Shown: positions 1 to 64,000 of the stretch, piece by piece
Numbering within the stretch: the first letter of the stretch is position 1
How the letters are laid out: every line of letters starts with the position of its first letter
DNA from: a virus
IMG/VR virus record: IMGVR_UViG_3300021599_000885
Length of the DNA: 64,000 nt
Direction: 5' to 3' (one strand)
Program-made: the position numbers and the translations under genes
The notes under the pieces: model-generated
What the model saw: the letters and a program-made list of their open reading frames with translations, nothing else
What the model was told of the DNA's origin: nothing
Database searches by the model: none

Positions 1-642
1 TTTGTAGATAGACTGCCAGGTGGTGATTATCACCTGAGAATCTGTCTCTCTTTCTTTCCCCGCATAGATCTTGTGGCAAAATGAACCGACATCCCATCCA
101 TAGTCTTCAAAATCTTTATACATCTGTTCTACTAGGGAAGTCGTCGGAACGACTATCAGAGTATTTTGTCCTTTCTCAACGTAATATCTCACAATCGAGT
201 ATATCATCAGGGACTTTCCAGAAGCAGTTGGAGATATCAGCAGCTTTCTATTATGTCTTAAAGCGTCGTATACTCCCTCTACTTGATATTCACGGGGAGC
301 GTACTTGCAGATAGAATTCATGTAATCTTTTACACCTTCCTTTGAGATGAAGTCATTTACTTCAAAAGGTGTACCATAAAACTTATTATTTACAAATTCA
401 AAACTGTAATCATGAGTCTCACAAAATCTTGTGATTTTATCCAACAGACCTACATAAATTTCTCCAGTCTGCGTATTAAATAGACGAATTTTTCCATCCC
501 AGTATTTGTTACGATACTGAGGCATAAACTTTGCGCCTGGTACATCAAAGGTAAACTGGTCTGCTAATTCATAGTAGACGTGTGGATCTGCTTTTACCTG
601 AAGATATACTTCGTTCTTTTTTAAAATAACCAAATGAGACAT
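1..642 (-). CDS. uvsW: UvsW RNA-DNA/DNA helicase, N-terminal part (runs off the window)
   Basis: Not in the ORF track; translated by hand from ATG at 642: MSHLVILKKNEVYLQVKADPHVYYELADQFTFDVPGAKFMPQYRNKYWDGKIRLF, with Walker A SPTASGKS and VIITTWQSIYK. Adjacent to uvsY. Confidence 0.95.
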   Translation of the reverse strand, partial: MSHLVILKKNEVYLQVKADPHVYYELADQFTFDVPGAKFMPQYRNKYWDGKIRLFNTQTGEIYVGLLDKITRFCETHDYSFEFVNNKFYGTPFEVNDFISKEGVKDYMNSICKYAPREYQVEGVYDALRHNRKLLISPTASGKSLMIYSIVRYYVEKGQNTLIVVPTTSLVEQMYKDFEDYGWDVGSFCHKIYAGKERETDSQVIITTWQSIYK

Positions 643-679
643 AACCCATAAGTTTCACCTATGGGTATTTATTGTCTCA
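635..679 (-). promoter_or_regulatory. Late-type promoter (AATAAATA) inside a hairpin that covers the uvsW start codon
   Basis: Minus strand reads TGAGACA-ATAAAT-ACCCATAGG-TGAAA-CTTATGGGT-TA-TGTCTCA; two nested stems, the outer one pairing with bases of the start codon. Confidence 0.6.
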
Positions 680-1108
680 GTTAAAACCTGCTTGGAAGCG
701 ATGCCACTCTATGGCGTTTTTGATTTGAAAAGTTCTATTAGAAATCGTCTTGATAATGTCCTCAAGAAACTTCAACATTACATCATAGTATCGAATCTTG
801 ATATCAATCTTAGTTAACTTCTCATCTGCCTCTAGATGCCTCTGTAAGGCGTCTTTGTCTCTAACTTTATATGGGAAAGGTTCTTCCTCATAAACCTCCA
901 CTGGTGCCTTTCCAGTGTAATAATTATAGCGTTCTAATTTTACTTTACTGTAAGTCTCTTTTGCTTTTTCACGTAGCAAAGTAATGGTATTATAAACCGT
1001 GTAATACTTTGCATGTAGTTGTGGAATTTTTATTGATTCATCGTGTAGATTATCAGGATCGATTTGGGAATCTCTTTCCCACATCTCCTGAATTTGTTCA
1101 AGGTTCAT
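677..1108 (-). CDS. uvsY: Recombination mediator UvsY
   Basis: 143 aa, DNLHDESIKIPQLHAKY...RTFQIKNAIEW; located between g3 and uvsW. Confidence 0.93.
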   Translation of the reverse strand: MNLEQIQEMWERDSQIDPDNLHDESIKIPQLHAKYYTVYNTITLLREKAKETYSKVKLERYNYYTGKAPVEVYEEEPFPYKVRDKDALQRHLEADEKLTKIDIKIRYYDVMLKFLEDIIKTISNRTFQIKNAIEWHRFQAGFN

Positions 1109-1659
1109 AAGCGAGTTCTGCCGTCAGAATCAACGATAATGTATACAGTATACTTGAATGTTGCCTCTGCTGTAAAGTATTGGATATCTGTAGCGGAGGT
1201 ATCAAATTCTAAAGAAGTTAAGGAAACAGGAAACAAGTCTCTAAACTTGACTATGCTGTTTACTCTGTAGTTGCTGTTTAGAATAGATAGACTTCCATCA
1301 CTAAACTGTTCCTGCAATTGATCTTTTTGACCATCAATATCAGTGGTAAGATCGATAAAGTCTTGTGGAGTTTCTGGGAAACCAAGTCCAGTTAACCAGT
1401 TATGAACCGCCATATAATTGGTCATATCTTCATCAACCAAGAACTTGAGGGTTAGATCTCCATAAGTTAATTTTTCACCAGGAATATCAATATCTTTAAG
1501 ATATGATGATTGTGATGCTAACTGTAGATTTATCTCTGGTAGTCTAGCACTGGTGCAGAAAAAATCAACCTTTGGATGCTTAGATAAACTAAACTGAAAC
1601 CCAGTAGGAGAAAGAAAATTTCTGTTTTGTATTTGGTTTCTAAAAGGTGAAACGGACAT
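1105..1659 (-). CDS. g3: Tail tube terminator / tail completion protein gp3
   Basis: NFLSPTGFQF, PGEKLTYGDLTLKFLVDEDMTNY; follows g23 as in T4-like cyanophages. Confidence 0.85.
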   Translation of the reverse strand: MSVSPFRNQIQNRNFLSPTGFQFSLSKHPKVDFFCTSARLPEINLQLASQSSYLKDIDIPGEKLTYGDLTLKFLVDEDMTNYMAVHNWLTGLGFPETPQDFIDLTTDIDGQKDQLQEQFSDGSLSILNSNYRVNSIVKFRDLFPVSLTSLEFDTSATDIQYFTAEATFKYTVYIIVDSDGRTRL

Positions 1660-1683
1660 TATCAGTTTTATTTGTATTTAGAT

Positions 1684-1708
1684 AAAAAAAGGGGGTCCGA
1701 AGACCCCC
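1684..1708 (-). terminator. Rho-independent terminator after g23
   Basis: Minus strand GGGGGTC-TTCG-GACCCCC-TTTTTTT, a C(UUCG)G tetraloop hairpin with a U tract. Confidence 0.92.
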
Positions 1709-1730
1709 CTGATAGATATGTGAATCGAGA

Positions 1731-3107
1731 TCACATGAGATTCTGAACCTTGACTCTTCTGTAGTAACGGTTGACGTTCTGGGTAAGAGCGCCAGCGCCA
1801 ACGGTGGTTCCTTCCGCGAATGGGTTTGCGACCATGCCGTAGCGGGTCTTAAAGCCAATCTTGGGCTGGAAGGTGTCCTGACCAACGGCACGAACCATTT
1901 GGAGAGGAACGTATGGGCAGTAGAAGAGACCAGCGTCATAAGGTGAAGAACCCTTATAACCAGCAACGTAGTACTGATCAGCACCAAGGTTTGCCGAATA
2001 TGGGTCAATGTAGACGCGGAACTTACCAGCAAGAATACCTGCGAAGGTGTTGCCGGTGTCGTCAACGTTGAGGTTAGCGTTGAGTGCAGGGGTGTAATCA
2101 AGTACACCAGCCATGGTGAGGGCGGAAGCAACGTCTGCGGAGCAGAGGATCATGTTGCCCTTTCCTCTACGAGTTCTCTGGGCGATAGCGTTAGCGTCAC
2201 GCTCGATCTGGAAGATCAGACCCTTGAACTTCTCAACTGACCAACGACCGTTGGAGTCAACGTCGAGGTCGAAAGCGCCTTGGGTAGCTACGTTAGTAGC
2301 AGCACCTTGCTCAGCAACTCTGTAGATGGTTCTGATGACTTCGCGGTTGATCTCAGCAAGAATCTCAGTTGAGAGAATGTTTGCGAGTTCAGCCTCAGCA
2401 TTCAGACCATGAATTGCCTTGAGGTCCTGAGCGAGTTCTAACGAGTACTCAGCTTTCAGAGCTCTTGACTTGGCGGTAACGGTGACCTTCTCGATCGAGA
2501 ATGCCATTTCGTTGAACGCACCGATGCCGTCACCTAGGTTCTCAGCATCGTCGGTACGCAGACCCTGACCTACGCTGTAGGTGTCGCCAACAATACCTGA
2601 AGTTGGGTTAAGAGCAGCAGGGTTTGAACCAGCCTGACCGGTTGTACCCATACCAACAGCACCAGCGGTGAAACCAGCGGTACGGTTGAAGTTGCTGTCC
2701 TGACCAGAGAATGCGGAATCTGCCTCATTGAACAGAGCTTCAGCACCACCTTGGGTCTTATACTTGGAGCGCATTGCGAAGATGAGTCCAGTAGGACCAC
2801 TCATTGGTTGAACGCCAGCGAGGTCATAAGCGACCAGGTTAGGCATTGAACGACGGATCAGGGAGATCAGAACTGGATCGAAACCAGCAACGGTCTGACC
2901 ACCTGCTGAGGTGTAACCACCGTTACCAACAGCGTTGGTTGGTGATTCGTGAAGGAATTCGCGCTCTTCACGAAGAGCGATTTCTTGGTTCTCCAGGAGT
3001 TGAGCAGTAACGGCTCTACGATGGGAATCCTTGATAGGATCCATACCATCATAGTCCAGAAGGGGTGCCCACTTCTCCTGCAGATGCTCGTTTAGGGGCA
3101 TTTGCAT
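1731..3107 (-). CDS. g23: Major capsid protein gp23
   Basis: LISLIRRSMPNLVAYDLAGVQPMSGPTGLIFAMR, AEYSLELAQDLKAIHGL, FQPKIGFKTRYG. Confidence 0.99.
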   Translation of the reverse strand: MQMPLNEHLQEKWAPLLDYDGMDPIKDSHRRAVTAQLLENQEIALREEREFLHESPTNAVGNGGYTSAGGQTVAGFDPVLISLIRRSMPNLVAYDLAGVQPMSGPTGLIFAMRSKYKTQGGAEALFNEADSAFSGQDSNFNRTAGFTAGAVGMGTTGQAGSNPAALNPTSGIVGDTYSVGQGLRTDDAENLGDGIGAFNEMAFSIEKVTVTAKSRALKAEYSLELAQDLKAIHGLNAEAELANILSTEILAEINREVIRTIYRVAEQGAATNVATQGAFDLDVDSNGRWSVEKFKGLIFQIERDANAIAQRTRRGKGNMILCSADVASALTMAGVLDYTPALNANLNVDDTGNTFAGILAGKFRVYIDPYSANLGADQYYVAGYKGSSPYDAGLFYCPYVPLQMVRAVGQDTFQPKIGFKTRYGMVANPFAEGTTVGAGALTQNVNRYYRRVKVQNLM

Positions 3108-3158
3108 TTGATCTTTACCTCTTTTAAAAAGTTAGTTTGAACTGTTATTATTTAGAAA

Positions 3159-4226
3159 TCACTTTTTAGCGACTCTTCTCAGAGTATCCATGTAGGATTC
3201 CATTAATGGTGATGCTGATACTTGACCAACAACACTGGTGCCTTCAGAGATAGTCTCTGAGTGGTCTCTTTGAGCGCCAGCGTGCTCTGGGAAGTAAGAC
3301 TTCTTCAGAGTTACTAGCTTCTCACGATAGTCTGACTCACTTTCAAACTCAACATTTTCGGCAAGAGTAGCGAGCTTGTCTTTCTGAGAAAGGGCAAGTC
3401 CTTCAGCGACTTCTGCAAAGATTACATCAGCAACTGACTCGGCTAATCTCCTATTAAGAGCAACATTTCTTTCGATTTGCTCGTTGAGTTTAGACTCCAT
3501 TTCATCTAGTTTATCTACCATGCTCTCGATTACATCATATCTATCTTCAGGGATGGTTACATAATGTTCTTCAAAAAGACCCTTCATTCCAGCGAGGAAT
3601 GATTCGGTCATTTCAGTCTTAAGACCGTGCTCAACAGCGAGAGCGTTCTCTTGGATCCACTCATCGGCAACATACTCAAGGTATGCGTCGAGTCTTTCGG
3701 TCAGACCTTCTTTAATAGTTTCAATCTCTTCTACAAGAACAGTCTCGTATGCAGATTGAAGATTTTCCTTGATTTCGTTAACCTTTGATGTGATAGCAGC
3801 TTCGAAAATAGTGCGTGCCTTCTCTTGGAATTCCTCAGAAAGCTCTTCGCCTTCGAAGAGAGCTTGAACATCTTCTTCGATGTTGAACTCAGGTGCTTCC
3901 TCTTCGGTGACGACTTCCTCTGCAGAGATTTCTTCTTCAGAGATTTCCTCTTCAGTTACCTCTTCTTCTTCAGCAACAACTTCTTGCTCTTCATCAGCCT
4001 CAACTTCCTCGGCTCTAGCGGCTCTGGCGTTGACTACATTTTTGACTTGAGCAAGGGTCTTGCCTGGGGTCTCCAGTTTATTGGAGTCGTCGTCGGGTCT
4101 TGAGTTCTCGGGGGTAGGACCACCAAGATCCTCATAAGGAACACCGCTAGCTTGCATTGGTTCAGCAGGTGCAGCGTTTTGTGTTACTACGTTTTCCATT
4201 TCCTGTAAGTTGCTATCAGCGGACAT
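3159..4226 (-). CDS. g22: Prohead core scaffold protein gp22
   Basis: Acidic coiled-coil protein with LSEEFQEKARTIFEAA and YLEYVADEW; between g21 and g23. Confidence 0.95.
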   Translation of the reverse strand: MSADSNLQEMENVVTQNAAPAEPMQASGVPYEDLGGPTPENSRPDDDSNKLETPGKTLAQVKNVVNARAARAEEVEADEEQEVVAEEEEVTEEEISEEEISAEEVVTEEEAPEFNIEEDVQALFEGEELSEEFQEKARTIFEAAITSKVNEIKENLQSAYETVLVEEIETIKEGLTERLDAYLEYVADEWIQENALAVEHGLKTEMTESFLAGMKGLFEEHYVTIPEDRYDVIESMVDKLDEMESKLNEQIERNVALNRRLAESVADVIFAEVAEGLALSQKDKLATLAENVEFESESDYREKLVTLKKSYFPEHAGAQRDHSETISEGTSVVGQVSASPLMESYMDTLRRVAKK

Positions 4227-4259
4227 TTTCTTTTGATTAACTTTGGTATAATCTATATT

Positions 4260-4267
4260 TATTTATA
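4260..4267 (-). promoter_or_regulatory. T4 gp55-type late promoter TATAAATA upstream of g22
   Basis: Exact TATAAATA in the intergenic gap. Exact copies also at 5402, 12393, 19771, 31871 and 52835; close variants upstream of g3, g23, g20, g18 and cp12. Confidence 0.85.
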
Positions 4268-4269
4268 AA

Positions 4270-4920
4270 TCAGAGATTTGATAAGAATTCGTTGAAAAGA
4301 TTTAACTTATACTCTTCAAGCATTCTTTGATCGACAAGAGTATTAATACGTCTTTTTGTATTCTCTGCGAGTTGTTCACGAAGGATACCACCTTCCCAAA
4401 CCCACTCTTTACCTTCCATAATTCCATTGACGAAAGCATCAGGAGCGGAAGGATCGGCAACGATATCAGCAGCAGTTGCTAACTGGAAATCTTCACCAAC
4501 AATCTTGTGACCTTCGTTGGTCATTCTAAGTGAACCAACACCACGAGAAGAAACGCCAAGCATAACGCCAGACTCAAGAAGTGACTTAGCGATTTTGCCC
4601 ATTGGGGTTTCAAGAATCTGTGCCTTACCTACAAAGTTATTACCTTCTTGGTTGAGGCAAGTGATCTTGTGTGAAACACGATCAAGATTAACGGTAGGAC
4701 CATCTGGGTGACCAAGTTCGCCAAGAGCACGACCCTTACAGACGAAATTTTCGTTATAACGGGTTACTTCTTTAGAAAGAGTATCGATGGGGTACATTCT
4801 CCCATTGCGATTCTTGATCTCACCTTGAAGAAATACACCTTCGATGTATAACCTCTTGTTAGGACCTTTACCTTCGGTGATAACTTTTACGTTAGTTACT
4901 TCTTCTGTGATTAGTTTCAT
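4270..4920 (-). CDS. g21: Prohead protease gp21
   Basis: NRNGRMY, ALGELGHP, GVSSRGVGS, DIVADPSAPDAFV motifs. Confidence 0.98.
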   Translation of the reverse strand: MKLITEEVTNVKVITEGKGPNKRLYIEGVFLQGEIKNRNGRMYPIDTLSKEVTRYNENFVCKGRALGELGHPDGPTVNLDRVSHKITCLNQEGNNFVGKAQILETPMGKIAKSLLESGVMLGVSSRGVGSLRMTNEGHKIVGEDFQLATAADIVADPSAPDAFVNGIMEGKEWVWEGGILREQLAENTKRRINTLVDQRMLEEYKLNLFNEFLSNL

Positions 4921-4924
4921 TTGT

Positions 4925-5194
4925 TTACCCAGTAAAACCTACTTTTGCACCTTTTACAGTATCAGCACTAGCAAATACGCAATATGATGGTTGCTTCTCA
5001 AGATACTCTACAGAGTTTGGAGGCATGGTCATTGAACCAATACCATTTCCACTTTGCGTCTCAACAACAGTAACTAATGCTGCACTTGCGGAGTTATTAA
5101 CAAGACGGACAACAGTAGCATTACTAAAACTAGTTGCAGTTCCTGTTGTAATTGGCAGATTAATTTCATCCGCCAAAAGCAAAGTTCTTGCCAT
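4925..5194 (-). CDS. Small hypothetical head-module protein
   Basis: 89-aa ORF tightly packed between the gp67-like gene and g21. Confidence 0.7.
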   Translation of the reverse strand: MARTLLLADEINLPITTGTATSFSNATVVRLVNNSASAALVTVVETQSGNGIGSMTMPPNSVEYLEKQPSYCVFASADTVKGAKVGFTG

Positions 5195-5376
5195 TATTCT
5201 TGATCCTCTTGTGATTCTTGTTCAGTTTCATATTCATCGCCAAACAAAGATGCCGCTACAATAGGTCTAGCAACATCAATTTTTTCAGCGGCTTTTGCGA
5301 ATAATGCACTTTTAATAGCATCAGAAACATCCGATGCTTTTGCATCTGTCGCAATCAAATCGATAATATTATCCAT
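5194..5376 (-). CDS. Small prohead core protein (positional analogue of gp67)
   Basis: 60 aa with an acidic tail, directly after g20, preceded by TATAAATA at 5402-5409. Confidence 0.6.
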   Translation of the reverse strand: MDNIIDLIATDAKASDVSDAIKSALFAKAAEKIDVARPIVAASLFGDEYETEQESQEDQE

Positions 5377-5404
5377 GAAATGTTATAGTGTATATATTGT
5401 ATAT

Positions 5405-7081
5405 TTATATCTCTGCTTTTTTAGCGTCCTTTTGCATTTGAGCATCTACATCTGATGCATCCTGTTCCATATCTGGTTCAGTTGGAACCTGACCCAAATC
5501 TCCACCTTGAGGTAGAGGCTCTCCTGTAATTGGATCAATCATTGAAGGATCTGGAATGATACCTTTTTGAATCTCATCTTCAATCTGCGTATCAATTTCA
5601 ATGATTTCAGCATCAGTTTGTCTGAGAATTTTCTTTCTTACATATTCAGTAGAGTAATACTTGCCAATGTAAGGTTCGATAGTTGCAAGGTTTCCGAGTC
5701 TACTTTGAAGTAGTTCTGCTTCTTTTAGTTCGGCAAATTGATTATCATACAGGAAATCATACTGAATATGATCAGACATAATCTCCCAGTCTTCGGGAGT
5801 AACAATATTTTTGAGAATCAATTGCGTTCTCAGCATATCGTTGAACATCTGAGAGAATCTCTTTCTCAGACGACCAACAAACTTAGCAAACTTAAGTTCG
5901 TCTCTCAGAATTTCAGAAGAACGACCAAGATTGAATCCACCATCAGCAGCGATTCTTGACTCAGGAACACCAAGTGCTCTATATAGTTTCTTTTGGAAAT
6001 ACTCAATATCGGCAAGTTCTCCTAAGTTTTGTCCACCAGGAAGTGTGGTAATTTCTGTACCACGACCACCCTCTCTTCTTGGAAGCCAGAAGTCTTCCAT
6101 CATGGACATAAACTTACGGTCATCACGGATTTCTCCAGTTGAAGCGTCGTAGGCAAGTTTATTTCTGTAGCGAGACATAACCTCTTTCAGGTATTGCTCT
6201 GCCTTTACCTTAGGTAGGTTACCAACGTCAATATAGAAAATACGACGCTCTGGTGCTCTAGACAATCTATAGATAACCAAAGAATCTTCAATCATACGAA
6301 GTTGATTGAGTGCTTTGATTGCCTTATGCATATAAGACAATACTGTTCCTTTGTTCCTATCTACAAGACCAGAACTACAATATACAATGGAGTCCTTAGC
6401 AATTTTTACACCTTTTACTTTACCACCGGCACCACTGAAAGTTCCGCTTGGATAATTTGGTTTTGGTGTATAAACAAAATACTCTTCAATTTGTGGTTCT
6501 ATTATCTGATCGGAATTATTTTTTCCTCCCATTGCAGCATTAGCAATAGCAAGACCGCGCTTGTCCTCTTTCTTTTCCTGACGGACAAACTTCATTTTCA
6601 TTGGGTCAATGTATCTCAAGTCCTGAATACCTGCCTGAGGATTCTTGAGGTCAATGACTTTCAAATAGTAAAGTCTTCCGTCAACATACCAATTTCTAAA
6701 AATTTCATGGCACTTCTTATCGAAGTCCATTATTTCTTTGAGATATCTAAACTCGTCTCTAATTACCTGTTTCAGTCTATCACTAGCATTCAAGTTTGAG
6801 AGCTCAATCTCAACTGGAGAATCATAAAGATCGCTAACGATGGCTTCATTCACAACATCTTCAATGGCTCCATCACACTCTGGGTGAAGAGCCATTTCAC
6901 GATATCTTTTAATTAAATCATGCTCAGTTCTATAGACACCTTCAATATCAAGATAATGCCCATAAAAACCACTACTAATATAGTTATCAACCCCGTCCTC
7001 ATTAGTTTGAGGAACGGGGGAAATAACTGAAGGTGGTTTACTTTGGTCGCCGTCAATAGAAAAACCAAAAAGTCGTGCCAT
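5405..7081 (-). CDS. g20: Portal vertex protein gp20
   Basis: IYRLSRAPERRIFYIDVGNLPKVKAEQY, EDFWLPRREGGRGTEITTLPGGQNLG. Confidence 0.99.
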   Translation of the reverse strand: MARLFGFSIDGDQSKPPSVISPVPQTNEDGVDNYISSGFYGHYLDIEGVYRTEHDLIKRYREMALHPECDGAIEDVVNEAIVSDLYDSPVEIELSNLNASDRLKQVIRDEFRYLKEIMDFDKKCHEIFRNWYVDGRLYYLKVIDLKNPQAGIQDLRYIDPMKMKFVRQEKKEDKRGLAIANAAMGGKNNSDQIIEPQIEEYFVYTPKPNYPSGTFSGAGGKVKGVKIAKDSIVYCSSGLVDRNKGTVLSYMHKAIKALNQLRMIEDSLVIYRLSRAPERRIFYIDVGNLPKVKAEQYLKEVMSRYRNKLAYDASTGEIRDDRKFMSMMEDFWLPRREGGRGTEITTLPGGQNLGELADIEYFQKKLYRALGVPESRIAADGGFNLGRSSEILRDELKFAKFVGRLRKRFSQMFNDMLRTQLILKNIVTPEDWEIMSDHIQYDFLYDNQFAELKEAELLQSRLGNLATIEPYIGKYYSTEYVRKKILRQTDAEIIEIDTQIEDEIQKGIIPDPSMIDPITGEPLPQGGDLGQVPTEPDMEQDASDVDAQMQKDAKKAEI

Positions 7082-7110
7082 CGTATAACTGTTTGCTTAT
7101 TATTGACTAT

Positions 7111-7710
7111 TTAGTTGATGTCTTCACCACCAGCATTTGCAGCATTACCTCTTACTGCTTCCCACCAGAGAACTTGGAGTTCAACAGTAAACTCTTGAAT
7201 AACACCAGTACTATCATATGATAGATCAATAGGTGCAACTTGAGTTGGGAAAACATCATAGAAATGATACTTTCTCAGGGTGCCGCCGTTACGATCAAGT
7301 TGGTAGATGTAAGCATCTGCCTGATAATCTGCTGGATTGGTTAGACCAGTGTTATCAGATACTCTATTTACAGTATTCATCCACTTTTCGAAAGCGGAAC
7401 GAATAGCAAAGTCAGTATCGTTGATAACAGTGATTGTCCAAGTATCGAATGTACGATCTCCTGCTACTTTGAGGATTCTTCCTCTGAAAGGAACCTCAAT
7501 AGGAGCAACATTGGATGCTGGAAGGTTTGCTGCCTTAACAAGGAAACGTGCCTTGTTAAGGATATCATTCAAACCATCAACTTGAACTGTGCTTGGGAAT
7601 GAAAGCTCAACCTCAAAGAGGTTAGAGCGAGCACCGCCACCAGTCAGCTTACTCTTGAAGTCAGTAATCTTTCTTAGTGGGGGTGGATTAAGTTGATTTC
7701 TAGTTGCCAT
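7111..7710 (-). CDS. g19: Tail tube protein gp19
   Basis: GGARSNLFEV, FRGRILKVAGDRTFDTWTITVIND. Confidence 0.97.
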   Translation of the reverse strand: MATRNQLNPPPLRKITDFKSKLTGGGARSNLFEVELSFPSTVQVDGLNDILNKARFLVKAANLPASNVAPIEVPFRGRILKVAGDRTFDTWTITVINDTDFAIRSAFEKWMNTVNRVSDNTGLTNPADYQADAYIYQLDRNGGTLRKYHFYDVFPTQVAPIDLSYDSTGVIQEFTVELQVLWWEAVRGNAANAGGEDIN

Positions 7711-7747
7711 TTTTGTTTGCCTCTAAGGTTGATTAATCAAATAATTA

Positions 7748-9934
7748 TCAGACGTTACCGATGACTTCCGAGAAGGAAACCCCAGTTCTGGTGGCGACAA
7801 AGGTTAGACCGATGAAGTTGATCGATCTGTTTGGTTTGATGTAGATATCAGCAACAAACTCGTTGTTGTCGATAACAGCAGCAGTATTATTTGTTTCATC
7901 ACAAATAACGACATAATCAAAGATTCCTCTCTTAGCCTGGACATCGCGGAGGAATGGTTCAACAATATTTACAAAGTTGGTTCTTGTGATCTCATCGTTG
8001 AACTCGAACAGTTGATCCCTAGCGGCAGCAGCAATTGCTTGCTCCAGATAGATGAAGAGGCGGCGAACGTTGATTCTATCGAACGCTGAAGACTTGGCGA
8101 AACCAGTCTTATCACCAAATAGAACGATACCATCACCAGGCGAGAAGATAACAGGGTTGATTCTGTTAGAATACAACTTATCTCTTTGGACCTTGCTTGG
8201 GTTGTAGGTCAACTTAACAGCGTTGAGGATAGCACCTCTAGCAGTACCAGCAGGTGAGAACCATGGGAAGTTGTTGAGGTCGTTTCTAGCACACAGACCA
8301 GCAATATCACCATTTAGTGGGATATAACGGAAGGCATCAGAGAATCTATCATAAGTGTACTTATAACCACTATCAAATACAGCGTAGGATGATGAAGTGA
8401 TAGGAGCGTAGAAACTCAGAACATTATCGGTAATATCAGAGTCCGAGTTAACCGTTACTGAACCAACAGCACTATCGTTAAGGAACGCTAGTCTGTATGG
8501 TGAGATGAATGCGATAGCATCTTGTCTTGCTTCAGCAACTGCAATGAGTTTATTAGCAAGAGCTTGTGCAGTCTCCTTAGCATAATTTGCTGAACCCATC
8601 AACAGGAAGTCAATATCATAGTTATCGGTATTCTCAAAGATACCATAACCAGAAGATAATTTGGAGAGAGTTGAAGTTAGAGCACCAGACGAGGTGAGGT
8701 CTGTTCCATCATCATAGTTCTTACCACCACCTAGGGTGTAAGTGTTGCTTCCAGAAGCTGCAAAGTTAACTCCATCAGCATCTTGATCCCAACCGATGTC
8801 GCTAGCAAGAGTAAAGTTGCTGCTAAACGCTGTTGTTGTAATACCAGCAGGAGCAGAACCACCAAAGACGTTTGTTGAAACGTTATAAAGATACTTTCTC
8901 CAGTAAGAAGAAGAACCTACAGAGTACTCGGCATCCTTTGCCTTGGAAAGTGCAACGTGCTTCTCAAGAATAGTACCAGCGTTTCCACTTACGGTTCCTT
9001 TGTCGTCAATAACAACAACATGGATTTCGTCGAATCTTGAGTTTCTAGCAGCAGCATAAGATGAAGTTGCAGGTCTATCAACGAGTGTATTCCAAGCAAT
9101 GGTTGCTCCACTAGAAAGAGAAATGGTTTGTTGGTCAAACCAATCTTGTCTTGAGGTGTATGCCGTTTGACCTACTGCCGTTGTCTGACCAGTGGTGTGG
9201 ATAGCAACAGAACCAGATGATGAGAAAGCATAAACACCAGCAGGTTGATAGTCAACCGAAGTCTCAGTTCCAGCAGCAGAAACGTGTGATAGAACTTTAA
9301 CTTGAAGTGAGTATGGTGAGTCTGAAGTTCCAGAACCACTAATACCTGTGACGATTCCCTTTAGATAACCATCAAGGGTGCTGGTTGAACCAGAACCTGG
9401 TAGGGTGGATGAAATTGCCTGTGTGATACCATATCCAACAGAAATAGTTGGAACTGTAGCACTTGTTTGAACGCCAGCAATAATTTGATCTGCTTTAGCG
9501 TCAATAGTGGCGACTCTAACGCCATTTGCCCAAGAACCAGGGTTTCTAGCAGTAAAGGTTACTCCACTGATAGTGTTCTCCTGATAACCTAACTGACCAT
9601 AATGTTCAGTACTCTTAATCTTGATACTAGATGCTGTTCCAACAAAAGCATTTGTAAGAGCATTATCGTCTGCTCTAACAACTTGAAGATTACCACCATA
9701 CGCTAAGTATGAAGAGGCAACCATCCAATGCTCATAGTGCTTGTCGGTATTGTATGGCTCACCGAAATTCTTCAGTAGATCGGCTTCATCGCCAACAAGA
9801 ACAGGTACATCGACTGGTCCCTTAGCAAAGGGAGCAACCAGAGCACCTACTGCACCATTAGTAGCATCAACTCTACCAACAGTGAGGTCAACCTCTCTTA
9901 CTACAATTCCAGGAGATGCTAAATTTAGCGGCAT
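7748..9934 (-). CDS. g18: Tail sheath protein gp18
   Basis: SPGIVVREVDLT, PWFSPAG, FDRINVRRLF, FEFNDEITR. Confidence 0.98.
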   Translation of the reverse strand: MPLNLASPGIVVREVDLTVGRVDATNGAVGALVAPFAKGPVDVPVLVGDEADLLKNFGEPYNTDKHYEHWMVASSYLAYGGNLQVVRADDNALTNAFVGTASSIKIKSTEHYGQLGYQENTISGVTFTARNPGSWANGVRVATIDAKADQIIAGVQTSATVPTISVGYGITQAISSTLPGSGSTSTLDGYLKGIVTGISGSGTSDSPYSLQVKVLSHVSAAGTETSVDYQPAGVYAFSSSGSVAIHTTGQTTAVGQTAYTSRQDWFDQQTISLSSGATIAWNTLVDRPATSSYAAARNSRFDEIHVVVIDDKGTVSGNAGTILEKHVALSKAKDAEYSVGSSSYWRKYLYNVSTNVFGGSAPAGITTTAFSSNFTLASDIGWDQDADGVNFAASGSNTYTLGGGKNYDDGTDLTSSGALTSTLSKLSSGYGIFENTDNYDIDFLLMGSANYAKETAQALANKLIAVAEARQDAIAFISPYRLAFLNDSAVGSVTVNSDSDITDNVLSFYAPITSSSYAVFDSGYKYTYDRFSDAFRYIPLNGDIAGLCARNDLNNFPWFSPAGTARGAILNAVKLTYNPSKVQRDKLYSNRINPVIFSPGDGIVLFGDKTGFAKSSAFDRINVRRLFIYLEQAIAAAARDQLFEFNDEITRTNFVNIVEPFLRDVQAKRGIFDYVVICDETNNTAAVIDNNEFVADIYIKPNRSINFIGLTFVATRTGVSFSEVIGNV

Positions 9935-10016
9935 CTTCTATTCTCCTTAGTCCAGAATTATTCTAGAAATATTTATTAAAAAGTGTCCTTTGAATGGGGA
10001 AACAGTGCGTGAACCG

Positions 10017-10247
10017 CTACCAGTCAGGATATTCCCACAGTTCTGTTGGTGTTGGTCTTTTCTTATTTGATAAAACTCTCTTCTTAGTACATTCCTTACA
10101 TTCATAAGAATAGGCAGAAGGTAAAGCACCCCTGCCTTTTCTAGTTAGATAAAAGTCATCTATCAAATTTTTTATTTCTCCACAAATCCTACACTCCCTA
10201 TCAAAAAGAAGTATGTGTTCTAGATTTATTTGATCTTCTAAGTCCAT
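10017..10247 (-). CDS. Small CxxC...CxxC zinc-binding protein
   Basis: RECRICGEIK...YSYECKEC; start taken at MDLEDQ, abutting the g17 stop. Confidence 0.7.
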   Translation of the reverse strand: MDLEDQINLEHILLFDRECRICGEIKNLIDDFYLTRKGRGALPSAYSYECKECTKKRVLSNKKRPTPTELWEYPDW

Positions 10248-11899
10248 TAATAATATTCCCACATATAAGATCTATCACCATACTCATCGGTATGCCATCT
10301 ATCTCCATCACTATCAACAAAAGTGCTTTCATCCAAACCATCCAATATAAATCCAAATGGAGCCATATCTTGTTCTATTTGATTTTTTTGCTCTTCATAA
10401 ATTCTTTTACGAATATCATTATCGGTCATCTCTTTGAAGTATTCTTGTGCTACCAACCAAGAAAATATAACCAAGCACATCGCTAGGTCATCATTACATC
10501 CTTCCTCTGCCTCAAAGGAATTATGTCTTTGAGCAAATGTTGTAAGTTCCGATATAATATCGTAATCTACAGTCAATAACTTATCATCCTCCATAAGAGT
10601 TTTTAGGTTAGAGCAACCCAACTTCTTCACTGCTGCAGTCATTCTTACACCCATCTGCGATTTCTTACCAGAGAAACCATGCCCGATAACTTGTCCGGCA
10701 CGACCTCTCATTGCAGCCATAAGCATATTTTCATATTCTAAATCATAGTGTAAAATATTAGCAACTTGTTCCCCAATATCATTAACCTCGATAAGTAACC
10801 AAGCATTATTATATCCCTTAGCAACATCGATAATAACACTTGGAAATAACATTGGTTTTATTTCATTATTTCTATACTTCGCCACTACCTTATATGGAAA
10901 CTGTGTGATATCAAAAATAATAAATGCAGAGTAATCATTTCCAAGACCACGAGCAACGTCTACGGTGATTAAATAATTGTGCTCTTCCCGTGGTTTTTCA
11001 TAAACGTCTAATCCGGCATTCCTTTTTATTGGATTTTCATAAACAAGATTTCTAAGTTTTGATGGGTTGATGAGAGTGTTGACTGATCCTAAGAATTCAC
11101 ACTCAAACTCAACCTTGAATTGTTGTTCTGAGGTGTTAGCAATAGTTTGCTCTTTCCATGCATCATCTCTACCGGGAACTTCTGACCAGTGAACATCAGT
11201 GGGAACATATTCATTTTTATTTCTTTCCGCATCATGCCACATGCGGTAGAAATGGTTCATACCCCTAGGGGTAGAAACAATAATTACCTTTGTGCTCTGT
11301 CCAGAAGAAATAGTAGGATAAACAGAGGCAAAGAAGTCATCAGCAATGTGATTTGGGATGAACGCGAACTCGTCGAGAAAGATGACATTATAGGATCCGC
11401 CTCGGACAGCAGATGACGAAGTAGAGTTAGACGAAATTTTGGAGCCATTTTCTAATTCTAAAGATCCTTTATTCCATGATATAATACCCTGCTGCATCCA
11501 CTTCGGCAAGTTTTCATAAGCAAGTTGTAATCTTCCTAGAAGATCTCTAGCAGTAGATGCTTTGTTGGCTAGAATAGCTATATTAACATTGTCGTTGAAA
11601 ACAGCATAATGTAACAAATATGAAACACAAGTCGTAGATTTACCCGTCTGACGGGGCATTTTACAGATATTAAATCTATTTTTGTGGAAATTACTAATCA
11701 GTTTCTCTTGGAATGGGTACATCTCAAAAGGCACCAGACCATGATCAAGCGACACGATCTTGATATAATTTCTAGCAAAATAAACTGGATCTTCTTTACA
11801 CTTTAAGAACTCAATAATTCTATCTTCAGTCCATTCAATGGGAGTATTAGCTTTTTTGAGCAGAGGATTGCCCAAATAAACATCACTAGACATATTCAT
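10247..11899 (-). CDS. g17: Terminase large subunit gp17
   Basis: PRQTGKST Walker A, IFLDEFAF Walker B, VIIVSTPRG, nuclease DVARG and DDLAM motifs. Confidence 0.99.
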   Translation of the reverse strand: MNMSSDVYLGNPLLKKANTPIEWTEDRIIEFLKCKEDPVYFARNYIKIVSLDHGLVPFEMYPFQEKLISNFHKNRFNICKMPRQTGKSTTCVSYLLHYAVFNDNVNIAILANKASTARDLLGRLQLAYENLPKWMQQGIISWNKGSLELENGSKISSNSTSSSAVRGGSYNVIFLDEFAFIPNHIADDFFASVYPTISSGQSTKVIIVSTPRGMNHFYRMWHDAERNKNEYVPTDVHWSEVPGRDDAWKEQTIANTSEQQFKVEFECEFLGSVNTLINPSKLRNLVYENPIKRNAGLDVYEKPREEHNYLITVDVARGLGNDYSAFIIFDITQFPYKVVAKYRNNEIKPMLFPSVIIDVAKGYNNAWLLIEVNDIGEQVANILHYDLEYENMLMAAMRGRAGQVIGHGFSGKKSQMGVRMTAAVKKLGCSNLKTLMEDDKLLTVDYDIISELTTFAQRHNSFEAEEGCNDDLAMCLVIFSWLVAQEYFKEMTDNDIRKRIYEEQKNQIEQDMAPFGFILDGLDESTFVDSDGDRWHTDEYGDRSYMWEYY

Positions 11900-12371
11900 A
11901 CCCCCTTTCTGGACCCCAATGTTTCATTCTGTAAGATAATCCCTGTATCGTTATACCTACATCATCTGCTGCCTCTTGTTGAGAAATATATATTTTTCCA
12001 TTTATAGAAACTTTTTTGCTATTGGGGTGCTTCTCTCCACCCTCATACTTATGGCCAAAAGAGCGACCTTTCAGTGCCTCGCTTTTCTTTCTACAAGTTT
12101 CTTTACTATGCTTCCTACCAATATTTTTTTGAGTTGCCTTATTTAAATTTTCCATAAACCAAGCATCATTGTGCCACCCACACTTATGTATCTCTCTACT
12201 ACAAACATATAAATGCTCTGGTATATCTTTTCCACCTTCACATCTTGGTGGGAAATGATGAACATCCATACCTCTCATCTGTTCCCAAGTTAATCCCCAA
12301 TTTTTTCGAGCAATATTTCTTACTGTTTTAGGACTTAACCTTTCCCTTGGAACTTTAATAATAGCAGACAC
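11886..12371 (-). mobile_element. Free-standing HNH homing endonuclease with NUMOD3-like DNA-binding repeats
   Basis: DVHHFPPRCEGGKDIPEHL...H HNH-like core, GRKHSKETCRKKSEALKG (NUMOD3-like) and a C-terminal YISQQEAADDVGI helix-turn-helix; own late promoter at 12393-12400. Confidence 0.85.
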
Positions 12372-12395
12372 ATTTCAATCCCAATCTAAAAATAT

Positions 12396-12432
12396 TTATA
12401 CAAGATAGACTTCACTCATAACGAAACTCCTT
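12396..12432 (-). pseudogene. Stranded original 5' end of g17 (SD plus MSEVYLV*)
   Basis: AAGGAG-7 nt-ATG AGT GAA GTC TAT CTT GTA TAA; resembles the current gp17 start SSDVYLGNP. Confidence 0.75.
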
Positions 12433-12433
12433 T

Positions 12434-14017
12434 TTAATCTTCTACATAAATGAACGAAGCACTAGCAGCAGTAATATTAGATGTTGATGAAATTACTGCG
12501 GTTATAAAACTATTTGGTGGAACATGAAGTCCAATTTCAGATAAATCAACATCAATGGTTGAGTTATCTGATACATGAAAAGCAGCAATAGGAGGTATTG
12601 ATTGTGCTGCTAATGTAAATAATCCAGTGCTATCTTGAGTTGCATAAAGTGATGCATTAAAATCACTTTGAGTAGTCCATCTCAAATAATTTGTAAGAAC
12701 TGGGTTCCAATATATGCGAATAACTGCTGGGTCTCCTGTTGTATTTACTGATGCAGTAAGTCTTCTAGGAAGTAAATCTCTTGTATTAATCTTACCTTGA
12801 TAAACAAGTTTATTTTTAAGAGAAATGAGATGATATAAAGAACCAGGAGTGTTCATACTATCATTTCTGGTTGTAGTCACTGAATATGGAAGTTTTGTTC
12901 TTTCAACAATACCTTCAATCGCACCAAGGAAAGAAGAACCTCTACAAGTAACAACACCTACACCACCACCTAGATTTGCAGCAACATATCCAATCTTCAT
13001 TGATGGATTGTCTAGGTGTGGTAGTTGGTTTCTATTTGAATAATGTTCGTGATGGAAGAAAATCATATCCCCATTTAGAGGATTTTCAATCGCATATCTA
13101 ATCTCACCAGAACCTAACCAACGGAAGTTGATTTGATATACATTTAACTTAGATGGGTCTAGAGTAATACCAGAATATCCAGTTCCATCAAGTTTATCTA
13201 AATTAAAATCTTCTTGGAAAGTCCAGTTTTCTGTTTGTACTACCCCTGCCTGTCTTAATAATGCATTAAAAGATATTGTTGCGGTGCTTGTAATATCAAA
13301 AGTTCCAGTTTGAGGTCCAAGAGATGTTGCTAAAAATCTTAATCTTGATTGGTCATATTCAACCAAATACAAAGCATTAAAGAGTGCTTGTGCTCTTAAT
13401 CCTTGTGCGAGTTGAGAAAGATTTCCTGCAAGTGTTCCTGAATTTACTGTTACCGCAGTAAAAGAAGTTCCATTCAGAGTGACTGTTACATTTCCATTAT
13501 CAAGTGTGGTGAAGTCATAACCCTGAATTCTTGCTTTACCACCATTTGCACGAAGAACACCAAACTTCCCATTGGTGTGTGCATATCCAATTTGAATTGC
13601 TTGTTCTTGATTGAATAGTCCTGCTCTTTGTGTAAATCCTACTGGGTTATTTGAGAACGAACCAGTAAATCTGCAAACAACACCTTGTCCTGGACGGTAT
13701 CTAATAAAGTTCGTACTTCTGATTACACCATAAGAATTTGCAGAAGAACCAGCACCAACTATAAATGTAGAGTTTGCATGAGTAGCAATTCCTGTTGCAC
13801 TGAATGTATATGTCTCAAACTCTCTTGGGTCTAATCCATAGACAGCATCTGCCTGAATTTTTGGTGTAATTGGGACTGCAATATTCTCACCAAAAGCAGA
13901 TTTAGAACAAGCACCTTCATTTAGAATATTTCCATACTCATCAGCACGGAGATAAACTTCGTGAAGTGTTCTTTCTTGATTTAAGTAGTCTTGTGTAGAC
14001 TTATTCCACTGAGCCAT
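12434..14017 (-). CDS. Hypothetical beta-rich protein, probably virion-associated
   Basis: 527 aa, Thr/Ser/Gly-rich, within the late operon between g16 and g17. Confidence 0.6.
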   Translation of the reverse strand: MAQWNKSTQDYLNQERTLHEVYLRADEYGNILNEGACSKSAFGENIAVPITPKIQADAVYGLDPREFETYTFSATGIATHANSTFIVGAGSSANSYGVIRSTNFIRYRPGQGVVCRFTGSFSNNPVGFTQRAGLFNQEQAIQIGYAHTNGKFGVLRANGGKARIQGYDFTTLDNGNVTVTLNGTSFTAVTVNSGTLAGNLSQLAQGLRAQALFNALYLVEYDQSRLRFLATSLGPQTGTFDITSTATISFNALLRQAGVVQTENWTFQEDFNLDKLDGTGYSGITLDPSKLNVYQINFRWLGSGEIRYAIENPLNGDMIFFHHEHYSNRNQLPHLDNPSMKIGYVAANLGGGVGVVTCRGSSFLGAIEGIVERTKLPYSVTTTRNDSMNTPGSLYHLISLKNKLVYQGKINTRDLLPRRLTASVNTTGDPAVIRIYWNPVLTNYLRWTTQSDFNASLYATQDSTGLFTLAAQSIPPIAAFHVSDNSTIDVDLSEIGLHVPPNSFITAVISSTSNITAASASFIYVED

Positions 14018-14337
14018 TATTCACTCCACGATAATCTTTCTGGTTGATACCTCTGAGAACTCTTAATTTTTAAAGAACTTTGAGATTGTGATGGATAGAT
14101 ATTGTGAACAATCGCACCAGGATATTCTCCTTGAAGTTGTTCAGCGAGAGCGTTCTTATCCATCATAGAACCTTCAACCTCAAGACGATACATCTTTCCT
14201 TCCCAAACTACATCAGCAAAGAAAGACTCACTTGCGGTCTCTGGTTCTTGTGAACCACCTACATTTAAAGTTCCATTAAAATCACCATTGATGGTGATGC
14301 TTTCTTGTAAAAACTGTTGAAAACTTTTCATTAGCAT
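14017..14337 (-). CDS. Putative internal head protein with a capsid-targeting-like N-terminus
   Basis: MKSFQQFLQE resembles the T4 internal-protein capsid targeting sequence (IPIII MKTYQEFIAE). Confidence 0.6.
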   Translation of the reverse strand: MLMKSFQQFLQESITINGDFNGTLNVGGSQEPETASESFFADVVWEGKMYRLEVEGSMMDKNALAEQLQGEYPGAIVHNIYPSQSQSSLKIKSSQRYQPERLSWSE

Positions 14338-16034
14338 TTCCAGCGACGACGGGCTTTACAAATTGCTTTATCTGGGTCTTTTGAGCAATCAATGTTATGC
14401 ATGTCTTGCTGACCCTTAGAGCGAGCGCAGAAGGACTTTCTACGCTTTGATCTTCCTGGTCCAGGATCTTTCTCAGTTACGGCAGTCTTTAGTTTAGAAC
14501 CAGGATTCTCACGACGATAAGCATTAACTGCTTTCTGACTCATACCATCAGTTTTGTCTGACTTATTTACTTTCTGCCAATCTTCTTCCAGTTCTTCTCT
14601 CCAGTTAGAGTATCCTTCTTTTACACAGTTGGGAACCATTTTCCCACCCTTCTTTTTCATACCAACTTGCTTGTAACCATCCCAGCAAGGATCTTCTTTT
14701 GCTTCGGCAAAAGCATCTGTAGAAACACCATCAGCATAAGATGATTGACTTGGAGTTGCTCTCTTAAATCTAGGTTTTCTGCTTAGATTAGAGGGGAGTT
14801 GATTGTCTCCTACTTTTTTACCTAATGGATATTTTGGATCATATGCACTTTGCTCACTAACAAGAGGTTCTGGTTTAATCAGATCAATTGTTTCAATTTC
14901 AAGTGCCTTGAAGTCATCTCTCCAGTTGGAAAACTCATATCCCTCTTTTTTAGTTCCCCAGTTATCAGCACCAACTTTACGGCACTTAACTAATGCACCA
15001 GATGCATATGCACTTGGCCAAACGTCATATCTTGCCTTTACTTTCTTATAGCAAGCATCTTTTTTCTCATCAATCAATTGACCCTTAACTTCTGTCTCTT
15101 GTCTGAGTAACTTTAATGCTTCACGAGTAGCATCGTTGTGTCGTTGCATACCATATGAAGCATGACCAATACCAGTTCCAGGCTGAATTTTTTCACCTTT
15201 CTTAGCAGCTTCTACACCAGATTTCGAAGCCTGTTGTGCTCTACGAATTGCAGCAAGTCCAAGAGCACCAGCACCAAGAGCAAGACCACCAGCAACTAAA
15301 GGAGCAAGTTCATCAAGTTGCTCACCTTTTGGTTCAAAGTGTTGTGCTAGTTTTAGTTTACTATCACTAGGAAGTTCTAAAACATCTTCAGGTCTACCAC
15401 CAACTCCACCAGCAAGTTTTTTATTATCTCTAAACATTCTCCTAAGTGCATCAGCTCCACTTTCTCCGGGAAGAAGTTTAACTTGTTCTCTCACTATCTT
15501 TGCTTTACCCTTTCTATTTGGGTTTGGATCTTCTTTACGCTTCTTCTTTGCTCTCTTCTCTCTTTCATCCTTACTCATTGCTGCACGATCATCAGCATCG
15601 CGGCAGAATGGTTTGGTTTTTTGTCCTGGTTGTTTGGCACAAGGTTTTCCATCATACTTACCACCTGCCTGAACCCATCCACCACCAGAAAACCAGTCAC
15701 GGAGTGAGTAGTCTTTATCTTTAGCGGACTTGCCATCACGCTTACCTTCTTCCATATAAGAAGCAGCAGCATCTGTGTTGTGCTCCGTATCAGTCAACTT
15801 TGCTTGAACCCAAGCAGGAAGGTTATCTGCGTCAGTTTTCTTTGCAAGAACTCTTGCTACTTTTTGTAGATTATCAATAGACTTTTTGACCTGAGTCTTA
15901 GCCATTGAGACTTCATGGTCTTTTTCTTTTGCTTCATTCATTTTCTTTTTACGTCCCTGACAATGAGCACGCTGAGAAAACCCTTTTGGGTTGTCGCAAT
16001 CAATCGATTTTTTATATTTCTCAGACCAACCCAT
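14331..16034 (-). CDS. Modular basic protein, possibly a gp21-processed polyprotein
   Basis: 567 aa of Lys/Arg-rich, often Cys-paired modules separated by hydrophobic-x-E sites. Confidence 0.75.
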   Translation of the reverse strand: MGWSEKYKKSIDCDNPKGFSQRAHCQGRKKKMNEAKEKDHEVSMAKTQVKKSIDNLQKVARVLAKKTDADNLPAWVQAKLTDTEHNTDAAASYMEEGKRDGKSAKDKDYSLRDWFSGGGWVQAGGKYDGKPCAKQPGQKTKPFCRDADDRAAMSKDEREKRAKKKRKEDPNPNRKGKAKIVREQVKLLPGESGADALRRMFRDNKKLAGGVGGRPEDVLELPSDSKLKLAQHFEPKGEQLDELAPLVAGGLALGAGALGLAAIRRAQQASKSGVEAAKKGEKIQPGTGIGHASYGMQRHNDATREALKLLRQETEVKGQLIDEKKDACYKKVKARYDVWPSAYASGALVKCRKVGADNWGTKKEGYEFSNWRDDFKALEIETIDLIKPEPLVSEQSAYDPKYPLGKKVGDNQLPSNLSRKPRFKRATPSQSSYADGVSTDAFAEAKEDPCWDGYKQVGMKKKGGKMVPNCVKEGYSNWREELEEDWQKVNKSDKTDGMSQKAVNAYRRENPGSKLKTAVTEKDPGPGRSKRRKSFCARSKGQQDMHNIDCSKDPDKAICKARRRWKC

Positions 16035-16048
16035 TTTCAGGTTATAAA

Positions 16049-16471
16049 CTATTCCTTATTATTTAGAAAACCTTGCTTGAGTAGTTTTTGAAGTTCTGAT
16101 GTTGATCCAACAAAAACTGCATTGTTAGTTACTGTATTTGGACCCTTATTGTTACCAACATCTTCTTCAACATCTTTAAGTTTTTTCTGAAGATCTATTA
16201 GTTTATCAGTTGTATCCGCAACACTTTTAATTAACTGACCCGCAACTTCATATGCTCTTGGACTCCCCCCTTCACCGGCAAGTTCCATGATTCCATTGAT
16301 TGCTTCTTGTCCCTTTTCTATAAGTGAATATAGATTTGCTCTCGTATATTCATAATCTTTTTTAATATCAGTTTTCTGTTCGGGTTTTTGAATACTTTTG
16401 GGAGTATCATCAACCTCAACAATACTACTCTCAACATTTAGAGCATCGTCAATAGAATCAAATTCAGACAT
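16049..16471 (-). CDS. g16: Terminase small subunit gp16
   Basis: DYEYTRANLYSLIEKG, SPRAYEVAGQLIK, NNAVFVGSTSELQK. Confidence 0.95.
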   Translation of the reverse strand: MSEFDSIDDALNVESSIVEVDDTPKSIQKPEQKTDIKKDYEYTRANLYSLIEKGQEAINGIMELAGEGGSPRAYEVAGQLIKSVADTTDKLIDLQKKLKDVEEDVGNNKGPNTVTNNAVFVGSTSELQKLLKQGFLNNKE

Positions 16472-16477
16472 AAGTTA

Positions 16478-17278
16478 TTAAATATCAGTTTGTTGTGTTG
16501 GACTGTAAGACTTAGAATCTCCAAAATATTCCCAAGTTTCTGTGAATCCAAAGTCGTCGCCAGGATCTGCGTTTATTGGATCTGGAACTGCTGTATATCT
16601 AACTTCTCTCTTCGCAGTTTGTGTATTTGTATCTGAGTACATATCAACAATAACCTTACGAATGAGACCTTCTGGATTATCAGCAACAGGACCGAATAGA
16701 TAAGTTTTAGCGGTAAACTGTAAAGTATATATTAATGCTCTTCTTGTGGAGAAGTCTCCTTCATAGTCATCTTGCATTCCAACGCTGTTTAGAACTACTG
16801 GAATATCTCTTTTTTCTCCAATTGAGTCTACTAAGTCTATGGTTAAATTAAACGATGGTTGGAAGTAAGGTAAAATTTGCTCAACAATTTGTAAAGCATC
16901 ATCATTCAACTTACAAAAAATACTCAGTTCAAATCCAATGTTATATGGAACAGGCATAAAAACCTTTTTCATTCGATCATTATCATCGACCGCTCTAAAA
17001 GTCTGAGTTATACCAGTTTTTCTTGAGGCATCATATTCAATAGAAGTCATTTCAAACGACATTCTTGGTAAAGTAATTTGAACTGGTTTGTCCAGGTTTG
17101 CTTGCTGCTCAAGTCTTGCTAGAAACTTTTGAGAAGGACCATAAGCTAGAGGAACACTTACAACACTATTGATATTTCCACTGCCATCTTTGTGTTTAAT
17201 ATCAATTTGGTTAAATAGAGTTCCAAATGCTATAATAGTTTTACGAATTATTTCGTGATAGTAATAAGTTCCTAACAT
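16478..17278 (-). CDS. g15: Tail sheath stabiliser / completion protein gp15
   Basis: FGTLFN, VPLAYGP, LPRMSFE, QIVEQILPYFQP. Confidence 0.96.
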   Translation of the reverse strand: MLGTYYYHEIIRKTIIAFGTLFNQIDIKHKDGSGNINSVVSVPLAYGPSQKFLARLEQQANLDKPVQITLPRMSFEMTSIEYDASRKTGITQTFRAVDDNDRMKKVFMPVPYNIGFELSIFCKLNDDALQIVEQILPYFQPSFNLTIDLVDSIGEKRDIPVVLNSVGMQDDYEGDFSTRRALIYTLQFTAKTYLFGPVADNPEGLIRKVIVDMYSDTNTQTAKREVRYTAVPDPINADPGDDFGFTETWEYFGDSKSYSPTQQTDI

Positions 17279-18657
17279 TAGTAAGTACCGAATGGATTAG
17301 ACTGTGAAAAGTCCAAAATGAGATCTGCTGCTGCTTCAATTTCTTCATTTTGTCTATATTTATCTGTCTCTGTATTCGCCACAGAAACTCTAGTTTCATA
17401 AACAGCACCAGATTTTGATCCAGTAATTGTTTCACCCGGATAGAACGAACCAGTTACAATACCAACTCTTAGAATATTGGTATCTGTATCCCAGTTTTTA
17501 ACTCTTGCTGTAGATCCAGATCTCGATCCAGTTACAAGTTCGTTGAACCAGAATGTTCCAATACCAGTCGTCGCGGCAGCTGCAACTGTTACTGTTGGTG
17601 CAGAGAAGAATCCTGCTCCAGCATCTGTAATATAAATTGCACTGACAGTTCCAGCAGCACTTACAATAGAAGTTGCAGCTGCTGGTAGATTTGGCGACAG
17701 TGATGGTAGTGAGAAAGAAACCGATGGCGCAGTAGAGTAACCAGCTCCACCATCGTTAACAACAACATTAACAACACCTTTTCTATCGGTAATGATTCCA
17801 CAAGTAGCAGCTGCACCAGTTCCACCACCACCAGTAATAGTGATAGTTGGTGCTACAGTGTACCCAGTACCAGCATGAGTAATAAGAATTTCTTTAATAG
17901 AAGTTATACTATTTCTAGTTGTTGTAATAGCAACTGCTTGAGCGTTGGTTCCTCCGGAAGGTGCCGTTGTAATTGCAACTGTTGGTGTTCCTGTAAATCC
18001 AGATCCATCGTTGTTGAGGAAAATTTGTCTTATATAACCAGTCCCAATACTGGCAGTTGCTGTTGCTCTTGTTCCACTGGAATACATTGATAGATCAATA
18101 ATGTTTCCAATATCCTCAAGAACTTCATCTATTTCGTCGATAGAAGTATCTAGAACTTCATCCTCATATTCGAAGAGTTCACATTGAAGTTCATAAACAT
18201 AATTTTTTCCCAGTTGATAGAAAGGTTTTTCATGCTCAACAAACTTTACTTCAAACAATCTCTTTCCAAGTGGGAAGTATACTAAATCACCTTCTCTTGG
18301 TCTATCAAAAACAGTAATTTCTGTATCATCTTCACCGTCCAAAAATGGCGAGATGAAATCCTCAAATCTTTCTTTTGAGATTACTAATGATACTTCATCC
18401 CTAACACTAACACCAAACTTGGTCATAATATCTCCAGCACCACTATAACCATCATAGTTATTGAGATATGCTTCTAATAAAAAATTATCGTCAAAAACGG
18501 ATGATTGTATCTCTTCAATGATAGTTTGTTTTCTTACAAACTTTCTTGGAATATAAGTTACTTCGATACCATATATTTTGAGTTGTTCATTGATCAACTC
18601 TTGTATTAATCTTTGTTCTCCAGAAGAACCTTGTAAGAAAAAGGGATTAAGTGCCAT
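17278..18657 (-). CDS. g14: Neck protein gp14 with inserted Gly/Thr-rich repeats
   Basis: MALNPFF, RPREGDLVYFP, EHEKPFYQLGK; C-terminal NPFG. Confidence 0.93.
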   Translation of the reverse strand: MALNPFFLQGSSGEQRLIQELINEQLKIYGIEVTYIPRKFVRKQTIIEEIQSSVFDDNFLLEAYLNNYDGYSGAGDIMTKFGVSVRDEVSLVISKERFEDFISPFLDGEDDTEITVFDRPREGDLVYFPLGKRLFEVKFVEHEKPFYQLGKNYVYELQCELFEYEDEVLDTSIDEIDEVLEDIGNIIDLSMYSSGTRATATASIGTGYIRQIFLNNDGSGFTGTPTVAITTAPSGGTNAQAVAITTTRNSITSIKEILITHAGTGYTVAPTITITGGGGTGAAATCGIITDRKGVVNVVVNDGGAGYSTAPSVSFSLPSLSPNLPAAATSIVSAAGTVSAIYITDAGAGFFSAPTVTVAAAATTGIGTFWFNELVTGSRSGSTARVKNWDTDTNILRVGIVTGSFYPGETITGSKSGAVYETRVSVANTETDKYRQNEEIEAAADLILDFSQSNPFGTY

Positions 18658-19514
18658 TATCCAATAAAATCGAGAGGTGGTAGTTCATAATCCATAGACA
18701 TACGAGATTGAATCTCTGCAAGTTCTCTTTCAGCATCATCATATAATTGTCTACCATTAAGTTCAATTCCACCAGGAAGTTTTACACCATTGAACTTGAT
18801 TAAGTTTTGACCCCACTGGCGTTTAATAAGAGCAGTTAGGTATCTCTTTAAGAAACTATCATTATAAACACCAGTATATGAATCTGGATCTAATATTCTA
18901 TGGCAGTCAATAATAATATAGTCATTTTCACTCATACTCTTCCAATCAATATCCAGATACAATCTATCTTGTCTCTTATTGTATCTAATTTGTTTATCTG
19001 GAGTTAAAAGGAAGTCAATATCCTCCAAATAAGTTTTCGTCATTGCATATTGCAATAGTTCAACCGAATTGAAGTAGTAGAGATCATTCAAAAACAGTTG
19101 ATATTTGATACTAAACATTCCACCAGAAATAGAACTAGTATCAAACTTAAAGATTTTTTCAATTCCAATAACAGAATCTGGAACCTGAATGAAATTGGAA
19201 GTTTCGTAGTAATTTGAAGTGGTTGTCCCATAACCACTGATAGTCGTTGAAGTAGCACTTGTAGTTACGATACCTGCGGTATTTGTGCTTCCAGATTCGT
19301 TTGATGCCCTTCCTCTATCTAAGTCTGCTTGAGTGAATCTATACTTCAGATACATTCTCTCAACACCATCAAAATGACGCTCTTGAAAATACTGAAGAGC
19401 ATCATCTACCAGGTCGTCAATTTGATCATCATCAACGTTGATCTCCAAAACTGGAGCGCCCAAACGTCTCAAACAATAATCGATAAGTCCTTGGCGTGTT
19501 GATGGTTTTGCCAT
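18657..19514 (-). CDS. g13: Neck protein gp13
   Basis: YCLRRLGAPVLEINV, QWGQNLIKFNGVKLPGGIELNG. Confidence 0.96.
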   Translation of the reverse strand: MAKPSTRQGLIDYCLRRLGAPVLEINVDDDQIDDLVDDALQYFQERHFDGVERMYLKYRFTQADLDRGRASNESGSTNTAGIVTTSATSTTISGYGTTTSNYYETSNFIQVPDSVIGIEKIFKFDTSSISGGMFSIKYQLFLNDLYYFNSVELLQYAMTKTYLEDIDFLLTPDKQIRYNKRQDRLYLDIDWKSMSENDYIIIDCHRILDPDSYTGVYNDSFLKRYLTALIKRQWGQNLIKFNGVKLPGGIELNGRQLYDDAERELAEIQSRMSMDYELPPLDFIG

Positions 19515-19735
19515 TAGAATTCCTCAGCAGATAAATTATCCGTCTTTTGTGTGGATTTTTTCTTCGTTTGCAATTTACTCAATTCTTCCTCTTGCTCATT
19601 CACTTTCTTTTTGAGAGCATCAATGGTTTGATTAGCAACCATAATCTTTGCTTCTAAAGCAACAGTTTGTGAAAATAAATCTGATGCTTTTTGCTGATAT
19701 ACTAAAATCATGCTTCTGTAATCAGTTTCATTCAT
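19514..19735 (-). CDS. Hypothetical coiled-coil protein
   Basis: 73-aa ORF whose stop overlaps the g13 start. Confidence 0.7.
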   Translation of the reverse strand: MNETDYRSMILVYQQKASDLFSQTVALEAKIMVANQTIDALKKKVNEQEEELSKLQTKKKSTQKTDNLSAEEF

Positions 19736-19744
19736 AATTGATAC

Positions 19745-19769
19745 AAAAAAAGGTGGGACTTGCCCACCT
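19745..19769 (-). terminator. Rho-independent terminator after the fibre gene
   Basis: AGGTGGG-CAAGT-CCCACCT-TTTTTT. Confidence 0.8.
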
Positions 19770-19792
19770 ATATTTATAATCGCTAGTTAATT

Positions 19793-22249
19793 TTAGAATG
19801 ATCCACCATCTATGGTGATATTTTCCAGACTTCTTGTAGATCCACTACAGGAGATAACCTGCGACTGACCAGCACAATCATTAACCCACAGAGAGCCAAT
19901 TTCAAAATCTGCATATGTGATACTACCCATAACACTGGTAGTTTCAGTAACTTGTGAAGCAACTACGATTCTTCCAGCACTGTCGTCCCAGAACATAGCA
20001 GCGGTCTTAGCGGAACCGCTGTAGTAATGTAGAACAATACCAACGTCAATGTTTGCGTCGGAAGAAGGAGCAACAAGTGAACCACCGCTGTTGACTAGAC
20101 CAACCTCAATCAGAGAATCTTCAACTTTCAGAGTCTCTGTATTGATGATGGACTGAGTTCCAAGAACGGTGAAGTTTCCGTTAACAGTCAGATCATCAGC
20201 AACCGTAACTGTTCCACCAGTTGAATCGAGTGTTAGACCACCAGATGAGGTAGAAACTGTGTTACCATCAATGGTTACGTTATCAACAGCAGCGGCACCC
20301 GTTACGGTAAGTGTAGTACCATTGAAGGTTAAGTTTCCACTATCCTCAATAGCGCCTGAAGTACCAGCAAGAACAACACGACCTGAAGTTAGATCTGATA
20401 CTGTTGCAGACGAAAGAACTGTTTCAGCACCAGAAACATTTAGACCGCCATTAAAGTCAACAGCACCAGTTACTGTAAGACCAGCACCAACAACAGCATC
20501 TTTTGTAACAGCGATGGAATCTGTGACTGATAAATCGCCAGTTACTGTGAGAGTTGAACCATCAAAGGTTAGGTTTCCACTATCCTGGAGAGCACCTGAA
20601 GTACCAGCAAGGACAACACGACCAGAAGTGAGGTCTGATACTGTTGCTGAGGATAATACAGTTTCTCCACCTGAAATATTAGCACCACCATTACCATCAA
20701 TAGCGCCAGTTACTGTAAGACCAGCACCGATAACAACATCAGTTGCGGAAAGATTTGCGATAGTTGAAACGCCTGTGGAATTTATATTTCCACTTACGTT
20801 ACCTGTTAAGTCTCCCTGTACTCCACCGCTTGCATAGAAATTAGTAGCAGATACCGAGTTATTACTTGCAGTTACACCACTACCAACAGCAAGGACAACT
20901 CCATTTGCCATTGATGTGGTTCCAATAGCAAGAGCATAGTTAAATGCAAATGCATCAGTTTCAAATCCAAGAGTCCCACTCTTGAACCACATTAACTGTT
21001 TATAAGTATCTGGAAGTGTGTTAATACCAGATGCAGCAAATGATACTAATGGAGATCCCTCAGTAGATGCAATTGCCACTCCAGCATGATTAGCGGTATC
21101 CTCATTAGGAGTAATGGAAGTTGTATATCCAAGAATAATATCTTTGTTTTCAATAAAAACATCTTGCCCTCTAAGAGCAACAAAGGTTCCTCCAATTGTT
21201 ACATTTCCACTAACATTAATATCGCCACCAACGTTTAGATTCCTCTGTATTCCTACACCACCATCAATAATTACAGCACCATTATCATAAGATGTCGATT
21301 CGGTAGTTCCCGTGAATGAAACAATTCCAGAAAGTACTGAGTTTCCATGTGATGCAAAACTTTCATCAACTTCAAATATTCCATTTACGAAAAGATCATC
21401 TAAAATATGTAAATTATAAATTGTAGAGAATCCAGCAACATTAATTCCATTATTACCAACTACTATTCCATTAAAAGTGGAAAAACCAGTTACATTTAAG
21501 TTTTCGCTAAGATTTAAACTTCTTGCGTAAATATCTGCCCATCTATTAGATAATGATCCCAGATCATAATATACATCTGTGGTTGGGATAAGATCGGATG
21601 CAAATTCTCCGCCAACAATAACATCATCAGATCCAGAATCACCAAGATTAATTGTTCCGCCACGGAATGTTACTACACCGACAAACTCCGAATATCCACC
21701 AACATGTAGGTTTTGCTTAACCGTTAGGTTTTTAGCAATACCCATACCTCCGTCAAGTTGAACGGAACCAGTATTTTCGTCACCTAAAGTATTATCCGTA
21801 GTGTTGGTTACAGTTGTAATACCAGAGATATCAGTGGATGCTTCAATATTCAGATGACCCTGAATCGTGGTAATACCAGTCAGAGCTGAGTTAGCAGAAC
21901 CAGCACCCCAAGTTAGATTTCCATTTCCATCATTAGTGAGAACGGAACTTACAGCACCTTGAGTTCCTGGGAAAGTATATGTTACAATACCAGCAAGAGA
22001 TGCTGGTGCCGCAAGACTAATATAGTCCGAACCATTTGAACTACCTTCAACAAGGTTAACTGCAGAACCAGTACTTTCAGTTTCTACTCTCCAAAATCTG
22101 GATGAACCTACAAATTTATTAGTTGCTGTTTCTGAAGTTAAACCAACATATAGATCGTATCTATCTGTTGTAAACCCGGGTTCACCTGCCCTCAATCCTG
22201 GGAGATTATTAAATAGACCCCTCTTAAACTGTAATACAGGAGCAGCCAT
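19793..22249 (-). CDS. Fibre / whisker-like virion protein
   Basis: N-terminal LQFKRG...LRAGEPGFTTD...LYVG fibre-type motif, beta-repeat body and C-terminal IDGGSF. Confidence 0.8.
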   Translation of the reverse strand: MAAPVLQFKRGLFNNLPGLRAGEPGFTTDRYDLYVGLTSETATNKFVGSSRFWRVETESTGSAVNLVEGSSNGSDYISLAAPASLAGIVTYTFPGTQGAVSSVLTNDGNGNLTWGAGSANSALTGITTIQGHLNIEASTDISGITTVTNTTDNTLGDENTGSVQLDGGMGIAKNLTVKQNLHVGGYSEFVGVVTFRGGTINLGDSGSDDVIVGGEFASDLIPTTDVYYDLGSLSNRWADIYARSLNLSENLNVTGFSTFNGIVVGNNGINVAGFSTIYNLHILDDLFVNGIFEVDESFASHGNSVLSGIVSFTGTTESTSYDNGAVIIDGGVGIQRNLNVGGDINVSGNVTIGGTFVALRGQDVFIENKDIILGYTTSITPNEDTANHAGVAIASTEGSPLVSFAASGINTLPDTYKQLMWFKSGTLGFETDAFAFNYALAIGTTSMANGVVLAVGSGVTASNNSVSATNFYASGGVQGDLTGNVSGNINSTGVSTIANLSATDVVIGAGLTVTGAIDGNGGANISGGETVLSSATVSDLTSGRVVLAGTSGALQDSGNLTFDGSTLTVTGDLSVTDSIAVTKDAVVGAGLTVTGAVDFNGGLNVSGAETVLSSATVSDLTSGRVVLAGTSGAIEDSGNLTFNGTTLTVTGAAAVDNVTIDGNTVSTSSGGLTLDSTGGTVTVADDLTVNGNFTVLGTQSIINTETLKVEDSLIEVGLVNSGGSLVAPSSDANIDVGIVLHYYSGSAKTAAMFWDDSAGRIVVASQVTETTSVMGSITYADFEIGSLWVNDCAGQSQVISCSGSTRSLENITIDGGSF
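20280..20740. repeat. ~240-bp (80-aa) tandem duplication in the fibre gene
   Basis: ETVLSSATVSDLTSGRVVLAGTSGA..DSGNLTF.G.TLTVTG occurs twice; DNA near-identical at ~20324-20407 and ~20564-20647. Boundaries approximate. Confidence 0.9.
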
Positions 22250-22292
22250 TTTTTAACTTTACCTTTTTTATCTATTTATTCCAAAAAATTAT

Positions 22293-22529
22293 TCAAAAAT
22301 TTCCATAATCAATTACATCATTAGGTACTGCATCAGCAAGATCCATTACATATGCTGGAGTAACATGTATATACTTATTAGTTGTTGAATCATACATCAA
22401 AATAGAATAATTTGCTTTAGCAGTTATATCAACGTCAGTTAAATCTGCAACAGATGATGTTGCAGATTTGTTGGAAGCAATAACTCTGATTCCTTGTTTT
22501 TGACCGACCCTAACATTGATGTTTGCCAT
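22293..22529 (-). CDS. Small virion-associated hypothetical protein
   Basis: 78 aa with an LTDVD repeat and C-terminal IDYGNF, like the fibre tail motif. Confidence 0.65.
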   Translation of the reverse strand: MANINVRVGQKQGIRVIASNKSATSSVADLTDVDITAKANYSILMYDSTTNKYIHVTPAYVMDLADAVPNDVIDYGNF

Positions 22530-22867
22530 TAGCGAGTAACTCCTTTACTTACCAATACCATTCCCTCAACGACTCTTGTTATATATGAAAAAGAATCTGT
22601 AACAACTACATCATAAACATACCTGCCTTCTTTTAGGTTTGCTGTTTGTGTTGTAGATAAACCAATTCTAATTTGTCCACCAGCACTACTATAAACACTA
22701 GTAGTAAATGTAGTTACACCAGTAGCACCGGGATGTTTTCTCATTTCAGCTTTAACAGTATATCCACTTAAATTGAGTGCAGAATTAGTTCCAGCATCTT
22801 CTAACGTGAAAACTTGACTGAAATCAGTTCCACCATTGATAACAATATTACTAACGTAAACAGACAT
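22529..22867 (-). CDS. Virion structural protein (fibre-attachment-like beta domain)
   Basis: GTDFSQVF...LNLSGYTVKAEMRK...GRYVYDV...RVVEG pattern. Confidence 0.7.
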   Translation of the reverse strand: MSVYVSNIVINGGTDFSQVFTLEDAGTNSALNLSGYTVKAEMRKHPGATGVTTFTTSVYSSAGGQIRIGLSTTQTANLKEGRYVYDVVVTDSFSYITRVVEGMVLVSKGVTR

Positions 22868-22892
22868 CTTATCAAATGGTCTTTACAAGTAT

Positions 22893-23105
22893 TTATGCTA
22901 AACCAGAGATAGCAAAGTTCTTGATAACTTCTTGTTGTTTGAGATAAAGTTTAAAATAAGATTTAGCGAAACTTTTTAACTCATCAACATCCAATTCGTC
23001 AATAAGTCTAGAGAACTTTTCATACTCGAACATTTTATTGATCGACTCTAGTTCAATTTTGTCTGGATCCATTGATAATCTCCATAAGTAGGGATTTGAT
23101 TTCAC
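22893..23105 (-). CDS. Hypothetical protein (likely start MDPDKIEL at 23072)
   Basis: ORF track; packed within the operon. Confidence 0.65.
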   Translation of the reverse strand: MKSNPYLWRLSMDPDKIELESINKMFEYEKFSRLIDELDVDELKSFAKSYFKLYLKQQEVIKNFAISGLA

Positions 23106-23256
23106 TAATATCTGTTTTTATTTGATCAATTTCTTCTCTTTGTTTTCTTCTTTCCGATCTCAATTTAACATACTGCAAATATTCAGTTGTATCAGTATTA
23201 ACAATAGCACCCGAATCTTCACGAAACAGGTGCTTATGACCTTCAACTCTTTTCAT
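23053..23256 (-). CDS. Hypothetical protein
   Basis: LFREDSGAIVNTD followed by a coiled-coil; directly after the VrlC-like gene. Confidence 0.75.
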   Translation of the reverse strand: MKRVEGHKHLFREDSGAIVNTDTTEYLQYVKLRSERRKQREEIDQIKTDISEIKSLLMEIINGSRQN

Positions 23257-23257
23257 C

Positions 23258-26200
23258 TTATGCTAGGGCAATAGTTCTAAGATCCTTGAATCTCGGTGCT
23301 TTTGCTTCATTTGTTCCGTTCATAACAATCTTAATTCTAAATGCATTGAATTGCTCAAGTTCATCAGCACTAAACTGATACTCAAGAAACTCTCCATCAT
23401 TACTTGCGCGTACAAATGCGTCCGCTCTACCACTATTTAATGTAGAATCTATGACAGCATCACCATATCCATCGCCATCAGTATCTTTAAGGTTATCGTA
23501 ACCTGGGAACAATTCATATGCTTGTTCAACTCCATTAGAGTCTGCTCTAAAGAGTTGGTAAAGAACTCTAAAGTCAGCTGAAGAATGGCGATAAGCAGAA
23601 ACAAGAACTTTGAGTGATGTTGCTGGTTGCTTAAGTCTAACTATGCTTGTGGCGTAAATAGCACTATGTGGATCTTCTTGAACTAAATTAACTCTACCAT
23701 CAAAAGCATAGTCGCTGATTGGATTATTCAGTCTATTTCTACCAAATACAATAGATGCTGTAGAAACATTAACAGCAGGAGACAGGTTTGGATCTGCCGT
23801 ATTCATTGTTAGACCAAGTGTAAATGACTTGTTCTTTGGTAATGATGAGAGTCTTGTAGTCTCATTAATTTGGGATGCTACAAGTCTTGTAGTCGTTAAT
23901 TCATTTACATTGTTTAGTTCAATAGTCTCATAACCCTGATCAATGAATGATGCTTCAGAACCTCCAGCACTTGTACCAGAAACTGTTCTAATTTGGGCAG
24001 ACAATGAAGTAGTCTCTCCAGGTGTCAGAACACTGAATTGTGGATCAATTCTATTAAATTGAACATTCTTAGTTGCTGAGGCACCCTTACCACCGATAAT
24101 ATTTTCATCGGTGAAACTCAACTGACTGTCTCCAGAAGTTCTTGATCCGCGATCAATTTGTAAGTGATAAGTATCAAAGTCTCTTTCAGACTTGAGAGCG
24201 GTATCGGTTGGTAGATTATGTTGGGTATTGATTCTAGTTAGAGAAATACCATTCAACTCATAAGCATAGACCTTATCACCAATGGAGTGCTTTCTCGTGA
24301 GTGAACCGTCAACACCTCTAGTTCCAATACCAAGTGTACCAGCACCTCCACTACCTGCGGTAATAGCATTATAGAAGATGATCTCATTATTTACTTTCAA
24401 GTAACCTTGAGAAGTTGAGATACCTTCGAATGTTGCAAATAGTGAGGTATTAGCAACTGAAATAGTAGTATCACTAATTGCAAGTTCAGCGTTAAGAGTT
24501 GTTGGAATAGTGTCTGGTGCTAGATCAGCAAGAACAACTATGTTGTTATCGGCGTGCATTCCATGATTTGGTTGAGTAACTTCAATAACTCTTCCATCAT
24601 AAAGATTACTGATAACAGCAGAGTCACGAATATCTGTGTTAGCATAAGCAACGGCAGTACTTGGATTACTATAGACAACCAAGTCTTGTCCAGCAGTAAA
24701 CTCTTCACCCTGAACATTTGTTAGATATAGTGTATCTTTTCCACTCAGGGTAGCTACAGAAATCTGGGCATTTTTGCCTTTCACAACACTTGAAGTAGTA
24801 ATGCCTAGGATATCTCCAACAACATATCCATTTCCAGCAAGAGTGATTGTTGGCGTTCCAGATACAGATCCAGCAGAGAAAGTAATAGATGCAGTAGCAC
24901 CACTACCATTTCCAGTTATGGAGTAAAGTGGTACATTTGTAAATGTACCATTGCTGTATCCAGCACCAACTCTATTTACAGAAACTGTATTGAGGTTTCC
25001 ACCAACTTGCTCAATATACCCACTGATAGCAGAGGCAGTTGTACTATCACTTACCTTCTTACCGATAGTAAGAATACTATTCATAGAAGTGGTAGTTGTA
25101 ATACCAACCTTCAGTTTTCTTGGTAAAGTCTTAATAGAATTCTCATTAAGTTGTCCAACGTTTGTGTCTCTGGTTCCCAGTGATGGATTATAGAAATAAG
25201 CTACGCCAGGAGTTGTGGTGAAGTTTGCTTTATAAAGTTTGAACTTAAGATCTTCAAACTGGTTAGCAGTCCAGATAGTACCGTTTTGAGACTTGAAGAG
25301 GCTTCCTCCAACATATTGCTTGGTAGCAATGACGCTCTCGGCATCTGGTAGAGTTGAAGTATTAACAGTCTTCTCACCCATTCTAGCAATCCATACTTCA
25401 TACAAATCTGAGTATGGTGAAAGAAGAACAAGAGCATACTCTGTGTCTGCTTCAAGATAAACTGGAGATGGGAACTTAATGTTAGTTGCTACTGAAGCAT
25501 CTCTTGATGTCTGAATCTGAGATGGATCAATAGTAACTCTTGAGTATTCTGTTACAAGATTTTTAGTAGGAATACCAAGTTCAACAGTTCTTAGTTCAAC
25601 AAACAGTTTTTCACTATCATCTTTATTGGCGAAGAATACATCCACACCAGTCATAAATGCACCAGTTTCATCAACGGTGAATGACTGCGCTAGTGGATCA
25701 TATCTTTCAACTTCTGTAATTCTTTCAAAGATATCGATTCTTCCTGTAGTTGTATAATTTGTTTCAGCACTACTAATAAGTGTGCTTCCTGGTAGTTGTG
25801 CTTCATTAGTAGCACTTGAAGTTAGTCTAAAGGTCTTAGTTCCAGTTGTGAATCTTAGTGGAGGTGGTGGTGATGCTAGTGGATTTCTAAAGAACATAGA
25901 ACCATAGATATCACCAAATGTATCTGCTACTAGTCTGATATTAGCAACAGATGCTTGAGCACCGCTAGTTTCTCCGAGAAGAACCATCCCAGTGGTGATA
26001 TAACCATTATACTTACCAAGAACCTCTTCTTGTAACGCTTCAACATCGATGTTTAGAACTGTTGATGATGCTGAGTATGATACTGGGAGTGTAATTGATT
26101 TGTTATATGGATTCAGACTAAAGGTTGATGATGGATTTCCACCAGGACCGGTCTTATGATTTGGTTGAACAACACGGCAAGTAAATAGATTTGTTCCTCC

Positions 26201-29200
26201 ATCATAACCTCTTACGGTTTCACCAACTTGGAATACACCAGAGGTCATACTAATTTCGATAAGTTTTGGAACAATATCGAGACCACTAGTGCTATCAAAG
26301 AAGTGATAATGTCTTGCTAATGGTCTTAATCCAATAGCTCTGAATAGAACATTCCTGGAGCGAATATGTGGATCTGGTGTAGAAGAAGCAAGAACAGTTC
26401 TTGAACCAACAACTCTTGTAGCACCTCCAGAACCACCAACTGTTCTAGTTCCACCATCCCTAACAATTGTTCTAGTCCAACTATCTGTTTTTGGACTTAG
26501 TTCGATGGAACCATTAAATTCAATAACGTTAAATGGGTTTACGTTCTCAACTCTAGTTGCTAAAGGTTGCTCAATCCAAGACTTTTCGGTATATTTAAGA
26601 GTAATCAGATCACCCGTCTTTTGAACATTTGAATCAAGAAGACTTAGATTTTCGCTGAAGTTAGCCGTCTCTAAGTTAATGGATGGATCAAGAGATGGTT
26701 GTGGTGATAGTGAGTGGAAGTCAATAGGAGTGATCAACTCATTATCGGATGTATCAATATCGGCAGTTGTTTGTGCTTTATCTAATCTCTGATTATCTTT
26801 GAAGTCATCTACAAAGAATCCAGACTTGAATCTGTCTAAACCATCAACGTCTCTGATTTGTAAGGTCTTGGTGCTGAGTTCTAGTAGTGAAAGTGAAGTT
26901 ACAGTTTCGAGATTCTCCACTCTATCTTCAATCTTTCCAATGTCTCTCATTGTATATCTTCTATTATCAACAACAGTAACTACTGCATCACTGGTGTTGT
27001 AGAGATATGCTGGTAGAGAAATTGTTCCGATCTCCATAGCATCATCACTGTTTGATGGTGCCTTTGGATTTTCTGCCGATGCACCTTTAATTACAGTGAA
27101 AGCACCTTCTTTGTTTAGAACTACCTTATCAATTCTTGGTAGATAGAAGTCGTATCCAACGAGTGAACTTTCATTTGGAGCAACAACTAACGTTGGATTG
27201 ATTCCAGCAGTTGCGAATGTTCTGCTAGCAAAATCAAATGGAGATGCAGTAGATGAAGTAAACTGAGCAACTCTTGGTCTAAAGTCAAGAGTATCTGTTG
27301 CTCTTCTTCCATCACTCATCAACGGAATGTCTGTCTTATATCTTTCAGCAGTATATGAGTTTACTGTGTAAAGATTTCCAGCATCGTTGGTTGGAATGGA
27401 GTAATGATTGAAGATAATCAACAATCTGTGTGAAGGGATATAGTTGTCCCTACCTCTTACAATCCTAGCATAGTCGTAGAACTGATCCCTTACACCCTTA
27501 TCAAGGGTATACTTGCTAGTAATATCTTGGTAGTTACCTTCATTTACTGCCTGAACGGTTGATATAATGTTTGATTCACCAAAAGTAGCAACTTCGCCAA
27601 CTACAAACTTATTCGAATTCAGATAGACAATCTCAACCTTAGTTGCAGAAGATCTTGTTACAACTTGAGCAATGGCTCCGCTAGTTGATCCAACAACTCT
27701 TTCCCCAAGAATAGAGTTTGCATCCAAAGATAATCCTGAAGGGAATTCAATGGAATCTAGAGTTGGAGCAGACGTATCATATGATTCATATATTGCTAAA
27801 ACTTCTACAACATCTGGGAAGTTTAGAGATATTTCCTTATCTTGAACTCTTGTTCCATAATAAGCACTTTCTGTAAGACCACTAATAGCAGTGGATACAC
27901 CAGAAACACTATTAATAACACTGACCTTTTCGCTTCTAGTGAAGTTTTTTGTCTTGCTTGTGATAGAGTTCTTCTTAACAGTTGTATTAACTGTGACGTT
28001 TCCAGACTGAGAAGGAGTTAATCCTGTAAATGTAATAGTCTGACCATTTGAACCAAGAGTAACTTGGTCGGATGATAGGTCTTCAATAGTTCCATTAGAA
28101 TAGAATACTCCGTATCTTTCCGCATCAAATGTCTCAAAGAAAGCACTGCTAATACCAGTAGATGAAACGTTTATAGTTAAAGATCCAGTAGAACTGGTGG
28201 TTTGTTGTTTGAGTTGACTCGAAACTAAAAGGTTAGATCCGGCAAGACTTACTGAAGCAATGTTCTCTTGTTCGAGTGGAGCAAAAAGACCACCATTATC
28301 TTCTACTAGTGGAGCTCCAAGAGAAAATGTAACATCAGTATTGCTACCTGGTAGAGAACCATTACATACACCACTAACGCTTTCTACGGCAGCAACGGTC
28401 ATACTATTATCATTATTTACACTGACGACTCTATTGAAAGTTTCATCAGCAACACCAGGTATCTGATACCTGATGATAGTATCACTCTTAATTCCAACAA
28501 AGTTCTTTCCTGGACAAGTTACGTTACCACCACTAGTAATTCTGATGGTGTCGGCAATACCAAAGTTCTTAGCAAGTTTTCTTTGAAGAACTGAGTCGGC
28601 AATAAAGTCCAGACTCATATCAGAATCAATAGAATCTGAGTTTTGGTAGATTGATTTAACATCTTCAATACCAAAAGTCTGAATAGTCTTAATCGATCTT
28701 GAAACTTCTTTAGTTTCATTAATCAGAATTTGTTCACCTTCAATAAAGGTTCCAGATGTTTGGATGAGATTAAGAGTGGCGCTACCACCAGGTGCCGTCT
28801 CAACATAACCAGAAGCGCCACTACTTACACCTCTAATATAGGAACTAGCAGGGACCTCTGCAGTGGTTACAGACTGGTTTAGAGTGATCTTTGTGTATGT
28901 TTGAATATCAAACAGATACAGATCCCAGTCAGAAGTATCATCTGAATATGCTGCGTCCGTTAAACTAAACGAATATACTCTTGCCTTACCAATTTCAGTT
29001 CCAGTTGCTGCTGTGCTAGAAGAACCTCTTCTTTGGTTTTGTAACCTAACAATGTTATCATTGTTATTAATACCGAGAATAGGTGTTCCCTGAACATTAT
29101 TAACTCTTATTAGTGTTCCAAATTCAAATGGAACAAGTGCCGATGAAATACTCTTCTTATCTCTTGGCTTTTCTACATCAATATTAGTTGTTGAAATAGT

Positions 29201-30301
29201 CTCAATATCATATCCCTTAACGTAGGCTCTTCCTGGAGATACCTTTACGGTCATCAAATCTTCTGACGGAGTATTTCCCTGATCGGTACTTTGACCTTCA
29301 GTATAGACGCCACCATTAGATAATCCATTATTTAATGATTCATTTACTTCTACACTAAATTCGTCTACAGCATAATCACCAGACTCTTCAAAAGTTCTCT
29401 TAGCAAAGTAATCTCTAATCAGATTATAACTTGACTTGTTTTGTAATTTTTTGATCTGACCATTTTCAATTCTGATCAACTCTACAAAAGTTTTATCGTC
29501 AAAGTCTGTTAGGAGCTTCTTGGATAATGTTAGAGAAATTTTCAGTCTATCGGCACCTGGTGCTGCATAGTTTGAATATCCTTTAGCATTATCATAAAGA
29601 GAAGAATCATCTTTAGCTGTTACAATCTCTTCTAAGATAGTTAGACCAACTCTATAAGATGAATCTGCTCTATATGCATCAAGAACAATTTTATCCTGTG
29701 ATACATCTACAAAAGTTCCTCTAATAAAATAAACACCGTTAGCAATACCAACAGCAGTTCCAACTGATGTAGCATCTTCATCAATCAGAGACGCAACAGT
29801 TTCGCCTGCATTTACTGTGGTGTTACCGTAAGTAAATCCTGTTTCTGTAATCAGGACTTCACCATCAGTGAAAGGAACTACTTCACCAGCATTATCTGCA
29901 TTGAGATATCTTACAAATAATGTGAGATTAGTGATTCCTTCTGATTCGGAAATATCGAGCCACTTATCAACTGTAGCAACAACACCAGAGGTTTGTCCTC
30001 TAAGTTTCTTTCCTACTAAGTTAGTAGCATAGATGTTAACATCAATACCCAAATGATCGGCATTGAGTTTTACCGAGTTGTAATTAGCATCAAAGGTTAC
30101 CCCACCAGGGATAACCATTGAACCTTCCTTGAAGACGTGACTTCCAAACGACTCTATCTGATTTTGTAAGATAGACTGGAGAGTTGTTAGCTCTCTCGCC
30201 TGGATTGGATATCCTGGTTTGAATAAAACCCTATAGAAGTTATCTTCCTTATCAAAATCATCGTAATAAGGGTTTATATTGAGATTCGTTTTCTGTGGCA
30301 T
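23258..30301 (-). CDS. Large baseplate/tail structural protein (VrlC-like)
   Basis: 2347 aa; NPYYDDFD...RVLFKPGYPIQARELTTLQSILQNQ, APGADR, RYTMRDIGKIEDR, DPLAQSF. Confidence 0.88.
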   Translation of the reverse strand: MPQKTNLNINPYYDDFDKEDNFYRVLFKPGYPIQARELTTLQSILQNQIESFGSHVFKEGSMVIPGGVTFDANYNSVKLNADHLGIDVNIYATNLVGKKLRGQTSGVVATVDKWLDISESEGITNLTLFVRYLNADNAGEVVPFTDGEVLITETGFTYGNTTVNAGETVASLIDEDATSVGTAVGIANGVYFIRGTFVDVSQDKIVLDAYRADSSYRVGLTILEEIVTAKDDSSLYDNAKGYSNYAAPGADRLKISLTLSKKLLTDFDDKTFVELIRIENGQIKKLQNKSSYNLIRDYFAKRTFEESGDYAVDEFSVEVNESLNNGLSNGGVYTEGQSTDQGNTPSEDLMTVKVSPGRAYVKGYDIETISTTNIDVEKPRDKKSISSALVPFEFGTLIRVNNVQGTPILGINNNDNIVRLQNQRRGSSSTAATGTEIGKARVYSFSLTDAAYSDDTSDWDLYLFDIQTYTKITLNQSVTTAEVPASSYIRGVSSGASGYVETAPGGSATLNLIQTSGTFIEGEQILINETKEVSRSIKTIQTFGIEDVKSIYQNSDSIDSDMSLDFIADSVLQRKLAKNFGIADTIRITSGGNVTCPGKNFVGIKSDTIIRYQIPGVADETFNRVVSVNNDNSMTVAAVESVSGVCNGSLPGSNTDVTFSLGAPLVEDNGGLFAPLEQENIASVSLAGSNLLVSSQLKQQTTSSTGSLTINVSSTGISSAFFETFDAERYGVFYSNGTIEDLSSDQVTLGSNGQTITFTGLTPSQSGNVTVNTTVKKNSITSKTKNFTRSEKVSVINSVSGVSTAISGLTESAYYGTRVQDKEISLNFPDVVEVLAIYESYDTSAPTLDSIEFPSGLSLDANSILGERVVGSTSGAIAQVVTRSSATKVEIVYLNSNKFVVGEVATFGESNIISTVQAVNEGNYQDITSKYTLDKGVRDQFYDYARIVRGRDNYIPSHRLLIIFNHYSIPTNDAGNLYTVNSYTAERYKTDIPLMSDGRRATDTLDFRPRVAQFTSSTASPFDFASRTFATAGINPTLVVAPNESSLVGYDFYLPRIDKVVLNKEGAFTVIKGASAENPKAPSNSDDAMEIGTISLPAYLYNTSDAVVTVVDNRRYTMRDIGKIEDRVENLETVTSLSLLELSTKTLQIRDVDGLDRFKSGFFVDDFKDNQRLDKAQTTADIDTSDNELITPIDFHSLSPQPSLDPSINLETANFSENLSLLDSNVQKTGDLITLKYTEKSWIEQPLATRVENVNPFNVIEFNGSIELSPKTDSWTRTIVRDGGTRTVGGSGGATRVVGSRTVLASSTPDPHIRSRNVLFRAIGLRPLARHYHFFDSTSGLDIVPKLIEISMTSGVFQVGETVRGYDGGTNLFTCRVVQPNHKTGPGGNPSSTFSLNPYNKSITLPVSYSASSTVLNIDVEALQEEVLGKYNGYITTGMVLLGETSGAQASVANIRLVADTFGDIYGSMFFRNPLASPPPPLRFTTGTKTFRLTSSATNEAQLPGSTLISSAETNYTTTGRIDIFERITEVERYDPLAQSFTVDETGAFMTGVDVFFANKDDSEKLFVELRTVELGIPTKNLVTEYSRVTIDPSQIQTSRDASVATNIKFPSPVYLEADTEYALVLLSPYSDLYEVWIARMGEKTVNTSTLPDAESVIATKQYVGGSLFKSQNGTIWTANQFEDLKFKLYKANFTTTPGVAYFYNPSLGTRDTNVGQLNENSIKTLPRKLKVGITTTTSMNSILTIGKKVSDSTTASAISGYIEQVGGNLNTVSVNRVGAGYSNGTFTNVPLYSITGNGSGATASITFSAGSVSGTPTITLAGNGYVVGDILGITTSSVVKGKNAQISVATLSGKDTLYLTNVQGEEFTAGQDLVVYSNPSTAVAYANTDIRDSAVISNLYDGRVIEVTQPNHGMHADNNIVVLADLAPDTIPTTLNAELAISDTTISVANTSLFATFEGISTSQGYLKVNNEIIFYNAITAGSGGAGTLGIGTRGVDGSLTRKHSIGDKVYAYELNGISLTRINTQHNLPTDTALKSERDFDTYHLQIDRGSRTSGDSQLSFTDENIIGGKGASATKNVQFNRIDPQFSVLTPGETTSLSAQIRTVSGTSAGGSEASFIDQGYETIELNNVNELTTTRLVASQINETTRLSSLPKNKSFTLGLTMNTADPNLSPAVNVSTASIVFGRNRLNNPISDYAFDGRVNLVQEDPHSAIYATSIVRLKQPATSLKVLVSAYRHSSADFRVLYQLFRADSNGVEQAYELFPGYDNLKDTDGDGYGDAVIDSTLNSGRADAFVRASNDGEFLEYQFSADELEQFNAFRIKIVMNGTNEAKAPRFKDLRTIALA

Positions 30302-30304
30302 TTT

Positions 30305-31852
30305 TTAGAATTCCAGGATAATTTTAACGTCTTCTTTTTGTCTAGAATTTCTGGAGATAGCGGGACGATTATCAAGATATACAATATCTCCCGACCCTTT
30401 ATTTATCTCAGGACTGGCAACTCCGTTCGTAAACTGAGTCCCAAGAGAGATAAGTTTTGTTCCAGATGGGTTTGTGCTAATACCAGTAAAACCAGTATCA
30501 ATTGAACCAGAAAAACCAGAAGTTGATGTTACAGCGTTTGCATTTGAAGCAAAATCATATAGTTTAGCATTTGTAGAAACACCGACATAATCTGTAGTAT
30601 CAAAGTATGTCTGATTCAAGAAAGAATTTCTATCTTGGAAATACTTAAGAACCTTTGTCTCCAAATCATACGATGCAACATACCCTTTAGCAGTACCACC
30701 AGTTACCGATTGACTAATCTTGTCTCCAACTGATACAGATCCAGTAGTGGATGTAAACTTAAGTGCTCCTAAGGATGAGAATTGATTTTCAGTGAATAAG
30801 TTAGTAGATCCAATGGAGGTTGGATTCTTTACAATTCCAATCTGAGCAAATGTTACGTCAGTTGGGAAATCTTTTGTTGAATCATCAAATCTAGCATAAA
30901 CAAGAACTTTATCAGCACCAAGTTCTCTGTAGATATCATATCCATGACCCTTTGAAGGTGGAATGATTGGAATCAGTTTAGCCTTGGTTGAAGAGTTTGA
31001 GTTAATAGATCCAAGATCAACCATACCATAGGTGTAATCTTTACCGCCAGAAGAAACAACAGTATTTGTTACTTTTCCGTTAGCATCAACATCTACAATA
31101 ACTTTCGCTCCACTACCATCACCCAAAATATTCAATTCGTGGGATCCTTGTGAATATCCAAGACCCTGAGTGTCGATATAAACTTTCTTTATCTGATTTT
31201 CATTTGTATCAGAATCTCCATTATTTCTTACTGCTGCAATTTGAGCGTTAGTTGAAGATGCCCAATCACTAGGTAAAGAAATATATTCTGTAGAGTCAAA
31301 TTTAATAATATCACTAGGGGAAACACTATACAGATATTTCCAAAGATATCCATCACCACTTACACCAGCTTTGGATGGTTCTAAATCTGTAAAGGTTGGT
31401 TCATCTAAAGAAGCATTCCCTGCAGTATTAATTCCTGAAGATCCATTATCAATACAAATATAAACCTTATACTCACTATTCATTACATAATAATTTGTAT
31501 CATAAAGTCTTGAAGACTTTGTAGTTGGTGAAAGGTTGGTCAAGCTATAATCATGACGATACATTTCATATTTTGTCCCCCTCGTCCAGTCAACTCTTCT
31601 AACAAGTCTTCTCACGTTGGAAGAAGTTACCTTCTTACCAAAAGACATGTTATCACCAACAAAATTCTGATAATCAAAATTATCAGTTGGATTGGGAGTG
31701 TTAGTATCCCAATCCGTTGTTCTACCGTATCCAACTACTGCTGGATTAGAAAGACCTACAAAAACATAATATGAGTTAGAAGAACTGGTGACGGAATCTA
31801 CAAAATTTCCCGCATTTAATATTCTAAACTGATCTGTTACAATTGCCGCCAT
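30305..31852 (-). CDS. g8: Baseplate wedge subunit gp8
   Basis: YYVMNSEYKVYICIDN, DGYLWKYLY, YLDNR...QKEDVKIILEF. Confidence 0.93.
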   Translation of the reverse strand: MAAIVTDQFRILNAGNFVDSVTSSSNSYYVFVGLSNPAVVGYGRTTDWDTNTPNPTDNFDYQNFVGDNMSFGKKVTSSNVRRLVRRVDWTRGTKYEMYRHDYSLTNLSPTTKSSRLYDTNYYVMNSEYKVYICIDNGSSGINTAGNASLDEPTFTDLEPSKAGVSGDGYLWKYLYSVSPSDIIKFDSTEYISLPSDWASSTNAQIAAVRNNGDSDTNENQIKKVYIDTQGLGYSQGSHELNILGDGSGAKVIVDVDANGKVTNTVVSSGGKDYTYGMVDLGSINSNSSTKAKLIPIIPPSKGHGYDIYRELGADKVLVYARFDDSTKDFPTDVTFAQIGIVKNPTSIGSTNLFTENQFSSLGALKFTSTTGSVSVGDKISQSVTGGTAKGYVASYDLETKVLKYFQDRNSFLNQTYFDTTDYVGVSTNAKLYDFASNANAVTSTSGFSGSIDTGFTGISTNPSGTKLISLGTQFTNGVASPEINKGSGDIVYLDNRPAISRNSRQKEDVKIILEF

Positions 31853-31879
31853 CGTAATAGCTTTTTTCTATATTTATAA

Positions 31880-34800
31880 CTATCCTAGATCCTTCCTCAG
31901 TGCTCCACCATCTCTTAAACCATATCCACGTCTTTGAATTGATGGGAATGTTGATAATCCAGAGTCAACTGTTAGACCTGTTACACCAATAGAAACTGGT
32001 GAAGATGCTCTAGTGAACCCAGAAAGTCTACCCCAAGAGAAGTGTCCGCGTGGGTCTGTAGCACTACCAGTTGTTGATAGACCAGTTATCGGTGTCGTAG
32101 ATAGAATATTGCAAGTAGCAACTCCAGTTGTAGCAGAAGAGTGGAAAGAGTTAATAATATAAATGTTATCTAAGAATGTTGTTCCAACACCTACTACAGA
32201 AGAATCTGATCCGTTGATAGAAGTAACACCATTTCCAATGCTAGTATTGAAAACATAGATTGGATATCCTTCCTGAAGACCAGTGAATGAAGAAGCATTC
32301 AATGTAAATTTGAGTGCTAATGGATTACCACCAGTTCCAACTGTAGTTCCAATTCCAGTAACTGTTCCTGCGAAACCAGCAACGGCATTGATACCAGTTA
32401 TGGTTTCGAATGAAATTGTTGGTGTTGAAGTTAGAACTTGTGGAGCAGCAGTGTGTGTATAACCAAAACCAGGATTTACAACTGTTATCGCAGTGATAGA
32501 ACCATTAGAAACGGTTGCTGTTGCGGTTGCAGTTGTTCCAACACCAACACCAACTGCCTTAGGAGCAGAAATTTTAACATCTGTGGAAGAACCAACGTAT
32601 CCAGAACCACCACTGGTAATCGTAAAGGAACTAATAGTTCCAGCAGCAGAAACAACCGCTGTTATTGCTGCAGCAACAGGATCTGTTGTTGTGTTAACAA
32701 TAATACCATTTACGCTAGCAATAGTGATAGCAGACTCATTTTCTTCATAGTTGAAGAATTGTGCGTCATCAACAAAAATCTCTGTACCAGAAGTTGAAAG
32801 ATCACCAATAATTTTTGCTGTTGGATAAACTTGTCCTTCAATAGAATCTCTGGACTTGTAGATAAGTTCCCCACCAAGGTTCTTATCAACCTTTTGCTTG
32901 GTCCAACTAAATGGTTTGTAGTTGGTATCATCAATTCCAAGACCACCGTAAATATTGGTCTCTACCTTATCTGAAGCATTTATGTTGTAAATTGTTCTTG
33001 GATCTTGAACTTCACTGGTTTTTGTCTTTTGTAGTTGAATAGAATCTCCAACTTTTATCGTTTCATTTACATTAACACTAATCGAATCAGTGTCCCTTGT
33101 TCCCATATAGAAGAATATATCAACCTTATCGTCTTCTTTTGGAGCAGTTGTAAATACGATTGAAGTACCACCTTCAAAGTTATAGTTAACATTTGGTTCT
33201 TGTAAGACTCCATCAATGTAGATTAGTAGTAGTGCTTCAAGATCAATCGCAGCAGAGTCAATATTGTTTGAATCAACTTCGAAACTTAGAAGCTCACCAT
33301 TATACTGAAGTGGGAATCTAGTTCTTATTCCATTTTGTAGACTTGCGATAGAGTCAATGTAATCTAACTCACCAAATTGCCATGCGGCAAAATTATCACT
33401 GAATACATCTAGAACTTCTAGTTCAAAATCATTGATTGGTGCTGCAAGATCTTTGGCGGTTACCAAACCAACTGGTTTGAACTTGTCGCCCTTTCTGAAT
33501 CCCCAACCAGGTCTTGTAATCTTAAAGTTCTTGATTTCAAACAAGGTAGAACCAATACCAACGTTGGTAACCGCAGCACCAACCTCAACATTAAGGAGTA
33601 GACCACTTCCAGTGTCTGTAGTAGCGCCAATACCAAGGCGAGAAACACCAACGATTGGTAGATTTTCATAATTTGGTTCTGGTATTTGAATAGTTGGATT
33701 GGAACTGTATCCACTACCACCATCAACTACAGTAAATGATAGAGTTCCACCAGCACCGACTGTTGCTGTAATACTAGCAGCAGTTCCAGTGTGACTTGAA
33801 TCTGTTACACCAATAGAAACCGTTCCTCTATATCCAGAACCTACAATATCAGTGGAACCAATACCAACAGACTGAATAACACCACCAGATACAACTGCAG
33901 TAACCGCTGCACCAACCAGAGGAGCAAAACCGAGACCTTGAGTTGATCCAAGAGAAACAATCAAACCACCTCTAGGAAGTAAGTTCTGGTTTACATCATA
34001 GTCGGAGATGAAACTTGCATTATTAACACCAGTAAACACAATACTAGAAATACCAGCGTTTTCAATGAAACTGTAGTTTCCTCCAGCATTATTGTTTGTT
34101 GTTGGCGTCTGGAACATATTATTAATAAACACCAAGCCACTACCAGTTTCAATACCAGTGGTGTTTGCTCCTCCAACAGTTAGTCTATAAGTAGCACCAA
34201 TTCCAGTGAACTGTCTTGTGATATTATCGTAGATTTGATTAGTAGAATAATCCTGACGGAGATAAACTCTTCCAGTAAATGATGACTTAGTATAAGGAAT
34301 ATTACTTTCATCTACCAGTTCTTGAGTGTTTCCTCTAGGAGCCTCAGTAAAGTGGATCTTACTTCTGGTCATATTATAAGAACCTTGATAGACCCTAACG
34401 GTTGTTCCATCAGTATGTGTTGTTGCTAAGGTTCCAACAAAACCTCTTTCACTCTTAATAACACTGAATGAACCAGTTCCGGTGATAGGACCAATAGTTG
34501 TAGTTCCGATACCAACGGCATCTACCTTGACAAATTCATCATCAATTTTCAGAACATCACCCGGAAGTATCGAAGAAATACCAGAAACTCCAAAATATGT
34601 TGCTCCAACAGAAATAGAACCACCATTATCAGAGAGAGTATGATTGATTGGAGTAAATGCGAGAGGAGATCTAGCAACACCATCAATAGTAATCAGTGAT
34701 TTCTCCAGTTTCTTACTCATCTCAAGAGTATGAGCATTTCCAGTTCCAGCGGAATTAAAGGTTACTGCTACTCCAGCGTTTGCATTGGATTTGCTTGTAG

Positions 34801-37800
34801 CGAGTTTGAATTGATTATTATTAATCTTGATAGCATAAACATCTACTGGAAGAATATTGGTATCGGACATAACCATAGCGGTATATGCTCCACCAACAAA
34901 TGATGATCTTGGTGTGTAGATTAGTCTTTCACCCGTGCTAAAGAAATGATCATTTAGTGTAAATACTCCAGTTCCAAGATTAACAACGGTTGATATTCCA
35001 GGATTGAACTGCTTTTCAAAAATTGGAACCCCATTGTGAGTAACATCAAAATCAAATCTATTTGTTCTATCTCCATTGATAGAATCAAACTGATTTGTAA
35101 CCAGTCTTTGGTTGATAGTACCATAAGAAAGTACAGCAGGAACATTATTCAAATCCTTCTCTGTTTGAATAATTTCACTGTAAGTTTGTACAGTGATATC
35201 ATCTGAGATATTAGAATCTGGATAGAACACCAGATTGAAGTCGTCACCAGAAATTTCTGATCCAAATGTACCAATTCCTGTTGTACTTTCAACTGAAAGA
35301 TATGGATATTGGACGGTAAATGTATCAATATTGTTATGTTCAAATACAATCTGGTGTAGTGCTGAAGTGCTTCCGTAAGAAACCTTAGCAGTTGTTTTTA
35401 CAGTAGTAACATCTAATCTAGAGTACGTTGAGACGGTTGAGATTCCAGTTCCAGAGAATACTGAGTAGTTGCTTTCTAATCTACCCTCTTTTACCAAATT
35501 ATCTGGTTGTCCAGATGCCTTGAAGATATAAGTTCCAATACCAGACGCAGTAGTACCAAAACCAACAACAGAAGATCTAACAAGAACCTCATTAGATTCT
35601 GTATTCTCAAACTTGAGCGAAAGAACACCAGAGTCTATACTAGAGATAAAAGTACCAATGAAGTTGTTTGATGCTCCAGATCCAGAAGAGTTGTCGAAGA
35701 AAAAGTCGGACTTATATGTATTGGTTCCATCATGATCGATAAACATATCAACAACCGCCTTGTTCTTCGTTACAGTATCTGTAAGTTCGACGATGGCGAA
35801 GAGAGATTCTGCAGTTCCAGTAGTTTTTTCATAAACAGTTGAGGTAGAACCTACACCAACTGTTACGTTTGAACCAATAAGATCTACAAAACCAATTGAC
35901 TGTGTGTTAATACCAGCAAGAGTTGTATTAAAATTAGTTTTAATAAACTTGATATCAAAATCAGATTCGTAAGGATCTACTGGAGTAAATCTTAGTTTTA
36001 CATTACCAAATGAATCCTTGATTGCTTGAAGATCTGCTAACTGACTTTCTGTATTATATACAGATGATTTTTCAACAGTAATTAGATCATCATCGGCAGT
36101 ATTCAATATAACAATTTCTGTAGATTGTCTATCTGCAGTATTAGGATTGATTATTTGAACAAAATATCTACTATATCCATCATTAGCAATGAAACTATCA
36201 ATGTCCTTGTAAAGAGTTGTGTTTGCATCTTCGGCATTGGAGAACTGACTATTGAAGTTATCGATTGTAAGAACTCTATTAGTTCTACATTCAATGTAGT
36301 CACTCAGTTTCTTATTCTGAAGTTTAACAAACTTTGACTTGTTCGATGATACATCAGTATCAATACCAAAATCAAAGAAGTTGATAGCATCAACTCTCAT
36401 TGTTGACCCGTCAGCATTAAGATTGATAATATCAACCAATGCTGTACTTGTTGATCCATTACTTGTTGCTGCAGAAACTCTTCCCGTACTTGTAATTCCA
36501 GTATCGGCAAAGTTCTTAAGACCTGAAGAGTGTAAGAGTCTATTTACTGGATCTATCCAGTCTTCATACTCAATTGGACTCTTAATGGTGTAAGATAGAT
36601 TCTGATAATAATCATTGTCTGGCAGAACTTGATAATCTTCGTTAAGTTTTCCAATATCATCTGACCAACCATAATCAGTATTCAGACCATAATTGACTTT
36701 AAATATTCCCTTATTTTCCTCAACAGAATCAATCGTTGCTACGGTTCCAGAATCTTTTCCAACAATTACCTCACCAACACTTAAAGTGTAAGTTCCGTAA
36801 ACCTTGATGGAATCATTTAGGTTATCGGTAATAATCAAGTCTCTTTCGGTATAGGTATTACCAGATTTTGTAAATACGGTTTCACCAATAATAAATGCTA
36901 ATGGTTCTTGTGTAACATCAAACGTTGGATAGTTATTCCTGTTCACCAGGAAAGCGAATGAATTTTGATCTGTATTCGCTACACCAGCATTTGTAGCATA
37001 TGGTGAAATATCATACTCAACCTCTGCTGGGTTGGTATTTCTATAAGCAGTTACCTCAAAGAAGTTGTAACTATAGTCTTCTGAGTTGAAACCAGTTCCA
37101 GTTGTAGATGCTAAAGATACGCCCTCAACAAAAACATAATCTCCTACACTAAATGGTGCTGTTGCTGTAGTGAATCCAGCAACTGGTGTAGATATAATAC
37201 AAGTAATAATTCCTGCTTGTGATGTGAATATGCTGTTAATACCAACACCATTACTATTATTAACAGAATAAATTTGGGATTTTAGCTCAGAAATTCCTCT
37301 TGGGGATTCAATAATCTCAACAGATGAAATTGCAGCACCTTGTACTTTTGCTATTACGAGACCAGTATCATATGCTCTTCCAGTCGCTGGGTTAACAATG
37401 ACTAGATCTGGTGCTGATGTATATCCAGAACCACCAGATGTAACATTAATATTGCTAATTTCATTTCTATTTACAACAGTGATATTTGGTGAAATGTAGA
37501 CCTCAGGATTGAGAGTCTTGTCTGCAGAAAAATCAAATCCAGGATCTTGAATTGTAATCTGATTGATTCTACCCAACTTTGTTGATGTTGGAATAATATC
37601 CGCATTATCTCCAATTGAAGAAGCAATACTTACAAATCTTGGAAGTTTCTTGTAATTTGCTCCACCAAAAGTAATCTTCATCGAATCAACACCACCAAGA
37701 GCTCTTGGTGAAGATGTGGAGTACTTAAGAACGCTTGTAGAAGATTGATTATAATCAAGATCTTCAGGAACACCTCTTAGTGAAATATCGAACGTGGTTG

Positions 37801-40800
37801 TACCTACACCAGAAACTGCATATGTTCCATTATATCTACTATCAACCAATAAGATTTCATTATAATTTTTAACGTCTGTATCAGCAGTGCTAATAAAACC
37901 AGACTTTTCTAACTGATAATAAATCTTTGATGGAAGATCTTTATGATAGTTAAGTGTGAAAGTTGCTGTGGTTGTAACACCAACAGTTCCAACACCAGAA
38001 GTACTGAATGTTGTAGATGAACCAATAGAAACTAACTCGTTCTTGAAATCACTATCATAGAATAGTTTAAGTTTGTAACCACTCAGAGATGTATCAGATA
38101 CATTGAATACTAGGTTGTTATCTCTAACAACTTCTAGTTGTGGATTTATTCTAGATAATTCTTGACTTGAACCACCAGTAGAAGCAAAACTTACAATAGA
38201 AGGTGGTGTAGAAACAGCATCATAAATTGTAGTAGTGAGGTTAATTGTGTCGTCATCAATTCTGTAGACGAAGTATGTTCCAGTCGATAATCCAGATACA
38301 ACCAGGTCAGAGGCATTATAGAAAACCTTATCACCAGTTTTTAGACCGTGTTTTGTTATGGTCAACTCTCCAGTTGACGTATTGACTGATGTTGAATTAA
38401 ATCCAATTGGATTAACTAGCAGTCTATCGTGTGTGGAATTGTACTTGACGTAAACTGATGCGGATGTCCCAACTCCAACAGACTGTTGAGAATTCAAACT
38501 CAACTTGATAGTATCACCATTGGTTAAGTTATGATCTGTAGAAACAGAAACTCTAGCCTTAATTTTTTCCGCTCTAGCGGTTACTTGAGTCTTATTGGAT
38601 GTGAAAGAATATCTATAGTCGTTGCTATCTCCATTTTCAATAAATGATCTGAAATATAAACCTTCAGTATTTGTTGTTAGACCAACTTGTGTGCACAGAC
38701 CGACAATATCATCAGATTTCTTGATTACATATAGAGTTTCCGAGTCTCCAGTTAATGGAATTCCAAATGCGGGACTAGTTTCCGTATTTGAAACATTGAT
38801 TCCATGTGTCCCATTAACTCTTTCAAATGTTACTTGTTGACCAGTTTTAAATGGGTGATCTGGTAGGTAGATACTTTGGACAGGAACAGAAACTGTTTTT
38901 GCCCTTCCGCCAACCAAATATGTGTTTGATGATGCTGAACCAGTAGTTGTACCAATACCTACAGATTGAATAGGGTTGAAGTATATCTTATCATTTACAC
39001 TAGAATCAAAGTATGAAGTCTTAACTGGTAAAGTAAATCTATTTGTTGATACAAATACGTCTGTGTGTGCTGTGTGAGCAGACCCTGTAACTCCTCTGAT
39101 TACCCTTATAACCTTATTTTCTGGATAAGTATTGAGAACAGACATTCTCTCTGTTCCAATAGCAACAGTTGTTCCAGCAGAGACTGTAGAAGGAATACTG
39201 ATAACAAAAATATCAGTAACAAAACCAACTGTTGAATTTGCTGCTACTTCGGCAACTAGTCTAGTTGTTTCTGAAGTAACTCCAATTTTATGGGTTTTTG
39301 TTAGTCCAGGAACGAAGGTAGATAGTCCAGAAATAACAATCTGGTCATTCTCTAAGAAAGTATGATATGGATCAACGTGAACGGATACTTGATTCGAATT
39401 ATCCCAAGTAAGAACGTTAGATTGATAAGTTTGAATTGTAGTATTTACATCAACAATTGATTTACCAGTTACGGATCCAACATATGCAGAGAGTCCTCCA
39501 CCATTAGTATCTGTACTATCAAATGATGCAATATCACCTACTCTGTAATTTGCTCCAGACTCATTGATTACAAATCCATCAACAGATCCCTTAGTAATAG
39601 AATCAATAACGGCACTTTGCATTAGAGTCTCATAAGACTCAGAGATAAAATCGTTATTGGCGTATTTGTCTCCGATCTTATATGGGAAAGTGTTTCTTGT
39701 TAGTTCTGAATTATTGAAATTATATCCTTGATCAATATTTTGTGTGATTGGGGTTGAACGATATGTATGACCTATAAAGTATGGAAACTTGCTATTCTTC
39801 CCATCACTAGTAATGCCAACGTGATATGCATAAACTCCATTGGGGAATTCTGGTGTCTTAGCATATCTTCCATTATGTTCATCAAGGTCTCCAGAAGAGG
39901 TGAACTTATAATCTTCGACAAAAAATCCTGCAGTGAATCCAATCGGTCTATCAACAATATCGGATGTAGATTCTTCGTATCCATTGCTCAGAATTTTGAT
40001 TCCAGAGTTAATATCTGAAGGATCGGCATAAGCATATGCACCATAAATTGGATTTCCATCATAAGCCCAACCAATAATTGGTGAATGTGATGTTCCATCA
40101 TCACCAAATTGGGAAGAACCAATGCTGGTTGTGTATCCAACTAATCCGTATCCAAGTTCTCCATTAGTTTCTAAAAGAATCTCATCACCAAAACGATAGT
40201 GATTATTCAAAGTTAATGCTCTTACAGAAGCTTCCACATTACCATTTCTACCTGCTGGAGTCACAGTAATTGAGGTGGTATTCTGAGAGTACCCTACTCC
40301 AGGATTAATAACAACAACGTTGGTGATCTTACCACCAGATACCATTGCTCTTAGTTTAGCACCGACACCATCACCAGATACTGTTAAATCTGGTGCCGAG
40401 GTATATTCACTACCACCACTAGTTACCTGAACAGAAACAATAGAACCACTAGAAATGAGTGGTTTCAGTTCAGCATCTTTACCATTCTTTATTTTAATAT
40501 CTGGTCTCTTGTGGAAGTTTAAAATAGTTGTACCATATCCAGTACCAGTCTCATACAGATATAAATCAACGATTTCACCCCTAATAATTGGAGTTGCAGT
40601 AATAACACCAGTTATACCATCATACTCGGTATTTACTGAGATTGTTATATCAGGATAAGCGAAGTTTTGGAAACCAGTTCCAACTCCTGTAATGGAAACT
40701 GGAAGTCTCTTAGTATAATCTGCGGTAATAGTTCCACCAACACCAGCATTTGCTAGTTTGAACGTGCTATCAGAAATCTTAAGAACTTTATATCTTAAAG

Positions 40801-43759
40801 AAGTTGATAAACCAGTTACTGCTGTCCCATCGGTTGTGTAAACAACAACATCACCATCAGCAAAACCGTGGTTTTCAAATATGATTGAATTCTCAACCGT
40901 TGAAATATTTTCAGATTTAACTTTAAGTTTTCTATTTTGGTATCCACTTCCCGAATTGATAACCTTAATGGAATTGAGAGTTTTCTTATCCTCATACATT
41001 CTAAACTTATGAATACCCTGAGAAGTTGTAGTAAATCCTACTGTATTAATCCCACTTGAGTAATTCGCAAAAGATTCATATAGTTTGATTGAGGTATTAT
41101 TTACCAATTCTGCAAAATAAACGGAACCACTATTCAATGACAGATCTTGGTGAGTATTACTTCCACCAAATGTTCCAACGCCAATAGAATTATTTCCATT
41201 TCTGCTATAGACAATAGCATCACCATTTCTCAGGTTATGAGGCTTTGTAAATGTGATTGTCTCATCTGAGATGTTAATCCCACCACCATCAGATGTTAAA
41301 CGTGCATCAAACTCAATCTCACGATATCTTGTTCCAACAACAGGTTCCAGAATAGCACCAGATCCATTACCACCATCAATAGTAACAGATATTACATCCT
41401 TAATATCAAAATCTTGGGGATCTACTTTAACCTCTTTTACGTTACCTTTTACAACTGGTCTAACCAACGCAGTTGTACATCCAACTCCTGGAGAAGAAAT
41501 AACAATCTCTGGTGGAGAAATAACATCATAATTCGTTCCACCATTATAGAGTCGAATTTTTTCTATTGGACCATAGTAAATCTTATCGGTCGATTTGTAG
41601 TTGATAATTTCAACTCCGTTGACCAGCATACCAGTTGATTCTGGTGGAGTTGAAGAACCTTTACCATTTTGAATATTTCTACTCAATGGAAACTTCTTAA
41701 GAAGTTTTTGTGGGTAAATATATCTACTCTTTTGAGATGATAATGTAAATGTATGGGATCCAGTAGCACTACTAGAAGTAAACTCAATAGGATTATCACT
41801 AACAATTAGTGATCTTGATGCATATAATTTGATTTGGTTTGTTAAAGGAAGGACTTTAACGTAGTAGTATCCTTCACTGAGACCATTCAGTGCTGCTGAT
41901 GAATAGGTGTAATAAACTTCATCCCCAGTAATGAATGGAACGTTGCTAGCAAAAGAAAGAATCGAATACTTTTCGGTCTCTGTATTGTATCCTTGTAGAG
42001 CACTTCCACTTGCTGATGTTATTGTTGCTTTAGAAATATCTTCACTAATATCATATGATGGTAGTGAGTTTGAAGCAACATATCCATATCCACTACGATC
42101 TGTGTAAACGTTCTGAACATCACTAGTGATGGTGTTATCGCCATAGAAGATCTCAGTTCCACTACTAGATGCAGTGTTTAACTTTCTCCTAATTGTGTAG
42201 ATAACTGTAGGACTAGCAGTGAATCCGCTGAGATTATTGAGTGTTATCTGCCTGTTTACTGCATCAATAGTAGCGACAGTAGCATTGCTATGAAGAACGG
42301 TTTCTGTTACTCCATTAAGAATATCTACAGTATCTCCTACTTTAAGACTTGACTTATCTATTTCAGTCTTTAATTGGAAATTTGAACCACTAATACTATC
42401 AACATCAAATCTTGAGCTGGTATTGTAAATCCAACTGTTAGCAAATATTTCTTTATTAGTCTTGTTTGCACTTGGATTTAAGATTTTTTCACCAACATTC
42501 TTGGTATAAATCTTTTGACCTTCAGTAGAAAGTAAAATATCACCTATTGGTTCAAATTCAGACAATACACCTGTAATACGAAGTTCTACTTTCTTGGTAG
42601 TATCACCATTCTCATATCCATAAAATACTTCATCAGTTCTAAGATTTGCCTTTGTTGGAATTGCAACAGTAACACCTGTGCATCCTAAGAACTGGTTTAC
42701 AGTCTTAGACGTATATTCAATAGCATTGGTTCCAAAAACAACCCTGCCAGTATCAGCAAATCCTACTGTAGAATCTACAGTGATTACAGAAGATCCAACA
42801 GATACTGCGCTAATAACTTTTGTCTGTGGTTGAATTTCAAATGTACCTTCAATAAGGTCTCTATCATCAAATCCAACAAACAGACCAAGTTTAAAATATG
42901 TGCTAATACCAGATCTGGTGAAGATTTCTACTTCCGATACAGACGCTTTAGTTTCTGAATCTGATGATTTTATTATCGTTTGTCCAACCAGATTGTTTGG
43001 ATCACCAGAAATTCTTTCTGCAACAACAACTTCTCTTCTGATAAACTGTGCAGAAGATGGTTTTACAAGATATTCTTCTAGGTCAACTACCTGAGGAACA
43101 ACGCCATATAGAACTTTAAATAGTATCTTATATGATTCTTCCGTTCCTTTTGCTTCATAGAGACTTCTTGCTTCTTTTATGAAGTTATTAACATCAAGAT
43201 TGGGTACAAAATCAACATTCTCAAGACCTGGTGTGAAGGAATACTTGAGTTTATTATAAAATTCTTTAAGAAAACGGGTACTTAGGTTCTCTACAGAACT
43301 TCCAGAATCGTGAGATGCTGATGATGACGTACTAAACAGCAGTTCTTCTGGGTCTAAATCTGTTTTATATGTGGTAATACCACTAAATCCTCTAATACAT
43401 CCAGTAAAAGAGTTTGTAGTGATACCAGTATAGGTAAAAATCTCATTGTCGATCTTAAACAGACCATACTCATGAGGAAATCCTTTTGTAGATGCAACTC
43501 GAACAGTCTCATCGGTTGATGAAATACCAACAGAAAGAGTAGTCTCACCAATAATTACTTCTGGAGTTAGATTGTCTAACTTCAAATACTGATCAAGATT
43601 ATCTGAAAGGTCTGATGGACCAGACTGATATTCTTGAGAGATGTAATATTGTTTTAGAAAATCTACTGTTTTTGGACTTTCTGAAAGTATGAATTCTGGT
43701 AGTTGACTTTCAATTATTTGCTGAACTTTTACCCTCTTCTCAAAGCCCGTTTGTATCAT
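31880..43759 (-). CDS. g7: Baseplate wedge initiator gp7 (very large, multidomain)
   Basis: 3959 aa between g6 and g8; QLPEFI..FLKQYY, LYEAKGTEESYKILF, LLHSSGLKNFAD; internal YHYH-like segment. Confidence 0.88.
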   Translation of the reverse strand: MIQTGFEKRVKVQQIIESQLPEFILSESPKTVDFLKQYYISQEYQSGPSDLSDNLDQYLKLDNLTPEVIIGETTLSVGISSTDETVRVASTKGFPHEYGLFKIDNEIFTYTGITTNSFTGCIRGFSGITTYKTDLDPEELLFSTSSSASHDSGSSVENLSTRFLKEFYNKLKYSFTPGLENVDFVPNLDVNNFIKEARSLYEAKGTEESYKILFKVLYGVVPQVVDLEEYLVKPSSAQFIRREVVVAERISGDPNNLVGQTIIKSSDSETKASVSEVEIFTRSGISTYFKLGLFVGFDDRDLIEGTFEIQPQTKVISAVSVGSSVITVDSTVGFADTGRVVFGTNAIEYTSKTVNQFLGCTGVTVAIPTKANLRTDEVFYGYENGDTTKKVELRITGVLSEFEPIGDILLSTEGQKIYTKNVGEKILNPSANKTNKEIFANSWIYNTSSRFDVDSISGSNFQLKTEIDKSSLKVGDTVDILNGVTETVLHSNATVATIDAVNRQITLNNLSGFTASPTVIYTIRRKLNTASSSGTEIFYGDNTITSDVQNVYTDRSGYGYVASNSLPSYDISEDISKATITSASGSALQGYNTETEKYSILSFASNVPFITGDEVYYTYSSAALNGLSEGYYYVKVLPLTNQIKLYASRSLIVSDNPIEFTSSSATGSHTFTLSSQKSRYIYPQKLLKKFPLSRNIQNGKGSSTPPESTGMLVNGVEIINYKSTDKIYYGPIEKIRLYNGGTNYDVISPPEIVISSPGVGCTTALVRPVVKGNVKEVKVDPQDFDIKDVISVTIDGGNGSGAILEPVVGTRYREIEFDARLTSDGGGINISDETITFTKPHNLRNGDAIVYSRNGNNSIGVGTFGGSNTHQDLSLNSGSVYFAELVNNTSIKLYESFANYSSGINTVGFTTTSQGIHKFRMYEDKKTLNSIKVINSGSGYQNRKLKVKSENISTVENSIIFENHGFADGDVVVYTTDGTAVTGLSTSLRYKVLKISDSTFKLANAGVGGTITADYTKRLPVSITGVGTGFQNFAYPDITISVNTEYDGITGVITATPIIRGEIVDLYLYETGTGYGTTILNFHKRPDIKIKNGKDAELKPLISSGSIVSVQVTSGGSEYTSAPDLTVSGDGVGAKLRAMVSGGKITNVVVINPGVGYSQNTTSITVTPAGRNGNVEASVRALTLNNHYRFGDEILLETNGELGYGLVGYTTSIGSSQFGDDGTSHSPIIGWAYDGNPIYGAYAYADPSDINSGIKILSNGYEESTSDIVDRPIGFTAGFFVEDYKFTSSGDLDEHNGRYAKTPEFPNGVYAYHVGITSDGKNSKFPYFIGHTYRSTPITQNIDQGYNFNNSELTRNTFPYKIGDKYANNDFISESYETLMQSAVIDSITKGSVDGFVINESGANYRVGDIASFDSTDTNGGGLSAYVGSVTGKSIVDVNTTIQTYQSNVLTWDNSNQVSVHVDPYHTFLENDQIVISGLSTFVPGLTKTHKIGVTSETTRLVAEVAANSTVGFVTDIFVISIPSTVSAGTTVAIGTERMSVLNTYPENKVIRVIRGVTGSAHTAHTDVFVSTNRFTLPVKTSYFDSSVNDKIYFNPIQSVGIGTTTGSASSNTYLVGGRAKTVSVPVQSIYLPDHPFKTGQQVTFERVNGTHGINVSNTETSPAFGIPLTGDSETLYVIKKSDDIVGLCTQVGLTTNTEGLYFRSFIENGDSNDYRYSFTSNKTQVTARAEKIKARVSVSTDHNLTNGDTIKLSLNSQQSVGVGTSASVYVKYNSTHDRLLVNPIGFNSTSVNTSTGELTITKHGLKTGDKVFYNASDLVVSGLSTGTYFVYRIDDDTINLTTTIYDAVSTPPSIVSFASTGGSSQELSRINPQLEVVRDNNLVFNVSDTSLSGYKLKLFYDSDFKNELVSIGSSTTFSTSGVGTVGVTTTATFTLNYHKDLPSKIYYQLEKSGFISTADTDVKNYNEILLVDSRYNGTYAVSGVGTTTFDISLRGVPEDLDYNQSSTSVLKYSTSSPRALGGVDSMKITFGGANYKKLPRFVSIASSIGDNADIIPTSTKLGRINQITIQDPGFDFSADKTLNPEVYISPNITVVNRNEISNINVTSGGSGYTSAPDLVIVNPATGRAYDTGLVIAKVQGAAISSVEIIESPRGISELKSQIYSVNNSNGVGINSIFTSQAGIITCIISTPVAGFTTATAPFSVGDYVFVEGVSLASTTGTGFNSEDYSYNFFEVTAYRNTNPAEVEYDISPYATNAGVANTDQNSFAFLVNRNNYPTFDVTQEPLAFIIGETVFTKSGNTYTERDLIITDNLNDSIKVYGTYTLSVGEVIVGKDSGTVATIDSVEENKGIFKVNYGLNTDYGWSDDIGKLNEDYQVLPDNDYYQNLSYTIKSPIEYEDWIDPVNRLLHSSGLKNFADTGITSTGRVSAATSNGSTSTALVDIINLNADGSTMRVDAINFFDFGIDTDVSSNKSKFVKLQNKKLSDYIECRTNRVLTIDNFNSQFSNAEDANTTLYKDIDSFIANDGYSRYFVQIINPNTADRQSTEIVILNTADDDLITVEKSSVYNTESQLADLQAIKDSFGNVKLRFTPVDPYESDFDIKFIKTNFNTTLAGINTQSIGFVDLIGSNVTVGVGSTSTVYEKTTGTAESLFAIVELTDTVTKNKAVVDMFIDHDGTNTYKSDFFFDNSSGSGASNNFIGTFISSIDSGVLSLKFENTESNEVLVRSSVVGFGTTASGIGTYIFKASGQPDNLVKEGRLESNYSVFSGTGISTVSTYSRLDVTTVKTTAKVSYGSTSALHQIVFEHNNIDTFTVQYPYLSVESTTGIGTFGSEISGDDFNLVFYPDSNISDDITVQTYSEIIQTEKDLNNVPAVLSYGTINQRLVTNQFDSINGDRTNRFDFDVTHNGVPIFEKQFNPGISTVVNLGTGVFTLNDHFFSTGERLIYTPRSSFVGGAYTAMVMSDTNILPVDVYAIKINNNQFKLATSKSNANAGVAVTFNSAGTGNAHTLEMSKKLEKSLITIDGVARSPLAFTPINHTLSDNGGSISVGATYFGVSGISSILPGDVLKIDDEFVKVDAVGIGTTTIGPITGTGSFSVIKSERGFVGTLATTHTDGTTVRVYQGSYNMTRSKIHFTEAPRGNTQELVDESNIPYTKSSFTGRVYLRQDYSTNQIYDNITRQFTGIGATYRLTVGGANTTGIETGSGLVFINNMFQTPTTNNNAGGNYSFIENAGISSIVFTGVNNASFISDYDVNQNLLPRGGLIVSLGSTQGLGFAPLVGAAVTAVVSGGVIQSVGIGSTDIVGSGYRGTVSIGVTDSSHTGTAASITATVGAGGTLSFTVVDGGSGYSSNPTIQIPEPNYENLPIVGVSRLGIGATTDTGSGLLLNVEVGAAVTNVGIGSTLFEIKNFKITRPGWGFRKGDKFKPVGLVTAKDLAAPINDFELEVLDVFSDNFAAWQFGELDYIDSIASLQNGIRTRFPLQYNGELLSFEVDSNNIDSAAIDLEALLLIYIDGVLQEPNVNYNFEGGTSIVFTTAPKEDDKVDIFFYMGTRDTDSISVNVNETIKVGDSIQLQKTKTSEVQDPRTIYNINASDKVETNIYGGLGIDDTNYKPFSWTKQKVDKNLGGELIYKSRDSIEGQVYPTAKIIGDLSTSGTEIFVDDAQFFNYEENESAITIASVNGIIVNTTTDPVAAAITAVVSAAGTISSFTITSGGSGYVGSSTDVKISAPKAVGVGVGTTATATATVSNGSITAITVVNPGFGYTHTAAPQVLTSTPTISFETITGINAVAGFAGTVTGIGTTVGTGGNPLALKFTLNASSFTGLQEGYPIYVFNTSIGNGVTSINGSDSSVVGVGTTFLDNIYIINSFHSSATTGVATCNILSTTPITGLSTTGSATDPRGHFSWGRLSGFTRASSPVSIGVTGLTVDSGLSTFPSIQRRGYGLRDGGALRKDLG

Positions 43760-43760
43760 T

Positions 43761-45641
43761 TTATCCCCTCTTTAGTTCTCCGTTTGAATAACTTGAAGTA
43801 ACTTTATAACCGACGCCAGAAATCTGTTCGCCAGATGTTATAGTATCTTTAACCATATTTATGGTGCTATCAGCAACAGAAAAGGATAGATATAGATCCT
43901 TTAGACCGATAATATCATTAGACTCTGGGAACGCCTGAATTTCGATAATATTGTTAGCAACCACCGTAGAAGTGATGTTTAAAGTGTTGAGAGTTATCTC
44001 ACCCTTAGTGTAATCTACGGTGCCTGCAGACTTCACTACGATCTCATACTTACCAGTCTCGTTAATATCCTTAACGATGGAAATAACGCCCTTCCCGTTG
44101 CTTCCGGGCACATCTGTGAAGTAGAATGTTCCTATTCTACCAGCAAGAGTAAATCCAGTACTCTTAATATTGAATCCATCCTTATTGATATGGAACTTGT
44201 TACCATAACACAGTTCATACTGTGCTGATTGATTAATCAGTGCCTTTAGATTTCTACGGATAATGACTCTTGTGATGTTTGAAGTGATCGCATTATCGGA
44301 ATTATCAATAGTCTGACACAATCTACTATACTTAAATCTACCACCAAACTGGTTGATATTTGCTTTTGCAAAAGTATTCAGAATCGAAATTACTTTAGTC
44401 TTCAAGGCATTGACGTTTGTAACCTGAGAGCTGTTATAATAGACTCCAGAGTTAATTTCAACATAAAGAACCTTAAGATCAGTGATTCTTTGGTTGATAC
44501 CAGAAAGTGAATAATCTTTCAGTTTTGAAAGAATATTTTGCTTATCAAAATCCGAAACAAAGTCGCCATTCTTTGGTTTAATGCTAATAATGACGTTTCC
44601 AAACTGTGGTGGGTCCAACTCTTCGCCACCAACAACAGAAACAGACTCTGTATTTGGATAAATCTGTTGAATAATCGCTTCATAGTCACGAGTCGTCACT
44701 GCTCTATGCTGAGAAGCGTAAATTCTTGGTGCAAAGTACTTAATTGAGTCAACACTTTCAATTGCACTACCGTTTGCTGCTGCATTTACGGTTGTAACGC
44801 TAATTGCATTGGTTGGGATGATCGGATTTCCCAAAGAATCTAAAAATCTACCGGAGAATGAGAAATTAGCAGCACCATTTCCATCTTCACCATCAGTAAT
44901 GATGTAAGAAACGGTAATAATAGTGCCACTTTCTAATTTTTTACCAAAATATCCGTCTCCAAACAAAAGTTCATACTTTTCATCCTGAACTTCCTGAATC
45001 AAATAGATTTCTGAGGTCTTGTTAATATTTAAAATGTTATCAACACGGGAATATTCTCTTCCTTCACCACTATCAGAGAGTCCTTTGACTTTTACGACGA
45101 TAGTTGAAGTGTCAATAAAGGAATTATCAAGGACAAAACGCTGATCAAGTGATCCATCAACCACAAATTGCTTCTTGAGGTATGTCCCTTGGTAGATCGT
45201 AATACTATTGAAAGAACCAGTACCAGAATTGATGGTTGTAGTAATGCTTTCTGGTATTGAGAAGATATAATTGCTGTTTTCTGCTGTTCCTACACACACT
45301 AGACCCGCCTCTAAGGTCATTGTATCCGATGATGAGGTAGTTTGTGCGTTCAAACTAATTGTTGCCTTAGCGGCGTTCCTAGAGCGAGGTACATAACCAA
45401 TATTTCTTGCGAGAGAAACGACATTTTCTCTCAAAGTTGCCGAATCCAAGAAGGATTCGTTGACTACCATATTCGCATTGAACGCATTAATATAACTATT
45501 ATACGCTAGAGTGTCGATTAAGACAGAAAAATTAGACCCCTCAAAGTCAAAATCCGTGAAATTTGAGTTAGCACGGAGATAATCTTTGATCGAGGTCCTT
45601 ATTTGGTCAAAATCGAGGTTCGTAAACTTTGTAAAAGGCAT
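43761..45641 (-). CDS. g6: Baseplate wedge subunit gp6
   Basis: LDFDQI...DFDFEGSN, ESFLDSATLRENVVSLAR, QHRAVTTRDY. Confidence 0.97.
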   Translation of the reverse strand: MPFTKFTNLDFDQIRTSIKDYLRANSNFTDFDFEGSNFSVLIDTLAYNSYINAFNANMVVNESFLDSATLRENVVSLARNIGYVPRSRNAAKATISLNAQTTSSSDTMTLEAGLVCVGTAENSNYIFSIPESITTTINSGTGSFNSITIYQGTYLKKQFVVDGSLDQRFVLDNSFIDTSTIVVKVKGLSDSGEGREYSRVDNILNINKTSEIYLIQEVQDEKYELLFGDGYFGKKLESGTIITVSYIITDGEDGNGAANFSFSGRFLDSLGNPIIPTNAISVTTVNAAANGSAIESVDSIKYFAPRIYASQHRAVTTRDYEAIIQQIYPNTESVSVVGGEELDPPQFGNVIISIKPKNGDFVSDFDKQNILSKLKDYSLSGINQRITDLKVLYVEINSGVYYNSSQVTNVNALKTKVISILNTFAKANINQFGGRFKYSRLCQTIDNSDNAITSNITRVIIRRNLKALINQSAQYELCYGNKFHINKDGFNIKSTGFTLAGRIGTFYFTDVPGSNGKGVISIVKDINETGKYEIVVKSAGTVDYTKGEITLNTLNITSTVVANNIIEIQAFPESNDIIGLKDLYLSFSVADSTINMVKDTITSGEQISGVGYKVTSSYSNGELKRG

Positions 45642-45645
45642 CTTT

Positions 45646-46047
45646 TTATCTGGTAGCCTCTAATAAGAATGTAAATTGCTGAGCAGGAACGTCTTGACCG
45701 ATGATATTATACAAAACTGTGACTTCAAACGTGTTATTATCGGGTTGAGGATCGACTTCTACCCTAACATTGTTGACTCTTGGTTCAAAATTTTCGATTG
45801 TAGTCAGAATTTGCTCTTGAATTACGGTAGCAGTACCAAAATCAACGAAATCGAACAGACTTGAACGCACATCTGACCCTAAAAGTGGTTGAAAAAAACG
45901 TTCATTTGGTATTGTCTGTACTAAATTACGAATCGAACGAGTAATTGCTGCCTCATTTTTGAGAATAGGCAGATCCTTGGTCACAGGATGTGGATCAAAA
46001 GACAAACTAATGTCCTTAAATGCTCTAGAAACCCGTGAGATCGCCAT
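45646..46047 (-). CDS. g25: Baseplate wedge subunit gp25
   Basis: AITRSIRNLV...ERFFQP..GS, IENFEPRV. Confidence 0.95.
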   Translation of the reverse strand: MAISRVSRAFKDISLSFDPHPVTKDLPILKNEAAITRSIRNLVQTIPNERFFQPLLGSDVRSSLFDFVDFGTATVIQEQILTTIENFEPRVNNVRVEVDPQPDNNTFEVTVLYNIIGQDVPAQQFTFLLEATR

Positions 46048-46078
46048 TTGTCAAGAAGTTTTCTTGCTTTATTTATAT

Positions 46079-46330
46079 TTACATCCAAGGATTGCCATAT
46101 GTTGGCTCCGTTCCATAGTCCCAATCATCATAATCTTCATCATTACGAATCTTTTCGTGAAGTTCAGACTGTTTTTTTAGGTCGTGACGAGGCGCAAGGT
46201 CGTGCATGACCTCTGTTAGTACTCTTTTTTGATTTAAATTCTGCATTGAACCATAATCTGAGGCGAGTTTCGTGGTTCCCCACATCTCTCTCATGTAGTC
46301 TTTGTTCCTATCGACAGGTGATTGTCCCAT
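46079..46330 (-). CDS. Hypothetical protein
   Basis: 83 aa with an AGGAG SD and a late-type promoter upstream. Confidence 0.75.
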   Translation of the reverse strand: MGQSPVDRNKDYMREMWGTTKLASDYGSMQNLNQKRVLTEVMHDLAPRHDLKKQSELHEKIRNDEDYDDWDYGTEPTYGNPWM

Positions 46331-46333
46331 TTT

Positions 46334-46395
46334 AGCTCCTGATTTATAAAAATCAGAACTTTTAGAGGGGTTGCTATCCCTTACTACTATTTATT
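46334..46395 (-). promoter_or_regulatory. Late-type promoter plus two-hairpin leader that sequesters the SD
   Basis: AATAAATA; then AGGGATAGCAACCCCT; then AGTTCTGATTT-TTAT-AAATCAGGAGCT just before the ATG. Confidence 0.55.
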
Positions 46396-46987
46396 TTACC
46401 CAAAAACCTTTTCTAAGGTAATCGGAATCATAAATGAACTCATGATCATCATATTTTTTTTTATCCGAGTCATTCCAAACTGGTATTGCTACACTATTTC
46501 CATACCTAAAGTCTGGGTTTTGGCGAAAGTGAACTTCAATGAGACGATTTCCTATAAATTCGCAGTTGATCCACTCATAGTTACCCCTCAATTTTTTTAA
46601 AATACTAGGAAAAGGAATGGTAACGTCAACTTTTTTCCACATATCCCATCTATAAAGTGGATTCATCTCATCCCTTGTACCCAAAACTGCTAATTTTTGT
46701 TCTTCATTTTGGTAATCTACACTGATATGATTTCCTTCAAAAATTTCGCACCAAAATTCCGATGGATGATAAGGGTCTGTATACTTATGGATATACTCTT
46801 TACGAGCATAACGACCCATACCAAGTAAGTTCATACTAGGTCTTAAAATATAAAAATCGGGTCTAGGTACACTTGTGCCTATAGGACCACAAGTATAACC
46901 CAAAACCCGACTTAATATCAACTTATTGTATACCCAAAGGTCTTCAGAATGTATTTGGTTCCATTCATCATCACCTTCTAAGTACAT
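46391..46987 (-). CDS. Hypothetical protein, possibly ATP-grasp-like
   Basis: ILRPSMNLLGMG, WCEIFEGNHISVD, INCEF...IEVHFR pattern; the fold call is tentative. Confidence 0.6.
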   Translation of the reverse strand: MYLEGDDEWNQIHSEDLWVYNKLILSRVLGYTCGPIGTSVPRPDFYILRPSMNLLGMGRYARKEYIHKYTDPYHPSEFWCEIFEGNHISVDYQNEEQKLAVLGTRDEMNPLYRWDMWKKVDVTIPFPSILKKLRGNYEWINCEFIGNRLIEVHFRQNPDFRYGNSVAIPVWNDSDKKKYDDHEFIYDSDYLRKGFWVK

Positions 46988-47136
46988 TATCCCTTACCTT
47001 GTCCGCGATACTTTTTACGCGCCTTATTACGAGAAGAGGAAGCGTATTTAGTACCCATTCCATCTCCTTGACGAGACTTTTTAGGCGGACCAGGAATATA
47101 AGAACTTTTATTCAGTCCTACTTTTGCCTTAGCCAT
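46987..47136 (-). CDS. Small, highly basic 49-aa protein
   Basis: Hand-translated MAKAKVGLNKSSYIPGPPKKSRQGDGMGTKYASSSRNKARKKYRGQGKG*; AAGGAG SD; fills the gap between neighbours. Confidence 0.8.
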   Translation of the reverse strand: MAKAKVGLNKSSYIPGPPKKSRQGDGMGTKYASSSRNKARKKYRGQGKG

Positions 47137-47302
47137 GATAATTCTCCTTAATAATTTCAGTGTCTAATTCATCAGGTCTTGGAGATCCTGTCTGATAGAA
47201 CTCTATCGACAGGTCCTCCATTATATTGAAATACTCTTCCTCAGTCAAGCGGGAGTATAATTTCTTCCCCCTACAATAGATATTGTAAAGTTCGTTAGAC
47301 AT
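47129..47302 (-). CDS. Hypothetical protein (MSNELYNIY...)
   Basis: Start taken at the ATG overlapping the upstream stop codon. Confidence 0.7.
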   Translation of the reverse strand: MSNELYNIYCRGKKLYSRLTEEEYFNIMEDLSIEFYQTGSPRPDELDTEIIKENYHG

Positions 47303-48057
47303 CAAATGATCCTTGTCTTTTCGTGACCAACTCTGATACGAGGATCGCACCAGATTTCAAAGCCTGCTTCCTTTGCATCCAAACAGAACGATACATCTTC
47401 TCCACACATATCCTGTACGTCACCAGATTCAAAGACTTGCATCTTCGGAGCAAACCAGGGATACTTCATCTCTTCGTGCTCAAAGACTCCATGCTTAATC
47501 ATCAACCAACCAAATCCTGCATAATCAACAGTAAATGGTTTCTTACGCTTCGACATCGTTTCTAGCGTTTCATGATTCATGACTCCACCATTGTTCTTGA
47601 AGTCATCTTCTTCCATCCAGTGAGCAACAGAGGTCGTGTGCCCGTCTTCCGTACAATACCAACCACTGGCGATATCTTCATCCATCAATACTAATTGTAA
47701 AAACTTTTCAGTATTGAAAACAATATCAGAATCAATCCACAATTGATAATCATACTTTAGCTTGCCGTCCCAGGGAATCTGGTCAGGTCCACGAAGTACA
47801 TTCGCTCCTAGGCACTTGCATCTTGCGAAGTTGACCATCGAGGAGTAGTCTTGAGAAATTTGAATACTAGCACCACTCTGTACGATATCAAAACAGAGTT
47901 GTACAAAATTCTTTAAGAAGGTGTAAGAAACTCCACGCCCAGGCAGACAGAAGACGATTGATTTACCACGGATCATCTCCCGTGCCTTCTCATAATCGAA
48001 TTCGACTTCCTTGGTGACTGTCGGAGTCTTTGCTTTTACAGTAAATCCTTTAGCCAT
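47302..48057 (-). CDS. GT-A fold glycosyltransferase-like protein
   Basis: LWIDSDIV (DxD), GFGWLMIK, GEDVSFC, VGHEK; sigma70-like promoter TTGACC-17-TATGAT at 48081-48109. Confidence 0.75.
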   Translation of the reverse strand: MAKGFTVKAKTPTVTKEVEFDYEKAREMIRGKSIVFCLPGRGVSYTFLKNFVQLCFDIVQSGASIQISQDYSSMVNFARCKCLGANVLRGPDQIPWDGKLKYDYQLWIDSDIVFNTEKFLQLVLMDEDIASGWYCTEDGHTTSVAHWMEEDDFKNNGGVMNHETLETMSKRKKPFTVDYAGFGWLMIKHGVFEHEEMKYPWFAPKMQVFESGDVQDMCGEDVSFCLDAKEAGFEIWCDPRIRVGHEKTRII

Positions 48058-48127
48058 AAAACAGTGTAATTACATCGGTTATCATACAGCATTATCTATA
48101 TGAGGTCAAGCGCCGCGCCCTTGAGTA

Positions 48128-48325
48128 TCAAGTTCCCTTAACCTCAGTGATAATGATCGTTTCTCCATCAATCTCCATGTTCACTACAGTTCCCTCATAC
48201 CAACCAAATTCACTCAGCACCCATTCGGGGATATTAAAATAATACTCCCCAGTTATTGGATCGACCTCCACAGTCGTATAATTTTCTCCGGGATTTTTTT
48301 GCATTTGAGGTATTTGAATTTCCAT
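48128..48325 (-). CDS. AbrB/MazE-like DNA-binding protein
   Basis: GEYYFNIPEWVLSEFGWYEGTVVNMEIDGETIII swapped-hairpin signature. Confidence 0.7.
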   Translation of the reverse strand: MEIQIPQMQKNPGENYTTVEVDPITGEYYFNIPEWVLSEFGWYEGTVVNMEIDGETIIITEVKGT

Positions 48326-48357
48326 TTTTGTTTTATATAGAAAATCTTGAAATTGGA

Positions 48358-48401
48358 CTTTGAGTAAACCTTTGAGTAAACCTTTGAGTAAACCTTTGAG
48401 T
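48358..48401. repeat. 12-bp tandem repeat (CTTTGAGTAAAC) x3.7
   Basis: Units start at 48358, 48370 and 48382, with a partial unit at 48394. Confidence 0.95.
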
Positions 48402-48523
48402 CTTATAAAGAGCTAGCGATCGTAACACTTTGTAGGTTACAGGGACCCATGGGTTTTATATACACGCGCCGCGACCGCACGGGGGCGGCGGCGGGGGCAC
48501 TGCCCCCTCACGAACCCAGGGGG

Positions 48524-48706
48524 TCACCAGGCAGGCAGTGCCTCCTGTGCCTCATCAGCCCACACCTCAGCGAACTGACCCGCGATGGCGTAGGCACTGA
48601 TGCCCAACTGGGGCTGCAGGCCCGAACCGATGGCGGAGTCGTCGTTGCAGCGGGCGGTCCACACGATCTGACGGGTACGGAGGTCGGAGGATTGGGAGAG
48701 GATCAT
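48524..48706 (-). CDS. Small early-region hypothetical protein
   Basis: 60 aa with a TAGGAT -10 box upstream. Confidence 0.65.
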   Translation of the reverse strand: MILSQSSDLRTRQIVWTARCNDDSAIGSGLQPQLGISAYAIAGQFAEVWADEAQEALPAW

Positions 48707-48771
48707 GGGTCTGTCGGTTGAACTGAGAGTATCCTACAGCATCAGGGGGCACGAAGGTCCCCCCGTTACAA

Positions 48772-55602: not shown

Positions 55603-56508
55603 TCAACTGGTCTGGAATCGCCCGTGGTTGAAGTTAGCACGGGAGAATGCCTCACGCTTCACCAATTTGAAGCAACCGTGCTCATTGGACAAAACATAAC
55701 CTTCAGCATCAATACGCTCCCCTAACAGATAGGTAGCAGGTCCATTATTGCGACAAATGAACAAACAGTCCTCCTTAATCGACTTGACAAGTTTCCACAA
55801 ACGAATTAGGTTGCGATCGCAGTCGCAGGCGACCGTCAGTGCCTCCTCGTCCAGTTCGTTGCCGCTTTTGATGAAAGTGTTGAAAACCTGCTTCATCTTC
55901 TGTGCTTTTGAATGACTTACAAACTCACAGGTTGTAGACATTTGACGGGCAAATGCACAGACTTCATCAACATCAGCAAAACGCTCTTGCCCATAGGCAA
56001 TCCAGGCAAGTGGTTGCACAAACTTACACTGACGGTTACCAGTCAGTTTATAAGACAATGGATAGGCATGTGCATCCCGAAGATCACTACTTGCCTGATA
56101 ATAGGTATGAGGAGCAACAATCACATCCTCAGTGATTACATTCTCAAACTGATAGGTGAGGAGTTGGGAGTTGTACTCGGACTGTCCACCAAACCCAATA
56201 AAATCACCTTGATAGATGTTATGAGTGCGAGGAAGCACATCATAACAACGATGAAGGATTTCCGCGACATTTCCTTCGTAGAACTGATCGATTTCATCAT
56301 GAGAATGAGCAATGCGAATCTTCACCTTGTTGAACACTGCTTTAGTGCCGACAAAGAAAGTATTTGTTGCAGGATCGTTGCCCCAGACAATCGCAGGAGC
56401 ACCGTCCATCTTAACACTCAGATTACCCTTACTCACAAACCAATCAAGAACAGAAAGGTCACCAGTAAGAATAGAATCTTCAGGGTGCTCAAGGTGAAGG
56501 TTTTTCAT
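55603..56508 (-). CDS. RNA-ligase-like covalent nucleotidyltransferase-fold protein
   Basis: Motif I SVKMDG, YQGD, motif IV EGYV and motif V FKLV. Confidence 0.6.
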   Translation of the reverse strand: MKNLHLEHPEDSILTGDLSVLDWFVSKGNLSVKMDGAPAIVWGNDPATNTFFVGTKAVFNKVKIRIAHSHDEIDQFYEGNVAEILHRCYDVLPRTHNIYQGDFIGFGGQSEYNSQLLTYQFENVITEDVIVAPHTYYQASSDLRDAHAYPLSYKLTGNRQCKFVQPLAWIAYGQERFADVDEVCAFARQMSTTCEFVSHSKAQKMKQVFNTFIKSGNELDEEALTVACDCDRNLIRLWKLVKSIKEDCLFICRNNGPATYLLGERIDAEGYVLSNEHGCFKLVKREAFSRANFNHGRFQTS

Positions 56509-56663
56509 CAGAAAAGTTCGAGTTGGGCAAACATCAGGTGATCGTCACAACTATCAGAGTCGTGCAGATCAATCATATCAGAATCGGTGTGAGAAAAGAG
56601 TTTATCGAAAAGAAAATCAACAAACTCTTTATTTGATTTTTCGTTGTTCATGAGAGTAACCAT
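56508..56663 (-). CDS. Small acidic protein, 51 aa
   Basis: Hand-translated; stop overlaps the next start codon. Confidence 0.6.
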   Translation of the reverse strand: MVTLMNNEKSNKEFVDFLFDKLFSHTDSDMIDLHDSDSCDDHLMFAQLELF

Positions 56664-56668
56664 CAGAA

Positions 56669-56815
56669 TCACCAGCGAATGTAAGTTTCGTCAGGATAAA
56701 TGCCATTTTCTTCACAACGGCACTCATAGGCAATTCGCTTGAGAAACTCAATGTCCATGTCCTCAATCTCCTCCAGAATACTGAGGCGCAGTTCGCGGAT
56801 GGTGGCGTCTTCCAT
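56669..56815 (-). CDS. Small acidic protein, 48 aa
   Basis: MEDATIRELRLSILEEIED...; cassette promoter upstream. Confidence 0.7.
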   Translation of the reverse strand: MEDATIRELRLSILEEIEDMDIEFLKRIAYECRCEENGIYPDETYIRW

Positions 56816-56886
56816 TGGATTCCCCTCTGTTGATGCTCTTATTATAGGGCATTCAGGCGCTGCTGGAATGCCCCCTGTGCCAGTTC

Positions 56887-57138
56887 TTAAACTGTCACAG
56901 GCACTTGGAAATACAATCCAGCACGCTTCATCATATCAATCAATGCGGATTGAATATCCTCCAATTCATCACGTTCTGCATCAGTCATTTCTTCCTCAAA
57001 GTAGAAAACATCAAACTCATTGAAGTTCACACTACCATCAGCAAGAATGGGAGCATAGAACAACTCACCCTCGGTGCAAACAGTATAAACACAACCGTGA
57101 TTCTCAACAGTCAGGAAAACGCCAGTGAAGTTAGTCAT
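56887..57138 (-). CDS. Hypothetical acidic protein
   Basis: ORF track; ends inside a promoter palindrome. Confidence 0.7.
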   Translation of the reverse strand: MTNFTGVFLTVENHGCVYTVCTEGELFYAPILADGSVNFNEFDVFYFEEEMTDAERDELEDIQSALIDMMKRAGLYFQVPVTV

Positions 57139-57213
57139 TTCAGAAACGGGTGATGTTTTTAAGGAGAATAAAAACCAGGGTTGTAATACAAACCCAGATG
57201 ATAAATGTGGTCA

Positions 57214-57447
57214 TCAGCAGGCACCATTCATAGGATTAACATTCACGGCATCGGTATTAAAGTTGGTCACTTCATAACCAAGTCCAATGCGCTCATCACA
57301 CTCACGCTGAAAGTCACGCTTGGTAATACACTTGGTGCTCATGGTATCAACACCCTGAAACTTCAGCACTTTATAGATGAATTGAGTGCTACCTTCGATG
57401 GGATAGTAGTCAACAACCATCGTACCAGTGGTGGAGGTGAGTTGCAT
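57214..57447 (-). CDS. Hypothetical protein
   Basis: 77 aa with a cassette promoter. Confidence 0.75.
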   Translation of the reverse strand: MQLTSTTGTMVVDYYPIEGSTQFIYKVLKFQGVDTMSTKCITKRDFQRECDERIGLGYEVTNFNTDAVNVNPMNGAC

Positions 57448-57537
57448 TTGGGGTCGTTCCCTTGATTACCTTAGTATTATAGAGCAGATGGTGGGCAGTG
57501 GAAGCGGTACTGTGCCACTTCCACAACTGTCCCCACT

Positions 57538-57702
57538 TCAGGCACCAATAACAGAAACGTCGATCTCTTTAATGTTCAATCCACACAGTTGATTGTAGAC
57601 ACGATTGTGAATAAACTTACATGCGTTTTCTTTGTTAGAACGCTCATACCAAATAGTAATGCAACCGTCTGCAGTTTCAACCAGAATGCGAATGTCCTTC
57701 AC
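57538..57702 (-). CDS. Small protein, 54 aa (GTG start)
   Basis: MKDIRILVETADGCITIWYERS...; cassette promoter upstream. Confidence 0.65.
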   Translation of the reverse strand: MKDIRILVETADGCITIWYERSNKENACKFIHNRVYNQLCGLNIKEIDVSVIGA

Positions 57703-57729
57703 TGGTGTCGTCTCTTGATTACCTTGTAA

Positions 57730-58227
57730 TTATACTGCCTGCATCAGGCGGTTGGAGAAGCAGTGTGCCACCTTTTCAACTGTCACAAGACCCCTATCTA
57801 TCAAATAATCATGATACAATTCTTCTTCCATATATCGTGCTTCTACTTCATGTGGTTGATACCAATACTCATACTTTTCGACAGGTTCTTTAGAATAACA
57901 CAATTTTCCATAACGGGAGCGCAGCAGACCATCCACCCACTGCTTCATATGGGTTAATTCATGCAAAAGAGTTTTTACATACAACTCTTTGTCCATATAG
58001 GTATTCATTTCGATTAGAAAGTGACGAGGACGATAATTGTCTTCAATAACGTCACAATATCCATAAACCTGCTCACGATTCAGACCACGATGCACAATGT
58101 CCAGCGTAATCTTGTGTCGTGGGAAATACTTAGTCAGAAACCAAGAGGTAACATCCTCACAGAGTTTCTTAGAATAACCATATCCAGAATGACTGATGTA
58201 AGACATTGACCCCAATGAAGAAACCAA
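57730..58227 (-). CDS. HExxH zinc metallopeptidase-like protein
   Basis: TLLHELTHMKQW...QPHEVEA. Confidence 0.75.
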   Translation of the reverse strand: MVSSLGSMSYISHSGYGYSKKLCEDVTSWFLTKYFPRHKITLDIVHRGLNREQVYGYCDVIEDNYRPRHFLIEMNTYMDKELYVKTLLHELTHMKQWVDGLLRSRYGKLCYSKEPVEKYEYWYQPHEVEARYMEEELYHDYLIDRGLVTVEKVAHCFSNRLMQAV

Positions 58228-58346
58228 AGGAAAGAACCAAGAAAAACAAGTTTATGTGTCGTCGTCATTATCAGTGTCTCTCATAATAACGTAATTAAAA
58301 CCAAGTGCTAAAAGCACAGCACTAATCCAACAAAGAAAAAGTGTAA

Positions 58347-58550
58347 TCATCCCCACGCTTCCACATATTCAATAAGAGTAAATCCTTCGTCAGTCTGCGT
58401 TTCCTCAACCAACTCATCATAGGTCATCTCTTTCAATCCTTCCAGATAATCTTCAGGAGATACATCCACATCAGGATCATAATCATCATGACAAAGAAAG
58501 ACATACTCATTGTAAAGTGCCTCAATCAACAGTTCTTTGGGGAAATTCAT
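58347..58550 (-). CDS. Small acidic hypothetical protein
   Basis: ORF track; 67 aa. Confidence 0.75.
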   Translation of the reverse strand: MNFPKELLIEALYNEYVFLCHDDYDPDVDVSPEDYLEGLKEMTYDELVEETQTDEGFTLIEYVEAWG

Positions 58551-58634
58551 TTTCTTTGTTGAGATGATTAAACCAGGGAGAGAATAATGCTAGTGCCGCC
58601 CATGCAACACTAGCAGAAATGATAAGGAAGTAAA

Positions 58635-58985
58635 TCACTTATAAAGATAACCTCCTGCCCAGTCACAACGCTCAAGCATTTGCTCACGGGAGTTGATAAT
58701 CAGCACATTGTAACGCTCTCCCTTAGCAGGTGCTTTAATGCTAGCAGGTTTGTAGACAGAACCAGTCTTCTTATCAATGAAAGCGTGAATGCTATCGCGG
58801 CGATCACCAATGTGCATGAAGACTTTGTGATACTTACGCCCAGAAGAGTCCAGAGAGTAGAAGTAACCGTCAGGAGCATCTTGCTGGAGAGCATCACACA
58901 GCATCATACCATACTTAACAATGTTAAGATAGATGGTGTTCTGTGCGTCCTTCTGGGCAGCGTAGTCAGCGAAGGTGGTGGACAT
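58635..58985 (-). CDS. Phage hypothetical protein (HAFIDKKTGSVYKPAS family)
   Basis: Start taken at MSTTF, downstream of the cassette promoter. Confidence 0.8.
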   Translation of the reverse strand: MSTTFADYAAQKDAQNTIYLNIVKYGMMLCDALQQDAPDGYFYSLDSSGRKYHKVFMHIGDRRDSIHAFIDKKTGSVYKPASIKAPAKGERYNVLIINSREQMLERCDWAGGYLYK

Positions 58986-59037
58986 CGGTTGCTTGCGTAT
59001 GAAGGTATTATAGGGCATCCTAGACGCCTCTCAGGGG

Positions 59038-59163
59038 TCAGTATGCCAGTTCGGGAACTGGATCCCAGGAGTCGTCCTCTTTCATGTATCCCATCCAGTC
59101 TTTAGGATCTACATCATAGATCTCAATCTCACGAATTTCATCCAGAATCTCAGATAAGTCCAT
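59038..59163 (-). CDS. Small acidic protein, 41 aa
   Basis: MDLSEILDEIREIE...DPVPELAY*. Confidence 0.65.
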   Translation of the reverse strand: MDLSEILDEIREIEIYDVDPKDWMGYMKEDDSWDPVPELAY

Positions 59164-59207
59164 GAAGTTGACCCTCAAATTGTTTAGTTATTGTAGCATA
59201 AGGCAGA

Positions 59208-59594
59208 CTAAACCGCCAGTGCTCCAGAAGGAATTTCTACAATCTCAGGCAGTTTGCTATCATCAAACTGGTGCATGTTGTAGCACACCCATTCACCATT
59301 ACGGAAGACATAAGCATACTCTTCGCTGTTGTCGGGCAGCAGGTATTCTCCAAGGAAAGCATCAAGGCGAGGAGGGCAATTCTCACCACGAGCAGAATAA
59401 TACTCTGCTTCCTTGTCATCATTCCAACAGGAACTCATATCACCACCATCAATCAGTTCAGAAACTTTCTCTTTGGTGTTGTAATGAGTGTTCAGAATAC
59501 GACCCAACCATTCGGGATACCCATCCCAATGATGATAGCTTGAAAGAATAGAACCGTCAGAGAGTTCAATTCCAATTCTGGAGCGAGTCGCCAT
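59208..59594 (-). CDS. Phage hypothetical protein (MATRSRIG...YHHWDGYP family)
   Basis: 128 aa with a cassette promoter. Confidence 0.82.
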   Translation of the reverse strand: MATRSRIGIELSDGSILSSYHHWDGYPEWLGRILNTHYNTKEKVSELIDGGDMSSCWNDDKEAEYYSARGENCPPRLDAFLGEYLLPDNSEEYAYVFRNGEWVCYNMHQFDDSKLPEIVEIPSGALAV

Positions 59595-59614
59595 TGCCTT
59601 TGTTTGAACTGAAG

Positions 59615-60598
59615 TCAGTATAGGGCATCCACAAGCGGGTTTGATGCCTGCTGTACCAGTTCATCAACTGTCTCCTGTGCAATGGTGATAGCATCGGGAT
59701 TCACGTCCAGGGTGACGCAATTTCGGTTCAGGTTAAAAGCGGAAATAGCAGTCGTTCCAGATCCACAGAAGGGATCCAGAACCCATCCACCCTCAGGACA
59801 TGATGACTTTATGATACGTTCTAACAGTTTCAGGGGCTTTTGTGTGGGATATTTACGCTTATTCTTCTCACTTCTGCTGATAAAGTATACATCATCCCAC
59901 AAATTCTGCACTGGAACACCTTTGGACTCATGAGAATAGATTTTCTTGTAGATATTGTTTGCACCGTAGTGCAAACGGTCCTGGGCGTCCAGTTCTTCCA
60001 GTTTTTCCCTTGTTATACGGAACCCAAACTGTGGATTATATCCTTTGTACTCAAATCTTGCACAAGGACGACTCTTCTCACCGCTAACTTTAGCGAGAGC
60101 ATAATAACCAACCTCATCCTTGTTTTGGAAACTATTCGCAGCATATACTGGATCCAGAGAGGTATATTCAACCTCAAAGTATGGACTACCTTTACGGAAG
60201 ACCATAATGCTGTCTACGATGTTACCCCAACCGTTCTTGATATTGTTCTTTGGACCGCTGCGTTTCCAAGAAATATTTGTGTAGAAAGCGTCACGAATCT
60301 TGCGATTAACTTTAGACAATACCAGAGCATTACCAATGAAGTTATTATGACAATACATCCACCCATCTTTATTCAGTTTGGCGTAGGCATTGTTGATAAC
60401 TTCAGCATACCAGTCAATATAATCATCAAAGGAAGTCCAGTTGTCTGAGAATCCTTTCTCTTGACCATCTTCCTCTTGCATAGTAAAGTCCCTCTGCAAT
60501 CCAAAGGGAGGATCCATATAAACTAGGTCAAATGTCTGGTCAACAGTATTCAGTTCTTCAACGGGTTTCTGAAGAATCTTGATCTCAGACATAATCAA
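59615..60598 (-). CDS. Beta-class N6-adenine/N4-cytosine DNA methyltransferase
   Basis: N-terminal DPPF (motif IV), YPTQKP and C-terminal VLDPFCGSGTT (motif I). Confidence 0.93.
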   Translation of the reverse strand: MIMSEIKILQKPVEELNTVDQTFDLVYMDPPFGLQRDFTMQEEDGQEKGFSDNWTSFDDYIDWYAEVINNAYAKLNKDGWMYCHNNFIGNALVLSKVNRKIRDAFYTNISWKRSGPKNNIKNGWGNIVDSIMVFRKGSPYFEVEYTSLDPVYAANSFQNKDEVGYYALAKVSGEKSRPCARFEYKGYNPQFGFRITREKLEELDAQDRLHYGANNIYKKIYSHESKGVPVQNLWDDVYFISRSEKNKRKYPTQKPLKLLERIIKSSCPEGGWVLDPFCGSGTTAISAFNLNRNCVTLDVNPDAITIAQETVDELVQQASNPLVDALY

Positions 60599-60614
60599 TC
60601 ACTTACAACAAACT

Positions 60615-60649
60615 ATGATACCATAAAAAAAGGAGGGCGTCAACCCTCC
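60615..60649 (-). terminator. cp12 terminator whose loop is the -35 box of the MTase promoter
   Basis: GGAGGG-TTGACG-CCCTCC-TTTTTTT; TTGACG-17-TATCAT. Confidence 0.75.
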
Positions 60650-60655
60650 AATCTA

Positions 60656-60868
60656 TCAGTCATCGTAGACTCTACATTCCAGTGCATTAGGATGAGTGTC
60701 GCAATACAACTCAAGTGGTGTAGGATCGTGTGAATCTTCTGGATGATGTTCTTTATATGTTTTCAGTGCTTCTAACTCTTCCTCAGTGTGCCTTCTTGCT
60801 TGTGGAGAGATAGTTGGATCACTCAAAAGGTCCTCGTCCTTTTGAATATGTGTGTCGATGTTTTCCAT
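60656..60868 (-). CDS. cp12: CP12 Calvin-cycle inhibitor (auxiliary metabolic gene)
   Basis: C-terminal PTPLELYCDTHPNALECRVYDD CP12 signature. Confidence 0.95.
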   Translation of the reverse strand: MENIDTHIQKDEDLLSDPTISPQARRHTEEELEALKTYKEHHPEDSHDPTPLELYCDTHPNALECRVYDD

Positions 60869-60899
60869 TGTTTTGTAACGGGATAATACTTATTTATTT

Positions 60900-61076
60900 T
60901 TATCGCGGTGTGTTGTCTTCCTTTCCTTCAAGACTTCGCACCATAAGTTCAGCAAACTTTTCCATTTTTTCGGCAGAAACTGTTTGTGGAGCATAGGTTA
61001 TTGCGTCTTTGAGGGCAATAAGTTCTTCCCACTCTTCTTTTGTGAGAACTTCAGAACCAGTTTTTGCGAGAGTCAT
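60900..61076 (-). CDS. Small hypothetical protein, 58 aa
   Basis: MTLAKTGSEVLTKEEWEELIALKDAI...; AAGGA SD upstream. Confidence 0.7.
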   Translation of the reverse strand: MTLAKTGSEVLTKEEWEELIALKDAITYAPQTVSAEKMEKFAELMVRSLEGKEDNTPR

Positions 61077-61164
61077 GAGTTCCTTGCGATGTGTCCCAAT
61101 GTTAGCATTTCAATATACTAATATCTAGAAACTTAATACTTTCTTTGGGATCACGTTACACTTC

Positions 61165-61449
61165 TTAATCTCCGAAGAAAGAACCAAAGGATCCACTGTC
61201 GCCAAACTTACGATTTTCCATCTTATCAAGCAGAGCATCTGTGCTGATGAGGGTATCAATTTGCATAATCATATCGGCAATATGTTTAGCAATGAATGGT
61301 TTTTCTTGACGAGCAGCATAAGATAATGCATTTCTTAATGATGCTTCTGCTTCTCGCAAACTCGTTTCAACTGATTCAGATAGAGCCATTTGCATCCTCA
61401 CATTTTTCATAAAAAATCCCATTTTTATAACAGGACTTTCCAGTTTCAT
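61165..61449 (-). CDS. Hypothetical protein (likely start MALSESV)
   Basis: ORF track. Confidence 0.7.
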   Translation of the reverse strand: MKLESPVIKMGFFMKNVRMQMALSESVETSLREAEASLRNALSYAARQEKPFIAKHIADMIMQIDTLISTDALLDKMENRKFGDSGSFGSFFGD

Positions 61450-61567
61450 AATATTTTACTATATTTGGTTGTGGTTTGTCAAGGTTACAGTATTCGCCTT
61501 GACTTTCTAGAAAGTTATTAGCACATCCCATTACAAGTATGGGAGCAAGAAAATTAAGAGTATACAT
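61376..61567 (-). CDS. Small hypothetical protein
   Basis: ORF track; start overlaps the upstream stop. Confidence 0.55.
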   Translation of the reverse strand: MYTLNFLAPILVMGCANNFLESQGEYCNLDKPQPNIVKYYETGKSCYKNGIFYEKCEDANGSI

Positions 61568-61995
61568 TATGATCCAGGAGTCCAGTCATATCCACCCCAT
61601 GCCTTAATTGCTTCATATTCAGCATCAAGTTGTGCTCGCTTGTTATAGTATTCTGCCTCACGCAGGTTATACTCACGACACTTATCTTTCTCTTCTTGTT
61701 CTGCCGCAGCATCACACATTGCATTGAGTTCTTCTTCAGTATACTGAGAAAACTCTTCACCAGTTGGACTTAAGTCAACAGGACGATTACCTTTTAGCAG
61801 AGAAAGAAACTCAATATTCTTAGTCAGATACTTTTTATGATACTCTACATTTTCATCCACACATTTGATAAGAGTATCGTAAATGTCTTGTGGGGTAAGA
61901 TCTTCAGAATTCAAAGCATCATGTAACCAGTTTTCAAGGTGCTCAAGTGAATACTTTTTATATTCAAAATCAGTGCTGTACGGATTTGAGGTCAT
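61567..61995 (-). CDS. Hypothetical protein
   Basis: 142 aa; ORF track. Confidence 0.7.
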   Translation of the reverse strand: MTSNPYSTDFEYKKYSLEHLENWLHDALNSEDLTPQDIYDTLIKCVDENVEYHKKYLTKNIEFLSLLKGNRPVDLSPTGEEFSQYTEEELNAMCDAAAEQEEKDKCREYNLREAEYYNKRAQLDAEYEAIKAWGGYDWTPGS

Positions 61996-62142
61996 CTAGG
62001 TAGTCCTTGATTGCTTGCTCCATAATAACCTGAACTTCCTTCTGAGTCAAGCCATTAAGCCACGACCATTTTGAGTCTTGTGGGTCCCAGTCCATTGTGA
62101 ATGAACCATCTTTGTTTTCTGTTATTTTAAGAGAGTCTTCCA

Positions 62143-62361
62143 TCAGAGTTCAGTATAATCTGGATCTTTTTTTGCTTTCTTACGAATTTTTTTGAGTTCT
62201 TTGAGTTCCATTTTAATATTTTGGTAGGCAGTTTCTGCATCAATCTTCCCACCCATTTCAAGAGCAATAATGATATCTGCTCTCGTTCCAAAATGTGATA
62301 ATGCCTTTTCTAAATTGCTTAGACCTTCATACATCTGGAATAATCCTACAATGCTCGGCAA
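62143..62361 (-). CDS. Hypothetical protein (likely start MYEGL)
   Basis: FGTRADIIIALEMGGKIDAETAYQNIK. Confidence 0.7.
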   Translation of the reverse strand: MPSIVGLFQMYEGLSNLEKALSHFGTRADIIIALEMGGKIDAETAYQNIKMELKELKKIRKKAKKDPDYTEL

Positions 62362-62545
62362 GAATATCTATGCGAGCATCAAGGGAGTTTTCCATCTCAT
62401 AAAGAGCATTAGTGAGTCCAATGTTCTCTTCTTCAAGGACACGAACACGGTCTTCAAGTTGAGTCAGTCTATCATAAACATCATCCATAGGAACACTGTC
62501 CGTAATTCCCCACTTTTCAAGAAACCAGTATGGATTACTTTTCAT
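62327..62545 (-). CDS. Hypothetical coiled-coil protein
   Basis: ORF track. Confidence 0.7.
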   Translation of the reverse strand: MKSNPYWFLEKWGITDSVPMDDVYDRLTQLEDRVRVLEEENIGLTNALYEMENSLDARIDILAEHCRIIPDV

Positions 62546-62790
62546 AGTTTTCCACCTACTTCGCCCGAATAAGATTTGGTCTCAGTCCAACCTTCCTGCC
62601 GTCCTTTAAGATAAAAACGGGTGCCTGATATACATGACTCTTCAGTGAGAGCTGAGACCAATCCGTTACCTTCTTTGTCATAACTATCCCAGAGAAATTT
62701 TCCTTTTACAACATAAAAACATTCGTCAATCAGTTTCTTATCTGGTATATCAAGTGGATTGCGTTTCGTCATTTTTTTTATTGAATCCAA
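62542..62790 (-). CDS. Hypothetical protein (YSGEVGGKL C-terminus)
   Basis: ORF track. Confidence 0.7.
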   Translation of the reverse strand: MDSIKKMTKRNPLDIPDKKLIDECFYVVKGKFLWDSYDKEGNGLVSALTEESCISGTRFYLKGRQEGWTETKSYSGEVGGKL

Positions 62791-62977
62791 AAGGTTGAGT
62801 TTCTGCTTCTTTCTCTACGCGAAGTTTCTGTGCTAGGGTGCAGACATTCTCAGCAACTTTGAGGACATCTTCTACCTTAGTATCGGCAGGCAGACGCCCT
62901 TTCACATATTCATAGATAGGAAAGAAGATGTCTGCTGCTTCGGTTACTTCTTCAATTGTCAGTGGTTTTGTATTCAT
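62750..62977 (-). CDS. Hypothetical protein
   Basis: ORF track. Confidence 0.7.
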   Translation of the reverse strand: MNTKPLTIEEVTEAADIFFPIYEYVKGRLPADTKVEDVLKVAENVCTLAQKLRVEKEAETQPFGFNKKNDETQST

Positions 62978-63114
62978 TGGGTCTCTTCAAATCAGGGTGA
63001 GGTGCATACAGTGGTCCTTGGTAATCACCAGCATGAACTTTTTTAAGTGCCTCTACAACTTCAGGAGTTTCATCCCAAGTCCATACATCGCCAGTTTTTC
63101 CAGTAAAAGTGCGT

Positions 63115-63300
63115 TCAGTCATTCATAACCTCCTGAGTTGCGTTGAGTAGTGTTTGCACCATTGCATCTAAAGTATCCATTGGAATCCACGCTGGATCTT
63201 CATTAGCAAACTGTACTAGAACTTCAGTAACTTTCTTACGATACTGAAGACTATACAGAGTTCTTGTATTTTTAACGAATGATATAGGATTAGTCATCAT
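63115..63300 (-). CDS. Hypothetical protein
   Basis: ORF track. Confidence 0.65.
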   Translation of the reverse strand: MMTNPISFVKNTRTLYSLQYRKKVTEVLVQFANEDPAWIPMDTLDAMVQTLLNATQEVMND

Positions 63301-63625
63301 ATTTGTAACTGAGTTTGATGTCTTTCTTGTTTAGTTTGTAACGATCAATGTGTTTTTTACGGTGCTCTTCAGATTGGAAATAACACTTACGTGTTTCCTT
63401 TCCGTCCTTATGAATGAGTTTCCAAGGGAACTGATCAAATGGAAATTCTTCTGTGTAGTCCATCATCTAGGTTGTTCACGGTTCTGATCATAGCAGAGAT
63501 CATATATTTCGTCAAGCACGGCACTACATTCCCAATACTCTGCGGTATTGTTGAGACATTTCTCAACTTGATACCTACGAACAGCAGTCTGAATGAGACG
63601 CCACTGATCTGCTCTAAGTTCCATA

Positions 63626-64000
63626 TTATTCTCCTAGTGTATGAATCACTGGTTTTTCGTGTGCCAGAATGTGATACAGGTCAGGGTTCTTCGCTGCTGA
63701 TACTGGAACAAACTCTGTCTCTGGATCAAACTCATCGTCACGAATTGCCTGGTTAATCACAATCGAACCATCAGCGCCAGAGTATGAACGATGGAAGGTC
63801 ATTTTAGGAATCACCAGAGCACCAGAAGAACGATTCAGGTGAACAATATGATAAGGATAACGCCACTCTGGGTTGACTAATTCAAATGTGCGAATTCCAG
63901 ACAGAACACGGTTGTGGTCAATCTGGTGATAATGGATATAAAACTGTTTAGCACCTACAATATCATCTGGTGGTGAAATAGCAGGACCAGTATGACACAC
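63626..64000 (-). CDS. Cupin-like protein, C-terminal part (5' end outside the window)
   Basis: FYIHYHQIDHNRV...LVIPKMTFHRS histidine pattern. Confidence 0.65.
   Translation of the reverse strand: MCHTGPAISPPDDIVGAKQFYIHYHQIDHNRVLSGIRTFELVNPEWRYPYHIVHLNRSSGALVIPKMTFHRSYSGADGSIVINQAIRDDEFDPETEFVPVSAAKNPDLYHILAHEKPVIHTLGE

Follow-up and report, generated by a model that had tools for sequence, protein, structure and literature searches.

A free-standing homing endonuclease cassette that has very probably colonised the 5′ coding end of the terminase gene g17 in a T4-like cyanophage

The T4 MobA element can be regarded as the closest parallel to the cassette analysed here, which lies at the 5′ coding end of g17, the large terminase gene of a T4-like cyanophage, and begins with a short stub ORF that is the native g17 start. 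The MobA/gene 60 cassette was reported by Bonocora et al. 2011, whose work is relayed in bioRxiv 10.1101/2022.08.31.505936. According to that account, MobA shares with the g17 cassette (i) a free-standing endonuclease, HNH-type in MobA and HNH-like by motif here, placed in an essential ORF at one conserved site, (ii) an element-encoded replacement of the target sequence, termed HomR in MobA and matched here by the recoded g17 start, and (iii) sharp boundaries, repeated entry into different clades, and decay of the endonuclease with retention of the replacement. In that account, MobA divides the topoisomerase between two polypeptides, which gain C- and N-terminal extensions; it removes 55-75 nt of its target and depends on a 50-nt ribosomal bypass to prevent self-nicking. 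In contrast, the g17 cassette is inserted at codon 6/7, with nothing deleted and no bypass. Because of this position, one full-length protein is made, and no target is deleted because the stub remains. Both terminase domains lie in one continuous g17 ORF of 548 aa, and the stub encodes 7 residues only. The endonuclease has no detected sequence relation to MobA; its best matches in the phage database are to Seg-like genes.

Other T4 elements share further traits with the cassette. SegF, SegG, and MobE are free-standing, have I-TevI-like modular DNA-binding regions, and are under late-promoter control (PMC2988022). The T4 seg/mob genes also resemble it in their weak or atypical starts (mobA is predicted to use GUG), in the co-conversion of flanking markers, and in host-gene expression signals that are embedded in the endonuclease gene and favour its retention (PMC2988022). 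However, the seg/mob genes are intergenic, and their products often cut hundreds of bases away (PMC2988022), whereas the g17 cassette interrupts coding sequence and brings with it a second, recoded copy of the gene start. Intronless endonucleases within a conserved phage ORF are represented by Aeh1 mobE in nrdA and by “fractured genes” with split inteins, in which, one gp17-like locus included, two polypeptides reassemble or join (PMC2988022; PMC2677866); the g17 cassette, on the other hand, needs no protein splitting or splicing. I-TevI has the same DNA-binding domain fold as the cassette enzyme and, as proposed for the cassette, a late promoter directly upstream of its ORF, but it differs in its GIY-YIG nuclease domain and in its location within a self-splicing intron. 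An operator resembling the homing site overlaps the I-TevI promoter (PMC2988022), and in the cassette the stub, as half of the presumed homing site, adjoins the putative promoter; that the stub mediates autorepression is no more than a speculation. At cyanophage g17 itself, degenerate F-CphI-like genes have been described at the 3′ end (PMC3037559), while a search of the open-access literature yielded no report of any endonuclease gene at the 5′ end.

The window, i.e., the whole stretch of 64,000 nucleotides that was analysed, belongs to an IMG/VR contig of 98 kb from a T4-like cyanophage. Its g17 locus (Table 1) is best, and with high probability, explained by an intronless homing endonuclease cassette, encoded by a free-standing gene, that lodged in the 5′ coding end of g17. 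The first-pass annotation had proposed an intron-less element that invades an essential gene and brings a replacement start, a proposal largely supported by the empty sites, the boundaries, and the lack of intron signal described below. Its reading of a strong Shine-Dalgarno sequence and six codons broken by TATAAATA to give MSEVYLV* stands at 12432-12393. The stub consists of the first 6 codons of pre-insertion g17 and of GTA TAA contributed by the junction, its stop codon being supplied by TATAAATA. The restart of g17 with recoded codons that overlap the endonuclease stop was also read correctly and falls at ATG 11893, which opens MSSDVYLGNPLLK and is preceded at a distance of 7 nt by GGGGG (11905-11901). 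The start first given, 11899, has been corrected: this first ATG is absent from many relatives and is ruled out, and 11893 is taken as the start because many relatives have the second ATG only. Flanks of ~30 and ~15 nt around the endonuclease ORF had been noted and amount to ~30 nt from the junction to the endonuclease start and 13 nt from the endonuclease stop to GGC, a total of 43 nt of non-ORF DNA. The Pfam matches of g17 are Terminase_6N (1.4e-21) and Terminase_6C (2.3e-10).

Table 1. Features of the g17 locus in the window
Feature	Coordinates	Strand	Remarks
Upstream gene, 527-aa virion structural protein	14017-12434	minus	stop codon 12436-12434
Original g17 ribosome-binding site AAGGAG	12432-12427	minus	now serves the stub only; sequence and spacing as in S-T4
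Stub ORF, ATG AGT GAA GTC TAT CTT GTA TAA (MSEVYLV*)	12419-12396	minus	
TATAAATA, T4-type late-promoter motif at the cassette head	12400-12393	minus	21 nt separate it from the start of the endonuclease
Free-standing homing endonuclease gene, 161 aa	12371-11886	minus	GTG start 12371; TAG 11888-11886
Replacement g17 ribosome-binding site AAAGGGGG	11908-11901	minus	within endonuclease codons E-R-G
Replacement g17 start and recoded first ~50 nt MSSDVYLGNPLLKKANT	11893-11844	minus	travels with the cassette
g17 large terminase, intact, 548 aa from ATG 11893	11893-10247	minus	Pfam domains

The uninterrupted form of the locus is found in the closest cultured relative, Synechococcus phage S-T4, whose upstream gene is ~77% identical and which has no insert. 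The identical 24 nt (stop codon, AAAAAGGAG, spacer, ATGAGTGA) continue without interruption into g17 of S-T4, giving MSDQIYLGNPNLK. Moreover, the exact stub sequence followed by GGNAA occurs in at least 120 viral contigs, each time as the g17 start, so that the first 19 nt of the stub equal the uninterrupted g17 start of these contigs; the starts read MSEVYLGNP(N/L)LKKANT and follow many differing upstream sequences. On this comparison, the stub is the old g17 start and not a chance resemblance, because S-T4 and at least 120 contigs have the same sequence uninterrupted. Endonuclease-free relatives had been expected to start g17 with MSEVYLG exactly at this position, and both S-T4 and these contigs do. 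The comparison with endonuclease-free g17 loci that had been recommended thus yields an empty site in S-T4, at least 120 uninterrupted alleles, and 0 endonucleases at ~110 g17 starts sampled with a pattern that ignores the first codons. The element is rare and sporadic in distribution.

Stubs are not confined to the window. They are present in 29 of the 33 tabulated endonuclease-carrying sequences (window included), where they are fused to TATAAATA at the same junction, and they sit behind at least 10 different upstream gene ends. The variants of the stub, i.e., MSEVYLV*, MSEFYLI*, MSDNIY(L/F)I*, MSDNVYLL*, MSDNAYLV*, and MSEV*, resemble natural g17 starts of endonuclease-free contigs.

Recoded g17 codons 1-17 travel with the endonuclease. 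That the element carries a replacement g17 start had been claimed from the window alone, and such a start with its own ribosome-binding site is indeed kept in every copy, decayed ones included. Relative to the stub, Ser2 changes from AGT to TCT, which also provides the stop codon of the endonuclease, Gly changes from GGT to GGC, and one codon is often added. Leu6 is TTG in 86% of the alleles beside the endonuclease and CTT in 74-85% of endonuclease-free alleles. The longest perfect repeat between the stub and the new start is 5-6 nt; deletion of the insert should therefore be hindered. The recoding may also block self-cleavage, as the first-pass annotation had proposed; what speaks for this is the codon bias at Ser2 and Leu6. 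One locus (L231) has the recoded start but lacks the endonuclease and is a candidate “hit-and-run” allele. Since ~14% of the alleles beside the endonuclease keep TATCTTGG, the recoding of Leu6 cannot alone be the resistance determinant. A TATCTT-to-TATTTG exchange as the sole immunity change was rejected on the basis of the MSNNDIYLG group, which occurs beside the endonuclease and retains TATCTTGG.

The carrier set comprises 33 IMG/VR loci and contigs from an exact-protein look-up, ~35 contigs altogether. All carrier copies are metagenomic assemblies from many samples, and the sequences are related, so the counts do not represent independent events. In all ~35 contigs, the endonuclease is directly upstream of g17 and overlaps it. 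The limits of the shared segment are sharp in pairwise comparisons. Two loci (L029 and L031) are ~40% identical upstream of the stub ATG; the stretch between that ATG and g17 nt ~50, endonuclease included, is 93-100% identical, and beyond it the identity is ~75%. With the window as reference, identity in most loci reaches 98-100% over the 48 nt that precede the endonuclease and 85-98% over the endonuclease itself; the first 50 nt of g17 still reach 90-96%, but nt 51-100 fall to 68-88%. Of 253 pairs compared, 208 differ less in the endonuclease DNA than in the g17 body next to it (r = 0.34), and endonucleases 98% identical to each other are found where g17 is 76% identical and the DNA upstream is unrelated. 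In the endonuclease tree, near-identical genes occur in 2-3 upstream contexts, and the stub type follows the endonuclease clade. These patterns show a mobile unit of ~590 nt that moves between phages as one piece and contains the 19-22-nt stub, the late-promoter motif, the endonuclease gene, and the replacement g17 5′ end. As judged by such alignments, the element is present in some close relatives and absent from others at the same locus and has spread horizontally with co-conversion of flanking DNA.

Several copies are decayed. One (L035) is frameshifted, another (L034) is C-terminally damaged, and three (L036, L038, and L039) have only the DNA-binding half or the last ~39 codons left. All of them retain the endonuclease 3′ end with the g17 ribosome-binding site and ATG. 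The series is what a homing element should leave behind as it cycles through invasion and decay, under one further constraint: the 3′ end presumably cannot be lost because the g17 ribosome-binding site and ATG lie inside it.

The endonuclease belongs to a family with 35 database homologues at 58-93% identity. Its C-terminal half contains a NUMOD3 motif followed by an I-TevI-type helix-turn-helix. In Pfam searches, PF20987 (1.2e-6) is found in 27 of 28 family members and NUMOD3 in 16 of 28. The region also matches PDB 1i3j (E 0.0025) and, by VIA-align on the predicted model, 1t2t (Z 7.0, rmsd 1.8 Å, 46 residues), which confirms, at the level of sequence profile and modelled fold, a DNA-binding module of I-TevI type. 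The N-terminal half has the invariant residues H38 H39 ... P51 E52 H53 L54 ... C57 S58 ... H62 ... H67, and the structure model (mean pLDDT 71.9) places a strand at 35-40, a strand at 53-58, and a helix at 59-66. Set against the PF01844 consensus, this N-terminal motif appears to read as HNH with His replacing Asn. PF01844 (HNH) itself matched 1 of 28 members only, weakly (E 0.21), and no HNH fold was found above background by Foldseek and VIA-align on the model, where the C-terminal domain alone matched. The nuclease part is therefore called HNH-like at the level of the motif; of the HNH label given at first, the motif stands, while Pfam and fold searches confirm the I-TevI-type DNA-binding domain alone.

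Differences per codon position amount to 0.10/0.07/0.31, and the endonuclease is under purifying selection, with the ORF intact and so constrained in 25 of 27 full-length copies. R156, G157, and Y158, which fall where the replacement g17 ribosome-binding site is embedded, are invariant or nearly so across the family. No copy of the endonuclease was found by tblastn in 50,697 phage records, where the best matches are 33-40% identical to the DNA-binding region of Seg-like genes from enterobacterial T4-like phages. Paralogues in the same genome were not detected at E<=0.01. This genome has a second HNH cassette, which sits at the gp44 3′ end in a mirror-image arrangement.

The cassette had also been credited with a late promoter of its own. 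Most carrier contigs have TATAAATA or a close variant at the head of the cassette, and TATAAAT was used by Sullivan et al. to locate late promoters in cyanomyoviruses (PMC3037559). In the window, TATAAATA occurs exactly 7 times, against a chance expectation of ~4; each copy lies on the gene strand and outside any ORF of at least 80 aa, and 4 are 26-41 nt before an ORF start. The conservation and intergenic, gene-strand placement of the motif thus hold, and from these we infer that TATAAATA acts as a promoter. A hairpin that hides the endonuclease ribosome-binding site in the style of I-TevI was considered and rejected, the 101-nt leader folding no better than shuffled sequences (z +1.62).

Three other explanations of the locus were weighed. 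The insert could be an intron, group I or other, with the stub as exon 1 and CTT-GGC splicing that makes the native MSEVYLGNPLLK. The stub-to-GGC join is in frame and would restore the native start, and the ICP1 terminase has a short first exon beside a homing endonuclease gene, an arrangement of a type easily overlooked (PMC10055350). Nevertheless, splicing is extremely improbable here: no Rfam intron match was obtained at E<=1 on either strand, only 30 + 13 nt lie outside the ORF, and the fold z-score of the insert is -1.69. Third codon positions vary strongly and evenly over the whole ORF, and nowhere is synonymous change suppressed, so an embedded conserved RNA is unlikely. The early remark that the flanks are too small for a ribozyme core agrees with these results. 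Furthermore, in no copy does g17 lack a conserved ribosome-binding site, an ATG, and a full N-terminus of its own, and some copies have no stub. It is likewise very unlikely that the gene is a domesticated, HK97-like HNH packaging accessory whose position beside the terminase is functional and not selfish. HNH genes adjoining terminase genes can assist cos cleavage (PMC10055350), but the endonuclease is absent from S-T4, from all cultured cyanophage records, and from the ~110 sampled g17 loci. Frameshifted or truncated copies are tolerated in otherwise intact loci, the divergence of the endonuclease is discordant with that of g17, and the I-TevI-type DNA-binding module is present. T4-like phages package by headful, which also counts against such an accessory.

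The remaining explanation is that of a scar left by one ancient insertion and inherited only vertically, in which the stub is neutral debris and the cassette of the window no longer homes. Decayed copies exist, and in the midpoint-rooted endonuclease tree the stub-less loci L004 and L005 fall outside the group of stub-bearing copies, a topology that fits a single origin of the stub. This explanation is nonetheless unlikely, albeit less so than the other two, in view of the 98% identical endonucleases in divergent backbones, the near-identical cassettes in different contexts, and the intact ORFs under purifying selection in nearly all full-length copies. The stubs, too, match natural g17 alleles and show no drift.

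For the free-standing homing cassette, the following mechanism is proposed. The g17 start is among the most conserved DNA stretches in these phages, and the upstream gene varies. The enzyme would cut endonuclease-free g17 near the TATCTT|GGYAATCC start, and the break would be repaired from a cassette-bearing co-infecting phage. The right end of the break would be homologous to any g17 through the g17 body, while the left end would share with the donor only the last 19-22 nt, i.e., the stub, whatever gene lies upstream. Repair synthesis on the donor followed by annealing at the stub would yield exactly the observed junction. The recoded start would keep g17 translatable and would lower both self-cleavage and repeat-mediated loss of the insert. 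A left arm of 19 nt is short for homologous repair, which counts against the proposal. The stub may be a working part of the element, a portable “mini-exon” that gives left homology and possibly serves as an operator beside the late promoter too, and start replacement may represent a third general way, besides introns and inteins, in which a homing endonuclease can reside in an essential ORF; we consider this reading plausible, though a little short of probable. Wider use of a start-replacement strategy is suggested by the HNH cassette at the gp44 3′ end and by the HomR of MobA.

g17 is a standard marker of cyanomyovirus diversity, and its first ~50 nt can differ in history from the remainder of the gene. 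At such loci, gene callers will leave a spurious 7-codon ORF or choose the wrong ATG. To our knowledge, homing endonucleases have been thought to enter coding sequences only if hidden by an intron, an intein, or a split-gene arrangement. Insertion so near the start codon means that the element can carry a spare start and leave the essential protein full-length, unspliced, and unsplit. With ~35 natural copies that define the mobile unit to within a few bases, the cassette offers a small system for asking what the minimal homology arm for homing is, how recoding gives immunity, and how a selfish gene resists deletion by holding the ribosome-binding site of its host gene.

The g17 3′ end is adjoined by a 76-aa ORF (listed as 81 aa when begun at GTG 10262) that matches phrog_4723, annotated as ‘endonuclease VII’, at 1.3e-36. 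A gene occupies the equivalent position in the Synechococcus phage S-T4, and the ORF is consistent with the degenerate F-CphI-like endonuclease genes described at the gp17 3′ end (Sullivan et al. 2010, PMC3037559). Endonuclease-type genes therefore lie on both flanks of g17. Upstream, DUF6321-type and phrog_1742 genes, followed by a variable virion protein gene, separate the small terminase gene from the large one; related phages differ greatly in the gene immediately upstream of g17.

Features associated with g17 and gp44
Feature	Location	Strand	Remarks
76-aa ORF	window 10017-10247	-	ATG overlaps g17 stop by 1 nt
106-aa protein, phrog_1742	window 14017-14337	-	between small and large terminase genes
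567-aa Lys/Cys-rich protein, DUF6321-type, phrog_727	window 14331-16034	-	between small and large terminase genes
g17 interrupted by LAGLIDADG-type intein	L004 2979-5489		product >1003 aa, PF14528 match
Clamp-loader gp44 and HNH ORF	L271 1013-2792 (G000:C1 ~19512-21291)		outside the window

The g17 alleles of two viral contigs, L231 and L170, lack the endonuclease, yet start ATGTCTGA(A/G)GT(C/A)TATTTGGG, resembling the recoded starts of the cassette-bearing metagenomic contigs L029-L033. Judged from these sequences, such alleles could be naturally resistant, could have supplied the replacement start, or could reflect clean loss of the endonuclease.

Elsewhere in the genome to which the window belongs, clamp-loader gp44 ends in ...MVECEFK*, and a classical HNH ORF of 173 aa, located ~300 nt downstream, itself ends in ...QVECEFK*. 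On its sequence, this arrangement resembles a mirror-image cassette, placed at a gene's 3′ end and carrying a duplicate of that end; same-genome comparison revealed no sequence relation between this HNH ORF and the g17 endonuclease. A single metagenomic contig, L004, carries the 5′ endonuclease together with the LAGLIDADG-type intein in g17, and thus two different selfish elements reside in a single gene.
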